A DNA stretch of 64,000 nt from contig CALSNU010000001.1 in assembly GCA_943787795.1 (NCBI GenBank), forward strand, positions 256,001 to 320,000, in the 5' to 3' direction. The position numbers and the translations under genes are program-made. Source of the DNA: an uncultured bacterium. GTDB taxonomy: Bacteria; Planctomycetota; UBA1135; GCA-002686595. Positions 1-64,000 of the stretch are shown here, piece by piece. The notes beneath the pieces are model-generated. The model worked only from the letters and a program-made list of their open reading frames with translations. It was not told where the DNA came from and did no database searches. Each line of letters begins with the position of its first letter. Within the stretch, counting starts at the first letter, position 1.

Positions 1-1253
1 GCCTCCCCGGCGCAAAAGAAGGCATGGCGGTGGAGGACATCACCATCGCCGGCGTCCTCAAGGATCAGGGGTACGCGACGGGGCAGTTCGGCAAGAATCA
101 CCTCGGCGACCGCGACGAGCACCTCCCGACGAATCACGGGTTCGATGAGTTCTTCGGGAACCTGTACCACCTCAATGCGGAGGAGGAGCCCGAGCACGAG
201 GACTACCCGAAGGACCCGGAGTTCCGAAAGAAGTACGGGCCCCGTGGGGTCATCAAGTCCGTTGCTGGAGGTCCGATCGAGGACACCGGCGCGCTGACGA
301 AGAAGCGCATGGAGGTCATCGACGACGAGTCCAGCGCGGCCGCGATCGACTTCATCCGGCGCCAGCACGCCGAGGGCAAGCCCTGGTTCTGCTGGTGGAG
401 CGGGACGCGAATGCACTTCCGCACCCATGTGAAGGAGGAGCTGCGCGGCATCTCAGGGCAGGACGAGTACTCCGACGGCATGGTCGAGCACGACATGCAC
501 ATCGGCCTGTTCCTCGCGCTGCTCGACGAGTTGGGCATCGCCGACAACACGCTGGTGTTCTACTCGACCGACAATGGACCCCACATGAACACCTGGCCGG
601 ACGCGGCCATGACGCCGTTCCGTGGCGAGAAGAACACCAACTGGGAGGGCGGTTGGCGTGTGCCTGCAGCGGTCCGTTGGCCGGGCAAGATCGCCGCAGG
701 TTCCGTGAGCAACGGGATCGTCCATCACATGGACTGGCTCCCGACGTTCGCGGCCATGGCAGGCAAGGACGACATCAAGGAGGACCTGTTGGACGGGTAC
801 ACCTCGGCCGCGCTGGGCCGCGACTACAAGCTGCACCTGGACGGGTACAACCTGCTCCCGCACCTGACCGGGGAGAGCGCTGAGTCTCCGCGCAAGGAGG
901 TCTTCTACTTCTCCGATGACGGCGACCTGACCGCGCTGCGTTACTCGGACTGGAAGATGATCTTCATGGAGCAGCGCGTGGAAGGGACCCTCCAGGCCTG
1001 GGCCGAGCCGTTCGTCCCGCTGCGGGTGCCGCTGATCTTCAACCTTCGTCGGGACCCCTACGAGCGGGCCCAGAAGACCTCCAACACCTACTACGACTGG
1101 TTGATCGACCGGGTCTACCTGTTGGTCCCCGCGCAGGACTACGTCGGCAAGTTCCTGGGCACCTTCCGGGAGTATCCGCCGCGGCAGGAGGCGGCGAGCT
1201 TCTCGCTCGACAAGGTCCTGGAGACCCTCAAGGAGGGGAGCGGGTCCAAGTAG
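1..1253 (+). CDS. arylsulfatase (5'-truncated by window edge)
   Basis: Frame is open from the window start (LPGAKEGM...). Sulfatase motifs GYATGQFGKNHLG, HGFDEFFG and TDNG are present. The catalytic CxxxR motif would lie upstream of the window. Confidence 0.9.
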   Translation, partial: LPGAKEGMAVEDITIAGVLKDQGYATGQFGKNHLGDRDEHLPTNHGFDEFFGNLYHLNAEEEPEHEDYPKDPEFRKKYGPRGVIKSVAGGPIEDTGALTKKRMEVIDDESSAAAIDFIRRQHAEGKPWFCWWSGTRMHFRTHVKEELRGISGQDEYSDGMVEHDMHIGLFLALLDELGIADNTLVFYSTDNGPHMNTWPDAAMTPFRGEKNTNWEGGWRVPAAVRWPGKIAAGSVSNGIVHHMDWLPTFAAMAGKDDIKEDLLDGYTSAALGRDYKLHLDGYNLLPHLTGESAESPRKEVFYFSDDGDLTALRYSDWKMIFMEQRVEGTLQAWAEPFVPLRVPLIFNLRRDPYERAQKTSNTYYDWLIDRVYLLVPAQDYVGKFLGTFREYPPRQEAASFSLDKVLETLKEGSGSK

Positions 1254-1262
1254 GACGGGGCT

Positions 1263-1300
1263 GCGACGCGTCGCTCGGCCGAGCCCGAGCGCCGCGTCGC
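1263..1300. other. GC-rich stem-loop just after the arylsulfatase stop
   Basis: Arms GCGACGCGTCGCTCGG (1263-1278) and CCGAGCGCCGCGTCGC (1285-1300): 16 bp with one mismatch, 6-nt loop. Confidence 0.55.
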
Positions 1301-1334
1301 TAACTGGCCCCTGCAGCGAGCCCGAGTCTGAAGA

Positions 1335-1368
1335 AAGGGGCGCAGCCGCCAGCGGCTGCGCCCCTTCT
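1335..1368. terminator. probable intrinsic (possibly bidirectional) terminator
   Basis: Perfect 15-bp inverted repeat AAGGGGCGCAGCCGC-CA-GCGGCTGCGCCCCTT between convergent genes, A-rich on the left flank and T-containing on the right. Confidence 0.7.
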
Positions 1369-1601
1369 GTGTGTCAGCGCCCGTGCGGCTTCGAGCTCCA
1401 CCTGCGGCGGGAGGGCGTCTATTCGCGCGGGTGGGTACGCGGGCCTCAGCCACGTCTAGGCGGTCCTCGCAGCCGGGGGCGCCGCCGTCGAGATCAAGCG
1501 TCCCGAGGTGGCGATTCAGGCCCCGGAGAGCAGCGGTCAACTCCAGCGCTTTGAACAGCTCGTACGCTTCGGTGCCTGGCGAGACGCCAGGCGCGGTCAC
1601 C

Positions 1602-2540
1602 CTACGCGCGACCCGGCCACTGCTCCCACCAGGCCCGGAAGAGGGCGTACTGCCGCTCGATGAAGTGTCTCTGGCTCGGGTTGAGCGCGTCTTCCTCGTT
1701 GAAGTGCATCGCGTAGTTCTCGTTCCCGGTCAGCACCATCAGGTGCTTGTAGTAGAGGACGAGGTCTGGCCCTTCATCGAAGGTCGACAGCACCTTGAGC
1801 GCCGCGTCGAGCTCGGCGGCGTGCCGCCGAGCAACAGGGTCCCCCTCGGCGGCGGCCTGGCACAGTTCCACGAGGCGCAGGGTCTCCCTCGGGATCGCGT
1901 TGCCGATGCCAGTGATCGCGCCCGTGGCGCCGCAGTTCACGTACCCGTGGAAGACCTGGGTGTCGACGCCGACCATCAGCGTGAGGTCTTCAGAGGAGCT
2001 CGTGATGTGCTCGGCGGCGTAGCTCAGGGACTCTGCACCGCCGAACTCCTTGAAGCCGATGAGGTTCTCGTGCCGCTCGCGCAGGTCGAAGAACAGGTCG
2101 GCGCGGGTCTCGAAGCCGTAGTAGGGGCTGTTGTAGATGACCGCCGGGAGGTCCGGCGCCGCGTCGAGGATCGCATCGAAGTGGTGCCGCTGCGCCGCCG
2201 CGGAGGTCCCGCGAGAGAGGACCCTGGGGATCACCATCAGGCCCGCGGCGCCGACCTCGGCTGCGTGGGTCGCGTGGGCGACGGCCGCCCTGGTGTTGAC
2301 GGCGCCGGTGCCCACGATCGTCGGTACGCCGGCCGCGACCAGGGCGGCGACGCCAGCCTGGCGCTCGTGATCGGTGAGGAGCGGCCAGTCGCCCATCGAG
2401 CCGCAGTAGACGACCGCGGACATGCCGGCGTCGACGAGCTCTCTGCCCTTTGCGGCGAGCGCGTCGAAGTCCGGGGATCGATCGATCCTGCACGGCGTCA
2501 TGAGGGCTGGCATGCAGCCGCTGAAGGTGGAGACGTTCAT
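1602..2540 (-). CDS. dihydrodipicolinate synthase-family protein, likely 1-pyrroline-4-hydroxy-2-carboxylate deaminase
   Basis: DHDPS/NAL-family features (PALMTP, GSMGDW, YNSPYY, Schiff-base Lys in GFKEFGG). Specificity is inferred from clustering with a hydroxyproline epimerase. Confidence 0.8.
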   Translation of the reverse strand: MNVSTFSGCMPALMTPCRIDRSPDFDALAAKGRELVDAGMSAVVYCGSMGDWPLLTDHERQAGVAALVAAGVPTIVGTGAVNTRAAVAHATHAAEVGAAGLMVIPRVLSRGTSAAAQRHHFDAILDAAPDLPAVIYNSPYYGFETRADLFFDLRERHENLIGFKEFGGAESLSYAAEHITSSSEDLTLMVGVDTQVFHGYVNCGATGAITGIGNAIPRETLRLVELCQAAAEGDPVARRHAAELDAALKVLSTFDEGPDLVLYYKHLMVLTGNENYAMHFNEEDALNPSQRHFIERQYALFRAWWEQWPGRA

Positions 2541-2624
2541 GGGGTCGTTGTCGTGTGGCCGTGGCGGCCCGCTAACGGGGCGATGCCGAGTTTCGTGTCG
2601 GAGCCTCGCGGGGCTCGCTGGACG

Positions 2625-3503
2625 TCAAGTGGAGGACTGGTGTGCCGCGAGCATGGTCTCGAGGACGGGCTTCTGTGCGCGGATGTGGTGTGAGAGGGCC
2701 TCGCGCGCCTGGGCCCAGCGACGGGCCTTCACACTCTCGAGGATCTCGACGTGCTGCTTGGCCATGGCGGCCACCGCGCGGCCGCTCAGCGTCGCGTAGT
2801 CGAAGAGGGCGCTGTAGAAGTGACCGTTGGTCTCGAAGAACGACTCGATGTAGCGGTTCTGGGCGCATGCGATGAAGTACCCGTGCAGGTCGTTGTCGAT
2901 GCGCGACGCCCGCGCGACCCTGGGCGTGTTCCCGGCGAGCATCTCATCGATCCTCGAAGCGTCGATCCGCGACCGCGCCAGGTCCAGCGCCTTGAGCTCG
3001 AGGGTCTCTCTCACATCGATGTAAGCGTCCATGTCGCCCATCCGGAAGGCCGGGACCTGCCAGCCGCGGCGGGGGACGTGCTCCAGCAGGCCGCCGCCAG
3101 CCAGGCGGGTGAGGACCTCACGCACGCGGGTGCGGCCCACGCCCAGCCGTTCGGCCATCGGCTCCTCCCGGATGAAGCCCTCACGGCCGGAGGCTCCGAT
3201 GCCCACCAGCTCCTCGGCCACCCGGTGCTCCAGCGCCTCGTTGGAGACCAGCGCCTTCGGGGCCCTGACCTTGGACCCCCGCCGCGCGGGCCTCGCGCCC
3301 TTCACCAGCCGGGCCGCGAGCCGGCCGTTGGCCTGCTTGACCACGAGCTTCTTCTCGATCAGGGCGTCCACGGCCCTGCGGACCGGAGTGGCGCTGACGC
3401 CGTAGAGGCTCGCGATACCCCCGAGCGTGAGCTTCTCAGGCAGGCCTGCCCCCTCGCGTATGCGTGCTTCGAGGTCCTGTTCGATGTAGGTGGAGATCTT
3501 CAA
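2625..3503 (-). CDS. GntR-family regulator with two tandem winged-HTH domains and a C-terminal FCD domain
   Basis: HTH1 IASLYGVSATPVRRAVDALIE; HTH2 MAERLGVGRTRVREVLTRLAGGGLLEHVPRRGWQV; FCD-type DNDLH and QHVEILESV. TTG start. Confidence 0.85.
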   Translation of the reverse strand: MKISTYIEQDLEARIREGAGLPEKLTLGGIASLYGVSATPVRRAVDALIEKKLVVKQANGRLAARLVKGARPARRGSKVRAPKALVSNEALEHRVAEELVGIGASGREGFIREEPMAERLGVGRTRVREVLTRLAGGGLLEHVPRRGWQVPAFRMGDMDAYIDVRETLELKALDLARSRIDASRIDEMLAGNTPRVARASRIDNDLHGYFIACAQNRYIESFFETNGHFYSALFDYATLSGRAVAAMAKQHVEILESVKARRWAQAREALSHHIRAQKPVLETMLAAHQSST

Positions 3504-3551
3504 GCCAGTCGATGGCAGCCGGCGGCGGGGAGGGCGCGGGCCGGCCCCCGA

Positions 3552-5129
3552 TCAGTTGATGGACTCCTGGGTCCAACGCCCGTCGACTTGGCGCCAGGTC
3601 TCCCGGGGGTTCTCGTCGCGGAGGCCCTCGGGGAGTCGCTGGGGGCGCACCTGGTCGTAGCACTGCAGCATCGCGAAGCGCGCCATGGAGCCGGGCAAGC
3701 CCACGGCGGTGAAGCCCGGGTGGGCGGTGGCGGGGTACGGACCCCCATGGTTCATGGCCGGTGAGACGGCGACGCCCGTCGGCATCTGGTCGTTGAGGAG
3801 CCTGCCGACGCGCTGGCGCAGCGGCGGTTCGATCGATGAGTACGCGGCCTCATCGCTGCCATCCTTCGCGGAGTAGACGCAGCCCGTCAGGTTGCCTTCG
3901 AGGGCTCGGATCACGTCCACGCTCTGCGCAGTGGACTCTGTCACGACCACCAGCGTGGCGTTCCCGAAGGCCTCTGCCTGGAGGGCCTGCGGGCTGCCGA
4001 GGAACGTCGCGCCATCCGCCCGCAGCACGGTGTTCTGGTAGGAGGCGGGAGCCCCGTCCACCGCGCCGCCGCCCGTGAGCACTTCGGCGCCCGCGGATCG
4101 GAGGTCGTCGATGGCGCTCGCGAGCCCATCGCGACCACTGGACGAGAAGAGGGTTCCGTTCGGCGCGGCCCCGAATGCAGACGTGAGGGAGGTCATGAAC
4201 GCGTCGGCGTCCGCGCCAGATTCGACCAGCACGAGGCCCGGGTTGGTGCAGAACTGACCCGTCCCCATGAGGCAGCTCCCGGCGAGCTCCGCCGCGATCT
4301 CATCCCCGCGTTCGCGGAGGGCTCCAGGGAGCACCGCCACCGGGTTCACGGAGCCGAGCTCGAGATAGATCGGCGTCCCCGCTGCGTCGGCGGCCTCCTT
4401 GAGCGCGAGTCCGCCGCGCTTGGAGCCGGTGAATGCGACGGCCGCGAGGCGAGCGTCCTGGACCAGGCGCTCTCCGTCGGCGTGGTCCAGGTCGTATAGC
4501 AGCTGGACGGTCGCGGGGGGGAGGCCGGCCTCGGTGGCTGCTTGATGGGCCTCTTCTGCGAGCAGCCGCGTGGTCTCGGGGTGCAGAGGGTGGGCCTTGG
4601 CGATGACCGGGTTCCCCGCGGCGATCGCGGCGGCGAAGTCGCCCCCGGAGACGCTGCCGAAGGCGAGGGGGAAGTTGTTCGGGCCGAAGACCGCGACCGG
4701 CCCGATGCCGGCGAACTGCGTCCGGATGTTGGCGGCCGTGTCGATGACGGGGCGAGACCAGTCACCGGAGCGCGCAGCGGCAGCCGCTTGCCGCAGTTGT
4801 CCGGTCGTGCGCGGGAGCTCGCCGGCCGAGAGGCGGGGCGCGAGGGGCAAGGCGGTCTCGGCATGCGCCGCGGCGCAGATCTCGTCGGAGCGGCGCTCGA
4901 TCCGGTCGGCGTAGCCCTCCAGGAACGTGGCGATGGCGTCCGGGGTCACCGAGCGGAGGGCCTCGAACGCCCCGGCTGCCGCCTCGAGCGCTTCGTGGCA
5001 ATCGCTCCACTTGCTGGTCGGAAACTTCGGGGCCAGCGCCTCCCCGGTGAGGGGGCTCTGGGCCTGGAACGTGCGGCTTGCGTCTGCGTGACGCCAGTCG
5101 CCTGCGATGAGGACCTGCTGGGTCGTCAT
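3552..5129 (-). CDS. NADP-dependent aldehyde dehydrogenase, alpha-ketoglutaric semialdehyde dehydrogenase type
   Basis: FGPNNFPLAF, GGDFAAA, KAHPLHP, FTGS, ELGSVNP, catalytic GQFCTNPG, HGGPYPA. Start moved to ATG 5129 (MTTQQVLIAG). Confidence 0.88.
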   Translation of the reverse strand: MTTQQVLIAGDWRHADASRTFQAQSPLTGEALAPKFPTSKWSDCHEALEAAAGAFEALRSVTPDAIATFLEGYADRIERRSDEICAAAHAETALPLAPRLSAGELPRTTGQLRQAAAAARSGDWSRPVIDTAANIRTQFAGIGPVAVFGPNNFPLAFGSVSGGDFAAAIAAGNPVIAKAHPLHPETTRLLAEEAHQAATEAGLPPATVQLLYDLDHADGERLVQDARLAAVAFTGSKRGGLALKEAADAAGTPIYLELGSVNPVAVLPGALRERGDEIAAELAGSCLMGTGQFCTNPGLVLVESGADADAFMTSLTSAFGAAPNGTLFSSSGRDGLASAIDDLRSAGAEVLTGGGAVDGAPASYQNTVLRADGATFLGSPQALQAEAFGNATLVVVTESTAQSVDVIRALEGNLTGCVYSAKDGSDEAAYSSIEPPLRQRVGRLLNDQMPTGVAVSPAMNHGGPYPATAHPGFTAVGLPGSMARFAMLQCYDQVRPQRLPEGLRDENPRETWRQVDGRWTQESIN

Positions 5130-5205
5130 GGACTTGTTGGGGGAGGTGCCTTTGGGTCGCCCGCGAGGGGTGTAAATCGAGCTCGCCGGTGGGTGAGCGC
5201 GAACT

Positions 5206-5225
5206 TGTTTTTGTACACAAAAACA
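5206..5225. promoter_or_regulatory. candidate GntR operator TGTTTTTGT-AC-ACAAAAACA
   Basis: Perfect 9-bp inverted repeat, strongly AT-rich in GC-rich DNA, in the divergent promoter region. The core GTACAC resembles the GT-N2-AC core of GntR/FadR-type operators. Confidence 0.75.
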
Positions 5226-5382
5226 CGCACGCGCGGCCATGGGAACCCATTTGCTTGCGAGACTCTTGGCGAGTCATAGGCTCGACGCGCCTCTCCCCGT
5301 GCGCCGGCGACCCGGCGTGGCCGCCACTGCGTACGGATGACCGCGCCTCCGCCGGGCGCTCAGATCGCCTCACATGCTGCCC

Positions 5383-6411
5383 ATGCACACCATCGACGTC
5401 ATCGACTCCCACACCGGGGGAGAGCCCACGCGCCTGATCGTATCGGGCGGGCCGGAGCTGGGCCGAGGGCCCCTCCGCGAGCGGGTGGCCAGGTTCCGCG
5501 CAGATTTCGATCACATCCGGAGGGCTGTGACGCTCGAGCCGCGAGGGTCAGACGTGCTGGTGGGAGGGTTGATCTGCGAGCCGCACGACGAGACGTGCTC
5601 CTTTGGGGTCATCTTCTTCAACAACGTCGACTACCTCGGGATGTGCGGTCACGGGACGATTGGCCTGATCAACAGCCTCCAGCACCTCGGGCGGATCGAG
5701 CCTGGCGTTCATTCAATCGATACCCCCGTGGGTAAGGTGACGGCAGACCTCGCGCCAAGCGGCGTCGTGAGCGTGAAGAACGTCAAGAGCTACCGGCTCG
5801 CCGCCGGCGTCGAGGTCGACGTCCCCGGACTCGGCACGTTCGCTGGAGATGTGGCCTATGGGGGCAACTGGTTCTATCTCGTCAGGTCCTACCCCGACGG
5901 ATTGAGCGTGCCGGAGCTCGAGGTGGAGCACCACGCGCGCTGGACCGAGCTGGGGATGCGCCTCAGGGCCTCGCTTGCCTCCAGCGGAATCACCGGAGAG
6001 GGCGACGCCGAGATCGATCACGTGGAGTTCTTCGGCGCGCCAGCGGACCCGCAGCACGACTCCCGCAACTTCGTCCTCTGCCCCGGCGGCGCGTTCGATC
6101 GGTCGCCCTGCGGCACGGGGACAAGCGCCAAGCTCGCGTGCCTGGCCGCGGACGGCGTGCTGGGACCGGGGGAGTCCTGGGCGCAGGAGAGCATCATCGG
6201 TAGCGTCTTCACGGGCAGCTATCAGGAGGGCCCTGAGCCCGGGGTGATCTTCCCGACGGTCTCCGGCATGGCCTTCGTCAGCGCGCAGGCGAGCCTGATC
6301 ATCGACCCGCGCGACCCGCTCCGGCATGGCTTCGCCGTCTCCTCCGCCGTCTCCTCCGCCGTCTCCTCCGCTGGCCCTTCTATTGGCCCTTCCACTGGAG
6401 CCCCCGAATGA
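5383..6411 (+). CDS. 4-hydroxyproline 2-epimerase (proline racemase family)
   Basis: IDSHTGGEPTR, both catalytic Cys motifs (GMCGHG and DRSPCGTGTSA), RNFVLCPG. Alternative start at 5374. Confidence 0.88.
   Translation: MHTIDVIDSHTGGEPTRLIVSGGPELGRGPLRERVARFRADFDHIRRAVTLEPRGSDVLVGGLICEPHDETCSFGVIFFNNVDYLGMCGHGTIGLINSLQHLGRIEPGVHSIDTPVGKVTADLAPSGVVSVKNVKSYRLAAGVEVDVPGLGTFAGDVAYGGNWFYLVRSYPDGLSVPELEVEHHARWTELGMRLRASLASSGITGEGDAEIDHVEFFGAPADPQHDSRNFVLCPGGAFDRSPCGTGTSAKLACLAADGVLGPGESWAQESIIGSVFTGSYQEGPEPGVIFPTVSGMAFVSAQASLIIDPRDPLRHGFAVSSAVSSAVSSAGPSIGPSTGAPE
6334..6405 (+). repeat. 12-bp tandem repeats in the epimerase 3' tail
   Basis: GCCGTCTCCTCC x3 (6334-6369), then three related 12-mers GCTGGCCCTTCT / ATTGGCCCTTCC / ACTGGAGCCCCC. 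Encodes AVSSAVSSAVSSAGPSIGPSTGAP. Confidence 0.85.
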
Positions 6412-7727
6412 GCGTGTCCTCCGCCGGCATCACAGGGAAAGAGGGCGACGGCCTGGCCTCCGGGGACGGAGCTTCCGGCGACTCGGTCCTCGTCATTGGC
6501 GGTGGCGTGATCGGTGGAATGTGCGCTTGGTACCTCCACAAGGCGGGCTATCGGGTGACCGTGATGGATCAGGGCCAGTTCGGAGCCGCGTGTTCCCACG
6601 GGAACTGCGGCTATGTCTGTCCGAGCCATGTCCTGCCGCTCTGCCAGCCGGGCGCCATCGCCAAGACGATGAAGGCGATGCTGCGGCGAAACTCGCCCTT
6701 CGCCATCAAGCCTCGGGCAAGCCGGGCGTGGATCGCGTGGTTCTGGAACTTCATGCGAGCCTGCGAGGGGGGCCGGATGATGAAGACGGCGGCGGGTAAT
6801 CACGCGCTCCTGCAGTCCTCTCTCGAGCTCTACCGCGACCTGGTCAAGGAGGAAGAGATCGACTGCGACTGGCAGGAGCGCGGCCTGCTCTTTGTCCATG
6901 ACAACGTGGCCGACTTCGAGGCCTACGCGGAGACCGATGAGCTGCTCCGCGAGCACTTCGGCCAGGGGGCGACGCCCTACGCGGGGGATGACGTGCTGAG
7001 CCTCGAGCCGGCGCTCAAGCCAGGCCTCGGCGGAGCCTGGCACTACGAAGGGGACTGCCACCTGCGACCGGACATGCTGATGGCGGGTCTCCGCCGTCGC
7101 CTCGAGGCGGGGGGCGTTCAGTTCATCGAGGGCCAGGCGATGGAGGGCTTCCGCCGCGAAGGGTCGACGGTGCGCGCCGTGGTCTCGGGGGGCGAATCGA
7201 TCGAGGCCAGCCGGTTCATCGTCGCCACCGGAGCGATGACCCCGATGCTGAATGACCACCTCGGGTTCAAGATCCCGATCGAGCCGGGCAAGGGATACTC
7301 GATCACCTCGGCCCGTACGGACCACATGCCGGTTCATCCGATCATCTTCGAGGATTCCCACGTGGCGGTGACGCCGATGAGCACAGGCTTCCGTGTCGGG
7401 TCGACGATGGAGTTTGTTGGCTACAACACCTCGATCCATCCCCGTCGGCTGGGGCTCCTCACGGCGGCCGCGAAGAAGTACCTGCGGGGCTCGGTGCCCG
7501 ACGAGGTGGAGGAGACGTGGTACGGGTGGCGCCCCATGGTCTGGGACGGGCGTCCGATCATCGACAGGGCGCCGGTTCATGACAATGTCTGGATCGCCGC
7601 CGGTCACAGCATGCTCGGCCTGAGCATGGCCACAGGGACCGGCCGTCTGATCTCCGAGTTGGTGTCCGGCGACCATCCCCACGTGGATCCCGAGCCCTAT
7701 CGGGCCAGTCGGTTCATGTCATCGTGA
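6408..7727 (+). CDS. FAD-dependent D-amino acid dehydrogenase (DadA/DAO family), likely D-hydroxyproline dehydrogenase
   Basis: VLVIGGGVIG Rossmann motif, CSHGNCG, PGKGYS, WYGWRP, GHSMLGLS. ATGA overlap with the epimerase stop. Confidence 0.85.
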   Translation: MSVSSAGITGKEGDGLASGDGASGDSVLVIGGGVIGGMCAWYLHKAGYRVTVMDQGQFGAACSHGNCGYVCPSHVLPLCQPGAIAKTMKAMLRRNSPFAIKPRASRAWIAWFWNFMRACEGGRMMKTAAGNHALLQSSLELYRDLVKEEEIDCDWQERGLLFVHDNVADFEAYAETDELLREHFGQGATPYAGDDVLSLEPALKPGLGGAWHYEGDCHLRPDMLMAGLRRRLEAGGVQFIEGQAMEGFRREGSTVRAVVSGGESIEASRFIVATGAMTPMLNDHLGFKIPIEPGKGYSITSARTDHMPVHPIIFEDSHVAVTPMSTGFRVGSTMEFVGYNTSIHPRRLGLLTAAAKKYLRGSVPDEVEETWYGWRPMVWDGRPIIDRAPVHDNVWIAAGHSMLGLSMATGTGRLISELVSGDHPHVDPEPYRASRFMSS

Positions 7728-7806
7728 TGGACACCGGGCCCGCTCTGGGCGGGCTCCAGGGGGGCGAGGTCGTGGGTGACTCATGGAGACACGCCCTGCG
7801 TGGTCC

Positions 7807-8493
7807 TCAGCCGAGCAGGGTGAAGTGCCAGACCCGTCCGGGGCGGAGCCTCAGTCGGATGACCTGGCGTTCCTGGTCTTCGGCGCCGACCTCCAGTTCC
7901 AGCACGCACTCCCCGGCGCTCTCCAACTCGGCATGGGTCACCTCGAAGAAGAGCACGAGGGGCTCGTGAGCGGAGACGTTCAGCGTCGACCCTGGAGCGG
8001 GCAGTGGAGTTCCGAGATCACCCTCTTGGCCGTGGACGGACCAGGCCACCGGCGAGAGCGGCGCCTCGATGCCTCCGGGCAGGATTCGGACCGCTCGTGG
8101 GTCGATCGAGTGGGTCGCGGTGGGCAGTTCGGCGCCCCAGGTCGACTCGCCTTCGTAGGCCACTCGGAGGGCGAGCGAGACCCGGGTGTCCTCCTCGTCG
8201 GGGCCTATGCCGAAGGTGGGCAGGACCGGCAGCAGGACGCCGAGCGCCCAGATGGAGGTGCTCCGGTCGCGGATAGAGAGGTGCAGGCCCTCGGGGGAGA
8301 GGGGCACGGTCGCGACCTTGCCAGCCCCGCTCAGGATCACGTTCATCCCCGCGAACCGTCCGGCATGGTCGGAGACCGTCACCTCCACCCCTGCTGGTCG
8401 TTCAAGCTCCACGGGCGCCCAGCGCTTCGAGGAGGAGACGAGGGCGCAGCTGGAGAAGAAGAGGGGAGCGAGTAGGGGCAGGGCGCGCTTCAT
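7807..8493 (-). CDS. hypothetical lipoprotein
   Basis: MKRALPLLAPLFFSSC lipobox-like N-terminus; normal protein-like composition. Confidence 0.65.
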   Translation of the reverse strand: MKRALPLLAPLFFSSCALVSSSKRWAPVELERPAGVEVTVSDHAGRFAGMNVILSGAGKVATVPLSPEGLHLSIRDRSTSIWALGVLLPVLPTFGIGPDEEDTRVSLALRVAYEGESTWGAELPTATHSIDPRAVRILPGGIEAPLSPVAWSVHGQEGDLGTPLPAPGSTLNVSAHEPLVLFFEVTHAELESAGECVLELEVGAEDQERQVIRLRLRPGRVWHFTLLG

Positions 8494-9207
8494 GGTCGAT
8501 CATCCCGGATGAGAGACGCTGCAAGGGAGAGGCCACCGTCGATGGCACTCATCTCGCCTGACGTCGTTCCTGGTCAAGAGGGTGCACTTCTCCGGCGACG
8601 GACAAGGGTCGAACTGAAGTCCAAGCGACGAGACGGAGTCCGCCGTCCTTGTGAACTCCCTTCACCGCAAGCGTGTCCGCCCGCCATGGTCGCGATGGCG
8701 AGTCGGCTGATCCGTGCTGCCAGGCATGACGGTCCCAGTCGAGCTTGTTCGCGTCGGTGTCCTTCGCGGCGTTGAGGTCCTGGCCACCCGGCTGATGCCG
8801 GCCGATGGGCACGCCTACGACCCGAGGCTCCTTCGACCCCGCAATGACGTCAACCTGATCCTTCACCGTATTCGCCGGGTTGTCTGGATCAACGGCCGGG
8901 TCATCTGGATCGACGGCAGGGCAGCTGGGGATACGCCAGACGGGCCCCCTTGCTTCAAGAGACGCAGCCAGAGTGGTCGTTGCCGCGATGCAGCTCCCGG
9001 AGTCTCCCCAAGGTCGAACATCGTCCAAGGATGATCTCAGGGACGGGTCTCGAAACGGTACTCGAGGCCTGCAGGCAGGGTCGGCTGCTCCGTGGCGATC
9101 CAGCGACCTTCCTGGGCGGGGCGTTCAACTCAAGATCCGTGAGTCCAGAGTCGAGGGTGAAATACCAGGTAGATCCCCGTAAGGCACGAGGGGTTCGCTC
9201 CATCCCC

Positions 9208-11055
9208 ATGTCGCCGACTCAACCTCTCCTCGACCTCTCACTTGGCGCGCTCACGCTCGGTGACTTCGCCTGGCCGATCGCGTTCGCGGCCTTTGGGGCA
9301 GCGATGTTCTCCATGTGTACCTATCGGCGCAATTGCGTCCGAGGGAAGGCCATCGAGGCCCTGGAGCAAGCGCAAGCCACCATGGTCGCTATCGAGAATG
9401 GCGTCGATGCGGACCGGCACCCGAAGCAGGGGGACGGACCTTTCGAAGATCAGCTCCACACGATCCGCTCGATCGGTCGTCGTCTCGCGGCCCGTACTCG
9501 GCACCTGAGCGCGATCATCGAGGCTGAGCCAGAGTGCGTGAAGATCGTCAACGCTGCGGGACTCCTGGTACAGATGAACCCTGCTGGGCTGCGAATGATC
9601 GCGGCAGACAACATGGAGCAGGTCCAGGGCCTCCTGGTCGAGGACCTTCTCCTGGAGGAGCACCGCTCGGCGTTTCGTGAAATGCACGCCAGCGTCCTCG
9701 AGGGAAACTCCGCCTCGCTCACCTTCCAAATCGAAGGGCTTGATGGTCAGCGTCACTGGATGGAGACCTGCGCAGTCCCCCTCGCGGATAGCGAAGGCGA
9801 GATCGTTCAACTCGCTGTGACCCGCGAGGTCACCGAGCGCAAGCGACAGGAGGACGAGACCAGCGAGGCCCGAGAGCGCGCCGAGGCTGCCAACAAGGCG
9901 AAGTCGGACTTCCTCGCCAACATGAGCCATGAGCTCCGCACCCCATTGACCGCGATCCTTGGCTACTCCGACCTCCTCGGTGGAGAAGAGGACATCAGCG
10001 AGGACCACTCGATCGCCCTCCGTGCCATCAACGGGAGCGCCGAGCATCTGCTCGCCTTGATCAGCGACGTCCTCGACGTCTCGAAGATCGAGGCCGGGCA
10101 CCTGGAGGTGGAATCCGTCACCTTCGACCTCGCAGGAGTCATCAAGCGGACCGTGCAGGCGCTGCACCAACAGGCGGTCGAGGCGGGGATCACGCTCGAT
10201 GTCGAATGGGCACCTGACGTTCCCCACGCGATCCAGTCGGACCCCGTCAGGATCCGGCAGATCCTCAATAACCTCCTCTCCAACGCCCTGAAGTTCACCT
10301 TGGACGGGGGCATCAAGGTCCGAGTCAGCGCCGGAGCGAGGTCCGCTCCGGAGGGCCGCTTCCTGCTCCAGATCGCGGTCACAGATACCGGCCTCGGGAT
10401 GGAGGCGTTGGCGATCGAGCGACTCTTCGAGCCGTTCCAGCAGGCGGACAGCTCCACCACCCGCCGCTTCGGCGGGACGGGCTTGGGGCTCGGCATCTCC
10501 CGCCACCTGGCCCGGGTCATGGGCGGTGAGCTCACCGCAGAGAGTCAGATCGGGTCGGGCAGCACCTTCACTCTGGAGGTGCCGGTCACGCCGGCCATAG
10601 ACTCCGAGGTCAAGCCCTTGCGGGACGTCGATCACTCCCGCTTCGAAGGGCGGGTCCTCATCGTCGAGGACAACCTGGTGAACCGGAGAGTCCTCAGAAA
10701 GCTGCTTGAGCGCAGGGGCCTCGATGTGGAGACGGCCGTCGACGGGAGCGAAGGCCTGCAGCGAGCGCAGCAGTCTGTCGGAACGAGCAAGCCATTCCAG
10801 CTGGTCTTCATGGACATGCACATGCCGGTCCTGGACGGGTACACCACAACCCGGATGCTGAAGGACACGGAGTTCCAGGCCCCGATCGTGGCGCTCACCG
10901 CCTCCGCCATGGCCGATGACCGTCGCCGCTGCCTCGACGCAGGATGCGACGACTACCTCCCCAAGCCGGTGGACAAGTCGGCCCTGACTCAACTCCTCTC
11001 GAGGTACCTGGATCCAGGCTCCCCCTCGCGGTCCGGGGGCGAGGCCCCAGGCTGA
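9208..11055 (+). CDS. membrane hybrid sensor histidine kinase (TM-PAS-HisKA-HATPase-REC)
   Basis: PAS (PECVKIV..MNPAGL), H-box FLANMSHELRTPL, N-box NLLSNALKFT, DTGLGM, GGTGLGL, receiver VFMDMHMP..KP. Start chosen at ATG 9208; the ORF is open from 8950. Confidence 0.92.
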   Translation: MSPTQPLLDLSLGALTLGDFAWPIAFAAFGAAMFSMCTYRRNCVRGKAIEALEQAQATMVAIENGVDADRHPKQGDGPFEDQLHTIRSIGRRLAARTRHLSAIIEAEPECVKIVNAAGLLVQMNPAGLRMIAADNMEQVQGLLVEDLLLEEHRSAFREMHASVLEGNSASLTFQIEGLDGQRHWMETCAVPLADSEGEIVQLAVTREVTERKRQEDETSEARERAEAANKAKSDFLANMSHELRTPLTAILGYSDLLGGEEDISEDHSIALRAINGSAEHLLALISDVLDVSKIEAGHLEVESVTFDLAGVIKRTVQALHQQAVEAGITLDVEWAPDVPHAIQSDPVRIRQILNNLLSNALKFTLDGGIKVRVSAGARSAPEGRFLLQIAVTDTGLGMEALAIERLFEPFQQADSSTTRRFGGTGLGLGISRHLARVMGGELTAESQIGSGSTFTLEVPVTPAIDSEVKPLRDVDHSRFEGRVLIVEDNLVNRRVLRKLLERRGLDVETAVDGSEGLQRAQQSVGTSKPFQLVFMDMHMPVLDGYTTTRMLKDTEFQAPIVALTASAMADDRRRCLDAGCDDYLPKPVDKSALTQLLSRYLDPGSPSRSGGEAPG

Positions 11056-11059
11056 GGTC

Positions 11060-11650
11060 GGGGCGCCTCGATCGAACCGGCCTCGAGGGTGACGGTGAAC
11101 AGGCCGGCCGCGGCGAGGATCTTGAAGGTCTCCCCCCCAGAGATCCTTGGCGGCAGAGCTGGAGGCGGCGCTCTCGATGGCGGCGCGGACGCCGGCCAGG
11201 TCGCAAGCCGTGAGCCCGAGCCAGCGCAGCCTGCGCGCGCTCAAGAGCTGCGGGAGGCGCCAGAGCACACGCCCGGCGGCGACGGCGGCGTAGGCCATCA
11301 CCGCGACGTCGCTTCAGTTCCGCACCCCTGGCAGGGCCGGAGTCGGCACCCCCTCCGACCGGAACTCGTGACTCTGGAAGCGCTCGTCGATCCCGGAGAC
11401 CAGGAGCTCGGTCGACGCGACGAGCCAAGACCTCCGCGGGGCGGAGCCGGGGCCGGTCAGGAAGGCGAGACCGAACAGCGCGGAGGCGCAGACGAGCCAC
11501 ACGCTGCCGGCCAGGTCGATGGGTCCGCCTTCGCGGAACAAGTGGTTCGGCCGCTCGGGAGGGCCGAGCGCCATCCAGACATCGCTCCACGCTAGGGTCA
11601 CGCCGTACGCGACCGCGATCGGGGCGCTGAGGCCCTCGGGTGGCGAGTTG
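11060..11650 (-). pseudogene. degraded integral membrane protein gene
   Basis: Hydrophobic protein-like text continues in frame across TGA at 11314-11316 (DERFQSHE..GVRN*SDVAVMAYAAVAAG), then shifts frame in a G7 run near 11135 to ETFKILAAAGLFTVTLEAG. No clear start; ends are approximate. Confidence 0.55.
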
Positions 11651-11815
11651 GTCCGGCTCCCCTCATGCTGCGGAGCGAGTTCCTCGACCCATGGGGACCA
11701 AGATGATCCACCCGCATCGCGACGCGGGGTCTCCCCCTTGTTCAGGGCGTATCCGAACCCATGTCGGCCCTGGTCGGCCCCGTCGGCGATGCCCTCGTCT
11801 AGCGGCTCAGCGCGC

Positions 11816-11910
11816 GAGGCCGGGGCAACGGAGAGGCCGGGGCAACACGGAGAGGCCGGAGCAACACGGAGAGGCCGGGGCAACACGGAGAGGCCGGGGC
11901 AACGGAGAGG
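11816..11910 (+). repeat. intergenic tandem repeat, 5 copies of 17-19 bp GAGGCCGGGGCAAC(AC)GGA
   Basis: Units start at 11816, 11833, 11852, 11871 and 11890; no spacers. Confidence 0.9.
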
Positions 11911-12097
11911 ACGGGAGCCGCGGAGTGCCGCCCATGGAGGCCCCCGCGGAGACGGTCTTGTGCATGGCGCGCGTCCCTGCCGTAGCTGGCGGAGGCGGCC
12001 CAGGCGCCGCTGCGATCGCCTCGAGCTCCACTTCGGGCCCCACTGAGTGCCCTCGGACCGTTCGGTTCCGTGCGTCCCTTCCCCGTATCCTTGGCCC

Positions 12098-14284
12098 ATG
12101 CCGCTCTCGTCCACGAGCTCCCTGCTGCTCGCAGGGGCCGCCCCCCTTGCTGGCGCTGTCCTCCTCGCCGCAGCGGGGCTCGCCCAGGGAACGAGCGAGC
12201 AACGCCCGCCGTTCACGGACTATTGCGAGCGACTGGAGCAGGAGATCCAGGGGCGCAAGCACGGGTTCCTGGCCGGGGACCTCACCTGCTACGTGGGTGG
12301 GTTCCACGCGAGCTGGGCTCCGGTCGAGGACGAGACGATCGGGTTGACCCACCCGTTCCACCACGACCTCAGGAGCCGAGGCGTCGGTCGACTCGCAAGC
12401 GAGCTCGAGGGCGGACAGCACACCGGCACCGGAAACGACGAGCTGGGCTGGGAGTTCTACAAGGACACCCGCGTCCTCTTCGGCAGCGTCATCGTCGACG
12501 GGCGCGTGATCGAGCACCCCGCGCCCACGAGCATGCGCTGGCGACCCGATCAGCTCATCTGCACCTATGAGCTGGACGGCGTCACGATCCAGGAGAGGAA
12601 GTTCATCGACGGCAACGACGCCGCGGCGAGCCACATCATCGCCTCGCGCCCCGTGACCCTCCGCTTCACGGGACACAGCTTCTGCCATCGCGAGAGCGTC
12701 TCCTCCAGCGCCGAGCTCCGCTACTCAGCGGCTGCCAACGCCCTCCTGATCAAGGAGGGGGGGACCGTGCGCTCCAGGCCCGACCCGGGCGGCGAGCGAA
12801 GGGTGGGGCCGCATGTGTACTCGGGGATGACGACCGTCCTGAGCGCCTCCCGTGACTTCGCTCAGAGCCACACCGCGGAGCGAGACGAGGCGGGGGTCTG
12901 GCGCTACTCGCTGTCCGTCCCCTGCGACGCGAGCGGCACTGTGGTCTCGTGGGCCATGCACGACGACCCGGCGGTCGCCACGGGCGCGGCGCGCGCCGTA
13001 CTCGAAGACGTCGAGGCGCGGCGCTCGAGCAAGACCGCCGAGATGAACCGCCTCTTCAACGATGAGGTCCCCTGGTTCCGCTGCCCGGATGAGCGCGTGG
13101 TGGACATCTACTACTACCTCTGGTCGCTCTACCTGATGTACATGATCGAGGTGGGCCGCGGCTGGGAGATGGAGGCCCACACTCAGACGGCGGTCAACAA
13201 CTTCCTCGGCATGCACCGCTACGACGCCGCCTTCCAGATCAAGGTCGGCGCCTGGACGAGCGACAAGCGACGCCTCGCCTATGGCAACGTCCTCACGTGG
13301 AAGCACCTGACCGAGGGTGGCCACTACCTCGAGCTTCCGGATGGCCTCCGGCTCCTGCCCGATACCAAGGGCGTGTGCTGGCACAGCGGCGTCTACGGCC
13401 CGGAGGCCTCGGAACACGTGCTCGGAGCCTGGCAGCTCTACGAGCACACCGGCGACCTGGACTTCCTCAAGGCGTGCTACGAGGGCCACTTCGCCGAGCT
13501 CTTCTGGAACCGCATCCCTAGCGTCGCCATGAACGAGTTCGAGGTGGCTCAGACGCTGGAGGAGATGGCCTCGCGCACAGGCCACGAAGTCGACGTGGAG
13601 CACTGGGCGAGGCTGGTCCGCCGCGACCCCACACACATCCGCGAGCAATTCGATCAGCGGTGGGGTGCGAACGGGGTCGAGGACTACTTCGCGGCGCCCG
13701 AGGGTGCGCCGCTGACGACGAACGGGTTCTGGGCGATGCGGTCTCCGTGGTTCCCTGAGGAGTACGCGCGCCCCATGGTGGAGGCATGGGCCCTGGATCG
13801 CGAGCGGGGCTTCAACGGAGCCTTCTTCCCGCTGGCCATGGCGCGCCAGTCCATGGAGCGCTTCGCCAGCGACGTCGACCGCTCCTTCGGGTACACCCCC
13901 GACACGGCCTACTTCACCCTCGACGGCATGTTCCGCCAGCGGCTCGGCGCCACGGCCGCCGCGCTCACGTTGGATCACCTCCTCCACTACAACTTCCACG
14001 AGGAGTGGGGCATCCCGGTGGCCCCGGAGGCCTACCGGCGCGACGGCACGCCCTTCGGCGATCAGTACTCCAACTTCAACGCCGGCAAGCTCCTGCTGAT
14101 CCTCGAGGGTCTCGCCGGCCTCGATTACTCGATCCCCGAAGATCGACTGACCGTCCGCCCGGCGCTCCCCGAGGCGTGGGATTGGATGGAGCTTCGCCTC
14201 CCCATCGCAGGCCAATGGACACGGGTCCGGGTCACGCCTGAGGGCGTTCAGGTGACCGGTTGCCCGCTCCAGGTCGAGCGCTGA
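12098..14284 (+). CDS. secreted six-hairpin glycoside hydrolase-like protein (GH63/GH65-like superfamily)
   Basis: Signal peptide (..LLAAAGLAQ), VPWFRCPD..DIYYYLW, C-terminal ILEGLAGL..LTVRPALPEAW strand typical of (alpha/alpha)6 glycosidases. Family is uncertain. Confidence 0.6.
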   Translation: MPLSSTSSLLLAGAAPLAGAVLLAAAGLAQGTSEQRPPFTDYCERLEQEIQGRKHGFLAGDLTCYVGGFHASWAPVEDETIGLTHPFHHDLRSRGVGRLASELEGGQHTGTGNDELGWEFYKDTRVLFGSVIVDGRVIEHPAPTSMRWRPDQLICTYELDGVTIQERKFIDGNDAAASHIIASRPVTLRFTGHSFCHRESVSSSAELRYSAAANALLIKEGGTVRSRPDPGGERRVGPHVYSGMTTVLSASRDFAQSHTAERDEAGVWRYSLSVPCDASGTVVSWAMHDDPAVATGAARAVLEDVEARRSSKTAEMNRLFNDEVPWFRCPDERVVDIYYYLWSLYLMYMIEVGRGWEMEAHTQTAVNNFLGMHRYDAAFQIKVGAWTSDKRRLAYGNVLTWKHLTEGGHYLELPDGLRLLPDTKGVCWHSGVYGPEASEHVLGAWQLYEHTGDLDFLKACYEGHFAELFWNRIPSVAMNEFEVAQTLEEMASRTGHEVDVEHWARLVRRDPTHIREQFDQRWGANGVEDYFAAPEGAPLTTNGFWAMRSPWFPEEYARPMVEAWALDRERGFNGAFFPLAMARQSMERFASDVDRSFGYTPDTAYFTLDGMFRQRLGATAAALTLDHLLHYNFHEEWGIPVAPEAYRRDGTPFGDQYSNFNAGKLLLILEGLAGLDYSIPEDRLTVRPALPEAWDWMELRLPIAGQWTRVRVTPEGVQVTGCPLQVER

Positions 14285-14428
14285 CGGCGCCTCGAGCGCC
14301 GAGGGGCACCGGAGCGATCGAGCGTTGACCCTCGAGTGAAGACTGGGCTGAGGCCGGCACTCGAGCGGAGGGCGACACGGGGCTGGCCGCTCAGGACCTG
14401 CGTCAGGAAGCGCCGGGGCTGCCGCGGC

Positions 14429-17316
14429 TCAGCGGTAGCCGAGCTCCCGGAGGCGGTCGGCTTCCTCGGGGGTGTTCATGACGGGGAGGGCCTCGGAGGC
14501 CCCGGCCTCGAGCCACATCCAGGCCTGACCGCGGCCGGGCCAACCCACGTCCTCGGCGCGGCGCTCGGGGAGCTCGCCGCGGTCAAAGTCGGCAGGGAGG
14601 CGGCGGGGGTCGGCACCGGGGGCGAGGGTGAGGCCGCCGAGGGGCTCGCCGTCCAGCGTGGCCTCCACCCGCAGGTCGCTGCCGCGGCACCAGCAGCGCA
14701 GCTCAAGCCGGTCGTTCTCGAGCACCGTATCGAGGGCCAGGTAGCTGCGGTCCAGGTCCATCTCGAAGGCGTCGGGCGGCAGCGCGGGGCGGGTGATGAA
14801 GTTGGCGTCGAAGAGGTCGTCGGTGGACACGCGCAGCTGGAGGCGCTGGCCCTTGGTCGCCGCGCACGCGCAGGTGGAAGCGGCCGGCGGAGAGGTGGGC
14901 GAGGCGGAACTCGCGCAGGGCCTCGCGGGCCCGGGCGACCACCTCGGGGTGCTGGTCCTTCACGTCCACCGACTCGGCGGGGTCGGCGACGAAGTCGTAG
15001 AGGGCCTCGGTCTGGTAGAGCGGGTCCCAGAGGTACTTGAAGGGCCCCTCGACCCAGGCCTTCTGGGCGCTGGAGTCGTAGGTGGGGTACTCGATGAAGG
15101 TGGCGTCCACCGCCGGTGCGTCCGGCGCCAGTCGATCCACACCCTGGGCGTCCTCGGGGGCGGGGATCCCCAGCTGGCCGAGGAGGGTGGGCATGAGGTC
15201 GACGGTGGAGACCGGACGCTGGATCACCTGGCCCGCGGGCCCGCCGGGCACGCGCAGGAGCATGGGCACGTGGACCTGGTCGTCGAAGAGGGTGTAGCCG
15301 TGGTGGTAGTGGTCGTGGTCGCCGAGCCCCTCGCCGTGGTCGGCGACGAAGGCGACGATGGTGCGGTCCCACTGGCCCGAGGCGCGCAGGGCCTCGAGAA
15401 CGACGCCGATGCCCGCGTCCATCTCGGCGATCTCCGCGTCGTAGTAGTCGCCCACGTAGCGGGCGTCCGCCTCGGTCAGGTCGGGGGCGGGGGGCGGCCC
15501 TTCGTGGGCGTACCAGCGCCGGCCGGGCCGCGGATCCAGGACCTGGAACGGGCACCGTCGGGCCGCCGCGGCCGCCCTCAGCGAAGCGCCCGTCGTAGTC
15601 CGCGTCCGTGAAGCGCTCCCGCGTCTCCGCCGGCGTCGTGTACGGCAGGTGCGGGTCCATGATGTGCCAGAACATCAGCCAGGGGGTCGTGCGGTGGCCG
15701 TCGATGAACTCCGCCACCCTGGGCGCGTCCTTCTCCACGGACTCCATGGCCCACTGGGCCCGGTAGCGGTCGAAGCCCTGGTCCAGGCCGTAGCGCGGCG
15801 AGATGAGCCCGTTGGCCACGATCCCCGCGGTCTCGTACCCGTTCCGCGCGAGCACCTCGGCCACCGAGACGGTGGTGGGGTCGATGGCCTCCCACTCATC
15901 GTGCCCGCCGCGGCCGGCGCCGTGGGCCGAGGGGTAGAGGGAGGTGAGCATCGAGGAGAAGCTCGGCAGGGTCCACGGCGCCGGGGAGCGCGCCATGTCG
16001 AAGCGCACGCCTTCGTCGGCGAGCGCCTTCAGGTTCGGGGTCGTGTCGCGCTCGTAGCCGAAGGCGGACATGTGGTCCGCGCGCAGGGTGTCGACGCCGA
16101 TGAGCAGGATGTTCGGCGCGGTGGGGGGCTCGTCCCGGGGCTCGATGCGGGGTGTGCCCACCAGCAGCGCGTCGAGGGGGTCGGGCTGGTCGTCCACGTC
16201 GCTGACCCGGAAGGCCAGGGTCCCGGCCCTGCCGGCCGCGGCGCTCAGGTCGAAGGTGACCTCGCGCCAGGCCCGCTGACCGCGGTCGTTCTTCGCGTCG
16301 ACGGTGACGCTCCCGAGCTCGAGCGCCCCCTCGGCGTCGGTGAACCACGCGCTCATGGTCGCTCCGTCGCCGGACTCGCGGGAGGTCTCGGGGAGCGCGG
16401 CGACGCCGAAGCGTAGCTGCGGCGCCGATTCAGAAGGCGGGACCTCGAGGTCGAAGGCCAGCTCGCCGCCGGCCCGGACCAGCACGCTGTCCCGGACCTC
16501 GGACTGCAGGCTCACCCGCAGCCGCCAGGGCGTCTGGGACTCCTGGCCGTCCCGCGGCTTGTAGCGCCCGGTGAGGTAGTCGAGGTACGCGGGCTCCTCC
16601 AGGGGCGTGATGGAGACGGTGACGTCGTCGATCAGGGTCACGGCCTCGTCCGAGCCGCCGGTCCGGTGGAGGAAGTGGAGCTCCAGGGTGGAGGCCGTCT
16701 GAGCTCGTGATGGCCTCGCTGCGCACGCGGTCCCAACCCGACGCGTCCACGCGTCGCGACACCCGATCTAGGCTGCGGCGGCGGATCCGGCGGCCCTCGG
16801 CGTTGCGCTCCACGCTCGGGTCGGGGACCGCCTCGCCGCGGTGCTCGTAGAGACGCAGGGACTCCCGGCCGCTGCGCTCGTCCAGCACCGGCGGAGCCCT
16901 CGACGCGGAGGCGCCCCTCGACCACGACCCGGTTCCGCCCGCTGACGGGGAGGCTCATCACCGCCCGGCTGTAGTCCTCCGCCACGCCGGGGCCGAGCTG
17001 GAGCGCGGCCCCCTCGCGTCCCGCCCTCGTCGATCATCGTCGCGCCCTCTGCCTGCCATTCCAGCGTGCGCTGGCGGGGCTCGGCGAACCAGACCCGCGC
17101 GGGCCGGGCGCCCTCCGAGAAGTCGTAGGCGATCGTCTCGCTCTCCACCGCGGCCGCGTCGGACGCTGGCCCCGTGAGCCGGGCCTCGTCCATTCCGTCG
17201 AACAGACGGATCCGGGTGGCGGGGGTGGCGGGGGCTGCGTCGGCGCCAGGGGCCGCAGCCTCCTGGTCCGTGCCGCAGGCGGCGAGGAGGCAGAGCGGAG
17301 CGATGCGTCGGAGCAT
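14429..17316 (-). CDS. large sulfatase-like lipoprotein, split by five frameshifts (probably sequencing errors)
   Basis: Lipobox LLAACG, then protein-like segments from six ORFs join end to end. Contains PNILLIGVDTLRADH, APWTLPS, MDPHLPY, YDAEI, ADHGEG..HG.TLFDDQVHVPM, and ends in LRELGY. Confidence 0.8.
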
Positions 17317-17540
17317 CGACTCAGCCTAGCCGCAGCGGGACCCATGGGGGCGCGAACTCTCGTCCGCCCATGACGCCGCGTGCGACCTCGCTGTCGACGC
17401 CCAGGAGGTCGGCGCTTGGCCACCGAATCCGAATCGAGCTCTGGACCGGCCGTGGCAGGCCGCGGCAACCCTTGGGGCCCTCTCGGGAGCCTGAGGTCGG
17501 TCGGCATGTGAAGATCCATGCCCGGAGCTAGAGTAGGAAG

Positions 17541-18692
17541 ATGCTCAAGCAGCTCCGCGCAACCATGTCTGTTCGGTGGGGGGCGGGGATCTCGATCAGC
17601 GCGCTGGCCGCGCTGTTCATGGCCTCTGGCTCCGCGGCGCCGCCAACGATCCAGGACGAACGGGCTCTCGGTGCGAGCGCCAGCTACCAGGGCGCGCAGG
17701 CTTCGGATGCGTTCAGTGCGATCCACCACGTCGGCAACGACCGGATCATCGCCGGCAAGCGCTCCTCGGGCCCGAGCAATCGATTCCTCCTCAGCGTCGA
17801 TGATGGGGCGACGTGGACACCGATCGCCTGCCCCGGCTCTTCGGGCGCACACACGTACTTCTTCGGGCAGAACAACGGGACGCTGCTCGCGGGAACGGGT
17901 GACGCCGGCGACGCCTGCATCATGCGGAGCACGGACAAGGGCAGCAGCTGGGGCGTCGCGCTGAGTGTGGCGCAGCTGGGGACGCTGATCGGGAGCAGCA
18001 GCCCGAAGGCCATCTTCGGGACCGTCCACCTGGGCGCTGGTCGCTGGCTCGCGAACGTCAAGGCGTTCGACACGACGATCAAGGTGATCGAGTCGAACGA
18101 TGACGGCGTCACCTGGACCGTCCCCGCGGCCCAGCCGGGCCAGGGCGCGACCGCCTGGGCGCGGCAGATGGTCCAGACCGGCGACGGCGTGTTGCTCTGG
18201 CCGTCCTGCAACACCGACCAGATGTACCTGTCGCATGACCTCGGGCAGAGCTGGAACCCGGTCACCGTGCCGGGAGCCGCGCTCTTCCAGCCGCTCTGCG
18301 ATGCGGGCTACGGCGCCTACCTTTGCGGCGACCTGACGACCGCGCCGAACGGGGTCATCCGGCTGCATCGGAGCCATGACCGGGGCCGGACCTGGAGCGC
18401 CGTCGCGGCGGTCAACCTCCAGCGGCCAACGATGACGTATTGGCGAGACATCACGGGCAAGGACGGCATCCTGTATGCCTCCGCTTGTTGCGTCGAAGGC
18501 ACGAGCAACGAGCGCAAGATGCTGCTGTACAGGTCATCGAACTACGGCAAGACCTGGGCCTCGCTCGGCAACCCGTTCTTCGGGCCATTCGGCGCCATGC
18601 AGGCGATCTACCAGATGTGCGTCACGGACCGCGGCGAGGTGTTCGCGGCCTGCCAGCCGGACAGCACCATTCTCCGCTGGCCCCTTCGCTGA
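17541..18692 (+). CDS. secreted Asp-box (BNR) repeat beta-propeller protein, sialidase-like fold
   Basis: Signal peptide and six Asp-boxes: SVDDGATW, STDKGSSW, SNDDGVTW, SHDLGQSW, SHDRGRTW, SSNYGKTW. Confidence 0.8.
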   Translation: MLKQLRATMSVRWGAGISISALAALFMASGSAAPPTIQDERALGASASYQGAQASDAFSAIHHVGNDRIIAGKRSSGPSNRFLLSVDDGATWTPIACPGSSGAHTYFFGQNNGTLLAGTGDAGDACIMRSTDKGSSWGVALSVAQLGTLIGSSSPKAIFGTVHLGAGRWLANVKAFDTTIKVIESNDDGVTWTVPAAQPGQGATAWARQMVQTGDGVLLWPSCNTDQMYLSHDLGQSWNPVTVPGAALFQPLCDAGYGAYLCGDLTTAPNGVIRLHRSHDRGRTWSAVAAVNLQRPTMTYWRDITGKDGILYASACCVEGTSNERKMLLYRSSNYGKTWASLGNPFFGPFGAMQAIYQMCVTDRGEVFAACQPDSTILRWPLR

Positions 18693-18719
18693 GACGCAGG
18701 AGCCGCGCTCGAACGCGGG

Positions 18720-19142
18720 CTACTCGCCCGGGACCGCCGCCCGGACCAGCCCGGTGAACTCCTCGTCCTCGCCGCTGTAGAAGGCCCAGCCCTCGTGGGC
18801 GTCGACGTCGAGCAGGCCGGAGCGCATACGCGCGACCCGCTGCACCTCGTCTCCCTTGCGGAGCTCGATGCGGTGCTGGGAGACCGGGGGGGCGAACTTG
18901 ATCTGGCGGACGCCGCGAGCGGGGAGCTCAGGGACGGCCTCGAGGGCCGCGACCCACAGCTCGACGGTCTCGGCATCGGTGATCTCGACGGTCTGTGCGT
19001 CGTCGGCGTCCAGTGGTCCCGAGGGGCTGTAGGTGACGACGATCGAGTCGATGCCGAGCTCTGGGCCCGTGTAGGCCGTACAGCAGGCCGGCAGGTGCAG
19101 GAGGACGGCGAGCAGGGCGAGGTGGCGGATCAGGTGGGGCAT
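18720..19142 (-). CDS. small hypothetical lipoprotein
   Basis: MPHLIRHLALLAVLLHLPAC lipobox-like signal. Confidence 0.65.
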   Translation of the reverse strand: MPHLIRHLALLAVLLHLPACCTAYTGPELGIDSIVVTYSPSGPLDADDAQTVEITDAETVELWVAALEAVPELPARGVRQIKFAPPVSQHRIELRKGDEVQRVARMRSGLLDVDAHEGWAFYSGEDEEFTGLVRAAVPGE

Positions 19143-19324
19143 CAGGGTTCTCTTGCTTGGTGCGGGCCGTCAGGACGTCGCGTCGGAGTCCGAGCTTGGG
19201 CGATCTTCAGGAATCTCTGCTCGGAGAGCGCCCGGGCTGCGCTCGAGGCCGCTCCCGAGAGACCTGGAGCTTACAGCATCAGCCGTGATCGACGCGCTCG
19301 TCCACGCGGCGCCGGCCATGGCGC

Positions 19325-20593
19325 TCAGCGGACGAGCAGGTCGGCCCAGTCGAGCCACAGCGTCCAGTCCTCGGGCAGCACGCTGTGGACGCCCTCTCGC
19401 ACGTGATACGCCGGCAGGGTCCCGACAAGGTCGCCCGTCTCGGGGAAGCCCTCGGTCTGGAAGTCGCCCACGCCGAAGAGCTCCCACGCGGGCGCGGCGG
19501 CCTCGACGGCTTGATACTCACCGAGGGGGTCCGCCCACTTGTCCTTGATGGCGGAGCAGACCAGGAGCGGTCGCGGGGCGATGAGCGCGAGGAGGAAGTG
19601 CTGGTCGAGGGGGAGGTGATCCTCACGATCCGCGAAGGACCAGAAGTCCTCTGTAAACCAGTAGCCGAGCACCCTCACGATCCGCTCGACGGTCTCACCG
19701 CGAGCGGGCCGTGAGAGGGCGGCGCCGCCGCAGCCCGAGTGGTTCGAGATGACGCCGGCGAAGCGCTCGTCATAGGCGCCGGCCACCAGGGCGGTCTTGC
19801 CGTTCCGGGAGTGGCCGTGCACTACGACCCGGTCCCCGTCGATCCTCGGGTTCTCGTCGAGGTGGTCGAGGGCGCGCGAGAGGCCCCAGGCCCAGGCGCG
19901 GAGGGTGCCCCAGCTGTTGGGGCCCTGGACCCCCGGCGCGGACTTGGCGCGGGGGCCGCGGATCCCGGCCTCCGTCGTCCAGGTGTCCGGGTCGATGTCG
20001 CCGTGGTAGATGGTCGCCATGGCCCAGCCCCTGGCGATGGCCTGGTCGTAGGCCCAGCGTTCGGCCTTCATGCCGCGCTGCGCATCGTTCGCCCTGCCGT
20101 CCTCGCCGCCGCGGCTGCCGGGCATCCACGACTCGCTGAGCAAGACCCGCGGGTCGTGGGTCGTGGCGTGGTTGCCAGAGAAGTTCAGCCCGAGGAAGCA
20201 GGGCGCGTCCTCCACGCCGACAGGCGAGACGATGAGGACGTCCATCGAGACGCCCTCGCCGAGGTGCAGGCGGACCTGCTCTCGCCAGGCCAAGCCATCC
20301 AGGGCGGAACCTTCCTCTAGGAGAACGGCGCGCACCTCTGGCGGCGCCCCGGGCGCGGTCCCGTAGACGTAGTGCTCGACCGTCCGGGCGATCTCGGGGC
20401 GGCGGGCTTCGAGCCAGTCGCGCTCGGTCTCGACTCGCTCTCCGGTGGAGAGGGTCAAGAGCTCGGGGAGGCCCGCCGTGGCCGGGAGGTCCATGGGGTC
20501 GGCGTAGGGCGTCTCCTGGTCGAGCTCCGGGAGCTTGAGGGGGGCGCTGCAAGCGAAGAGCACGCTCGCCCCCGCGAGCCATCGGGCCCTCAC
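19325..20593 (-). CDS. CE15-like (glucuronoyl esterase family) alpha/beta hydrolase, lipoprotein
   Basis: AWAWGLSRALD, nucleophile motif GHSRNGK, SGCGG, DQHFLLALIAPRPL, WADP.GE. GTG start at 20593 overlaps the upstream TGA. LFAC lipobox. Confidence 0.82.
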   Translation of the reverse strand: MRARWLAGASVLFACSAPLKLPELDQETPYADPMDLPATAGLPELLTLSTGERVETERDWLEARRPEIARTVEHYVYGTAPGAPPEVRAVLLEEGSALDGLAWREQVRLHLGEGVSMDVLIVSPVGVEDAPCFLGLNFSGNHATTHDPRVLLSESWMPGSRGGEDGRANDAQRGMKAERWAYDQAIARGWAMATIYHGDIDPDTWTTEAGIRGPRAKSAPGVQGPNSWGTLRAWAWGLSRALDHLDENPRIDGDRVVVHGHSRNGKTALVAGAYDERFAGVISNHSGCGGAALSRPARGETVERIVRVLGYWFTEDFWSFADREDHLPLDQHFLLALIAPRPLLVCSAIKDKWADPLGEYQAVEAAAPAWELFGVGDFQTEGFPETGDLVGTLPAYHVREGVHSVLPEDWTLWLDWADLLVR

Positions 20594-21582
20594 GAGGTCG
20601 CCCCGTCCGCGGGGTAGCGCAGTCCCCACTGGCCCCGGAGCTCGTCCAGGGTGCGCGCGATCTCGAGGGTCTCCTCCAGGGGGACCTCGGCGCACTCGAG
20701 CGCGCCGGCGGCCAGGGCCTCACCCACGGCCATCGCCTCGTGGGTGTAGCCGTTCCCAAGGTAGGGGTGGCGCTCCAGCTCGCCGTTGACGATCAGCTCC
20801 TGGGCCTGCCAAAAGTCGGGGACCTCGATGGAGCCCTCGGTGCCCGAGATCGTCACCCGGTGGGGCGTCTCGGTCCTGGTGGCCGACGACATGCGGGCCA
20901 GGGCGCCGGAGCCGTAGCGGAAGAGGTACGCCGACTGCTCGTCCACGCCGGTCTCCCCGATGTGGGCGGAGGAGTGGACCTCCAGTGGGGCGCTGCCGAA
21001 GACCATGCGCGCGTAGGCGACGCAGTAGATGCCGACGTCCAGCAGCGCGCCCCCGCCGAGCGCAGGGTCGAAGAGCCGGCCCTTGGGGTCGAGCTCCGTG
21101 CGGAAGCCGAAGTCGCCGTCGAGCTGGCGGGGTTCCCCGATGGCTCCGCTGGCGATGAGCGCCTGGACGCGCCGGGTCGCGGGGAGGAAGCGGGTCCACA
21201 TGGCCTCGCAGAGGAAGGTCCCCGCGCTGCGGGCCGCGGCGACCATCTCCTCGCCCTCCCGCGCGTTCATGGCGAAGGGCTTCTCGCAGAGGACCGCCTT
21301 CCCTCCGGCGATGCAGGCGAGCGTGTTCTCCCGGTGGAGGACGTGGGGGGTGGCGATGTAGGTCGCATCGACGTCCGGATCTCCAGCGAGCTCGTCGTAG
21401 GTGGCGTGCGCCCGGGCCGCGCCGTGCTCCCCGGCGAAGGCCTCGGCGGTCTGGCTTGACCGACTCCCGACGGCGACCAGCTCCCCGTTGTCCGCGGCGC
21501 GGAGCCCGAGCGCGAACTTCGCGGCGATGGTGCCCGTCCCCAGAATTCCCCAGCGCGTCTTCTCCAAAGCTCTCATCTCCAT
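20590..21582 (-). CDS. Gfo/Idh/MocA-family oxidoreductase
   Basis: WGILGTGTIA, YIATPH, LCEKPF, EAMWTRF, GGGALLDVGIY. Start is 21582 or 21576. Confidence 0.92.
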   Translation of the reverse strand: MEMRALEKTRWGILGTGTIAAKFALGLRAADNGELVAVGSRSSQTAEAFAGEHGAARAHATYDELAGDPDVDATYIATPHVLHRENTLACIAGGKAVLCEKPFAMNAREGEEMVAAARSAGTFLCEAMWTRFLPATRRVQALIASGAIGEPRQLDGDFGFRTELDPKGRLFDPALGGGALLDVGIYCVAYARMVFGSAPLEVHSSAHIGETGVDEQSAYLFRYGSGALARMSSATRTETPHRVTISGTEGSIEVPDFWQAQELIVNGELERHPYLGNGYTHEAMAVGEALAAGALECAEVPLEETLEIARTLDELRGQWGLRYPADGATS

Positions 21583-21705
21583 CCTCTGTTCATTCCTGTC
21601 CCTTGACCCGCGCCGATGATGCCTTGCCGGCGGACGTGAGGTCCAAGCCGCCAGGTCGATTCGCACGGCGTGGCGTGCGCCGAGCCGTGGCCGGCCCGTT
21701 CTGCC

Positions 21706-23148
21706 TCAGCCGAGCACTCCGCGGACCACGTCGCCCTCGACGTCGGTGAGGCGGTAGCGGCGGCCCTGGAAGCGGTAGGTGAGGCGCTCGTGGTCGATGC
21801 CGAGCAGGTGGAGGATGGTGGCCTGCAGGTCGTGGACGCTGACGCGGTCACGGGCGGCGCTGAAGCCGAACTCGTCGGTGGCGCCCCAGGTGGTGCCGGG
21901 CTTGATGCCGCCCCCGGCCATCCAGACCGTGAAGCCGTAGGGGTGGTGATCGCGGCCCTGGTTGGGGGCGCCGAGGATGCCCTGGCAGAAGGGCGTGCGC
22001 CCGAACTCGCCGCCCCAGACCACGAGGGTGTCCTCCAGGAGGCCGCGCTGCGCGAGGTCCTCCACCAGCGCCGCCGAGGGGGCGTCGGTGTCGGTGCACT
22101 GGATCTCGAGCTGGGTGTTGAGGTTGCGGTGCTGGTCCCAGCCGGCGTGCATGACCTGGACGAAGCGCGTGCCGCGCTCCACGAGGCGCCGGGCCATGAG
22201 GCAGTTGTAGGCGAAGGACCCCTTGCGCCGGACGTCGGGTCCGTAGGACTCCAGCACGTGCTCCGGCTCGGTGGAGAGGTCGGTGAGCTCCGGCACCGAG
22301 GTCTGCATGCGGTACGCCATCTCGTACTGGGCGATGCGGGTGCGGATCTCGGGGTCGCCCACCTCCTGGGCCCGCTTCTCGTTGAGGGCCGCGAGGTCGT
22401 CGAGCATGCGGCGGCGCAGGCCGCGGTCGATGCCCTTGGGATCCTTCAGGTACAGGACCGGGTCGCCGGTGCCCCGGAACTTCACGCCCTGGTGGACCGT
22501 GGGGAGGAAGCCGCTGCCCCAGTAGAAGTCGTAGAAGATCTGGCCGCAGGAGGCCTCCTTGTCCCGGGAGGTCATGGCCACAAACGCCGGCACATCGTCG
22601 GACATGCGCCCGAGCCCGTAGGAGAGCCACGCGCCCATGGTCGGCCGGCCCGCCTGCTCCGCGCCGGTCATGAAGTAGGTGATGGCCGGGGCGTGGTTCA
22701 CCTGGGTGGTGTGCATCGACTTCACGAAGCACAGCCGGTCCGCGATGGCCGCGGTACGCGGCAGGAAGCTCGAGACCGTGGCGCCGCTCTCCCCGTGGCG
22801 GGCGAAGTCGGGGAGCTCCCCGAGCATGGCCCGGGAGGTCTGCCCGTCGAGCATGGTGCTGAAGCGCTTGCCCCCGGCCACGGAGTCGGGGATCGGCTCC
22901 CCGTGGCGCTGGCGCAGGATCGGCTTCCAGTCGAACAGGTCCACGTGGGACGGGGCGCCGTTCTGGAACAGGTAGATCACCCGCTTCGCCTTGGGCGCGA
23001 AGTGGGGCAGGGCAGGGAGCGCCTCCTGGGCCGAGGCCTCGCGGCCCAGCAGCCCGCCGAGGGCGAGGCCGCCCAGCCCGAGGGAGGCGTCCCTCAGGAG
23101 GGCGCGGCGGGTGAGGTCCGCGCGCAGCTCGACGTCGGGGTCGTTCAT
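21706..23148 (-). CDS. DUF1501 domain protein (Tat signal)
   Basis: TRRALL twin-Arg leader, [44 protein letters not shown] overlap with the upstream gene. Confidence 0.9.
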   Translation of the reverse strand: MNDPDVELRADLTRRALLRDASLGLGGLALGGLLGREASAQEALPALPHFAPKAKRVIYLFQNGAPSHVDLFDWKPILRQRHGEPIPDSVAGGKRFSTMLDGQTSRAMLGELPDFARHGESGATVSSFLPRTAAIADRLCFVKSMHTTQVNHAPAITYFMTGAEQAGRPTMGAWLSYGLGRMSDDVPAFVAMTSRDKEASCGQIFYDFYWGSGFLPTVHQGVKFRGTGDPVLYLKDPKGIDRGLRRRMLDDLAALNEKRAQEVGDPEIRTRIAQYEMAYRMQTSVPELTDLSTEPEHVLESYGPDVRRKGSFAYNCLMARRLVERGTRFVQVMHAGWDQHRNLNTQLEIQCTDTDAPSAALVEDLAQRGLLEDTLVVWGGEFGRTPFCQGILGAPNQGRDHHPYGFTVWMAGGGIKPGTTWGATDEFGFSAARDRVSVHDLQATILHLLGIDHERLTYRFQGRRYRLTDVEGDVVRGVLG

Positions 23149-26100
23149 GGCCGGCAGAGGACCTCGTCCAGGTTGAGGATGATGGAGCACACGACCGTCA
23201 TGGCCGCGTGCACGTCGACGGCCAGGCCCTCGGCGGCGGGCGCTGCGCCGGCGGCCACCAGCTCGGCGGCGTCGCCAAGGTGAAAGGCGAAGTGGACCTG
23301 CTCCGCGCGGAAGCGCTCGAGCAGCACCCCGAGCTCGGCGGCGTCCGGCTCTCGCGCGGTGGCGGCGCGGAAGGCCCGGCGGACCGAGGCGCGGGCCTCC
23401 TCGTCGCTGATGGACGTGTCGCCCCCGTGGGCGAGCTCGCCGGGGGGCGCGGTGGGCACCGGCGCGAGGACCCGAGCGGCGAAGCAGCGCGCGGCCTCCA
23501 CGTACCCCGTCTCGTTCAGGGTGGTGAGGGCGTGTAGCGGCGTGTTGGTCACCGAGCGGCCCACCTCGCAGACCTGCCGCTTGGAGGTGTCGAAGAAGAA
23601 CGTGGGGCGCACGATCCGGCGCCAGAACACGTAGAGGCTCCGGCGATAGAGGGCGGACCCCGTGTCCTGCTGGTAGCGGATGGTGCCGAAGGTGGCCTCG
23701 GCCCACACGCCGTCCGGCTGGTAGGGCCGCACGGGCGCGCCGCCGAGCTCGGGCTCGAGCAGCCCGGCGAGGGCGAGGGCCTGGTCGCGGAGCATCCACG
23801 AGGGCAGGCGCGTGCGGGAGGCGCGCGCGAGCCGCTCGTTGTGGGGGTCGTCCTGGAAGCCGGTGCCCGCGGCGCTGGCGGAGCGGCGGTAGGCGCTGCT
23901 GGTGACGATGAGGCGGTGCAGCTGCTTCACGTCCCAGCCGCTGCGCACGAACTCGGTGGCGAGCCAGTCGAGGAGCTCGGGGTGGGTGGGCGCGGCGCTC
24001 TGGCGCCCGAAGTCCCCGGGGCTCGCCACGAGCCCGCGCCCCATGAGGGTCTGCCAGGCGCGGTTCACGGCGACGCGGGCGGTGAGGGGGTTCGCCGGGT
24101 CGACGATCCAGCGGGCGAGGCCGAGGCGGTCCCGCGGCGCGCTGGAGGGGAAGGGCGGCAGGAAGGCGGGCGTGTCCGGGACCACGTCCTCCATGGGCTC
24201 GAGGTAGCTCCCGCGGCGCAGCACGCGAGTGGTGCGCCGGCGATCCTCGGGCAGGTGGTCCATGACCATCACCGGCAGGGCCGCGCCGCGCAGCCCGGCG
24301 GCCTCCGCCTCGAGGGCGTCGAGACGCTCGGATCGTGTGGACCAGTCCGGATCGTGCTCCGCGCGGAAGCGGGTGCGGATCTGGGTGGGCGATGCGGCGA
24401 AGAGGCCGAGGTCGAGCCCCTCCACCTCTTCCCCGACGAGCTTGAAGTAGATGCCGCTCCGGCCGCCCGTGTTGACGATCTTGATCAGCAGGTCGTTCGG
24501 GCCCTGGGCGAGATCGATCACGACCCGCTCCTGATCGGGCTCCGCGCCGCGGGCCACGTTCTTCGCGAGGACCTCGGCGCCGTTGACCCACACCTTGATG
24601 GCGTCGTCGGAGCCCAGGGAGAGCTCCGCGCGCCGGGCGGAGGGGGCCGCGATCTCCCGGCGGAAGTACATGGCCGCCACCTGCGGCGTGGACTCGTGCA
24701 CCTCGCCGTCCACCAGCTCGGGCGCGTCCGTGTACTGCGCCGCCTCGGCGTCCGCGGGGGCGCCGGGCTCCGGTGCGAACGGGCGATCGAAGAGGGTGCC
24801 CGGGCCGCCGGCGCCGGGGAGGTCGGCGCCGGGGAGGTAGGGGCCGGAGGTGCGCCACACGCCGAGGTCCGAAGGGCGGGCCAGCGCGGGCTCGCGCTCC
24901 ATGCGTGCCTGCCACGCTGCGACCCAGCGGGCCTCGGCCGCGTCCAGCTCGGCGTCGGGCGCGAGGCGCGCGGCCTCGAGCTCGGCGGTCTCCGCTGCGA
25001 TGGCGTCGAGGCGGGCGCGGCCCTCCGCGTCGATGTAGGCGAGGGTCGGCGCCGCGCGGCCCCCCTGGATCCGACCGGACTCGGAGGTCTGGTTGAAGAA
25101 GTCGTAGAGCTGGAAGTACTCGCGCTGGGAGATCGGGTCGTAGCGGTGGTCGTGGCAGCGGGCGCAGCCGACGGTGAGCCCGAGCCAGGTGGTGGCGGTG
25201 GTCTCCACCCGGTCGAACACGTTCTCCGTGCGCGTCTCCTCCGCGATCCGGCCGCCCTCGCCGTTGTACATGTGGTTGCGGTTGAACGCGGAGGCGAGCA
25301 CCTCTTCGGGCGTCGCGTCCGGGAGCAGGTCGCCGGCCAGCAGCTCGACCGTGAGCCGGTCGAAGGGGACGTTGCGGTTGAGGGCGTCCACCAGCCAGTC
25401 GCGCCAGGGCCACATGGAGCGGGTGGGGTCCGCCTGGTAGCCGTCGGTGTCGGAGTAGCGCGCGGCGTCCAGCCACTCCCAGGCCATGCGCTCCCCGTAG
25501 GCGGGGCTCGCCAGCAGGCGATCCACCGCCCGCTCGAACCGGTCGTCCCAGGGGGACTCTAGGTAGGCCTCGAGGGCCTCGGGGGTGGGGGGGAGGCCCG
25601 TGAGGTCCAGGGTCACCCGCCGCAGGAGGGCGCCGGGGGCCGCCTCGGGGGCCGGAGCGATGCCGTCGCGCTCGAGCGCCGCCAGGACGAAGCGGTCGAT
25701 GGCGCCGCGGGAGCCTGTGCCGGGAGAATCAGCGCCGGGGGGGAGGAGGGGGGGCGTCGGGCGCGCGGGCGGCACGAAGGCCCAGTGCTCGTCCCAGCGG
25801 GCGCCCTCCTGGATCCAGCGCTCGAGCAGCTGGACCTCCTCCTCGCTCAGGGCGTAGTTGGAGTCCGGGGGCGGCATCTGCTCCTCGGGGAACTCCGAGC
25901 GGATGCGGGCGGCCAGCTCGCTCGCCTCCAGGTCCCCGGGGACCAGCGCGGGGAAGCCGTCCCGGTCGGCGAAGGCGTGCTCCTTCAGGTCCAGGCGGAG
26001 GCCAGCCTGGCGCCCCGCCCCGTCCGGACCGTGGCACGCGTAGCAGCGGTCCGAGAGGATCGGCAGCACGTCCCGGGCGAAGTCCACGGGCGCGGGGTCT

Positions 26101-26162
26101 TCGTCCACACCAGCCCCTGCCAAGGGGAGGAGCAGAGAGAGGAAGACGAGCGCCGGAGGCAT
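23145..26162 (-). CDS. planctomycete cytochrome c + DUF1549 + DUF1553 (PSD1) protein with a PA14-like insert
   Basis: [34 protein letters not shown], second heme motif [26 protein letters not shown]. Insert GSDDAIKVWVNG..GPNDLLIKI. Confidence 0.9.
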   Translation of the reverse strand: MPPALVFLSLLLPLAGAGVDEDPAPVDFARDVLPILSDRCYACHGPDGAGRQAGLRLDLKEHAFADRDGFPALVPGDLEASELAARIRSEFPEEQMPPPDSNYALSEEEVQLLERWIQEGARWDEHWAFVPPARPTPPLLPPGADSPGTGSRGAIDRFVLAALERDGIAPAPEAAPGALLRRVTLDLTGLPPTPEALEAYLESPWDDRFERAVDRLLASPAYGERMAWEWLDAARYSDTDGYQADPTRSMWPWRDWLVDALNRNVPFDRLTVELLAGDLLPDATPEEVLASAFNRNHMYNGEGGRIAEETRTENVFDRVETTATTWLGLTVGCARCHDHRYDPISQREYFQLYDFFNQTSESGRIQGGRAAPTLAYIDAEGRARLDAIAAETAELEAARLAPDAELDAAEARWVAAWQARMEREPALARPSDLGVWRTSGPYLPGADLPGAGGPGTLFDRPFAPEPGAPADAEAAQYTDAPELVDGEVHESTPQVAAMYFRREIAAPSARRAELSLGSDDAIKVWVNGAEVLAKNVARGAEPDQERVVIDLAQGPNDLLIKIVNTGGRSGIYFKLVGEEVEGLDLGLFAASPTQIRTRFRAEHDPDWSTRSERLDALEAEAAGLRGAALPVMVMDHLPEDRRRTTRVLRRGSYLEPMEDVVPDTPAFLPPFPSSAPRDRLGLARWIVDPANPLTARVAVNRAWQTLMGRGLVASPGDFGRQSAAPTHPELLDWLATEFVRSGWDVKQLHRLIVTSSAYRRSASAAGTGFQDDPHNERLARASRTRLPSWMLRDQALALAGLLEPELGGAPVRPYQPDGVWAEATFGTIRYQQDTGSALYRRSLYVFWRRIVRPTFFFDTSKRQVCEVGRSVTNTPLHALTTLNETGYVEAARCFAARVLAPVPTAPPGELAHGGDTSISDEEARASVRRAFRAATAREPDAAELGVLLERFRAEQVHFAFHLGDAAELVAAGAAPAAEGLAVDVHAAMTVVCSIILNLDEVLCRP

Positions 26163-26235
26163 ACACCCATGCTACCGGGCGGCTCCCCGTTCGGGCGCAG
26201 CTGCCGGGTTCGCGCTCGATCCGATACCCTCGGTC

Positions 26236-27923
26236 ATGCTCCGCGCCGCCCTCCTGCTGTCCGCGTCCGTCGCCCTCGCCGCTGCTCCTGTCCACGGGCC
26301 CGCCGCGAACGGGCCGGGTGAAGGGGCCCCCGCCGCTCAACGTGCTCTGGCTCTCGGTGGAGGACATGAGCCCGTGGATCGGCGCCTACGGGGACCGCAC
26401 CGTGCCGACGCCGAACCTCGACGCCTTCGCCGCCGAGGCCCTGCGCTACGACAACGCCTTCGCCGACACCCCCGGTGTGCGCACCGGCCCGCACCGCGCT
26501 CATCACGGGGATGTACCCCACGCGCATCGGTGCCATGCACATGCGGGTGCGCTCCCGCAGCAAGTCCGCGGGGGACGAGGCCTACGGCGACCTGCCCCTC
26601 TACGAGGCCGTGCCGCCGCCCTTCGTGCGCTGCTTCCCCGAGCAGCTGCGCCTCGCCGGCTACCACACCACCAACAGCTCCAAGACGGACTACCAGTTCG
26701 TGGCACCGCCGGCGGTGTGGAATGCCTCGTCGCGCAAGGCGAGCTACGCGGGCCGGCCCGCGGATGCCCCCTTCTTCGCGGTCTTCAACCACACGGGTAC
26801 CCACGAGAGCCAGGCCTTCCCCGAGGCCCGCCAGCGTCCGAGCGCGGTGGCCCTCGAGGACGTGCCGATCCCGCCGATCTACCCGGATACGCCGACGGTG
26901 CGCGACGCCATGAAGCGCACCTACGACAACATCGCCGCCATGGACGCGTGGTTCGGCAAGCAGCTCAAGAGGCTCGAGAGCGCCGGGCTCGCGGACTCCA
27001 CCGTGGTGTTCTTCTTCTCCGACCACGGGGTGGGGCTGCCCCGGGGCAAGCGCTCGGTCTACGGGACGGGGACCCGCGTGCCGCTCCTGGTGCGCTTCCC
27101 GGAGGGGCGCTGGCCCGAGGGGCTCGCCCCCGGCACGGCCACCGATCGCCTGGTGAGCTTCATCGACTTCGGGCCGACGGTCCTGAGCCTCGCGGGCGTC
27201 GAGCCGGACCAGCGCCTGGACGGCCGCGCCTTCCTGGGCGAGTTCGAGGCGCCGCCGCGGGAGCACGTCTTCCTGCACGCGGACCGCTTCGACGCGGCGC
27301 GGGACCGGACCCGCGCGGTCACCGACGGGCGTCGGCTGGTGGTGTGGAACCTCATGCCCGAGGTGCCGCACCTGATCGCCAACGCCTACCGCGAGCGCAT
27401 CCCCATGACCCGGGACCTCTATGACCTGCGGGATGGTGGCTCCCGCGCCTCCACCCGCACCCCCGCCCAGTGGCAGACGGGCTCGAGCCGCCGCCCGGAG
27501 GTGGAGTGGTACGACCGGGCGGACGACCCCTGGGAGGTGCGCGACCTGCACGGCGTCCCCCTGTCCGCGGAGGGACGCGGGGCCTTCGAGGCCCTCGAGG
27601 TCGCCATGGAGGCATGGATGAAGAGCACGGATGACCTCGGCCTGATCGAGCCCGAGACGCGGATGGTCCATGAGCGCCTCTGGGGCGGCGAGACCCAGCC
27701 GGTCACCGCCTCTCCCGACCCCATGCCCCTCTCCACCGGCGGGCTTATCGGGTTCGACTGCCCGACGGAGGGCGCCTCCATCGCCTTCCGCTTCGGCGAC
27801 TCAAAGGGGTGGACGCCCTTCGGCGGCGAGCCCGTCGAGATCCCGCCCGGCGCGACCCGGGTGCAGGCGGTGGCCCACCGCATCGGCTTCAAGCGCTCCG
27901 ACGTGGTGACGCGCGAGCTTTAA
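26236..27923 (+). CDS. secreted Cys-type sulfatase, split by two frameshifts (~26325 and ~26470)
   Basis: Signal peptide in frame 1, NVLWLSVEDMS..TPNLD in frame 2, CAPAR (CxPxR), SDHG and KRSVY in frame 3. Both shifts lie at G/C runs. Confidence 0.85.
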
Positions 27924-28219
27924 GCCACGCCAGTTCTTCTATCGAACCTTGGTCCGAGTCCGTCATCGGCTTCCGGACAGTCGGGCGCGGATCCGCAGCG
28001 TCGAGGGACGGCTCGAACCCGACAGGGCGGCACGGATCGAGGGTGATAAGCGATCCAAGCTCCGACTTGGCGGAGCATGGGATCCTGCGGGAGACTCGAA
28101 GGCCCGTGCGACGGGCGGCCCAGGGAAGGGCCGCCCGCTTCTACCGAGAATGGCGATCGCGCTGGGCTGTGGAAGACCGAACTTCGCACTCCGCAGAGGA
28201 GCCCCGCACCTGATGCCCG

Positions 28220-29680
28220 TCAGTCCACCCGCTTCACGTCGGGCATCTTCCAGCTCCTGTCGAAGTACGACTCGAGCGGGCCGTAGAGGCGGAGGTAGAC
28301 GAAGAAGCCCTTCTCAGGATTCGACTCGATCCAGTTGTTCTCGTAGCCCGCGGGCGGGCTGCCGCCGATGATGACCTTCGTGCTCCCGTCAGGCTCGACC
28401 TTCAGCCCGCTCTGAACCGAGCTGATGTCGGACTTCCCCTGATCGTTCTGGATCAGGGTTCGGGTGTCGTTGTCATAGACCGTGATGGACCAGAACTGCT
28501 TGGCCGGCGAGTCCTTCGGAACGACCACCTCGTACTGGTGTCGGCCGTCGAGCCACTCACCCTCAGCATCCTGATACGCGCCGAGGTACTGTGAGCCAGC
28601 GCCCACGTTCTTCAGCACCATCGCCTTCGACGTCGTGATCGCCTCGTAGGCGTAGGCCCCGATCTCCATCGTCTCGTAGTAGCCCGGCGCGACATGGTCC
28701 AGATGGTTCATGTTCAGCACATACAGCCAGCTCCGGTCGGGCCAGTGCTTCTCCTTGACGGCATCCCGGCTGAAGCTGTTCACCATCGCGGCGGCGTTGC
28801 CGATCTCAGCGGCCTCGATGAGGAGTCGGGTCTGGCGCTCATCGGGCTCGAAGGGCTGCCCCTTCTCCATCCCGAGGCGCCGCATCTGGGTCAGGATGAA
28901 CCGGTTCCGGTCGACGACCGGCTCGTTCTGCAGCACCCGGTTCAGATCCTGCCAGTACTCCATGCCCCGCGACTGATCCCCCATCCACGTGGGCGACGAG
29001 GTCGCGTCGATGAACTTCTGGCCCCCGGGCTTCGCGCCGACGGCGTGGATCTGGTGCCCGTTCAAGACCGCCTTGTAGGCATCCCCCTCGAGGCCGATGA
29101 TCCGGCTGCCGATGAAGACGAGGTTGCTGCTGGACGACACGACGAAGTCGGCGTCGTGCTCCTCGGGGATCACGGACTCAGGGCCGACCATCAGGTAACG
29201 ACCGCCCTTTCCCTGGTCGGGCCCGACGACGCCGAGGTCCGCCTGCGGCGCCTGATAGATGTCGATGATCATGCCGCCGATCGGTCCCGCCGGCATGTCG
29301 AGGTAGTAGTTGCCCTCCGACAGATCGAGGAAGGTGAGCACGTAGGGCGTGGTCGTGTTGGCGGTCAGGATCGGGATCTTCTGATCGCGCTCCTCGTAGA
29401 TCAGCCAATCCCCGTACTCCGCCTCCTTCAGGAAGCCCGCACGCCACCGCTCGAGGCCGACGATCGGCAGCGCGTACTCGTGGGCCGAGATGGCCTGCGC
29501 GCGCAGCTGCTCGTCGCGAACAGGTTCCACGAGCGCCTGCTCGAGGTAGCCGTTGTCTTCGAACTTGATGGCGAGACTCTTGGGCGTCCCGGACGGGGCG
29601 CCGTTCAGCGACGCACAAGAAGCGCCCAGGGCGGCGGCCAGCAAGGCCAGCGGAAGGGGGAGGGTGTTGAGTGACGGCAT
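28220..29680 (-). CDS. DUF1254/DUF1214 lipoprotein
   Basis: GASC lipobox, LTANTTTPY, GPDQGKGGRYL, GAGSQYL, FWSITVYD, LRLYGP..W.MPD. Confidence 0.85.
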   Translation of the reverse strand: MPSLNTLPLPLALLAAALGASCASLNGAPSGTPKSLAIKFEDNGYLEQALVEPVRDEQLRAQAISAHEYALPIVGLERWRAGFLKEAEYGDWLIYEERDQKIPILTANTTTPYVLTFLDLSEGNYYLDMPAGPIGGMIIDIYQAPQADLGVVGPDQGKGGRYLMVGPESVIPEEHDADFVVSSSSNLVFIGSRIIGLEGDAYKAVLNGHQIHAVGAKPGGQKFIDATSSPTWMGDQSRGMEYWQDLNRVLQNEPVVDRNRFILTQMRRLGMEKGQPFEPDERQTRLLIEAAEIGNAAAMVNSFSRDAVKEKHWPDRSWLYVLNMNHLDHVAPGYYETMEIGAYAYEAITTSKAMVLKNVGAGSQYLGAYQDAEGEWLDGRHQYEVVVPKDSPAKQFWSITVYDNDTRTLIQNDQGKSDISSVQSGLKVEPDGSTKVIIGGSPPAGYENNWIESNPEKGFFVYLRLYGPLESYFDRSWKMPDVKRVD

Positions 29681-30032
29681 GGATGTTCCTTCTGTTGGGG
29701 TGGGGAGCCGCGCGCTCTGCTCATCGGCTGAGCACTTCACGGATCCGCTCCACCGGCTGGATTGAGGGCGAAGAGTATGAGGGATTGAGCGCGGGCCGAC
29801 AATGCAGACTCACGTCCAGCGGATGAGCGGTCCGAGCTGCCCGCTGCTGACGGACGGGGCGGGGCAGGGGGGCCTTGGGAACGATGGGGGACGGATGGCG
29901 CGAGTGGGCTGGGGCGGTGAGGAGCGAGCCCTGAGCCCATCAAGACGCCGCTCGCTCGTGGCCGTGGCTGTCCCAAGGCCCGAGCTCCCTTATGCGCTGG
30001 AGCCCAGGACGTGAACGTGGTGTGATCGCGCC

Positions 30033-31436
30033 ATGCTGATCTGCACCGCCATGCTGAGCCTCGCCGGCGCGCTTCAGGGAGGCGCCGCTCCTGACGTTCA
30101 AGCGTCCCTCGGGCCGGTGACGGGCCACCGCTTCCTCACCCTCGCCACGGTCGTGCGGGTCGACCAGATCGAGGTCACCCGCGACCTCTCCCACGGGCCG
30201 GACGAGTCGGCCATCCACGGGCCGGAGGAGGCGCGGGTCTTCCGGGAGGCCATTGCGGAGAGCTGGCCCGGCGGGCGCATCACCTGGGCCTTCAGCTGGA
30301 AGGCCCTGCACGACGAGCGGCCGCGCTACCGCGAGCTGCGGCGGGTGGTGGTGGACTACCACGAGCGCCTGGGCGATGAGGTCACCTTCATCCCCGGCGC
30401 TTACTTCGTGAACATGTACAACACCCGCGCCCAGGCGAACCGGGACCTGCACGAGGGCCTGGGGAAGGTCTCGGAGATGGTGGGGGATGGCTACCGGCCG
30501 AAGGCGGTGATCGCGGGGTTCCTCGCGGCCGAGAACCAGCGCTTCCTGGCGGAGGAGGAGGGTATCCACGTGTGCCAGGGCACGATCTGGAGCCAGTACG
30601 CGGTGGACAACGGGGACGGCGAGGGGTCGATCGCCTACCCCTACTACCCCTCGCGCGAGCACTTCTGCAAGCCGGCGCGCACGGAGGAGAGTCGCATCGA
30701 CTGCGTGAACCTCGACGGCTGGACCATCGACCTGCTCTGCGCTCGCATCCCCGGCTCGAGGACGGTGAACGGTGAGTGGCACCGCAGCCGCATGGGCGTC
30801 GGCCCGATCGAGACGGTGCTCTGGCTCGGCACCCGCCAGGGGACGGAGCAGATGCTCCACACCACCGCCGCCCACTTCGATCGCGGGTTCGAGCTGAACG
30901 GCTTCGGCTGGATCACCTGCACCTGGGAGCTCGGGTTGGTGGAGGGCCGGAAGATCTACGGCTACCAGGGCCGCAACGGCATGGAGGGGCTGCGCATCTG
31001 GCTGAGCGAGACCCGCAGGCGCTGGCCCGGGGCGCAGCTCGTCACCCACGGCGAGTTCGGGCTGCGGTGGCGCGAGGAGTTCAAGAGCAACGCCGAGCTG
31101 GACTACCGCTTCGAGCAGGAGGGATCAGGCATCCGCGGGTCGGTGGCAGGGGAGGAGGTGCGCTGGTTCATGAACCGCGACTTCCGCCTCGGCCTCCAGC
31201 GCAAGGACGGCGGCCCCGAGGAGATCATGGACTTCACCCGCTACGACCTCCCGGCCAAGGAGCCCGCCGACCCCACTCCCGGCGAGCCCACGCGCAACTG
31301 GAGCCTGATGAACCGGCTCAACCAAAAGGGCGTGCGCCCCCAGGACCGGCCGATCGCGCCGTCCGCGCTCACCGCGGAGGAGCGGCGGCTCATCGACGGT
31401 CACTACCCCGAGCTCTTCAAGGGCTCGGGGGAGTGA
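30033..31436 (+). CDS. DUF3863-like secreted protein (deacetylase/glycoside hydrolase-type barrel)
   Basis: Signal peptide; RFLT..VVRV.QIE, ITWAFSW, IWSQYAVD..DGEG..YPYYPS, CVNLDGWT. Family is recalled, not searched. Confidence 0.7.
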   Translation: MLICTAMLSLAGALQGGAAPDVQASLGPVTGHRFLTLATVVRVDQIEVTRDLSHGPDESAIHGPEEARVFREAIAESWPGGRITWAFSWKALHDERPRYRELRRVVVDYHERLGDEVTFIPGAYFVNMYNTRAQANRDLHEGLGKVSEMVGDGYRPKAVIAGFLAAENQRFLAEEEGIHVCQGTIWSQYAVDNGDGEGSIAYPYYPSREHFCKPARTEESRIDCVNLDGWTIDLLCARIPGSRTVNGEWHRSRMGVGPIETVLWLGTRQGTEQMLHTTAAHFDRGFELNGFGWITCTWELGLVEGRKIYGYQGRNGMEGLRIWLSETRRRWPGAQLVTHGEFGLRWREEFKSNAELDYRFEQEGSGIRGSVAGEEVRWFMNRDFRLGLQRKDGGPEEIMDFTRYDLPAKEPADPTPGEPTRNWSLMNRLNQKGVRPQDRPIAPSALTAEERRLIDGHYPELFKGSGE

Positions 31437-31472
31437 ACGGCAGCGGCGTCGGCCGCCCTGGTCGGCGGGGCC

Positions 31473-32528
31473 TCAGCCGTCGGTCGGCTTCACGGACGGG
31501 ATCAGGCGGTAGCCCTCGTCCCGCACTCGCTTGGACGGCTTGTAGTGCCGGACGATCAGGTTGAAGGAGCCGGTCGGGTTGTCCGTCGGGATGTTGTTGA
31601 CCGCGTCGGCGCCGCACCCGAAGCGGATCGTGAAGGTGCCGTCGGCGTTCGGCGTGGCGGTGTTGGAATTCAGGCTGGCCAAGTCGCCGAACATGAAGCC
31701 CTTCTTGTCGTAGACGGTGAACGACCAGAAGGCGTCGTTGCCCGGGTCCTCGAAGGTGGCCTCGAAGCCCTCGCCGGTGGGGTAGTCGCCGGACATCTCG
31801 TAGATGTTGTCGACCCACTGCGCGCCGCCCCAGCCGCCAGCGGCGCCCGTCTGGTACTTCTCGTCGGTGTAGAGGGCGTTGGAGTCGTCGCGGGGGTCGG
31901 TGAACATGCCCCGGGTGGCGGTCACGCCCTCACGCTTCGCGATGGCGGGGAGCATCGCCTTGAGCTCGGTCTCGACCCGGTCGAAGGACTCGCGATGGAC
32001 GGGTTCGGCGGTGAACAGGTCGTTCGAGGCGGCCTCGATGACGATCTCGTCCTGGATCCGACTCGCCTCCTCCTCGGACAGCGTGGAGTCCAGTCGGACC
32101 AGGATGTAGAGGTGGGTGCCGGTGTGGGTGGACAGGTCGAAGGTGCCCGGGCCGTAGGTCATGGCCTGGATCCGGTGGTCCTCGGTCACCCCCTGGACGG
32201 ACACGTACTTGCCCTCCGGGATCTCCGGGATCGTGATCGTCGCGCCGCCGGAGACGTTCACGACCCCCATGGAGTAGTAGGTGTCCCGGTTCATGCGCAC
32301 CACGGTCTGCTCGTCGGTGGGGACGAGCTTGCGTCGGTGGTCCAGCTGGTTCACGCCGGAGGTCTCTTGCGCGATCAGGATCTGGCGAGACGTCTCGTGC
32401 GTGGGGTAGGTCGCCGCCGTGACGACCTCGCCGCCGTCGTCGACGAGGAAGGCGTCGACGGAGCTCTGCTGCGTCGCGCAGCTGAAGAGGAGGAGGGGCA
32501 GTAGAGAGGCTTGGAGGAGCTGGCGCAT
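31473..32528 (-). CDS. DUF1254/DUF1214 lipoprotein
   Basis: LFSC lipobox, VVRMNRDTYYS, AGGWGG, FWSFTVYD, NADGTFTIRFGC, VRHYKP. Confidence 0.85.
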   Translation of the reverse strand: MRQLLQASLLPLLLFSCATQQSSVDAFLVDDGGEVVTAATYPTHETSRQILIAQETSGVNQLDHRRKLVPTDEQTVVRMNRDTYYSMGVVNVSGGATITIPEIPEGKYVSVQGVTEDHRIQAMTYGPGTFDLSTHTGTHLYILVRLDSTLSEEEASRIQDEIVIEAASNDLFTAEPVHRESFDRVETELKAMLPAIAKREGVTATRGMFTDPRDDSNALYTDEKYQTGAAGGWGGAQWVDNIYEMSGDYPTGEGFEATFEDPGNDAFWSFTVYDKKGFMFGDLASLNSNTATPNADGTFTIRFGCGADAVNNIPTDNPTGSFNLIVRHYKPSKRVRDEGYRLIPSVKPTDG

Positions 32529-32684
32529 GGCTTGGAGCGAGCGTCTGTCGATTCGAGGGTTGGGAGGGGGAGGAGAGCGAGGGATTCTTGCGGGCCGACC
32601 CTCGCCGGGCTAGTGCGGCTCAGCTCAATACCTGCGGAGATGGGCCAGGAATACCCCCAACGCGGGCTCCACCCGGCGTCGCTC

Positions 32685-32760
32685 CCCCTCGGCTGGCGAC
32701 AGGCCCCTCGGTCGGCGACAGGCCCTTCGGTCGGCAACAGGCCCCTCGGCTGGCGACAGG
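32685..32760 (+). repeat. intergenic tandem repeat, 4 x 19 bp CCCCTCGG(CT/TC)GGCGACAGG
   Basis: Units start at 32685, 32704, 32723 and 32742, with few substitutions. Confidence 0.9.
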
Positions 32761-32821
32761 TGCAGCCCGACGACGCCGCCCCGGGACAAGGTCAAGGATG
32801 GGGACCGCTCCCTGGCTCAGC

Positions 32822-33555
32822 TCACCGGAAGGTGAGCTCCAGACGGCTCGTGAAGTTCGAGGTGACCTGGCCGGCCGCGGTGTCACGGAACCAGGCCTGG
32901 AAGCTCCAGGTGTCGCCCGGTTGGATCTGCACGAGGCCCGTGGGCGTGGGCTGCTCGGCCAGGTCGAGGGCGAGGGAGAAGGTGCCATCGGTCCCGGAGT
33001 CTTGGAGCTGACCGGGGCCGACGAAGCGGCCGATCGAGCCGCCGAGGCAGAGCACGCCCTGGCTACCACCCGGATGCGGGGCGAATCCCTGGGTCCGGGA
33101 GATGAGGAAGGAGCCGACGCTGTTCTGCGGCAGATCCGCGGCCCGGAGCGTGACGCGGTTGACCGTCACGTCGAGGCTCCCCGTGGCCGTCGCCACGCCC
33201 GAGAGCCCGTGGAATTGGGGACTGCAGGGCCGCAAGAGGCCACTCCTCGTTGGCCCATCAGGTTCTCGTACCAGGCGATCTTGCCGTCGTGCCAGCTGGC
33301 GGAGAGCACGTCCGCGTCGCCGTCTCCATCAAGGTCAGCGTCGTGGATCGATCGGACGTAATGAACGGTCGTCGTGATCTCGAGCTGGGGCCCGAAGGAC
33401 TGCGCCGCAGCAGGCGAGGCGAGGGCGGCGGCGCCGACGTCTCCCGGCAACTTCCATGAACGTCCCTGCGGTCCCAGCCGCCGATCGAGGTGAGAGGGCG
33501 GTCGATGAGCGCGGGTCGGTCCTCGAGGGATCCACGGGGCGGTGCCGAAGGACAT
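32822..33555 (-). pseudogene. remnant of a secreted FG-GAP/VCBS-repeat protein with the conserved C-terminal domain
   Basis: ALASPAAAQ signal end, one FG-GAP-type repeat (ADLDGDGDADVLSASW.D.KIAWYEN), then CGPAVPNSTG, a 1-nt deletion near 33207, and the rest of the domain ending WFRD..SNFT..LTFR. Confidence 0.7.
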
Positions 33556-33587
33556 GAGCCCCTCCGCGACCGTGGCCCAGAGCCTCT

Positions 33588-34511
33588 TCAGGGAGCCTTC
33601 GCCTCGGAGGGTGCTGGTCGCGGCCCGAGGGTGACGGTCACGGGGTAGTGGTCGGAGACCTCCTCGAGGACGCCGCCCTGGGGCATGGTCGCGGCGGTGG
33701 CGCGGGCCATGGCGGCGGGGGAGAGGAGGATGAAGTCGATGCGCTCGAGGAAGCCGGCCTGGGCCTCGGGGGTCTTCGAGTGGCCGAGCACGCGGCTGGG
33801 GAAGGTGCCGCCCGAGGTCGCCTCCTCGCCCAGCACCCGATACGCGGCGTCGGCGACCCCGGCCTCGGCGAAGCGGGCGAGCACGCCGTAGTCGAAGGTG
33901 CGCTGGTCGATCAGGTTCTTGCCGCCCGCGCGCCGCTCCCGCAGCGGGGTCTGCCCGTCCAGGTGGGCGCAGTCGAGGGGATGGTGGGCGTTGAAGTCGC
34001 CGAGCACCACGACCTCGCGGCCCGCTGCGGTGAGGCGCCGGATCAGGGGCGCGAGCACGGCCACCTCCCTGCGGCGGAAGGCCCAGTCGCCGGGGTGCAG
34101 GTGGACCACCACCACGTCGAGTCCGGCGGTGCGGGCGTGCAGGTAGCCGTGGTGCATGCCCTCGAGCCGTCGCTCGATGACCTCGATCGGGGTGCGTGAG
34201 GTGAGCGCTACGGGGTAGCCCGACTCCTTGGCCATCACCGCGTGCCCATGACCCCAGGCGCGCGCGGTCTCCAGGAGCCGCTCCTTGGTGAAGCCGTTGA
34301 CCTCCTGGAGGGCGACGACGTCCGGGGCCTGGGCCTCGAGCCAGCCCTGGGCCGCCTTCACCTGGGTCCGATCCAGGAAGCCGCGCAGGACGTTCCAGGT
34401 GATCACGTGGGTGCTCCCGGGTTTCCGCGCCGTGGCCTCGTCAGGCTGGAGCGCCGCGGCGAGGGTGAGGGGGAGCAGGGCGAGCAGGGCGAGCGGCTGG
34501 GGTCGAAGCAT
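33588..34511 (-). CDS. secreted endonuclease/exonuclease/phosphatase (EEP) family protein
   Basis: ITWNV, DVVALQEV, VLGDFN, RIDFIL, SDHYPV; signal peptide. Confidence 0.9.
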   Translation of the reverse strand: MLRPQPLALLALLPLTLAAALQPDEATARKPGSTHVITWNVLRGFLDRTQVKAAQGWLEAQAPDVVALQEVNGFTKERLLETARAWGHGHAVMAKESGYPVALTSRTPIEVIERRLEGMHHGYLHARTAGLDVVVVHLHPGDWAFRRREVAVLAPLIRRLTAAGREVVVLGDFNAHHPLDCAHLDGQTPLRERRAGGKNLIDQRTFDYGVLARFAEAGVADAAYRVLGEEATSGGTFPSRVLGHSKTPEAQAGFLERIDFILLSPAAMARATAATMPQGGVLEEVSDHYPVTVTLGPRPAPSEAKAP

Positions 34512-34623
34512 GCCCCAAGGCTAGGGCGCAGGTGGAGGCCCGGGCGCGCCTCTTCCCCAAGATGGGTCCGGGGGCCCGGGCGAGGAAGGGGCCGCTAGGA
34601 TGCGGGCCCCCTGGGGGATCGCC

Positions 34624-35049
34624 ATGAAGGAGACCGAGCTCGATGAAGACCTGGTGGGGGCCTACCGGGCGACCCTCTACGAGGTCTTCGGTGTCGAGGG
34701 CCTCACGCTCCGGATCGGCGCGGCCAGCGGGGAGCTCTCGAGGCTGATGGCCGAGCACGGGGCACGCTGCGCGGCGTTCGTGACGGCCTGCAACCCTCGG
34801 AGCCAGGCGCTCAGCGAGGAGGTCAACCGGGAGCGAGGCGCCACCCTCCTCGCGGACCTCGTCGCCGAGGGGCGCGTCTGCCTGGCGGGGCAGGGGCGCC
34901 ACCCGGACGGGGGCTGGCCGCCCGAACCGAGCCTCCTAGTGCTCGGCCTGGATCGCGTGGCCGCCAGCAAGCTCGGGCGCTGCTGGGACCAGAACGCCGT
35001 CGTCTGGGTGGGAGAGGACGCCACCCCCGAGCTGGTCCTGCTGCGCTGA
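34624..35049 (+). CDS. DUF3293-like protein
   Basis: AYRATLY, FVTACNPRS, W..EPS, WDQNAVVW. Start is 34624 or 34600. Confidence 0.8.
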   Translation: MKETELDEDLVGAYRATLYEVFGVEGLTLRIGAASGELSRLMAEHGARCAAFVTACNPRSQALSEEVNRERGATLLADLVAEGRVCLAGQGRHPDGGWPPEPSLLVLGLDRVAASKLGRCWDQNAVVWVGEDATPELVLLR

Positions 35050-35219
35050 CGAGTGGAAGGGGTGGGCCGGATCGGAGGAGTCCTCTCCGGGGGACCGGCC
35101 ATCCCGAACGTTCCGGGGCTTCCGCGCCTCGCCTTCGCCGGGCCGGGCGAACTCCGCAGGGTCAGCGGAGGCGATCCGCTACCATCCCCGAGGCAGCGCG
35201 CCTCGCCGCACCGCTCTCC

Positions 35220-35648
35220 ATGGCTTCCGAGTACAAGACGACCCGCCGCGTGGACTTCGCGGACACGGACATGGCGGGGATCGTGCACTTCGCCAACTTC
35301 TTCCGCTGGATGGAGTCGGTGGAGCACGAGTTCTTCCGCTCCTTCGGGGTGCGGGTGCACGAGGAGAAGGCCTTCGGCTTCGTCCGGGCGCACGCCTCGT
35401 GCGACTACCAGCGGCCGGCCCGCTACGACGACGAACTGCACGTGCGCCTCGTGGTGGAGAAGAAGACCACCAAGGCGCTGCACTACCGCTTCGAGTTCAG
35501 CGCGGCCCAGGAGCCCGGCGGCGCGCCGGAGCCCCTGGCGTCCGGTCGCCTCGAGGTGATCTGCGTGACCCGTGACACACCGGGCGGTCCGATCCGCTCG
35601 AACCCCATTCCCCCGTCCATTGCCGACCAGCTCGAGGTCGCGCCGTGA
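35220..35648 (+). CDS. acyl-CoA thioesterase (4HBT/YbgC hot-dog fold)
   Basis: RRVDFADTDMAGIVHFANFFRWME, CDY..PARYDD. Confidence 0.9.
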   Translation: MASEYKTTRRVDFADTDMAGIVHFANFFRWMESVEHEFFRSFGVRVHEEKAFGFVRAHASCDYQRPARYDDELHVRLVVEKKTTKALHYRFEFSAAQEPGGAPEPLASGRLEVICVTRDTPGGPIRSNPIPPSIADQLEVAP

Positions 35649-36244
35649 TTCACTCCGCTCTCTGTACCGCACTCCCTCTCATGCCCACCTCCAACGGCGC
35701 TGCCGGCGGCAGCAACCTGTGGCTCCTCTTCGCCCTCATGACCGTCGCCAGCTGGGGGCTCTACGGGATCTTCCTGCACATGGGCCAGATGGGGATGAAG
35801 GACCCGGTGAACGGCCGCTACAAGGCGTTCCTCATGGTCGGGGTCGCCTACGTCCTCGTGGCGGTGCTCGCGCCCGCGGCGATGATGATCATCAACGGCT
35901 CGGACTGGAAGATGCCCTTCGACGGCTGGACCCGCTCCCTGATCGCCGGCAGCGTCGGCGCCATCGGCGCCTTCTGCGTGCTGCTGGCCTTCGGGGCCAA
36001 GGGGCAGCCCGCGGTCGTCATGTCGATCATCTTCGCCGGCGCCCCGGTCGTGAACGCGGTGGTCGGCCTCTCCCTGCACCCGCCCAAGGGCGGCTTCAGC
36101 GGGATCTCCTGGCAGTTCTACGCGGGCATCCTGCTGGCGGCCTGCGGCGGCATGTTGGTCATGCTCTACAAGCCGGCGCCCGCGGCTGCGGCCCCGCCGG
36201 CCGCCGTCGAGCCCGCACCCTCCCAGGGCGCCGGGGGAGACTGA
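35645..36244 (+). CDS. small multi-pass membrane protein (EamA/DMT-like half)
   Basis: About five hydrophobic segments. GTGA overlap with the thioesterase stop; alternative ATG at 35681. Confidence 0.75.
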   Translation: MIHSALCTALPLMPTSNGAAGGSNLWLLFALMTVASWGLYGIFLHMGQMGMKDPVNGRYKAFLMVGVAYVLVAVLAPAAMMIINGSDWKMPFDGWTRSLIAGSVGAIGAFCVLLAFGAKGQPAVVMSIIFAGAPVVNAVVGLSLHPPKGGFSGISWQFYAGILLAACGGMLVMLYKPAPAAAAPPAAVEPAPSQGAGGD

Positions 36245-36247
36245 CCC

Positions 36248-36949
36248 GTGGGCGCTGACCCGCTGCTGCGACTGGAGGGCGTCACCAAGGCGTTCGGGGC
36301 CGGCTCCGGACAGACCGAGGTGCTGCGTGGCGTCGACCTCACCCTCGGCGCGGGCGCCAGCGTCGCGGTGGTCGGGCCCTCGGGCTGCGGCAAGAGCACC
36401 CTGCTCAACATCGCCGGCGCCCTCGAGCCGCCCACCTCAGGCCGCGTCCTCTTCGACGGCGAAGACCTGACGGCCCAGGGCCCCGACGCCCTCGCCGCGT
36501 TCCGGGCCGCCTCCCTGGGGTTTGTGTTCCAGCACCATCACCTGCTGCCCCAGCTCACGGCGGTCGAGAACGCCCTGCTCCCGGCGCTGGCGGAGCCCGG
36601 CGGCTCGACGCCGAGCGACCTCCGGGACCGAGCCGAGTCCCTCCTCGAACGGGTCGGGCTCGCGGATCGGATGGGCCATCGGCCTGGCGCCCTCTCCGGG
36701 GGAGAGCGCCAGCGCGTCGCCGTCGTGCGCGCCCTGGTCCTCGGCCCGCGACTGGTGCTCGCCGACGAGCCCACGGGCTCGTTGGACGAGGCGCACGCCG
36801 AGGGCCTCGGGGAGCTCCTCCTTGAACAGGTGACCGAGGAGGGCGCGGCCCTGCTGCTGGTGACTCACTCCGCCGCCCTCGCCGCCCGCGCGGCAGGGAC
36901 GGTGACGCTCCGCGAGGGGCGCGTGGTGGAGACCGCGCCGGCCCGCTGA
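36248..36949 (+). CDS. ABC transporter ATP-binding protein (LolD/MacB type)
   Basis: Walker A GPSGCGKS, GFVFQ, LSGGERQR, LADEPTG, H-loop VTHS. Confidence 0.95.
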   Translation: MGADPLLRLEGVTKAFGAGSGQTEVLRGVDLTLGAGASVAVVGPSGCGKSTLLNIAGALEPPTSGRVLFDGEDLTAQGPDALAAFRAASLGFVFQHHHLLPQLTAVENALLPALAEPGGSTPSDLRDRAESLLERVGLADRMGHRPGALSGGERQRVAVVRALVLGPRLVLADEPTGSLDEAHAEGLGELLLEQVTEEGAALLLVTHSAALAARAAGTVTLREGRVVETAPAR

Positions 36950-36954
36950 GCGCG

Positions 36955-39900
36955 ATGGGTCCGCTGCGCCTCCTCCTCGCCGGGCTCCGGCACCAGGCTC
37001 GTGTCCACCTCGGCGTGATGCTGGGGGCCGCGGTGGCCAGCGGCGTGCTGGTGGGCGCCCTGGCGGTGGGTGACTCGGTCCGCTTCACCCTGGGCCAGCG
37101 CGCCGCGGCGCGGGTGGGCGCGGTGGACGCGGCCATCGCGGGCGGCGACCGCTTCTTCCGCAGCGCCCTCGCGGATGAGCTCGCCGGGGGCGAGGCGGTG
37201 CGCGCGGCGGCGCCGATCGTGCAGTTGCCCGCGGTGGCGAGCACCCCCCGCGGAGACCGGCGCGTGCTGGACGCGCGGGTGCTCGGGGTGGACGCGCGCT
37301 TCCTGGCCCTCGCTCCCGGCGCGTCCGCCGCGCCCTCGGGGCCTGGACCCCGGGAGGCCTTCCTCGGCGCACCGCTCGCCGAGCGGCTCGGGGTGGCGGC
37401 CGGAGACACGGTGGTGCTGCGGGTGGAGCAGCCCAGCGCCGTCCCCCGGGACCTCGCCCTCTCGCCCGATGACAACACGGCGGCCCTGCGGGTCACCGTG
37501 AAGGAGATCCTCGACGACGCCCGCTTCGGCGCGTTTGCCCTCGACGCCTCACCGACGCCGCCGGCCAACGCGCTGGTGGACCTCGGCTGGCTTCAGGAGC
37601 AGCTGGAGCTCGAAAGCACCGCGAACCTCATGCTCTTGAGCCTCGAGGCGGATCGCCCCGACGGCATGGAGCGCGCCATGGAGCTCGCGACGGCGCGCCT
37701 CGCCGAGAGCTGGCAGCTGGCGGACGCTGCCCTCCAGGTGACCACCCTCGACTCAGGAGAGCGCGAGCTCTCGTCCACGCGTATCTTCCTCGATGAGCCG
37801 GTGGTGGAGCTCTTGGACGGGCTCGACGCGGCGCCGCTCACGGGCGTGTTCACCTACTTCGTGGACTGGCTCCGCGTAGGGGGCGCGCCGGAGGGGGCGG
37901 GCCTGCCGTACTCCATGGTCAGCGCGCTCGGCCCCATCGGAAGCGGCGGGGCGCCGCAGGGCGCGCTGCTCTCCCTGAGCCGCGGCATTCCCCGGGGCGG
38001 GCTGCGGCTCGGCTCCTGGGCGCTCGCGGACCTCGCGGCCAGCGGCGTCGAGCTCAGGGGGGGGAGCGAGGTCGAGCTCGAGTACCACGTGGTGGACGCC
38101 TCGCGGCGCCTGGTGACCCGCAAGCACACCTTCGCCTTCGCCGGCGCGGCGCCCGAGGTCCCCGACGCCCTCGGTGAGCTCGGCCCCCTCGAGGGGACCG
38201 TGGCGGGGGAGGAGCTGATGCCGGACTTCCCCGGCCTCGCCGACGCGGACAGCTGCCGCGAGTGGGAGCCGGGCACCCCGGTGGACCTCGACGCCATCCG
38301 GCCCCAGGACGAGCAGTACTGGGACGACTTTCGGGGGACGCCCAAGGCGTTCATGAACCTGGACGACGCACGCGAGCTGTGGGCCAGCCGCTTCGGCGCG
38401 CTCACCAGCGTGCGCTTCGACGCCGCGGACGAGGACGCGGTGCTGGCGGGCCTCCGCGCCGGGCTGGACCCCGCCCAGGTGGGCCTGTTCCTCGTGGACG
38501 TCGGCGGCGCGGCGCGCCGTTCGAGCGAGTCGCCCACCGACTTTGGCGGGCTGTTCATCGGGCTGTCCTTCTTCCTGATTGCGGCCGCCCTGCTGCTCAC
38601 CGCGCAGCTCTTCTACTTCGGCGTCGAGGCCCGGGAGCGGGAGCTGGGTCTCCTCGCGTCCCTCGGCTTCGCGCCGCGCCGGATCGTGCGGCTGCTGCTC
38701 GGGGAGGTGGCGCTGGTCGGCGGCGCCGGAGCGTTGCTGGGGATCCCCCTGGGGCTCGCGTACACCCGCGGCGTCCTGCGCGGCCTCGACGGGCTGTGGT
38801 CCGACGCGGTGGCGAGCCAGACCATCGACTTCCATGTGACCGGGGCCTCGGCCTTCGGCGGCGCGGCGGGTGCGCTCCTCGCGGTCCTCGCCGCGGCGTG
38901 GATCGGGCTGCGCCGGGCGGCGCGCCGCTCGCCCGCCCAGCTCCTCGCGAGCCGGCCCGGGGCCGAGCTCGCCTCCGCCGCACCGCGTCCCGGCCGGACC
39001 TACCTGGCGTCCGGCGGGCTGGCCGTCGCGGCCCTGGGGGCGGCGGTCACCGTGGACCCTTCCGCCGGGCCCGCGGCCTCGGGCGCCTTCTTCGGCGCCG
39101 GCGGCGCGCTGCTCGCGGCGGGGCTGCTCCTCGCCCGGCTCTGGTTGCGGGGGGAGAGAGGGCTCCGCGGGAAGCGCGGCGGCGCCGGCGACCCCCTCGG
39201 GAGCGTGTCGTCCCTGGGGGTCACCAACGCGACCCGCCGCGCGGGCCGCAGCCTCGGCACCGTGGCCCTGATGGCGATCGGCGCCTTCCTCGTGCTCAGC
39301 GTCGGGGTCAACCGCCTCGGGCCCCCCTCCGATACGACCCGCCGGGACTCGGGGACCGGGGGCTTCGCCTTCTACGGGCGCACGAGCCTGCCGCTGCTCC
39401 ACGACCTCGCCACGGTGGAGGGCCGCGACTTCTTCGGACTCACCGAGGAGGAGCTCGAGGGCGTTGAGCTGGTGCGCATGCGCGCGCGCGACGGCGACGA
39501 CGCGAGCTGTCTGAACCTCTCGCGCCCCGCGGCGCCGCCGCTGCTGGGCGTGGACCCTGGCGCGCTCGCCTCGCGCGGCGCCTTCGCCTTCGCGAAGGCC
39601 GAGGTGCACGACGACGGGTCGCCGTGGGACCTCCTGACGGGGACCTTCGAGGACGGCTCGATCCCCGCCATCGGCGACCAGGCGAGCCTGATGTGGCAGC
39701 TCAAGGTCGGGCTCGGGGACACCCTCGACTACGTGGACGAGCGCGGCCGAGCCTTCAGGGTGCGGATCGTGGGGGCGCTGGCGGACTCTGTCCTCCAGGG
39801 CGAGCTCGTCATCTCGACCGCAAACTTCGAGGCCCGCTACCCGAGCCAGGGCGGCTACCGCCGCTTCCTGGTGGACGCGCCTTCGGATCGCGCGGCGGAG

Positions 39901-40374
39901 CTCCGCGCCCTGCTCACGTCGGCCCTCGGGGACGTGGGGCTCGAGCTGCAGCCCACCGGCGAGCGGCTGCAGGCCTTCCACGCGGTGCAGAACACCTACC
40001 TTTCCATCTTCCAGCTCCTGGGCGCGCTCGGCCTGCTGCTCGGGAGCGTCGGGCTCGGGCTCGTGGTGCTGCGTAACACCCAGGAGCGCCGCGGCGAGCT
40101 GGCGCTCCTGCAGGCCCTGGGCTTCCGTCGGGCGCGGCTGCGCCGGCTCGCCCTGGCGGAGTACGGCCGGCTGCTCCTCGTGGGCCTCGGCGTCGGAGTG
40201 GTGGCGTCGCTGCTGGCGGTGGTGCCGCTGCTTGGCGACCCCACCGCCGACGCCCCCCTGGTCCGTCTCGTGTCCCTGGCGGGCGTCATCCTGGCCAGCG
40301 GACTCCTCTGGATCGTGCTCGCCATCCGCGTCGCAGCAGACCGCGACCCCGCGGCGGGCCTCCGGGCGGACTGA
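36955..40374 (+). CDS. large FtsX/MacB-type ABC permease (duplicated architecture)
   Basis: Two FtsX-like TM blocks (RERELGLLASLGF and RRGELALLQALGF), each preceded by a large extracytoplasmic domain. Confidence 0.88.
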   Translation: MGPLRLLLAGLRHQARVHLGVMLGAAVASGVLVGALAVGDSVRFTLGQRAAARVGAVDAAIAGGDRFFRSALADELAGGEAVRAAAPIVQLPAVASTPRGDRRVLDARVLGVDARFLALAPGASAAPSGPGPREAFLGAPLAERLGVAAGDTVVLRVEQPSAVPRDLALSPDDNTAALRVTVKEILDDARFGAFALDASPTPPANALVDLGWLQEQLELESTANLMLLSLEADRPDGMERAMELATARLAESWQLADAALQVTTLDSGERELSSTRIFLDEPVVELLDGLDAAPLTGVFTYFVDWLRVGGAPEGAGLPYSMVSALGPIGSGGAPQGALLSLSRGIPRGGLRLGSWALADLAASGVELRGGSEVELEYHVVDASRRLVTRKHTFAFAGAAPEVPDALGELGPLEGTVAGEELMPDFPGLADADSCREWEPGTPVDLDAIRPQDEQYWDDFRGTPKAFMNLDDARELWASRFGALTSVRFDAADEDAVLAGLRAGLDPAQVGLFLVDVGGAARRSSESPTDFGGLFIGLSFFLIAAALLLTAQLFYFGVEARERELGLLASLGFAPRRIVRLLLGEVALVGGAGALLGIPLGLAYTRGVLRGLDGLWSDAVASQTIDFHVTGASAFGGAAGALLAVLAAAWIGLRRAARRSPAQLLASRPGAELASAAPRPGRTYLASGGLAVAALGAAVTVDPSAGPAASGAFFGAGGALLAAGLLLARLWLRGERGLRGKRGGAGDPLGSVSSLGVTNATRRAGRSLGTVALMAIGAFLVLSVGVNRLGPPSDTTRRDSGTGGFAFYGRTSLPLLHDLATVEGRDFFGLTEEELEGVELVRMRARDGDDASCLNLSRPAAPPLLGVDPGALASRGAFAFAKAEVHDDGSPWDLLTGTFEDGSIPAIGDQASLMWQLKVGLGDTLDYVDERGRAFRVRIVGALADSVLQGELVISTANFEARYPSQGGYRRFLVDAPSDRAAELRALLTSALGDVGLELQPTGERLQAFHAVQNTYLSIFQLLGALGLLLGSVGLGLVVLRNTQERRGELALLQALGFRRARLRRLALAEYGRLLLVGLGVGVVASLLAVVPLLGDPTADAPLVRLVSLAGVILASGLLWIVLAIRVAADRDPAAGLRAD

Positions 40375-40469
40375 GGCGCTAGACTGCGGCGGCGCGCGCC
40401 GTACTCGACGGCGCGTTCAGCGCCCCTCTCCGCGGGGCGCGCTGCGCCGCGACTCCGGACCCGCCGACC

Positions 40470-42293
40470 ATGCTTCACGCGCTCCTCCTCAGCCTCGCGC
40501 TGCTCCAATCGCCCCCCGCGCCCCAGGGCGTGGCGGTTCCCCAGACGCCGGCGGTCCCGCAGAACTCGGCGCCCGCCGCCCCGCAGAGCTCGACGGCCGC
40601 GCAGGCCAAGCGCGAGGCGGCCTTCGCCGGGCTGCTGACGGGCTCCCGGCTCGAGGGGTACACGACCCTGACCGACGGCGAGGGCAACCTCGTGAGCGAG
40701 GAGCTGGAGGCCGACAGCTACAGCCTGACCCGGGTGGCCAAGCAAGACGACGGCAAGTGGAAGTTCACCGCCCTCATCAACTACGGCGGCCGCCCGATCC
40801 CGGTGTCGGTGTCCCTGCCCGTGGAGTGGGCGGGGAGCGCCCCGGTCATCAACGTCGAGGACATGTCGGTCCCGTTCATGGGGACCTACTCGGCGCGGGT
40901 GCTCTTCGACGGGGACCGCTACGTCGGCGTGTGGCGCGGCGACGGGTACGGGGGGCACATCCTCGGCAAGGTCGTGCGCGCCGAGCCCGCCCCCGTGGTG
41001 GCCGTGGCCGAGCCCACGACCTCGATCCACTGGCCGCAGTTTCGAGGCGCTAAGGCCGGCGGCGTCTCGGAGGGCTACGACCTGCCGGAGAGCTTCGACC
41101 TGGAGACGGGTGAGAACGTACGCTTCCGCGTGGAGGTCCCCGGCCTCGCGCACTCCTCGCCGGTGATCCACGGGGACAAGCTGTTCCTGACCACCGCGAT
41201 CCGGGAGGACGGCGAGCAGGGCCTCAAGGTCGGGCTGTACGGCGACATCCAGCCCGTTGAGGACACCAGCGAGTTCCGCTTCGAGGTGCTTTGCTACGCG
41301 AAGTCCACCGGCGAGCTGCTCTGGCGCCGCGAGGCGTGGAAGGGTGTGCCGGCGGTGAAGCGTCACCTCAAGGGGAGCCACGCCCAGCCCACGCCCGCCT
41401 GCGACAGCGAGCGGGTGGTGGCGTTCTTCGGATCCGAGGGGCTCTTCGCCTTCGACCACGACGGCAACAAACTCTGGGAGCGCGACCTCGGCGTCCTCGA
41501 CGCGGGCTTCTTCCGCGACCGCGGCGCCCAGTGGGGCTTCGGCAGCTCGCCGGTGCTCCACGGCGGCAAGGTTGTGGTGCAGTGCGACGTGCAGGACCAG
41601 AGCTTCGTCGCCCTGCTCGACGCCGCCACCGGTGAGGACGTCTGGCGGGTGGACCGCGAGGAGGAGTCCGGCTGGTCCACGCCCACCGTGCACGTGAGCG
41701 CCGAGCGGAGCCAGGTCATCTGCAACGGCTGGAAGGCCATCGCCGGCTACGACCTCCGGACGGGCGAGGTGCTCTGGACCGCGGAGCCCGGCGGGGACAT
41801 CCCCGTGCCGACGCCGGTGGTGTCGAACGGGGTCGCCTTCATCACCAACGCCCACGGCCGCTTTTCGCCGATCTACGCCATCGACCTGGAGGCCACCGGC
41901 CACGTCTCCCTCGAGGAAGGGGAAGACGAGTTCATGCTGTGGGGGATCAAGAAGCGCGGCAACTACATGCAGACGCCCATCGTCTACGGCGACGCGGCGT
42001 TCTTCTGCCGGGACAACGGGATGCTGAGCTGCTACGACGCCATGGGCGGCGAGCGGCTCTTCGCCGAGCGCCTGGACGAGGGCCGCTCCGGCTACACCGC
42101 GTCGCCGGTAGGCGGCGACGGCAAGCTCTACATCACCAGCGAGGAGGGCTCGGTCATCACCGTCCGGGCGGGCCGCACCCTGGAGATCCTCGCCCGCAGC
42201 GACCTCGGCGAGGAGTTCATGTCCACGCCGGCCATCTCCGAGGGCACGATCTACTTCCGCTCTCGCGGCCACCTCACCGCCGTCGGCCTCTGA
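40470..42293 (+). CDS. PQQ-like (BamB-type) beta-propeller protein with an extra N-terminal beta-rich domain
   Basis: Signal peptide, HWPQFRG, repeated SSPV / TG..LW motifs, C-terminal STPAISEG.IYFRS. Confidence 0.88.
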   Translation: MLHALLLSLALLQSPPAPQGVAVPQTPAVPQNSAPAAPQSSTAAQAKREAAFAGLLTGSRLEGYTTLTDGEGNLVSEELEADSYSLTRVAKQDDGKWKFTALINYGGRPIPVSVSLPVEWAGSAPVINVEDMSVPFMGTYSARVLFDGDRYVGVWRGDGYGGHILGKVVRAEPAPVVAVAEPTTSIHWPQFRGAKAGGVSEGYDLPESFDLETGENVRFRVEVPGLAHSSPVIHGDKLFLTTAIREDGEQGLKVGLYGDIQPVEDTSEFRFEVLCYAKSTGELLWRREAWKGVPAVKRHLKGSHAQPTPACDSERVVAFFGSEGLFAFDHDGNKLWERDLGVLDAGFFRDRGAQWGFGSSPVLHGGKVVVQCDVQDQSFVALLDAATGEDVWRVDREEESGWSTPTVHVSAERSQVICNGWKAIAGYDLRTGEVLWTAEPGGDIPVPTPVVSNGVAFITNAHGRFSPIYAIDLEATGHVSLEEGEDEFMLWGIKKRGNYMQTPIVYGDAAFFCRDNGMLSCYDAMGGERLFAERLDEGRSGYTASPVGGDGKLYITSEEGSVITVRAGRTLEILARSDLGEEFMSTPAISEGTIYFRSRGHLTAVGL

Positions 42294-42338
42294 GCCTCGG
42301 CGCACCCCAGCGAAGACTTCAAGCGAAGGCCCCAAGCG

Positions 42339-43118
42339 ATGACCCACAAGTACTGCACCGTCGAGAGCGATGGCGAGATCCTGATCGTCACCATCAACCG
42401 ACCGGAGGTGCTCAACTCCCTCGACGTCCCCTCGAGCATCGAGCTCAGCGAGGTCTTCGACGCCTTCGAGCAGGACGACACGCACCGCGTCGCGATCGTC
42501 ACCGGCGCGGGGGACAAGGCCTTCTGCGCCGGGCTGGACCTGAAGTCCCAGTCGGGCTCCACCGGTCTGCCCCAGTGGCCCATGTCCGGCTTCGCAGGGC
42601 TCACCGAGCGGTACGGCGGCACCAAGCCGATCATCGCGGCGGTCAACGGCATCGCGGCGGGCGGCGGGTTCGAGCTGGCCCTCGCCTGCGACCTGGTGGT
42701 CGCGGCCGAGGGCGCGCGCTTCAGCCTGCCCGAGGCCCGCATCGGGCTCGCGGCGCTCGCGGGCGGCATCCACCGCCTGTCTCGCCAGATCCCCCTCAAG
42801 CACGCCATGGGCATGCTCCTCACGGGCCGCTCGGTCCCGGCGGCGGAGGGCGTTCAGCTGGGCTTCGTGAACGAGGTGGCGCCGGCGGGTGAGCTGATGG
42901 CCACCGCGCGCCGCTGGGCCGAGCGCATCGCGGGCTGCGCGCCGCTCGCGATCCTCGCCACCAAGGAGGTGGCCATCGAGGGCATGCGCCACGGCACGGT
43001 GAAGGACGCCATGAACATGCGCTACCCCGCGGTGGAGCGCATGGTGAACAGCGAGGACTTCATCGAGGGGCCCAAGGCCTTCGTCGAGAAGCGTAAGCCG
43101 GTCTGGAAGGGCAAGTGA
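42339..43118 (+). CDS. enoyl-CoA hydratase/isomerase (crotonase family)
   Basis: AFCAGLDLK, KPIIAAVNG..GGGFELALACD, LPEARIG, EGPKAFVEKRKPVW. Confidence 0.93.
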   Translation: MTHKYCTVESDGEILIVTINRPEVLNSLDVPSSIELSEVFDAFEQDDTHRVAIVTGAGDKAFCAGLDLKSQSGSTGLPQWPMSGFAGLTERYGGTKPIIAAVNGIAAGGGFELALACDLVVAAEGARFSLPEARIGLAALAGGIHRLSRQIPLKHAMGMLLTGRSVPAAEGVQLGFVNEVAPAGELMATARRWAERIAGCAPLAILATKEVAIEGMRHGTVKDAMNMRYPAVERMVNSEDFIEGPKAFVEKRKPVWKGK

Positions 43119-44017
43119 TCCGGGTCGCCGCCGTTGCGCTCGCGGGGCTCTCCGCCTGCGCGGCCCCCCCGGCGTCGCCCGAGGACCCTTCCCTGGCGGT
43201 CCCGGAAGGCGTCGACGTGCTCGAGGTGGAGGCGGATCCCTCGGTCGTGACGGACCCCTCGCTGCGGGCCGCCATCGCGGCGACCGGGCGACCCTGGCGC
43301 GTTCGCCATCGCCGCTCCGGGATGGAGCTGCTCCTCGTCCCGCCCATGGTCTTCGAGCGCGGCGCCGCGCCCGGGGACAGCGAGGCCGCGGACGACGAGC
43401 GGCCCGCCCACGCCGCGGCCGTGACCGCGGCCTTCTACCTGGGCCGGTTCGAGGTCACGGCGGCCCAGTGGGAGGCGGTCACCGGCGAGCGTCCGAGCTT
43501 CTTCAGCGCCGTCAACGGCGAGGGGGCTCCTATCGAGAGCGTCTCCTACTTCGCGGGCCAGGCGTTCGCCTCGGCCGCGGGGCTGTCGCTGCCCACCGAG
43601 TCCCAGTGGGAGGCCGCCTGCCGCGCAGGCTCCTCGGAGCCACGCCACGGCCTGCTCGACGACGTCGGCTGGCACCGCGGCAACGCCGGCGGGCGCCCGC
43701 ATCCCGTGGGCTTGCTGTCGGCCAACGCCCTCGGCTTCCACGACATGCTCGGCAACGTGTGGGAGTGGACGCGGAGCGGCTATGTAGCGGACGAGTACGA
43801 CCGCTACGCGGACTCAGGGGGCGCGGCGCCCCTGGACGTTCGGGGGCACGCTCGCGGGACCCCACGCACCGTGCTTCGCGGCGGCTCCTGGTTCGATCCG
43901 CCCAAGCGGGCCCGGGCCTCCGCTCGCTACGCCACCGAACGAGACCTCGTCGCCGGTCACGTGGGCCTCCGCGCCGCCCTCGAGCTCCCCGCTCTCACCG
44001 ATCCCCGAACCCCATGA
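43115..44017 (+). CDS. FGE-sulfatase (SUMF1/EgtB/PvdO) domain lipoprotein
   Basis: LSAC lipobox, FEVT, LPTESQWEAACR, N.LGFHDMLGNVWEW, RGGSW. No catalytic Cys pair. Confidence 0.88.
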   Translation: MIRVAAVALAGLSACAAPPASPEDPSLAVPEGVDVLEVEADPSVVTDPSLRAAIAATGRPWRVRHRRSGMELLLVPPMVFERGAAPGDSEAADDERPAHAAAVTAAFYLGRFEVTAAQWEAVTGERPSFFSAVNGEGAPIESVSYFAGQAFASAAGLSLPTESQWEAACRAGSSEPRHGLLDDVGWHRGNAGGRPHPVGLLSANALGFHDMLGNVWEWTRSGYVADEYDRYADSGGAAPLDVRGHARGTPRTVLRGGSWFDPPKRARASARYATERDLVAGHVGLRAALELPALTDPRTP

Positions 44018-45567
44018 GAAAGCACCGCCTCTGGATCCCTGGCCTCGTCCTTCTGGGCGCAGGCGTCAGCGTCGCGATCAGCGTGGCGCGGTCGCGGGAA
44101 GACCTCACCGAGGGCGCCCTTCAGCAGCTGGTGACCTTGGTGGTCGCTGTCCTCCTGCTGGTGCTCTGGTGGCTGTTCCTCTCTGGCTACCGCGCGATCG
44201 TGCGCCTCGGCGGGTTCGTGCTGCTCACCGTCCTCCTCGCGGCGCTGCGCCCCTTCGTGCACACCGACGGGACGTCCGGCTCGAGCATGCCCACGCTTCG
44301 CTTTGGGCTCGACGACCCGGCCGTCCTGCCGATCACGCTCCCGGAGCTGCAGGGGGATGCGGTCGAGGCGCAGCCCCTCCAGCTGGAGCCGGGGGACTGG
44401 CCGGGATTCAGAGGTGCACAGCGGGACAGCGTCGCCCGCGGCGAGACCCTCGGCACCCCCGCCGAGGCGAAGCTGCTCTGGAAGCGCCCGGTGGGTGAGG
44501 GGTGGTCGTCGCTGGTGCTCGTGGGAGACTGGCTGTTCACCCAGGAGCAGCGAGGTGAGTTCGAGTGCACCGTGGCCTACGACGCGGCGAGCGGAGAGGA
44601 GCGCTGGGTCCACGCGGACGAGGACCGCTACGACACCTACCTCGGCGGCGTCGGTCCGCGGGCCACGCCGACGTTCAGCCTCGGCGTGCTGTATACGGTG
44701 GGATCGAACGGCCGGGTGAACGCCCTCGAGGCCCACACGGGGCGGGTCCTCTGGACCCGGGACATGCTCGAGGATGGCGGCGGCGGCCTGATCGAGTTCG
44801 GGATCGCGTGCTCACCCCTGGTCCGGGAGGACACCGTCTACGTGGTCCCTGGCGTGAACCCCGGCGGCGGCGCGGGGTCGGCGGCCGCGGGGGTCCTCGC
44901 CTACGACCGGGCGGATGGGACCGTGCGGTGGAAGGGGGGGACGCGGCCGGCGGGGTACACCGCCCCCTGGGTCGGGACGTTCGACGGCGAGGAGCACCTG
45001 CTGGTCTTCGGGCTCGAGGGGCTCTCGGGTCACGACCTCGCCACGGGCGCCGAGCGTTGGTTCACCCCCTGGGCCAACACGTTCAAGAATGGCAGCGTCA
45101 TGCCGCTCGTGGCCGACGGCGAGATCCTGCTGAGCGTGTTCAGCAACGGCGCCAAGAAGGTCGCGCCGCGCCGCGCGGGGAGCGGGAGCGGCGAGCTTGC
45201 AGCCTGGGAGGTCGACGAGCGCTGGCGCCAGCGTCGCTTCCAGCTCAAGTTCAACGGCGGCGTGAAGCGCGGTGAGCTGCTGGTCGGCCTCGACGGTGGG
45301 CTCCTGGCCTGCATCGACTGGAAGACAGGTGAGCGCTACTGGAAGGAGGGCCGTCACGGCTTCGGCCAGATCCTCCTGGCCGATGACGGCCTCCTGATCC
45401 TCTCGGAGTACGGGGAGGTCATCGTGGCCGGCTTCGACCGCGAGGGGGTGACCGAGCGCCTGCGCTTCGAGGCCCTCGAGGGGAAGTGCTGGAACCATCC
45501 CGCCCTCCGCGACGGCCGCATCTACGTACGAAGCGACGTGGAGATGGCCTGCTACGAGCTGCGCTGA
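44014..45567 (+). CDS. membrane-anchored PQQ-like beta-propeller protein
   Basis: Three N-terminal TM segments, DWPGFRG, GPRATP, WNHPAL..GRIYVRS. ATGA overlap at 44014. Confidence 0.88.
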   Translation: MRKHRLWIPGLVLLGAGVSVAISVARSREDLTEGALQQLVTLVVAVLLLVLWWLFLSGYRAIVRLGGFVLLTVLLAALRPFVHTDGTSGSSMPTLRFGLDDPAVLPITLPELQGDAVEAQPLQLEPGDWPGFRGAQRDSVARGETLGTPAEAKLLWKRPVGEGWSSLVLVGDWLFTQEQRGEFECTVAYDAASGEERWVHADEDRYDTYLGGVGPRATPTFSLGVLYTVGSNGRVNALEAHTGRVLWTRDMLEDGGGGLIEFGIACSPLVREDTVYVVPGVNPGGGAGSAAAGVLAYDRADGTVRWKGGTRPAGYTAPWVGTFDGEEHLLVFGLEGLSGHDLATGAERWFTPWANTFKNGSVMPLVADGEILLSVFSNGAKKVAPRRAGSGSGELAAWEVDERWRQRRFQLKFNGGVKRGELLVGLDGGLLACIDWKTGERYWKEGRHGFGQILLADDGLLILSEYGEVIVAGFDREGVTERLRFEALEGKCWNHPALRDGRIYVRSDVEMACYELR

Positions 45568-45618
45568 TCACCGCAGGGTGATCCGCCCGATCCTGGGGCG
45601 GCGGACTATCCTGGGGCC

Positions 45619-48588
45619 ATGATCCTCGCGCTCCTCGCACTGGTCCCCGTCGGCGGTGACGGGCCCGTGGACTTCGGGCGCGACGTGCTGCCGATCCTGT
45701 CGGAGTACTGCTTCGACTGCCACGGCCCCGACGCGGCAGCCCGCAAGGGCGACCTGCGCCTGGACGTGCACGACGACGTGCTGTTCGTGGTGGAGCCCGG
45801 CGCGCCCGAGGAGAGCGAGCTGCTCGCGAGGCTCGTGCACGAGAACCCGAAGCGGCTGATGCCGCCGCCCTCCACGGGGAAGGCGCCGACGGCGGCCGAG
45901 CGCGAGGTCCTCCGGCGCTGGATCGAGGAGGGCGTCGCGTGGGCCGGGCACTGGTCCTTCGAGCCCGTCGAGGCGCCGCTCATCCCCGCCATGTCGCTCC
46001 CGTCCGGGGAGCTCACCGGATGGGACCAGGACCCCCTCGACCTGCTGGTGCTGCACCGCCTCGGGGAGCAGGGCATGTCGCCTTCACCGCCGGCGGACCC
46101 GGCGACCTGGCTGCGTCGCGTACACCTCGACCTCACGGGCCTACCCCCGACCCTCGAGCAGCTGGACGCGTTCCTCTCCGGCGAGTTGACGGACGCCCAG
46201 GTCGTGGACGGGCTGCTCGCCAGCGACGCCCGCGCCGAGCACCGGACCCGCGAGTGGCTGGACCTCGCGCGCTACGCGGACACCAACGGCTATCAGAACG
46301 ACTTCCGCCGCGACCAGTGGCCGTGGCGCGACTGGGTCCTGGGCGCCTTCGCCGCGAACATGCCCTACGACCGCTTCGTCATGGAGCAGGTGGCCGGTGA
46401 CCTGATCGAAGGCGGCGGGCGCGACGCCGTGCTCGCCACCGGGTTCCAGCGCAACCACCGCACGGTGACCGAGGCGGGCTCCATTGAGGAGGAGTGGCGG
46501 GTGGAGAACGTGGCCGACCGCGCGGAGACCAGCGCGACGGCCTTCCTCGGCCTGACCGTGGCCTGCGCCCGGTGTCACGACCACCGCTACGACCCCATCT
46601 CCCAGGTGGACTACTACCGCTTCTTCGGCTTCTTCGATCAGGTGGACGAGAAGGGCGTCTATTCGGAGATGCGGGGGAACGTCCCGCCGCTCCTGCGGGT
46701 GCCGTCCCCCGAGCAGGAAGCGCGGCTCGCGGCGCTCAACGCGCAGGTTGCGCAGGAGGAGGCGGCCCTCGCTGCGCTCGCCGCCACCTCCGCCGAGCGC
46801 CACGCGGCGTTCCGTACGGCCAACCAGATGGTGGTGCCGGACCTGCCCGCCCCGCTCCTCAAGCGGCGGGACGCGGTCCTCCTGGACGGCACGCGCACCG
46901 GATCAGCGGACCTCGGGGGCCGGGTCGACTTCGAGCAGGACCGGCCCTTCACGGTGACCCTCTGGCTGCGGCCTGAGTCCCACGGCGCGGTCTACAGCCG
47001 GATGGAGGACAGCGACCGATACCGCGGCGTGGACCTGGTGCTGCTGGAGGACATGCGTCCTGCGGTGCACCTGATCCACGAGTGGACGGGGAACGCCATC
47101 AAGGTCGTGGGGGACGACCCTCTGCAGAGGGGCGCGTGGCACCACGTGGCCGTGGCGTACGACGGGTCGGGTAAGGCGGCTGGGGTCACCGTCCGCGTGA
47201 ACGGCGCCCCGGTCCGCCTGAAGGCCGAGGTCGACCGTCTGGACGGCACCCTCGCCACCGACGAGCCCCTGCGGCTCGGGACGCGGCGCTATGCGGGGGA
47301 GCTGAAGGGGGAGGTGCTGGACTTCCGGGTCGACGGCCACGCCCTGGGCGAGGGGGCTGTGCTGGCGCTGGCACGGGGCCGGGCCGTGCTCGAGGACGGC
47401 GGGCCCTTCTACCTCGCGGTGTTCGACGAGGAGGCGACCGGGGTGCGCCGCCGCCTCGCCAAGACGCGGTCCGAGCGGGAGCGGCTCGAGCGGGACGAGG
47501 TCCCGACGGCCATGGTGCTCCGCGACCGCGACGAGCCCCGGGAGACGCGGCTCCTGCGGCGCGGACAGTACGACCACCCGGATGGGGAGGCCCTGACCCC
47601 TGATGTCCCCGGGGTCTTCGGCGGGCTGCCCGAGGGGGCGCGCCGGGACCGGCTGGGGCTCGCGCGTTGGCTGGTGGACCCGACGAACCCGCTCACCGCG
47701 CGGGTCGCGGTCAACCGGATCTGGGCGAGCTTCTTCGGGCGCGGCCTCGTCGCGACAGCCGAGGACTTTGGGATCCGCGGCGCGCGGCCCGAGCACCCCG
47801 CGCTCCTCGACCACCTCGCCGCCGAGCTGGTGGCGAGCGGCTGGGACCTGCGCGCGCTGGAGCGGCGGATCGCGCTGTCGGCCACCTACCGCCAGACCTC
47901 CGAGGCGAGCGCAGCGGCGCGCGAGCGGGATCCGGACAACGGCTGGCTGGCAAGGGGCCCGCGGCACCGCCTGGATGCGGAGGGCGTGCGCGACCAGGCG
48001 CTGTTCGCGTCGGGGCTGCTCGTGCAGAGGGTGGGCGGCCCCTCGGTGAAGCCCTACCAGCCCGCGGGGCTCTGGAAGGAGCTGGCGGGCGGCGCCGGTC
48101 AGGGGGCGTACGTGGAGTCCACCGGGGACGACCTGTTCCGCCGCTCCCTCTACACCTACCGCAAGCGGACCGTGCCGCACCCCCAGCTCACCACCTTCGA
48201 CGCGCCGGGCTTCGAGCTGTGCACCGCGCGCCGGCCGAGCACCAACACGCCCCTCCAGGCGCTGGCGCTCCTGAACGGGCCGACCTATCAGGAGGCCTCC
48301 CGACACCTGGCGAAGCGCATGCTGGAGGCCGAGGGCGAGGAGGCCCGCCTGGCCCTGGGGATGCGCGCGGTCCTCTCCCGCGGGCCCACCGACGGCGAGC
48401 TCGAGATCCTCAAGGGCGCCCTCGGGCGGTACCGACGTGAGTTCGAGGCGGACTCGATGGCCGCGGTGGAGCTGCTGGGCGTGGGCGCCACGGCCGCCTC
48501 GCCGCGCATCCGTACCCCCGAGTGGGCGGCGTACACCATGATCGCCTCGACGATCCTGAACCTCGACGAGGCGATCACCCAGCGATGA
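45619..48588 (+). CDS. planctomycete cytochrome c + DUF1549 + LamG + DUF1553 protein
   Basis: [27 protein letters not shown], LamG-type insert [27 protein letters not shown]. Confidence 0.9.
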
Positions 48589-50021
48589 GCACCGACCAGC
48601 TCGACCTCCGGCGGTCCGCCGCCCTCGGCGCCGCCCTGCGCACCAACCGGCGCACGTTCCTCGGTGGCGGCGTGGCGGGCCTCGGGGCTCTGGCCCTGGG
48701 GAGCCTGAGCCCAGCGCTTGGCAGCTCACTCGCGCCCCGTTCGAAGGCCAAGGCCAAGCGGGTCATCTACCTCTTCCAGTCGGGCGCGCCCTCGCAGTTC
48801 GAGACCCTCGACCCCAAGCCGGGTCTCGTGGATCACTTCGGTGAGGAGCTCCCCGAGTCCGTTCGCAATGGGCAGCGCCTCACGACGATGACCTCGGGTC
48901 AGTCCTCCTTCCCGATCGCGCCGTCCAGATTCGGGGCCACGCGGCGTGGGGAGTGTGGGGCGCTGATGGGGGACCTGATGACCCACACGGGGGCCATCGC
49001 GGACAAGCTCTGCATCGTCCGCTCCATGGTGACGGACGCGATCAACCACGACCCCGCGATCACCTTCGCCCAGACCGGGTCCCAGCTCGCCGGGCGGCCG
49101 AGCATGGGGGCGTGGCTCTCCTACGGGCTCGGCTCCATGAACGAGGACCTGCCGACCTTCGTGGTGATGGTGTCCTCGAGCGCCACGAAGCAGCCCCTCT
49201 ACGCGCGGCTGTGGGGGAGCGGCTTCCTGCCGACGCGCCACCAGGGCGTGAAGCTGCGCAGCGGAGAGGACCCCGTGCTCTACCTCGCGAACGCCCCCGG
49301 CATCGACCGGGAGCGGCGGCGGGCGATGCTCGACGACCTCAGGCGGCTCAACGGCCTGCGGGACGACGAGGACCCCGAGCGCGATACGCGGGTGGAGCAG
49401 TACGAGCTGGCCTTCCGCATGCAGGCGGCGGTGCCGGACCTGACGGACATCTCCGACGAGCCGGAGTCGGTGCTGGAGCGCTATGGGCCCGACGTGCGCC
49501 GGCCGGGGTCCTTCGCCCGCAACTGCCTCCTGGCGCGCCGCATGGCCGAGCGCGACGTGCGCTTCGTGCAGCTCTTCCACATGGGCTGGGACCACCACGG
49601 CAACCTGCCGAAGGACCTGACCAAGTGCGTGAAGGACACCGACCAGCCCTCCGCCGCGCTGGTCCAGGACCTGGAGGAGCGCGGGCTCCTCGACGACACC
49701 ATCGTGGTCTGGGGCGGTGAGTTCGGGCGGACCGTTTACAGCCAGGGCGAGCTCACCAAGGAGAACTACGGCCGGGACCACCACCCGCGCTGCTTCCCCA
49801 TCTGGCTCGCCGGCGGCGGGTTCGCGCCGGGGGTCACCCACGGCGAGACCTGCGATCACGCCTACAACGTGGTGCGGGACCCCGTCTCCACCCACGACCT
49901 GCACGCCACGCTCCTGCACCAGCTGGGCCTCGACCACGAGCGGCTCACCTACCGCTTCCAGGGCCGCGACTTCCGCCTCACGGACGTGCACGGGGAGCTG
50001 GTCCGCGGCATCCTCGCCTGA
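48585..50021 (+). CDS. DUF1501 domain protein (Tat signal)
   Basis: NRRTFL leader, [38 protein letters not shown] overlap. Confidence 0.9.
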
Positions 50022-50094
50022 GGGCCGCTCGAACACGGGGAGGACCCGGCGCTCCTGCCGGGACATACCGCCAGCAGCCCCCTGCACCTCGCCC

Positions 50095-51516
50095 ATGCCG
50101 ATCGCCGCCGTCCTCTGCGCCCTCGTACCCGCGCTCCCCGCCCCTCAGGAGGAGGCCGCCCCGGCCGCCGAGCGCCCACCGACCCCCGGGCTGACGTCCC
50201 ACGCGGCGCCGCGGCCCCTGGCCGAGGGGGCGGTGACCGAGGACTGGCCGTCGTTCCTGGGGCCGCGGAGGGACGGGATCTGCCGGGAGACCCCGCTGCG
50301 CTCGGACTTCGGCTCCACGGCTCCGGCGCTGGTGTGGGAGCTGGAGCGGGGGGACGGCTTCGCGAGCCCGGCGATCGCGGACGGGCGACTGGTGTTCACC
50401 CACCGGGTCGGCCGGGAGGTTCACGTGGACTGCCACGAGGCCCTGACGGGCGAGCGCGTCTGGCGGCACTCGTTCCCGTGCGACTACTCGGGGCGCTACT
50501 TCGATCACAACGGTCCCCGGGCGACGCCCACCATCGCGGACGGGCGCGTGGTCGTGCACGGCGTGGGCGGTCTGCTGGTGGTCCTGGACTTCGAGGATGG
50601 CCGCGAGCTCTGGAGCTTCGACAGCACCGAGGTGCTCGAGGTGGGGGACGACTTCTTCGGCGTCGTCTCCTCGCCGCTGGTGGTCGACGACATGGTGGTG
50701 CAGAACTTCGGAGCGCCGGGCGGACCGAGCGTGGCGGCGCTCGACCTGGAGACTGGCGACCCGCGCTGGCTCGCGGGATCGGAGTGGGGTCCCAGCTGCG
50801 CGTCGCCGGTGCTCGCGACCATCGCGGGGGAGCCGCGCATCCTGGTCATCGCGGCCGGCGAGTCCCGCCCGCCGGTGGGCGGCCTGATGATCATCAGCCC
50901 CGAGGGCGAGGTCACCACGCGCTATCCCTTCCGGAGCCGGACGACCCTGAGCGTCAACGGGCCCAGCCCGGTGCCCATGGGGAACAGCGTCTTCCTCACG
51001 GCGGCCTACAACGTGGGCAGCGCCGTGCTGGACGTCGACGAGGAGGGGCGCGGCGTCGAGCGCTGGCGCGACCGTCGCTCGCTGGCCCTCGAGTTCGCGA
51101 CGCCGATCTTCACGGACGGGTTGATCATCGCCGTGGACGGCGTGTCGGGCCGGGCGGGGGCGCTGGTGGCCATCGACCCCAAGGACGGCAAGGAGCGCGC
51201 GCGCACGGCGCTGACCTTCGACCAGGAGATCGGGAGCGGCGACCGCAAGCGCACCCTCTCCACGAGCCTCGGCAAGGGCGCCGTGATGGAGGCCGATGGG
51301 GTCTTCTGGGCCCTGGGCGACACCGGTCAGCTGGTGACGGCGCGGCTCGGAGAGGAGGACTTCGAGGTCATCTCCCAGGCGCCGCTCTTCTACGCCGCCG
51401 AGACCTGGACCCCGCCGGTGATCTGCAACGGCCTCTTGTACGTCTGTCAGAACAACCCCGGCCGCGGGGACGGCTCCGCGAGGCGCCTGCTCTGCTACGA
51501 CGTGCGGGGCGAGTGA
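50095..51516 (+). CDS. PQQ-like beta-propeller protein
   Basis: DWPSFLGP, FASPAIADG, GPRATPTI, WTPPVI..GLLYV. Start at ATG 50095. Confidence 0.88.
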   Translation: MPIAAVLCALVPALPAPQEEAAPAAERPPTPGLTSHAAPRPLAEGAVTEDWPSFLGPRRDGICRETPLRSDFGSTAPALVWELERGDGFASPAIADGRLVFTHRVGREVHVDCHEALTGERVWRHSFPCDYSGRYFDHNGPRATPTIADGRVVVHGVGGLLVVLDFEDGRELWSFDSTEVLEVGDDFFGVVSSPLVVDDMVVQNFGAPGGPSVAALDLETGDPRWLAGSEWGPSCASPVLATIAGEPRILVIAAGESRPPVGGLMIISPEGEVTTRYPFRSRTTLSVNGPSPVPMGNSVFLTAAYNVGSAVLDVDEEGRGVERWRDRRSLALEFATPIFTDGLIIAVDGVSGRAGALVAIDPKDGKERARTALTFDQEIGSGDRKRTLSTSLGKGAVMEADGVFWALGDTGQLVTARLGEEDFEVISQAPLFYAAETWTPPVICNGLLYVCQNNPGRGDGSARRLLCYDVRGE

Positions 51517-51522
51517 GGGGCC

Positions 51523-53719
51523 TCAGGCCCGCCGCGCGGGCCGCCTGCCGTTGAGCATCCACCCGATCGGCGTCGGGCGGATGAGGAGCGCGTAGGTGAG
51601 GAGCAGCGCCGCGAGGCACGCGGTCACCATGACCCCGAGCTTCTGCCAGGCCGGGAGCTCCCAGCGGGCCACGGCCCCCTGGAGCAGGAAGACCAGGGGC
51701 AGGTGGGCCAGGTAGATCCAGTAGGACGCGTCGGAGAGGTAGCGGACCCAGGCGCGCTCCCGGTGGAAGAGCTTCGCGGAGAGCCCGATCAGGCCGAGGG
51801 TCATGGTCCAGGCGAAGGCGGCCTGCATGACGGCGGGGATGAGCGCCTCGAGCTCCCCGCCCTTGGCGCTCTCAGCAGCGGCCCCCGCGGTGAGGAAGAT
51901 CACGATGGCGACGGCGAGCATCGCCGGCCAGCCGCGGGTGAGGCTGCGGGTGTCCGGGTCGAGGCCGCGGACAGCGGCACCGAACAGGAAGAAGACCCCG
52001 TAGTAGGCGAGCACCAGCGGGTCGAAGGCCAGGGCCGAGGACGTGCTGGGCCCGAAGAAGGTCAGCCCCGCGGTGCAGCATGATCGCCTGGAACGTCGCG
52101 GTCAGGGGGACGACGGCGATGAGGGCCAGGGGGGACACGTAGAGGGCCGAGTTGGACGCGGGGGTCCACCGGGCGGCGATGGCGAACACCGGGAGGCTGA
52201 GCACGAGCAGGCCCATGAGGTACCAGAGGAACCAGAGGTGCCCGAGGTCGAAGTCGGCGAGCTCTTCGAGGAGCCCGCTCCCGGGGGGGCTCGGGTCCAG
52301 GACCTCGACGCTCTCCGACGGAGCGCCGGCGAACACCGCCGCCGTACGGCGGACGCGGTCTGGCATGACGCCCAGGTCCACGTCGTACTGGACGAGGCTG
52401 GCCACGAGCTGCGTGAGCCCCTTGCGCTCGTCGCCCCAGGGCCAGAGGGAGAGCTCCATCGGACTCGTGCCGTCCCGGTTCCGAACCCCCGGGTCGGCGC
52501 CCCGGGCGAGGAGGACCCGGCTGGCCTCCGGAGCGGCCCAGAAGGCGGCGCTGTTCAGGGGCGTGCCCTGGGACCCGTCGCGGATCTCCAGGTCCGCGCC
52601 GAGGTCCAGGAGGAGCTCGCAGACCTCGGGCTGATCCGCGGTCGCGGCCCAGTGCAGGGCGGTGAGCTTGAGGTCGTCCCTGGCGTTCACGTCCTCGCCC
52701 GCGGCGATCAGGGCCTCGACCCGCTCCCGGTCACCGGCTCGGGCCGCCGCCCAGAGGTCGAGCTCCGCGCCGCGGGCGCCTACCTCCGAGCCCCCGGCGA
52801 CGTCCTCGAGGTCAAAGACCGAGGCCGTGGCGCGGACCCGGGCCGGCATGGCGGCGAGGTCCAGATCGAATCGGATGAGCCCTGCGACGAAGGTCGTGGC
52901 CACCAGTCGGTCCTCGGCCCAGGGCCACCTCGCCAGGTCCACCGCGCGGGTGCCGTCCTGGTTGCGGGCCTCCGGGTCCGCGCCGCGGGCCAGGAGGACC
53001 TCGCAGGCCGCCGCGGATCCCCAGAACGCGCCGCTGATGAGGGGCGTCGAGGCGGACCCGTCCCTGGCCTCGAGGTCCGCGCCGAGCTCGACGAGGAGCT
53101 CGCAGGCGGCGGCCTGGTCCTCGGTCGCCGCCCAGTGGAGGGCGGTCAGCTGGAAGTCATCCCTTGCGCTGAGGTCCTGTCCCTCCACGTCGAGCGCCCG
53201 GAGGCGCTGCAGGTCCCCGGCTCGGGCGGCGGACCACAGGTCGCGATTCGAATTCGTCGCCAGGCCCTCGGTCCCCCTCGGAGTCGAGCTCGCCCGGGAG
53301 GCCTCGGGCGCGTAGCGCAGCGCGAGGCCCTCGCCCACGGACCACTTCATCAGGGGGAGGATGGTGAAGCACGCGACGACCATGGGGACCAGGACTCTCC
53401 GGACCCGGTGCGAGATCAGGCCGCGCGCCCCACGCCGCTGCCAGAGCATCACTGCGAAGTAGCCGCTCAAGAGGAAGAAGAGCGGCATGCGGAAGCCGTG
53501 GATGAACGCGAAGAGCCCGGTCATCCCCTCCGTGCGGACCTCGTCGGTGATCGGCCAGGGGATGAACGACAGGGAGAGACACGCGTGGAGCACAACGCCG
53601 AGCGACATGGCGAAGCTCCGGACGGCGTCCAGGTCGTGGCGTCGGACCGATTCGGGGGCCCCGCTCGAGGGCGAGCTGGAGCGCGGGCTGGCGGTCGTGT
53701 CGACGGGGAGGGTCGTCAT
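51523..53719 (-). CDS. acyltransferase family 3 (OpgC/MdoC-like) with inserted ankyrin repeats; one frameshift near 52067
   Basis: RRHDLDAVR..LGVVLH, FIHGFRMPLFFLLSGYF, HLWFLWYL, YLSDASYWIYLAHLP; ankyrin LTALHWAA / TPL..A / LL..GAD repeats. Removing one G from GGGG at 52066-52069 joins the two ORFs. Confidence 0.85.
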
Positions 53720-53831
53720 GTTCGGGATCCGATCGGCTGGGGGCAGGCCCCCTCCACCTTCGCACGGACCGCGCGGGTATTCTCCGCGCGGGCTTCGAAA
53801 CCCCGGCTCAGCTCCCCGTTGGACCGAGCCC

Positions 53832-53851
53832 GGCCGGCCCACGGGCCGGCC
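53832..53851. other. perfect GC stem-loop between co-oriented genes
   Basis: GGCCGGCCC-AC-GGGCCGGCC, with no U-tract. Confidence 0.4.
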
Positions 53852-53917
53852 ACCCCTGGGCTCCGATGGCAGGGCACCGCGCGGGCCTCGGCCCGATGGG
53901 AGCCCGTTGGGGCCTGT

Positions 53918-54673
53918 TCAGGGCAGCTCGCGGATCCGGAGGTTCCGGAACTGCACGGGGGCAGCCTCGGCCTCGAGGGCGAGGTAGCCCGTGGCCGGCT
54001 GGCAGTCGCGGCCGCCGTTGACCTCTTCGCCGTTCACCCACAGTCGCACCTCGCCGTTGATGGCGCGGACGTAGTAGTGGTTCCACTCGCCGTGGGGCCG
54101 CGTGAGCCGCTGGGTCGGGAAGCTACGGGGGCTCTTGGGCTGGCCCACCTTGTACGGCGCACCGCCCTCGTCCGAGTACTCGATGGCGGGCGTGAAGGCC
54201 CTCATCTTCGAGGCGCCCACGGGGAAGACGTCCCCGTGGCTCGTGAACCAGTTGGAGTGCTTGCCCTTGTTCTTGAGCCAGTTGGCCTCGTAGCCGAGGT
54301 CGAGGACCTGGACCTCGATGCCGCTGCGGGGAAGCGTGCCAGGGGGCAGGTCCGTGAAGGCGGACTCGGGGCACCACAGGAACAGGCCGGAGTTGCCGGC
54401 GAAGGTCTCGTGCTTCCACTCGACCACCATCTCGAAGTTGGTGTAGGTCTTCTGGCTCCGGGCGCCGCCCACGGGCCGCCCGGTGCAGTGGATCACGCCG
54501 TCCTCCTCGCGCCAGGTGGTGTCGTCGCCGTTGACGTTGACGAAGTCGGCGAGGGTGAGGGTCGTCCAGCCCTCGCCGTCCACGTGGGCGCGCTGGAGCT
54601 CGGCGGCGGGGAGCGCGGCCCACAGGCCGGCGGCGGCCGGGATTGCGGCCAGGGAGAGCTTGAGGAGGTTCAT
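53918..54673 (-). CDS. DUF1080 (3-keto-glycoside hydrolase-like) secreted protein
   Basis: YTNF..VEWK, GNSG, IEVQVLD, GEWNHY, VNG, GYLALEAE..VQFRNLRI. Confidence 0.88.
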   Translation of the reverse strand: MNLLKLSLAAIPAAAGLWAALPAAELQRAHVDGEGWTTLTLADFVNVNGDDTTWREEDGVIHCTGRPVGGARSQKTYTNFEMVVEWKHETFAGNSGLFLWCPESAFTDLPPGTLPRSGIEVQVLDLGYEANWLKNKGKHSNWFTSHGDVFPVGASKMRAFTPAIEYSDEGGAPYKVGQPKSPRSFPTQRLTRPHGEWNHYYVRAINGEVRLWVNGEEVNGGRDCQPATGYLALEAEAAPVQFRNLRIRELP

Positions 54674-54680
54674 GGCGGGG

Positions 54681-56060
54681 TCAGTCCTTGGACTTGGCGA
54701 GGCAGTAGAGGAAGTCGCCCGTGCGCAGGTAGAGCCGGTCGCCCACGGCTACGGGGGAGGAGAGGGTGAAGGAGCCGTCGAGCTCGTTGACGGCCAGCTG
54801 CTTGAATTCAGGGCCCGCCGCGAGGACCACGGTGATGCCCTCCTCGTTGGTGATGTAGAGCTTGCCGTCCGCGAGCAGCGGGGACGAGGACACGGTCCCT
54901 TCGACGGTCCGCTCCGGGCCCCAGAGGGCCTCGCCGGTGGCGCCCACGATGCAGGTGACGAGCCCCGCGTCGTCCACCATGTAGAGGTGGGTCCCGTCAC
55001 TCGCCGGGGTCGGAACATCGGGGCCGCCGCGGGTGTCCCAGCGCCAGCGCACGTCCTCGTCGGTCAGGGGCTCGACGCCGCCCGTGTCGATGGCGAGCAC
55101 CGGCCGCTCGCGGGTCGGCGCCACCAAGATGTCGCCCACCATGACGGCCGACGGCACGATGCGGTAGTTCGTGGCCTTGCGCGGGTTGAGCCCGTCCACG
55201 CGCCACAGCTCCTTGCCGGAGTCGAGGGCGTGGCCCGTCACCACGTCGCCGCCGGTGATGACGAGCTCGGCGCCGCCCTCGCGCTCGATCACCAGCGGCG
55301 TGGTGTAGGCGTCGGGGGACTCGCGCGGCGCGTCGGTGGGCCGCTCGGCGTGCCAGCGGAGCTCGCCCGACTTCGCGTCGAAGGCCGCGATGTAGGAGGG
55401 GTCGTCGGTCTTCATCCCGTGCAGCACCTGCACGATCAGGAGGCCATCGTGGAGCACCGGGGAGGAGGCGTAGCCCCAGAGAAGCCCGAACGGACCCCAG
55501 CGCTCCTGCAGGTTGGTGGACCACGCCAGCTCGCCATCGAAGTCGTGGGCGCTCACGGTCCCGTTCCCGGTGACGGTCCACACGTGGGCCCCGTCGGTGA
55601 CCGGAGAGGCCGAGGCGCGGTTGGCCTTGTAGTGGAGCTCATTGCCCTCGTCGAGGCTCCGCGACCAGCGCACCGCTCCGTCCGTCGTGCTCAGGCAGTG
55701 GAGCAGCATCTGGGGGCCGCCCGGATCACGGCGCGGCCGCCGCCGCCCCTTGGGCTGCTCCTCGGGAGCTTCGGGCGCGGGGGACGAGGCGGAGAGGACG
55801 AAGAGGTGGTCGCCGCTGATGGCGGGGGTCGCGCCGGAGAACGTGGGCATCGGGGTTCGCCAGACCACGTGCTCCTCGACGGTCCACGTGGTGGGGAGCC
55901 CCTCCGCGTCTGGCGCGGTTCCCCGGAGCTCGGGGCCCCTCCAGTTGCTCCACCCGGGCTGGCCGTCCTGGGGGCCGGCGAGCGGCGCCGGGGCCGAGGG
56001 TGGCGTGGCTGCGGCGAGGAAGAGGACGCCCAGGAGCGAGGAGAGGGGAGGAATCGTCAT
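54681..56060 (-). CDS. PQQ-like beta-propeller protein
   Basis: Signal peptide, WSNWRGP, ASASPVTDG, YASSPV, SSPVAVGDRLYLRT. Confidence 0.9.
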   Translation of the reverse strand: MTIPPLSSLLGVLFLAAATPPSAPAPLAGPQDGQPGWSNWRGPELRGTAPDAEGLPTTWTVEEHVVWRTPMPTFSGATPAISGDHLFVLSASSPAPEAPEEQPKGRRRPRRDPGGPQMLLHCLSTTDGAVRWSRSLDEGNELHYKANRASASPVTDGAHVWTVTGNGTVSAHDFDGELAWSTNLQERWGPFGLLWGYASSPVLHDGLLIVQVLHGMKTDDPSYIAAFDAKSGELRWHAERPTDAPRESPDAYTTPLVIEREGGAELVITGGDVVTGHALDSGKELWRVDGLNPRKATNYRIVPSAVMVGDILVAPTRERPVLAIDTGGVEPLTDEDVRWRWDTRGGPDVPTPASDGTHLYMVDDAGLVTCIVGATGEALWGPERTVEGTVSSSPLLADGKLYITNEEGITVVLAAGPEFKQLAVNELDGSFTLSSPVAVGDRLYLRTGDFLYCLAKSKD

Positions 56061-56197
56061 GTGGGGGAAGGGGGCGGGGGCTCACGCATCCTATCGCTCC
56101 GGACCCGGATTGCGGTGACGGCCTGGGGGCCCCCTGGGTGCTCGCCCGAGCTCCAGGCACCCCAGGGGTCGTGCTCGTGGCCCCTGCTGCGCCGGGG

Positions 56198-56221
56198 CCG
56201 GAGCCCGGAACCGGGCTCCGG
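56198..56221. other. perfect inverted repeat in a divergent intergenic region
   Basis: CCGGAGCCCGG-AA-CCGGGCTCCGG. A second, near-perfect stem lies at 56131-56168. Confidence 0.5.
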
Positions 56222-56355
56222 ACGGGGGACGCTCCGCGGGCTATCACGATCGAGGGGTCGCCTCTACCGTGATTCAAACCACGCGCCCGTCCCCGCTCCT
56301 CGAAGGGAGAGGGCCAGGCGACCCCACCCTTTGACTGCAGTCCCCGCGCCGCGCC

Positions 56356-57831
56356 ATGATCCGAGCCACCGCCAGCCTCTTCATCGCCCTCTTCATCTCC
56401 GCTCCCGCGCCGGCGTGGAGCCATGCGGACGTGGAGGCGCCCAGGGTGCTGTTCCTGACCCACTCGGCCGGCTTCGTTCACTCGGTCGTGCGGCGGCCTG
56501 CGCCTGACCAGCTGGCCCACGCGGAGCGAGTGCTGAAGGAGGCGGCGGAGGGCCGGCTTGTGGTGGACTGCACCCAGGACTGCGGGGCCATCACCGCGGA
56601 GAACCTCGCGGGCTACGACGCGGTCCTCTTCTACACGACGGGCACGCTGCCCATCAGCGACGAGGGGAAGGCGGCCCTCATTGACTGGGTCCGCGCGGGC
56701 GGCGCGTTCTGCGGCGTGCACTGCGCGACGGACACCTTCTACGAGTTTGCGGACTACATGGGGCTCGTGGGCGGCGCGTTCGACGGGCACCCTTGGCACG
56801 AGGAGGTGACGATGACCGTGGAGGACGGGATGCACCCGGCCACGTCGCACCTCGGGGAGCGCTGGGTGCTGACCGACGAGATCTACCAGTTCAAGTGGTG
56901 GCACCGTCACCCCAACCACGTGCTGCTCTCCCTCGACGCCGGCGCCAACGATGTGGCCCGCGGCAAGCGCGTGGACCGCGACTATGCGAACGCCTGGTGT
57001 AAGGACTTCGGCCAGGGGAAGATGTTCTACACGGCGCTCGGGCACCGCGAGGACGTCTGGACGAACCCGGACTTCCAGGAACACCTGATCGGTGGGATCG
57101 AGTGGGCCGTCGACGGCGGCTCGGTGTCGGCGCCCGCGCCCCCCGGCGCCCTGGTGCTCTTGGATGTGGCGGACCGCCGTCCCTCACGGACGCTGGCCGG
57201 CTGGCGGCACGGAGATGGTGGCGCGGCGAAGTGGCGGGTGACGATTCCCACGCCGAAGGCCAGCACTGGCGGCGCGGCACCTTCGGAAGCGGCGGACCCC
57301 GCGGTGAGCAAGGAGTTGGCGGGGCGTCTTGGCTACATGCAGGTGGTGCCGGGGACCGGCAACCTCTTCACCCGCGCAGAGCTAGGGGGCGATTACCTGC
57401 TGCACCTCGAGTTCATGGTGCCGCCCACGCCGGAGACGAGCGGGTGGCAGGACCGCGGGAACAGCGGCGTCTATGTCCAGGGGCGCTATGAGGTCCAGGT
57501 CCTCGACTCGCTCGGGCTCAAGCTGAGGAGCGGCGACTGTGGCGGGATCTACGGCAAGCACGTCGCGGACGTGGACGCGTGCAAGCCCGCGGGCCAGTGG
57601 CAGAGCTACGACATCGAGTTCCGCTCACCGCGCAGGGACGGCGAGGGGGCAAAGTCGGAGAACGCTCGCATGTCGGTCTGGCACAACGGAATCCTCATCC
57701 ACGACGACGTCGAGGTGGATGGCCCCACGGCCGCGGCCGTCGGCGGGGACGAGCCCGGCTTTGGACCGATCATGCTCCAGGATCACGGGCACCCGGTCCG
57801 CTACCGGAACATCTGGGCCTTGCCGCGCTGA
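56356..57831 (+). CDS. ThuA-like domain + DUF1080 fusion, secreted
   Basis: VLFLTHSAGFVH, GVHCATDT, DEIYQF, FYTALGH (ThuA-like); GNSGVY..YEVQVLDS, GQWQSYDI, LQDHG..VRYRNIW (DUF1080). Confidence 0.88.
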   Translation: MIRATASLFIALFISAPAPAWSHADVEAPRVLFLTHSAGFVHSVVRRPAPDQLAHAERVLKEAAEGRLVVDCTQDCGAITAENLAGYDAVLFYTTGTLPISDEGKAALIDWVRAGGAFCGVHCATDTFYEFADYMGLVGGAFDGHPWHEEVTMTVEDGMHPATSHLGERWVLTDEIYQFKWWHRHPNHVLLSLDAGANDVARGKRVDRDYANAWCKDFGQGKMFYTALGHREDVWTNPDFQEHLIGGIEWAVDGGSVSAPAPPGALVLLDVADRRPSRTLAGWRHGDGGAAKWRVTIPTPKASTGGAAPSEAADPAVSKELAGRLGYMQVVPGTGNLFTRAELGGDYLLHLEFMVPPTPETSGWQDRGNSGVYVQGRYEVQVLDSLGLKLRSGDCGGIYGKHVADVDACKPAGQWQSYDIEFRSPRRDGEGAKSENARMSVWHNGILIHDDVEVDGPTAAAVGGDEPGFGPIMLQDHGHPVRYRNIWALPR

Positions 57832-58030
57832 CGGACCCGGACCGCGGCGCCCATGGAGAGGTCCGGCGAGCAGAGCTTGCGCTCAAGGAAGATGAGAAGC
57901 GCGTAAGGAGGGCCGCTCCTGGCGGCTCCGAGCTGTCCTGAGGCCGTCCTCGACCGATTCGATTGCTAGGCTGGCTCCGGACCCTCTCTCGCTTCCCTTC
58001 CCCGGCGCCCGTCCGGCGCCCGCTGGCTCG

Positions 58031-59395
58031 ATGAATCGAACACTGCTCTCCGCCTGCGCCGCCGCGCTCACGCTCTCCGCTCTCGCCGGGTCCGCCGAGG
58101 CCTTCTCGATCCAGGAGGGGGACAGCTGGCCCTCCTGGCGCGGGCCGGACCGGAACGGCGTGGCCCCCTCGGGCGGCGCGCCGACCGTCTGGGGTGAGGA
58201 GAAGAACGTTCGCTGGCGCGCCGAGCTGCCTGGTCTGGGTATCTCGACGCCGGTGATCTGGGGCGACTACCTCTACGTCACCACCGCGGTGGAGACCGAC
58301 AAGCTTGCCGATGGGGCGAAGGCCGAGCCCGAGCCCGAGGGAGGCCGGCGCCGTGGTCGGCGGGGCCGGGGCTCATCGGGTCCGAAGAAGGTCCACGAGT
58401 TCCGCGTCATGTGCGTCAGCCGTGCGGATGGCAGCCTGGTCTGGAGCCAGAAGGTCGCCGAGACCGCGCCGCACGAGGGCATCCATGGGACCAACTCCCA
58501 GGCGTCGGCGTCACCGATCACGGACGGCGAGCACATCTGGGCCTTCTTTGGCTCCCGCGGCCTGCACTGCCTCGACATGGAGGGCGACCTCGTCTGGTCG
58601 AAGGACTTCGGGAAGATGAAGACCCGCAACGAGTTCGGTGAGGGCGCGTCGCCGGCCGTCCACGGCGACAAGATCGTGGTGCTCTGGGACCACGAGGGGG
58701 TCGACTTCATCGCCGCCGTCAACAAGGAGACGGGTAAGGAAGCCTGGCGGACCGAGCGAGACGAGGTCACCACGTGGGTCACGCCTCTCATCGTTCCGGT
58801 TGGAGATCAGGTCCAGGTCATCACGACGGGAACGGACGCGTCGCGCGCCTACAACCTCGAAAACGGCGAGGAGATCTGGTCCATCGGGGGGATGACGACC
58901 AACTGCGTGCCGACGCCCATTCACAAGGACGGGGTCGTGTACTTGATGAGCGGCTTCCGCGGCTCTGCGCTGCAGGCCATCAAGCTCGAGGGTGCGGTCG
59001 GAGACCTCAAGGAGAGCAAGAACCTGCTCTGGAGCTACGGCAAGAACACGCCCTATGTTCCGTCCGGCGTGCTCGTCGACGGGAAGCTCTACTTCCTGCG
59101 GGTCAACTCTGGTCGCGTGACGTGCCTCGACGCGGCGAGCGGCAAGGAGCACTTCTCGGCGGAGAACCTGGGTGGGATCCGCTCGGTCTACGCTTCCCTC
59201 ACGGCCTCGGGTGGGAACATCTACGCGGCGTCCCGAGAGGGCGAGACCGTCATCTTCAAGGTGAGCGACACCTTCGAGCAGGTCGCCTCGAACACCCTCG
59301 ACGACGCCTTCGACGCCTCACCGGTGATGGTGGACGGCGAGCTGTACCTGCGCGGGCGCAAGGCCCTCTACTGCATCACAGCCGACGGCGAGTGA
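58031..59395 (+). CDS. PQQ-like beta-propeller protein
   Basis: Signal peptide, SWPSWRGP, ASASPITDG, GEGASP, ASPVMVDGELYLRG. Confidence 0.9.
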   Translation: MNRTLLSACAAALTLSALAGSAEAFSIQEGDSWPSWRGPDRNGVAPSGGAPTVWGEEKNVRWRAELPGLGISTPVIWGDYLYVTTAVETDKLADGAKAEPEPEGGRRRGRRGRGSSGPKKVHEFRVMCVSRADGSLVWSQKVAETAPHEGIHGTNSQASASPITDGEHIWAFFGSRGLHCLDMEGDLVWSKDFGKMKTRNEFGEGASPAVHGDKIVVLWDHEGVDFIAAVNKETGKEAWRTERDEVTTWVTPLIVPVGDQVQVITTGTDASRAYNLENGEEIWSIGGMTTNCVPTPIHKDGVVYLMSGFRGSALQAIKLEGAVGDLKESKNLLWSYGKNTPYVPSGVLVDGKLYFLRVNSGRVTCLDAASGKEHFSAENLGGIRSVYASLTASGGNIYAASREGETVIFKVSDTFEQVASNTLDDAFDASPVMVDGELYLRGRKALYCITADGE

Positions 59396-59480
59396 TCCCG
59401 GCGAGGCGGCGGTCCGCGTCACGGCTCTTCGGCTCCAGATCACTCTCCATGGCAAGGTCTGTGAGGTAGAGTTTCTGGCG

Positions 59481-59819
59481 ATGGACCGCTTCACCACCTT
59501 CAATCTGATCTTCTTCCCTGCCCTGGCTGGTGCGCTCGCACTGGCGGCATGGGGGGGCTGGAAGCGTGGATGGCTGCTCTCTCTCGCTGGCCTCCTGGGC
59601 GGCGTGCTCCTGTTCTGGGGGGGCCTCTTGGCCGCGCTGGGCGCCTACTTCACGGCCTGGCAGCAGATCCCTGACCCGCCGGAGGAGGCCTTCTCGGACG
59701 GTGCCTCCCTGGTCCTCGTCCTCCTGGTGGGCTGGCTCCCCGGGCTCGTGCTCAGCGGCGCCGCCTTCGCGGTGGCGCGCCTGATCCGTGCGCGTCGGAA
59801 CGCTGCTGGGAGAGCCTGA
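59481..59819 (+). CDS. small hypothetical membrane protein
   Basis: Three hydrophobic segments with a basic C-terminus. Confidence 0.65.
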   Translation: MDRFTTFNLIFFPALAGALALAAWGGWKRGWLLSLAGLLGGVLLFWGGLLAALGAYFTAWQQIPDPPEEAFSDGASLVLVLLVGWLPGLVLSGAAFAVARLIRARRNAAGRA

Positions 59820-59888
59820 GAGGTCCGGCAGGCCCTGGCCCCCGGCCGCGGTGCGGCTCGGCGCTGCGGCGTCTCCTCCCCGGCGACC

Positions 59889-60383
59889 TCAGGCGTCTTC
59901 GAAGCGGCACCAGTACTCTTCGATCGCGCGCCGGGGTCCGTCCGCGTAGACCGGGTTGGAGCGCTCGCAGTCTTCGAGGTCGAGGCGCAGGAAGGCCAGC
60001 ACGGCGGCGCCCTGTGCCTGGTGCAGGCCCTCGAAGCGAGGCGTGTTGAAGTCGCTCGGTTCGAGGGAGTAGCCGAGGAACTCGCCAACGTCGGACTGCG
60101 CGTCGAGGGCGGCGAGGAGGAACGCGGGCAGGAGTGCCCGAAAGGTGTGGGGGCCCATCAACGGGAGGTCCTGCTCGAGGCGCTCCGCGAGCTCCCGGTC
60201 CACGGACCTCCAGTCGCAGCCTCGGAGGAGTTCCTCGAGATCCGTGCACTCGGGGCAGGGGCAACTCACGAGCGGCGGAGCGGGGGAGCCCACACCGGAC
60301 CACGCCGCGCGAATCTGCACGCGGAGCCTATCTGTCGCCGGAGGGCCGGCCCGGGGGGCCTCCTCTTCCTGCTCGCTGGCCAT
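59889..60383 (-). CDS. hypothetical protein with CxCxEC motif (DUF6714-like)
   Basis: CPCPEC..L..LLRG.DW..LPL..FRALLPAFL pattern. Start at ATG 60383; family is recalled only. Confidence 0.6.
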   Translation of the reverse strand: MASEQEEEAPRAGPPATDRLRVQIRAAWSGVGSPAPPLVSCPCPECTDLEELLRGCDWRSVDRELAERLEQDLPLMGPHTFRALLPAFLLAALDAQSDVGEFLGYSLEPSDFNTPRFEGLHQAQGAAVLAFLRLDLEDCERSNPVYADGPRRAIEEYWCRFEDA

Positions 60384-60454
60384 GACGCCCCGGAGCTTAC
60401 CGGAGATCGGCACGCCCGAGGCGACAGGGGCCCGCCTGCGGCCCCGCTGCGGGC

Positions 60455-61489
60455 TCAGTACAGGGTGACCTGGACGGGGAGTGAGAAGTTGGAGACCGGG
60501 AATCCGAGGACCGCGTCGCGGTACCAGCACTGGAAGTGCCAGGTCTCTCCCGACATGGCGGCGACCGGACCGGTCGGCTGGGAGAGTCCCGCGAGGTCAA
60601 GCGCCAGGCTCATCTCACCAGAGGAGGAGGCGGCCTGAGCGGACGCGCTGTAGCGACCGATGGACCCCCCGAGGCAGAGCGTGCCAACCGCGTTCCCGGG
60701 ATTGACGATCTGGTCGATGGTGGTGCTCGTGAGGAAGTAGCCGACCGCCCCGCCGGGCAGGGCGTTGCAGCGGACCTCGAGCTCGTTCCGCAGGATGGAC
60801 GGGCTCCCATCGAGGGAGGTCATTGCGACCTGGCCGGTCTGATTCGCCGCGGCGACGCAATACGACTCGCCCACGGGCGGACAGACCACGGCGATGAAGA
60901 CGCCGGGGCTCCCAACGTCCCCGTTCACGGAGGTGGTCGAGCCCCACGCGTCACCTTCGGCGGCGAGGGTCCAGCGGTAGATGTCGTTCACTCCGAGCCC
61001 GGCGTCGCACCCCTGGCCGCTGACCTCTCGAGCTCGAATCGAACCGGGGAAGTCCTCGTCTCCATAGGCGAGCACGTCCACCGTCGCGCCGGCGGCGTCG
61101 AAGAGGTGGATCTCGTCGTTGCGTCCGAGGGAGGAGATCGCGTTCCCCCCGAGGACCGTGACGGCGCCCAGGCTCCAGCTCGCCACGAAGTTGGCGGCGA
61201 CCCGGTCAGTGACGAGGATGGACTCGCCCGGGTCGATAATCCCGGCGAGGGAGAGGTCATAGGTCCCCGCAATGGCCGACTTGTCGTCGATGCTCCAGTC
61301 CTCGAGATCGACGGGCAGCGAGGACAGGTTGGTGAGCTCGATGAACTCGCCGTCGAGGCCGCTGTACATGTACTCGGTGATCTGGACCTGGCCCGAGGCC
61401 TGGGCCGCGAGGGCGCTGAACGCGATGAACGAGAGTACCGCTGGAGCGGGAGTGAAGCGGAGGGAGAGAGTCATGGAGGAGCAGCTCAT
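60455..61489 (-). CDS. secreted lamin-tail-domain (LTD) protein with the conserved C-terminal domain
   Basis: Signal peptide ending ASGQ, ITEYMY..EFIELTN..VDL..WSI..PGE, GSPG, then the ~138-aa domain ending WYRD..SNFS..VTLY. Confidence 0.85.
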   Translation of the reverse strand: MSCSSMTLSLRFTPAPAVLSFIAFSALAAQASGQVQITEYMYSGLDGEFIELTNLSSLPVDLEDWSIDDKSAIAGTYDLSLAGIIDPGESILVTDRVAANFVASWSLGAVTVLGGNAISSLGRNDEIHLFDAAGATVDVLAYGDEDFPGSIRAREVSGQGCDAGLGVNDIYRWTLAAEGDAWGSTTSVNGDVGSPGVFIAVVCPPVGESYCVAAANQTGQVAMTSLDGSPSILRNELEVRCNALPGGAVGYFLTSTTIDQIVNPGNAVGTLCLGGSIGRYSASAQAASSSGEMSLALDLAGLSQPTGPVAAMSGETWHFQCWYRDAVLGFPVSNFSLPVQVTLY

Positions 61490-64000
61490 TCGAAGTTCAC
61501 CGCGAGGCCGTTGGTGAAGTTGGAGACGGGCTGGCCGCCCAGGGAGTCACGGTGCCACAGCTGCCAGTACCACGTCTCGCCAGGCATGGCGGACACGAAG
61601 CCGGTGGGCTGGGGCAGCGCCGTGAGGTCGAGGGTGAGCGCGATCTCGCCAGCGGCGCCCGAGTTCCCGATCTGGCCGGGGCCGACGTAGCGGCCGATGG
61701 GCGCGCCGAGGCAGAGGTTTCCAAGACTGCCTCCGGGGTTCGGCGAGAAGCCGGTGTTGGCGCTCACGAGGAGGTATCCCGTGGAGCCGGTGGGCAGGCT
61801 CGAGGCGACCAGGGTCACGTCGTTGTCCGCTGCCTCGCGGCTGCCGTCGGCGCGCAGCGCCGAGGCCGCTCCCGTCGAGTTGGCGTTCGCGACGCAGAAG
61901 GGCGTCCCGATGCCGCCGCACGGGGCCCCGGTGAAGGAGCCGGGGTTACCGACATCGCCGTTCAGCGAGGTCACCGAGTCCTGATAGTCGCCCTCGAATG
62001 AGAGGGACCACAGCAGAGGATTCTCGGCGCCCCAGTCCATCGGCGCAGACCCACGCGGAGGCTTCGCGCGCCGCGAACGGAACCGGGATAGTCCTCGTCA
62101 CCGTACAGCAGGCGATCCTCGATGGCGCCGGTGTCGTCGAAGACGTAGATCCCGTCGTTTCGGCCGAAGGTGGCGTTGACGTTACCCTCGAGAACGGTCA
62201 CGCCGGTGAGACCCCAGTCGAGCTGGAAGGACGCCGCGGCGCCCTCGGTGATCACGATGGACTCGCCGGGGTCAACGACGCCCGCCGCGGAGAGGTCGAA
62301 GGTGCCGGCGTTCGCGGAGCTGTCGTCGACGCTCCACCCGGTGAGGTCGATCGCGGCGCCGGACGTGTTGGTCAGCTCGACGAACTCGTCGCCGTTGCCG
62401 GAGTACATGTACTCGGTGATGCGGATCCCTGCGCTGCCGAACGGGTAGCTGAAGCCGGCGGGCTTGCCCTCGGCGAACTTTGGGGCGTAGCGCTGACCGC
62501 CCCCGACGCCCAGGGGGGCACCGGCCTCGACGTAGTAGTCGAGGCGGCCGCCAGCGGTCCCGGGGATCGGCAGCTGAGCGCCGAACACGCCGTCGCCAGC
62601 GGCGCCGTCACCGTTGAGGCCGTCGTCGAACATCGGTACCGGGATGTAGCGGCCGATCTCTCGGTAGTAGAGGTTGGCGAAGCCCACCGTCGAGCCAGGG
62701 GTCTGGATCCGCGCGGTGATGAAGGTCGGCGTGCCGACGGTCGGTGCCGCGGGGGTGTGGGCCAGCTCGGTGATCTGCGGTTGGACCTTGGTCAGGTCCG
62801 GCTGGTTCAGCAGGAAGTTGCGCCGCGTCACCAGGTACTGCTCGAGGCCCGGGCAGGGGAGGGTCGAGCCGCCGACGTTCACGAACGTCTGGGTGTTGAA
62901 GTTCGACTGGAACTGGGCGTACGAGTAGAGGCGCTTGGGGTCCGCCAGGACGGCCGCGTCGATGAGCGCCTTGTATCCGAGGAGATCGCCCTGGAGGTCG
63001 GCCCAGCTGAAGTCCTCGAGCATGGTCCGATAGTGCGCGAAGTAGCGTTCCCGCAGGCGCGGGATGGTCATCAGGCGCGAGACCGCCGGCCTGCTGCCGG
63101 CGTTGAAGCGGTAGGTGGGCGACAGGTTCGTGGTGGTGCCGCCGGGCCAACCGAACAGGCTCACGCCCCAGGACTCGTTGCCGTCGTGCTGGTGGAGGTT
63201 GATCCTGTCGTGGAGGGGGTCGTAGTAGACGTTGAAGTCAGCGCCCTTGGAGATGTAGCTGTCCTCGTCCATGAACAGGTTCTCTGCGACCAAGGCCCAG
63301 ATCGCTCCGTCCACGGCGAACTTCTCGTCGATGGCGGCGACGTCGGCGCCTGAGTTGTTCAGGGCGAACGTGCCGTCGATCATCGGCTGCCAGGGCAGGG
63401 CGAGGCCGCCGTTGTCCTTGAGCTGGTAGTTCTGGGCGTACGAGTTCGGGTTGGTGCCGATGTAGCGCAGCGCGTCCTGGCCGGTGGAGATGTTCTGGGC
63501 CTTGTACCGGGCGCCGCCCGATTCCTCGAAGTACTCGTCGAGCAGCTGGGTGTTGTACTGCTGGACGTTGACGTAGACGCCCCAGTTCTCCCCGTTGAGC
63601 CGGAGCTGCACGTGGTTCCCCTGGCCGGCCGGCGTGTACCTGCGGACGAAGCGGAAGAACCCGATCTCACGGCAGAACGTGGGGTCCTCGATCCCGTTGT
63701 TCAGGTTCAGCGTCCTGTAGCCGAGCAGCCGCGCACCGTTGTCGGACTCGGTGATCTCGATGTTGAACGAGGTCTTCTGCGATCCAGGGGGGAGGAAGAA
63801 GAACGACGAGTTGCCCTTCACCCGGATCCCGACCCCAGGGATGGTGACTGGCGTGGGGAGGTCGGGACCCGAGAGGGTCAGGTCCACCACGAGGTTGACT
63901 CCCGTGTTGGCTGTGTTGCGGAGTGTCCCCCAGAAGTTCGTCTGCGGCAGCGTGATGTCGATCGTCCGCAGGACGGTGTCGTCGTAGAGATCAGGCTCCT
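61486..64000 (-). CDS. CotH-family kinase + Ig-like + LTD + conserved C-terminal domain; 5'-truncated, two frameshifts at ~62030-62075
   Basis: GVGIRVKGNSS, KTSFNI, LNLNN..DPT..RE, NGENWGVY, D.DSY..DFNVY, HDGNESWG (CotH); MFDDG.NGD..AGDGVF; ITEYMY..EFVELTN (LTD). Alignment to the downstream paralog restores the frame. Confidence 0.85.

Follow-up and report, generated by a model that had tools for sequence, protein, structure and literature searches.

A paralogous C-terminal domain that likely tags exported Planctomycetota proteins for the cell surface, perhaps assisted by a protein encoded beside type II secretion genes

Cargo proteins of the Bacteroidota type IX secretion system (T9SS) combine a C-terminal Ig-like domain with a signal peptide I, frequently followed by Gln at +1, and with extracellular passengers. 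For type II secretion systems (T2SS), we know of no common substrate signal. In a study of PelI and Pel3, the choice of T2SS cargo is described as elusive, and the Fn3 domain of these enzymes is reported to carry T2SS secretion signals in its loops, thus providing a precedent (PMC7949064). In planctomycetes, a dockerin-based "planctosome" has been hypothesized (PMC6461901). Here we analyse a domain found three times in a 64,000-nucleotide stretch of planctomycete DNA (the window). Judging from sequence, it likely tags exported proteins for delivery to the cell surface or for holding on it, possibly with the help of a protein encoded beside type II secretion genes. We found no description of the domain in the literature, where supplementary domain lists and subscription papers could hold a mention.

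The first-pass annotation had placed the domain at the end of three genes with different passengers. All three modules lie at the positions given there, on the minus strand, and each closes the 3' end of its gene (Table 1), with LELTFR, VQVTLY and LAVNFE as final residues. The gene with the lamin tail domain (LTD) is intact and the FG-GAP and CotH/LTD domains of the others were recognized, but the copy 1 and CotH genes are frameshifted in the assembled sequence. A frameshift near 33200 splits copy 1 across two ORFs, with Cys-x-NSTG in ORF 33166-33555 and the remainder in ORF 32822-33235. Since the remnant upstream is short, with one repeat, and no match spanning the locus and its flanks appeared in four congeneric genomes among the matches listed (150 of 220), the copy 1 locus is probably a decayed gene. 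The CotH gene, frameshifted near 62000, has two extra bases with respect to its orthologue in genome G378, which is one open frame of 969 codons. Its start lies just outside the window and there too a signal peptide is followed by Gln, as at the AAA-Q and ASG-Q sites reported for the other two genes.

Table 1. Positions of the domain copies and of the genes that carry them in the window
Feature	Position	Strand	Remarks
Copy 1 of the domain	32822..33240	(-)	Distal frame: profile E 1e-50
Remnant upstream of copy 1	33241..33425	(-)	Signal-peptide-like Ala-Ala-Ala|Gln site and single FG-GAP repeat (PF13517 E 2.8e-5)
Intact gene, 344 aa	60455..61489	(-)	Signal peptide ending Ala-Ser-Gly|Gln; lamin tail domain aa 29-143 (PF00932 E 5e-18); C-terminal copy 2
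Copy 2 of the domain (aa 205-344)	60455..60874	(-)	Profile E 6e-48
Copy 3 of the domain	61486..61911	(-)	Sequence used for folding: all-beta, pLDDT 97.3
Protein with CotH kinase, choice-of-anchor X and lamin tail domains; C-terminal copy 3	61486..64000	(-)	Start outside the window

A search profile built from the three window copies, as the first-pass annotation had suggested, matched 104 copies in the genome (G000), most of them at E < 1e-20, far above chance. In favour of a T2SS tag, 102 of these lie at most 2 residues from the stop codon, with one copy per protein; a second profile gave 108 carriers, again with a single copy in all of them. Carriers amount to about 3% of the predicted genes (104-113 of 3336). 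Among the best 150 library matches, 147 end within 5 residues of the stop. The claimed restriction to the C-terminus holds for nearly all copies but is not absolute, as a few stand directly after the signal peptide, at the mature N-terminus (1 of 104 in G000, 3 of 24 in the distant genome G175 and 2 of the best 150 library matches). Likewise, the two Cys thought to be invariant are a usual feature of this subtype, where 87 of 100 copies have both aligned, but they are often absent from a divergent subtype; with a cysteine-poor subtype the family reaches 36,490 clusters at 50% identity. An aromatic residue at the last or penultimate position turned out not to be universal: the last residue of 102 copies is Gln in 35 and Pro in 19, and the penultimate one is Phe in 60. 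We rejected an autotransporter-type barrel with a BAM beta-signal ending in an aromatic residue, given that the domain is predicted to be a soluble sandwich and ends in Phe in 3 of 102 copies.

Signal peptides were called with our own heuristic and compared with 2671 other non-membrane genes. A signal peptide I was found in 85 of 100 carriers versus 932 of the 2671 others, which also favours a T2SS tag, and at a stricter setting in 70 of 100 versus 507 of 2671. Gln occupies +1 in 58 of the 85 carriers with a signal peptide, versus 132 of 932 others. Both the signal peptides and the lack of a TM helix were anticipated correctly; just 1 of 100 carriers shows any hydrophobic window downstream. 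The passengers are of extracellular types (CotH, LTD, FG-GAP, CBM2, IPT/TIG and MauG-type peroxidases) and poor in Lys/Arg (4.1% versus 10.2%). As c-type cytochrome maturation involves folding in the periplasm, the heme-binding passengers imply that export follows periplasmic folding.

No Pfam or NCBIfam family matched the domain at E<=0.1 or 0.01, in agreement with the earlier view that it belongs to no catalogued family. The outcomes that the first-pass annotation had listed as refuting did not appear: copies are numerous, seldom away from the C-terminus, mostly on proteins with a signal peptide and without a confident match to a characterised domain. The model of copy 3 is an all-beta sandwich (pLDDT 97.3). 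Residues 44-74 are predicted to form a long hairpin, and many copies have hydrophobic residues at its tip. A disulfide-stabilised beta-sandwich had been proposed: the model agrees with this fold and the loss of the two Cys as a pair is consistent with a disulfide, but such a bond is not family-wide. The fold is predicted to be an Ig-like beta-sandwich of generic type; VIA-align returned generic Ig/Fn3 folds with best Z of 8.6 and 8.1. The PelI/Pel3 Fn3 domain (Z 8.3-8.4, rmsd 2.5-2.6, 86-88 aligned residues, 8-12% identity) is tied with unrelated Ig domains, and the 50 matches listed contain no cohesin and no isolated T9SS CTD, which excludes neither. Sequence searches of the PDB gave weak matches to antibody light chains (best E 0.0013), and Foldseek gave no match at E<=0.001 with either model. 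In the ESM Atlas, the domain and the protein that we call X each match unnamed Planctomycetota clusters alone.

The domain is distributed in an all-or-none manner over 251 Planctomycetota genomes: 51 are rich in it, 4 have one or two copies and 196 have none. An apparent patchiness inside the class was discarded as a profile artefact, the "poor" genomes having the divergent subtype. The alignment of this subtype (A2), from which two of 30 loci were dropped as false FG-GAP matches, together with L071 and L072, matches the A1 profile with probability 99.5, a slightly circular value as three A2 rows are also in A1. The domain-bearing group includes isolate Poly30, the source name of library match P0116; Poly30 and another cultured member, Pla133, were described in 10.1101/817700. 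Glutaminyl cyclase (PF05096) is not tied to the domain: it is present in G000, yet in only 2 of 5 domain-rich genomes.

Protein X is an unannotated exported protein of about 680 residues (G000 C3:432184-434475) encoded beside the gspD-J operon. The T2SS genes for GspD, E, F, G and minor pseudopilins (G000 C3:436324-444746) are conserved and syntenic in the distant G175. At E<=3.7e-42, 50 of 51 domain-rich genomes have X and 0 of 200 others do, by a cut-off chosen after the scores were seen, with a narrow gap (3.7e-42 versus 1.3e-38) and a profile built from domain-rich genomes. This distribution supports a T2SS tag, and the sharing of about 230 residues of X by 23 other genomes speaks against it. 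Judged from coordinates alone, X and a gspG are no more than 12 kb apart in 13 out of 22 domain-rich genomes, and in G032 the link is kept although serS has moved. X adjoins serS in 17 of the 22, and thus its neighbourhood may be inherited synteny. X followed the domain distribution more closely than either of two control genes did; one control, of unknown function, came near (21/22 rich, 4/33 others). A giant GspK-like protein from a third pilus-type cluster was rejected as a partner (22/22 rich, 15/33 others), and a profile of the N-terminal half of X was not sensitive enough, picking up 4 of 10 known X carriers and 0 of 16 others. On an RpoC tree the X/domain pattern needs 2 changes, a single origin being still compatible; the pattern of X may represent one or two evolutionary events, and shared ancestry could explain its co-occurrence with the domain.

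We tentatively favour an explanation in which the tagged proteins would be exported by Sec, fold, be recognised by X, pass the secretin and be retained non-covalently at the surface. Signal peptidase I would cleave them after Sec export, often exposing the Gln seen at +1 in the sequences. Folding would take place in the periplasm, with a putative disulfide in this subtype. The folded domain, and not a free C-terminus, would then be recognised by the candidate adaptor X, as co-occurrence and gene linkage suggest. Passage through the T2SS secretin would be followed by non-covalent surface retention, a role that dockerins appear to have in other planctomycetes. The lineage-specific machinery supposed in the first-pass annotation to recognise the domain would therein have a candidate factor, linked to T2SS genes. 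The full statement, that one large Planctomycetota group has a T2SS with a universal portable Ig-like cargo tag, read by a periplasmic adaptor X and bringing hundreds of unrelated folded proteins to the surface, we consider somewhat unlikely.

It is possible, if doubtful, that the domain is just a post-export anchor of the dockerin or SLH kind, binding non-covalently to an outer-membrane lipid, LPS/glycan or scaffold protein, with export being independent and X an unrelated lineage marker. The exchange with dockerin points in this direction, as well as to a T2SS tag: one TonB-operon protein has, among its best 120 homologues, 75 with the domain at the end, 10 with a PF00404 dockerin and 0 with both, and three of 30 domain-negative genomes show dockerin expansions (12, 34 and 78), while 31 domain-rich ones have 0-4 matches. 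An anchor would also agree with a domain that works at either terminus, is unusually uncharged (Lys+Arg 2.9% and Asp+Glu 5.8%; passengers 4.1% and 11.8%) and has a hydrophobic hairpin tip in many copies. Moreover, GspG is present in 8 of 8 domain-negative genomes and gspG was found at 1e-8 in 20 of 22 domain-rich ones but not in the other two, so a T2SS needs no such tag. However, cohesin (PF00963) was found in 0 of 5 domain-rich genomes (85-94% complete), with the control positive in 2 of 14, and ML-type lipid-binding folds match weakly (TM about 0.35-0.39, E about 1e-2). G000 was compared with 2.31 Mb of G175 for exported orthologues (of 939 reciprocal best hits, 129 have a signal peptide in either genome's copy alike, and Pfam was run on 107 of them), and no repeat scaffold was noticed among the shared exported proteins. 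An anchor alone would also leave the tight match between domain and X unexplained.

The same comparison bears on a T9SS-like C-terminal sorting signal, read by an undiscovered outer-membrane translocon and cleaved during export, with the cargo then attached covalently, in that no conserved unannotated outer-membrane barrel stood out. Position, Ig-like fold, signal peptide I with Gln at +1 and passengers do resemble T9SS cargo, the all-or-none distribution fits, and a PorU region is among the VIA-align matches (Z 7.9, rmsd 2.7, 99 aligned). Nevertheless, a cleavable C-terminal signal cannot account for the copies that directly follow a signal peptide, type A CTDs are about half as long as the domain, and SprA and GldN/PorN (TIGR04189, TIGR03523) were found in 0 of 5 genomes, although no control genome was positive either; we regard this mechanism as improbable. 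Quite improbable is an accessory module of generic Ig type, serving as spacer, folding aid, adhesin or carbohydrate binder, that spread by domain shuffling and lacks a common receptor. The generic fold and the very low sequence conservation of the wider family would suit it, and so would the whole absence of the tail from some TonB-operon-protein homologues (e.g. P0157, P0160 and P0234), an observation against the T2SS tag; but generic Ig domains are usually internal and in tandem, whereas this one is single in 108 of 108 carriers, nearly always terminal and all-or-none across genomes. Finally, a conserved Gln (95/102 copies in G000) and a last-strand Ser/Thr (100/102), each found in 19 of 21 copies in G175, could be joined by an internal ester or a comparable reactive bond that stabilises the domain or attaches it covalently. 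Ester-bond adhesin domains head one Foldseek list, albeit weakly (TM 0.32-0.35, E about 1e-2), yet among 24 of the most divergent copies just 10 keep the Gln, and the conserved His/Asp pair of ester domains is missing, making such a bond very improbable.

The domain marks out what is likely the surface proteome of a widespread group, most of whose members are uncultured. If the T2SS explanation is true, T9SS-style addressing logic would operate on a T2SS, whose choice of cargo could be tested directly through the portable tag and its candidate adaptor, and surface-display uses would be possible. If the domain is only an anchor, it would still be a new and very large counterpart of dockerins.

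Among known systems, the T9SS CTD (TIGR04183 / PF18962) is similar in being a paralogous Ig-like C-terminal domain on signal-peptide-I proteins with similar passengers and Gln at +1. However, TIGR04183, PF18962 and TIGR04131 gave no match on our domain, which measures about 130-140 aa and also occurs at the mature N-terminus, so it is not strictly C-terminal. PEP-CTERM/exosortase and LPXTG/sortase tags share with it the paralogous C-terminal location on diverse exported proteins and the all-or-none presence by genome; unlike them, the domain is folded and soluble, with no short motif, TM helix, basic tail (Lys+Arg 3%) or NCBIfam match. The Fn3 of the T2SS substrates PelI and Pel3 is likewise a terminal beta-sandwich on an exported enzyme, but it occurs in few enzymes and within a composite signal, while the domain is carried by more than 100 unrelated proteins per genome. 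Type I dockerin (PF00404), from Phycisphaerae and other planctomycetes, is found in the corresponding position of one shared passenger family, with complementary genome expansions. In contrast to dockerin, the domain is all-beta and has neither paired Ca-binding repeats nor a PF00404 match, a profile with 0 matches in G000.

The domain, an uncatalogued module of about 140 residues, is a terminal, single-copy, predicted Ig-like module on signal-peptide proteins of extracellular type. A profile built from the three window copies and iterated over all six-frame ORFs of the genome carrying the window (G000, 4.71 Mb, 84.9% complete; window at C1:256001-320000) converged on 104 matches in 104 ORFs. 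102 of these end no more than 2 residues from the stop, as the C-terminal restriction claimed by the first-pass annotation predicted. One of the two remaining matches is an out-of-frame fragment, and the other directly follows the signal peptide of a protein whose C-terminal region, with a single CxxCH, is cytochrome c-like and has no Pfam match. With a second profile the count rose by 4 to 108, no carrier having two copies, and tail iteration brought about 5 more. The domain is also terminal in 117/117 homologues from the protein database, the named ones belonging to Planctomycetota, Poly30 among them. On inspection, the three modules proposed for the window are present with the listed motifs in common, and only the middle gene is intact. 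A frameshift splits the copy at 32822, downstream of an FG-GAP remnant with one repeat. The CotH/LTD gene has a frameshift near 62000; its orthologue in genome G378 is a single 969-codon frame, and its start, outside the window, encodes a signal peptide and then Gln.

Coordinates of the domain copies, protein X and other features (unprefixed positions, window; C, contigs of G000; G175, a distant domain-rich genome)
Feature	G000	G175
Domain copies	32822-33240; 60455-60874; 61486-61911	
Middle gene: signal peptide, lamin tail domain, module	60455-61489	
Two exported proteins, presumably DUF1254/DUF1214-like, adjoining decayed copy 1	28220-29740; 31473-32528	
Short repeated sequence by decayed copy 1, suggesting a recently rearranged spot	32600-32800	
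PQQ/BamB-like beta-propeller paralogues, both with signal peptides	54681-56060; 58031-59395	
ThuA/3-keto-disaccharide hydrolase protein between these paralogues (G175 orthologue scanned for families)		
Domain directly after signal peptide	C6:243723-244898 (L243)	
Pair with identical last 160 residues and a divergent domain copy in both; by sequence, a recent duplication	C4:661668-663890; C4:709581-711851	
TonB operon: TonB-dependent receptor, DUF3450, ExbB/ExbD/TonB-like genes, TPR lipoprotein, domain-bearing PF28492 protein	C2:198401-211203	L179
Protein X gene, beside serS and T2SS operon	C3:432184-434475 (L242:1185-3476)	L214:13502-15643
Glutaminyl cyclase (PF05096); fits the many exported proteins with Gln at +1	C4:270292-271014	
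Third type IV filament-like cluster: PilM-like, TPR protein, several pilin-like genes, PPIase lipoprotein, 1744-aa protein (GspK-like start, no Pfam match; in 37/55 genomes)	C1:921725-938716 (L241)	L135
Third secretin, adjoining another GspK-like gene	C1:1038453	
Unannotated ~790-aa exported protein, about 50-60% identity across distant families, in 25/55 genomes; marks a clade slightly larger than that of the domain	C3:486551-488986	L172:7580-9943

No Pfam or NCBIfam family covers the domain, and the predicted models of its cysteine-bearing (A1) and divergent, cysteine-poor (A2) subtypes are all-beta (pLDDT 97.3 and 90.8); the absence of a known family and, at the level of prediction, the beta fold had both been anticipated. 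Structure searches returned generic Ig/Fn3-like matches only, over ~90 of 140 residues (best Z 8.6 and 8.1). Tied rows in these searches include the Fn3 domain carried by the T2SS substrates PelI/Pel3 (Z 8.3-8.4) and a region of PorU (Z 7.9), and neither proves anything. By the tests made for each, the domain does not belong to the T9SS CTD, dockerin, PEP-CTERM or autotransporter families.

The domain family is real, large and uncatalogued. The A1 profile has matches in 79/84 genomes of G000's own family, and 28/30 loci with weak matches in sister families are a divergent C-terminal subtype. The domain is all-or-none by genome: among 251 phylum genomes the A2 profile matches in 55, 51 with 9-17 of 17 scored candidates and 4 with one or two, and 196 have none. 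This profile reaches 36,490 clusters at 50% identity (11,471 at 1e-10). Strict C-terminal position holds for 147 of the best 150 clusters and fails for 2, which are N-terminal. In G175 (2.31 Mb searched) 21 of 24 profile copies are C-terminal and 3 immediately follow the signal peptide; tail iteration gave 48 copies, with 1 decoy match in 2304 reversed tails. Across subtypes, conservation is strongest at a Gln of the penultimate strand and a Ser/Thr at the start of the last. The supposedly invariant cysteine pair is complete in 87/100 G000 copies, the second cysteine missing in only 3, and does not extend family-wide, a pattern that fits a disulfide dispensable for the family as a whole. A literature search found no description of the domain; in its main text, the Saltatorellota preprint (10.1101/817700) contains neither 'secret' nor 'signal peptide'.

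The signal peptides attributed to the carriers are borne out: among 3336 G000 genes called with a codon model, signal peptide I was found in 85/100 carriers vs 932/2671 other non-membrane genes (p 5e-24) by our own heuristic (not SignalP), a permissive one that inflates the background; a stricter setting gave 70/100 vs 507/2671. By the same heuristic, Gln follows the cleavage site, as claimed, in 58/85 carriers vs 132/932 others. The glutaminyl cyclase is present in only 2/5 domain-rich genomes. Two lipoprotein calls among carriers look false by inspection, and 1/100 has a downstream hydrophobic window. The passengers are Lys/Arg-poor and include CotH, LTD, FG-GAP, endonuclease I, GH16, M43, CBM2, IPT/TIG, Kelch and MauG-type peroxidase; for passenger accessions in the protein-database homologue listing, family names are our presumption.

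The T2SS operon is conserved between G000 and G175. Two genes away lies that of protein X, unannotated, ~680 aa, with a signal peptide, Gln at +1 and, by sequence impression, a helical N-half and beta-rich C-half; it has no match in Pfam or PDB and no named match in Atlas. At E<=3.7e-42 its profile matches in 50/51 domain-rich genomes vs 0/200 others of the same 251, a count weakened by the post hoc cut-off and by a profile built from domain-rich genomes. The exception, G163, is an assembly in 890 contigs, and 23 other genomes have ~230 residues in common with protein X (E>=1.3e-38). Its C-terminal part also has shorter paralogues, which occur more widely. The gene lies <=12 kb from gspG on the same contig in 13/22 domain-rich genomes and <=6 kb from serS in 17/22, one genome (G032) keeping it by gspG despite a moved serS; none of 8 weak matches in domain-negative genomes is linked to either. 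In a quick RpoC tree built on 30 genomes, of which 16 are domain-rich, the domain-rich state takes 2 changes, and the genomes that have it may form a single clade. A control gene for a giant GspK-like protein is more widely spread than protein X (22/22 domain-rich, 15/33 others), and another tracks almost equally (21/22, 4/33). Since the 4 extra genomes of the latter form one supported branch with neither domain expansion nor a protein X match, the probable history is that protein X and the domain were acquired or lost in common, which amounts to only one or two events.

We consider it very probable that the domain is an envelope-targeting or anchoring tag, on which three readings agree. The one we tentatively prefer is that cargo folds in the periplasm and then exits through the T2SS, with protein X as candidate adaptor; the domain would be recognised as a fold, because it can sit at either end, and may afterwards hold cargo on the surface. 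The T2SS is proposed because it was the only suitable route detected. That the domain is an anchor only is a possible, somewhat less probable reading, in which protein X would be an unrelated lineage marker and for which the exchange with dockerin also speaks. The PF28492 protein of the TonB operon, conserved between G000 and G175, ends in the domain in 75 of its best 120 homologues; 10 have PF00404 dockerin, none has both, and others have dockerin-like terminal repeats (by eye) or no tail. Dockerin expansions occur in 3/30 domain-negative vs 0/31 domain-rich genomes, five of the 30 being classed as negative through absence from the positive list of the 251-genome scan. The domain is interchangeable with dockerin; a search of 5 domain-rich genomes for cohesin gave no match. 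In PMC6461901, dockerins are proposed as builders of a surface complex in freshwater planctomycetes.

A cleaved signal of T9SS type is unlikely. SprA and GldN had no match in 5 genomes, nor in the control genomes. That the domain is a generic accessory is quite unlikely; the structural matches are of generic type, and the copies are terminal and all-or-none by genome. Reactive chemistry at the conserved Gln of the penultimate strand we consider very improbable.

New here is a T2SS-linked candidate partner, protein X, for a domain that resembles both the T9SS CTD, the cargo tag of Bacteroidota, and dockerin in position and in cargo.
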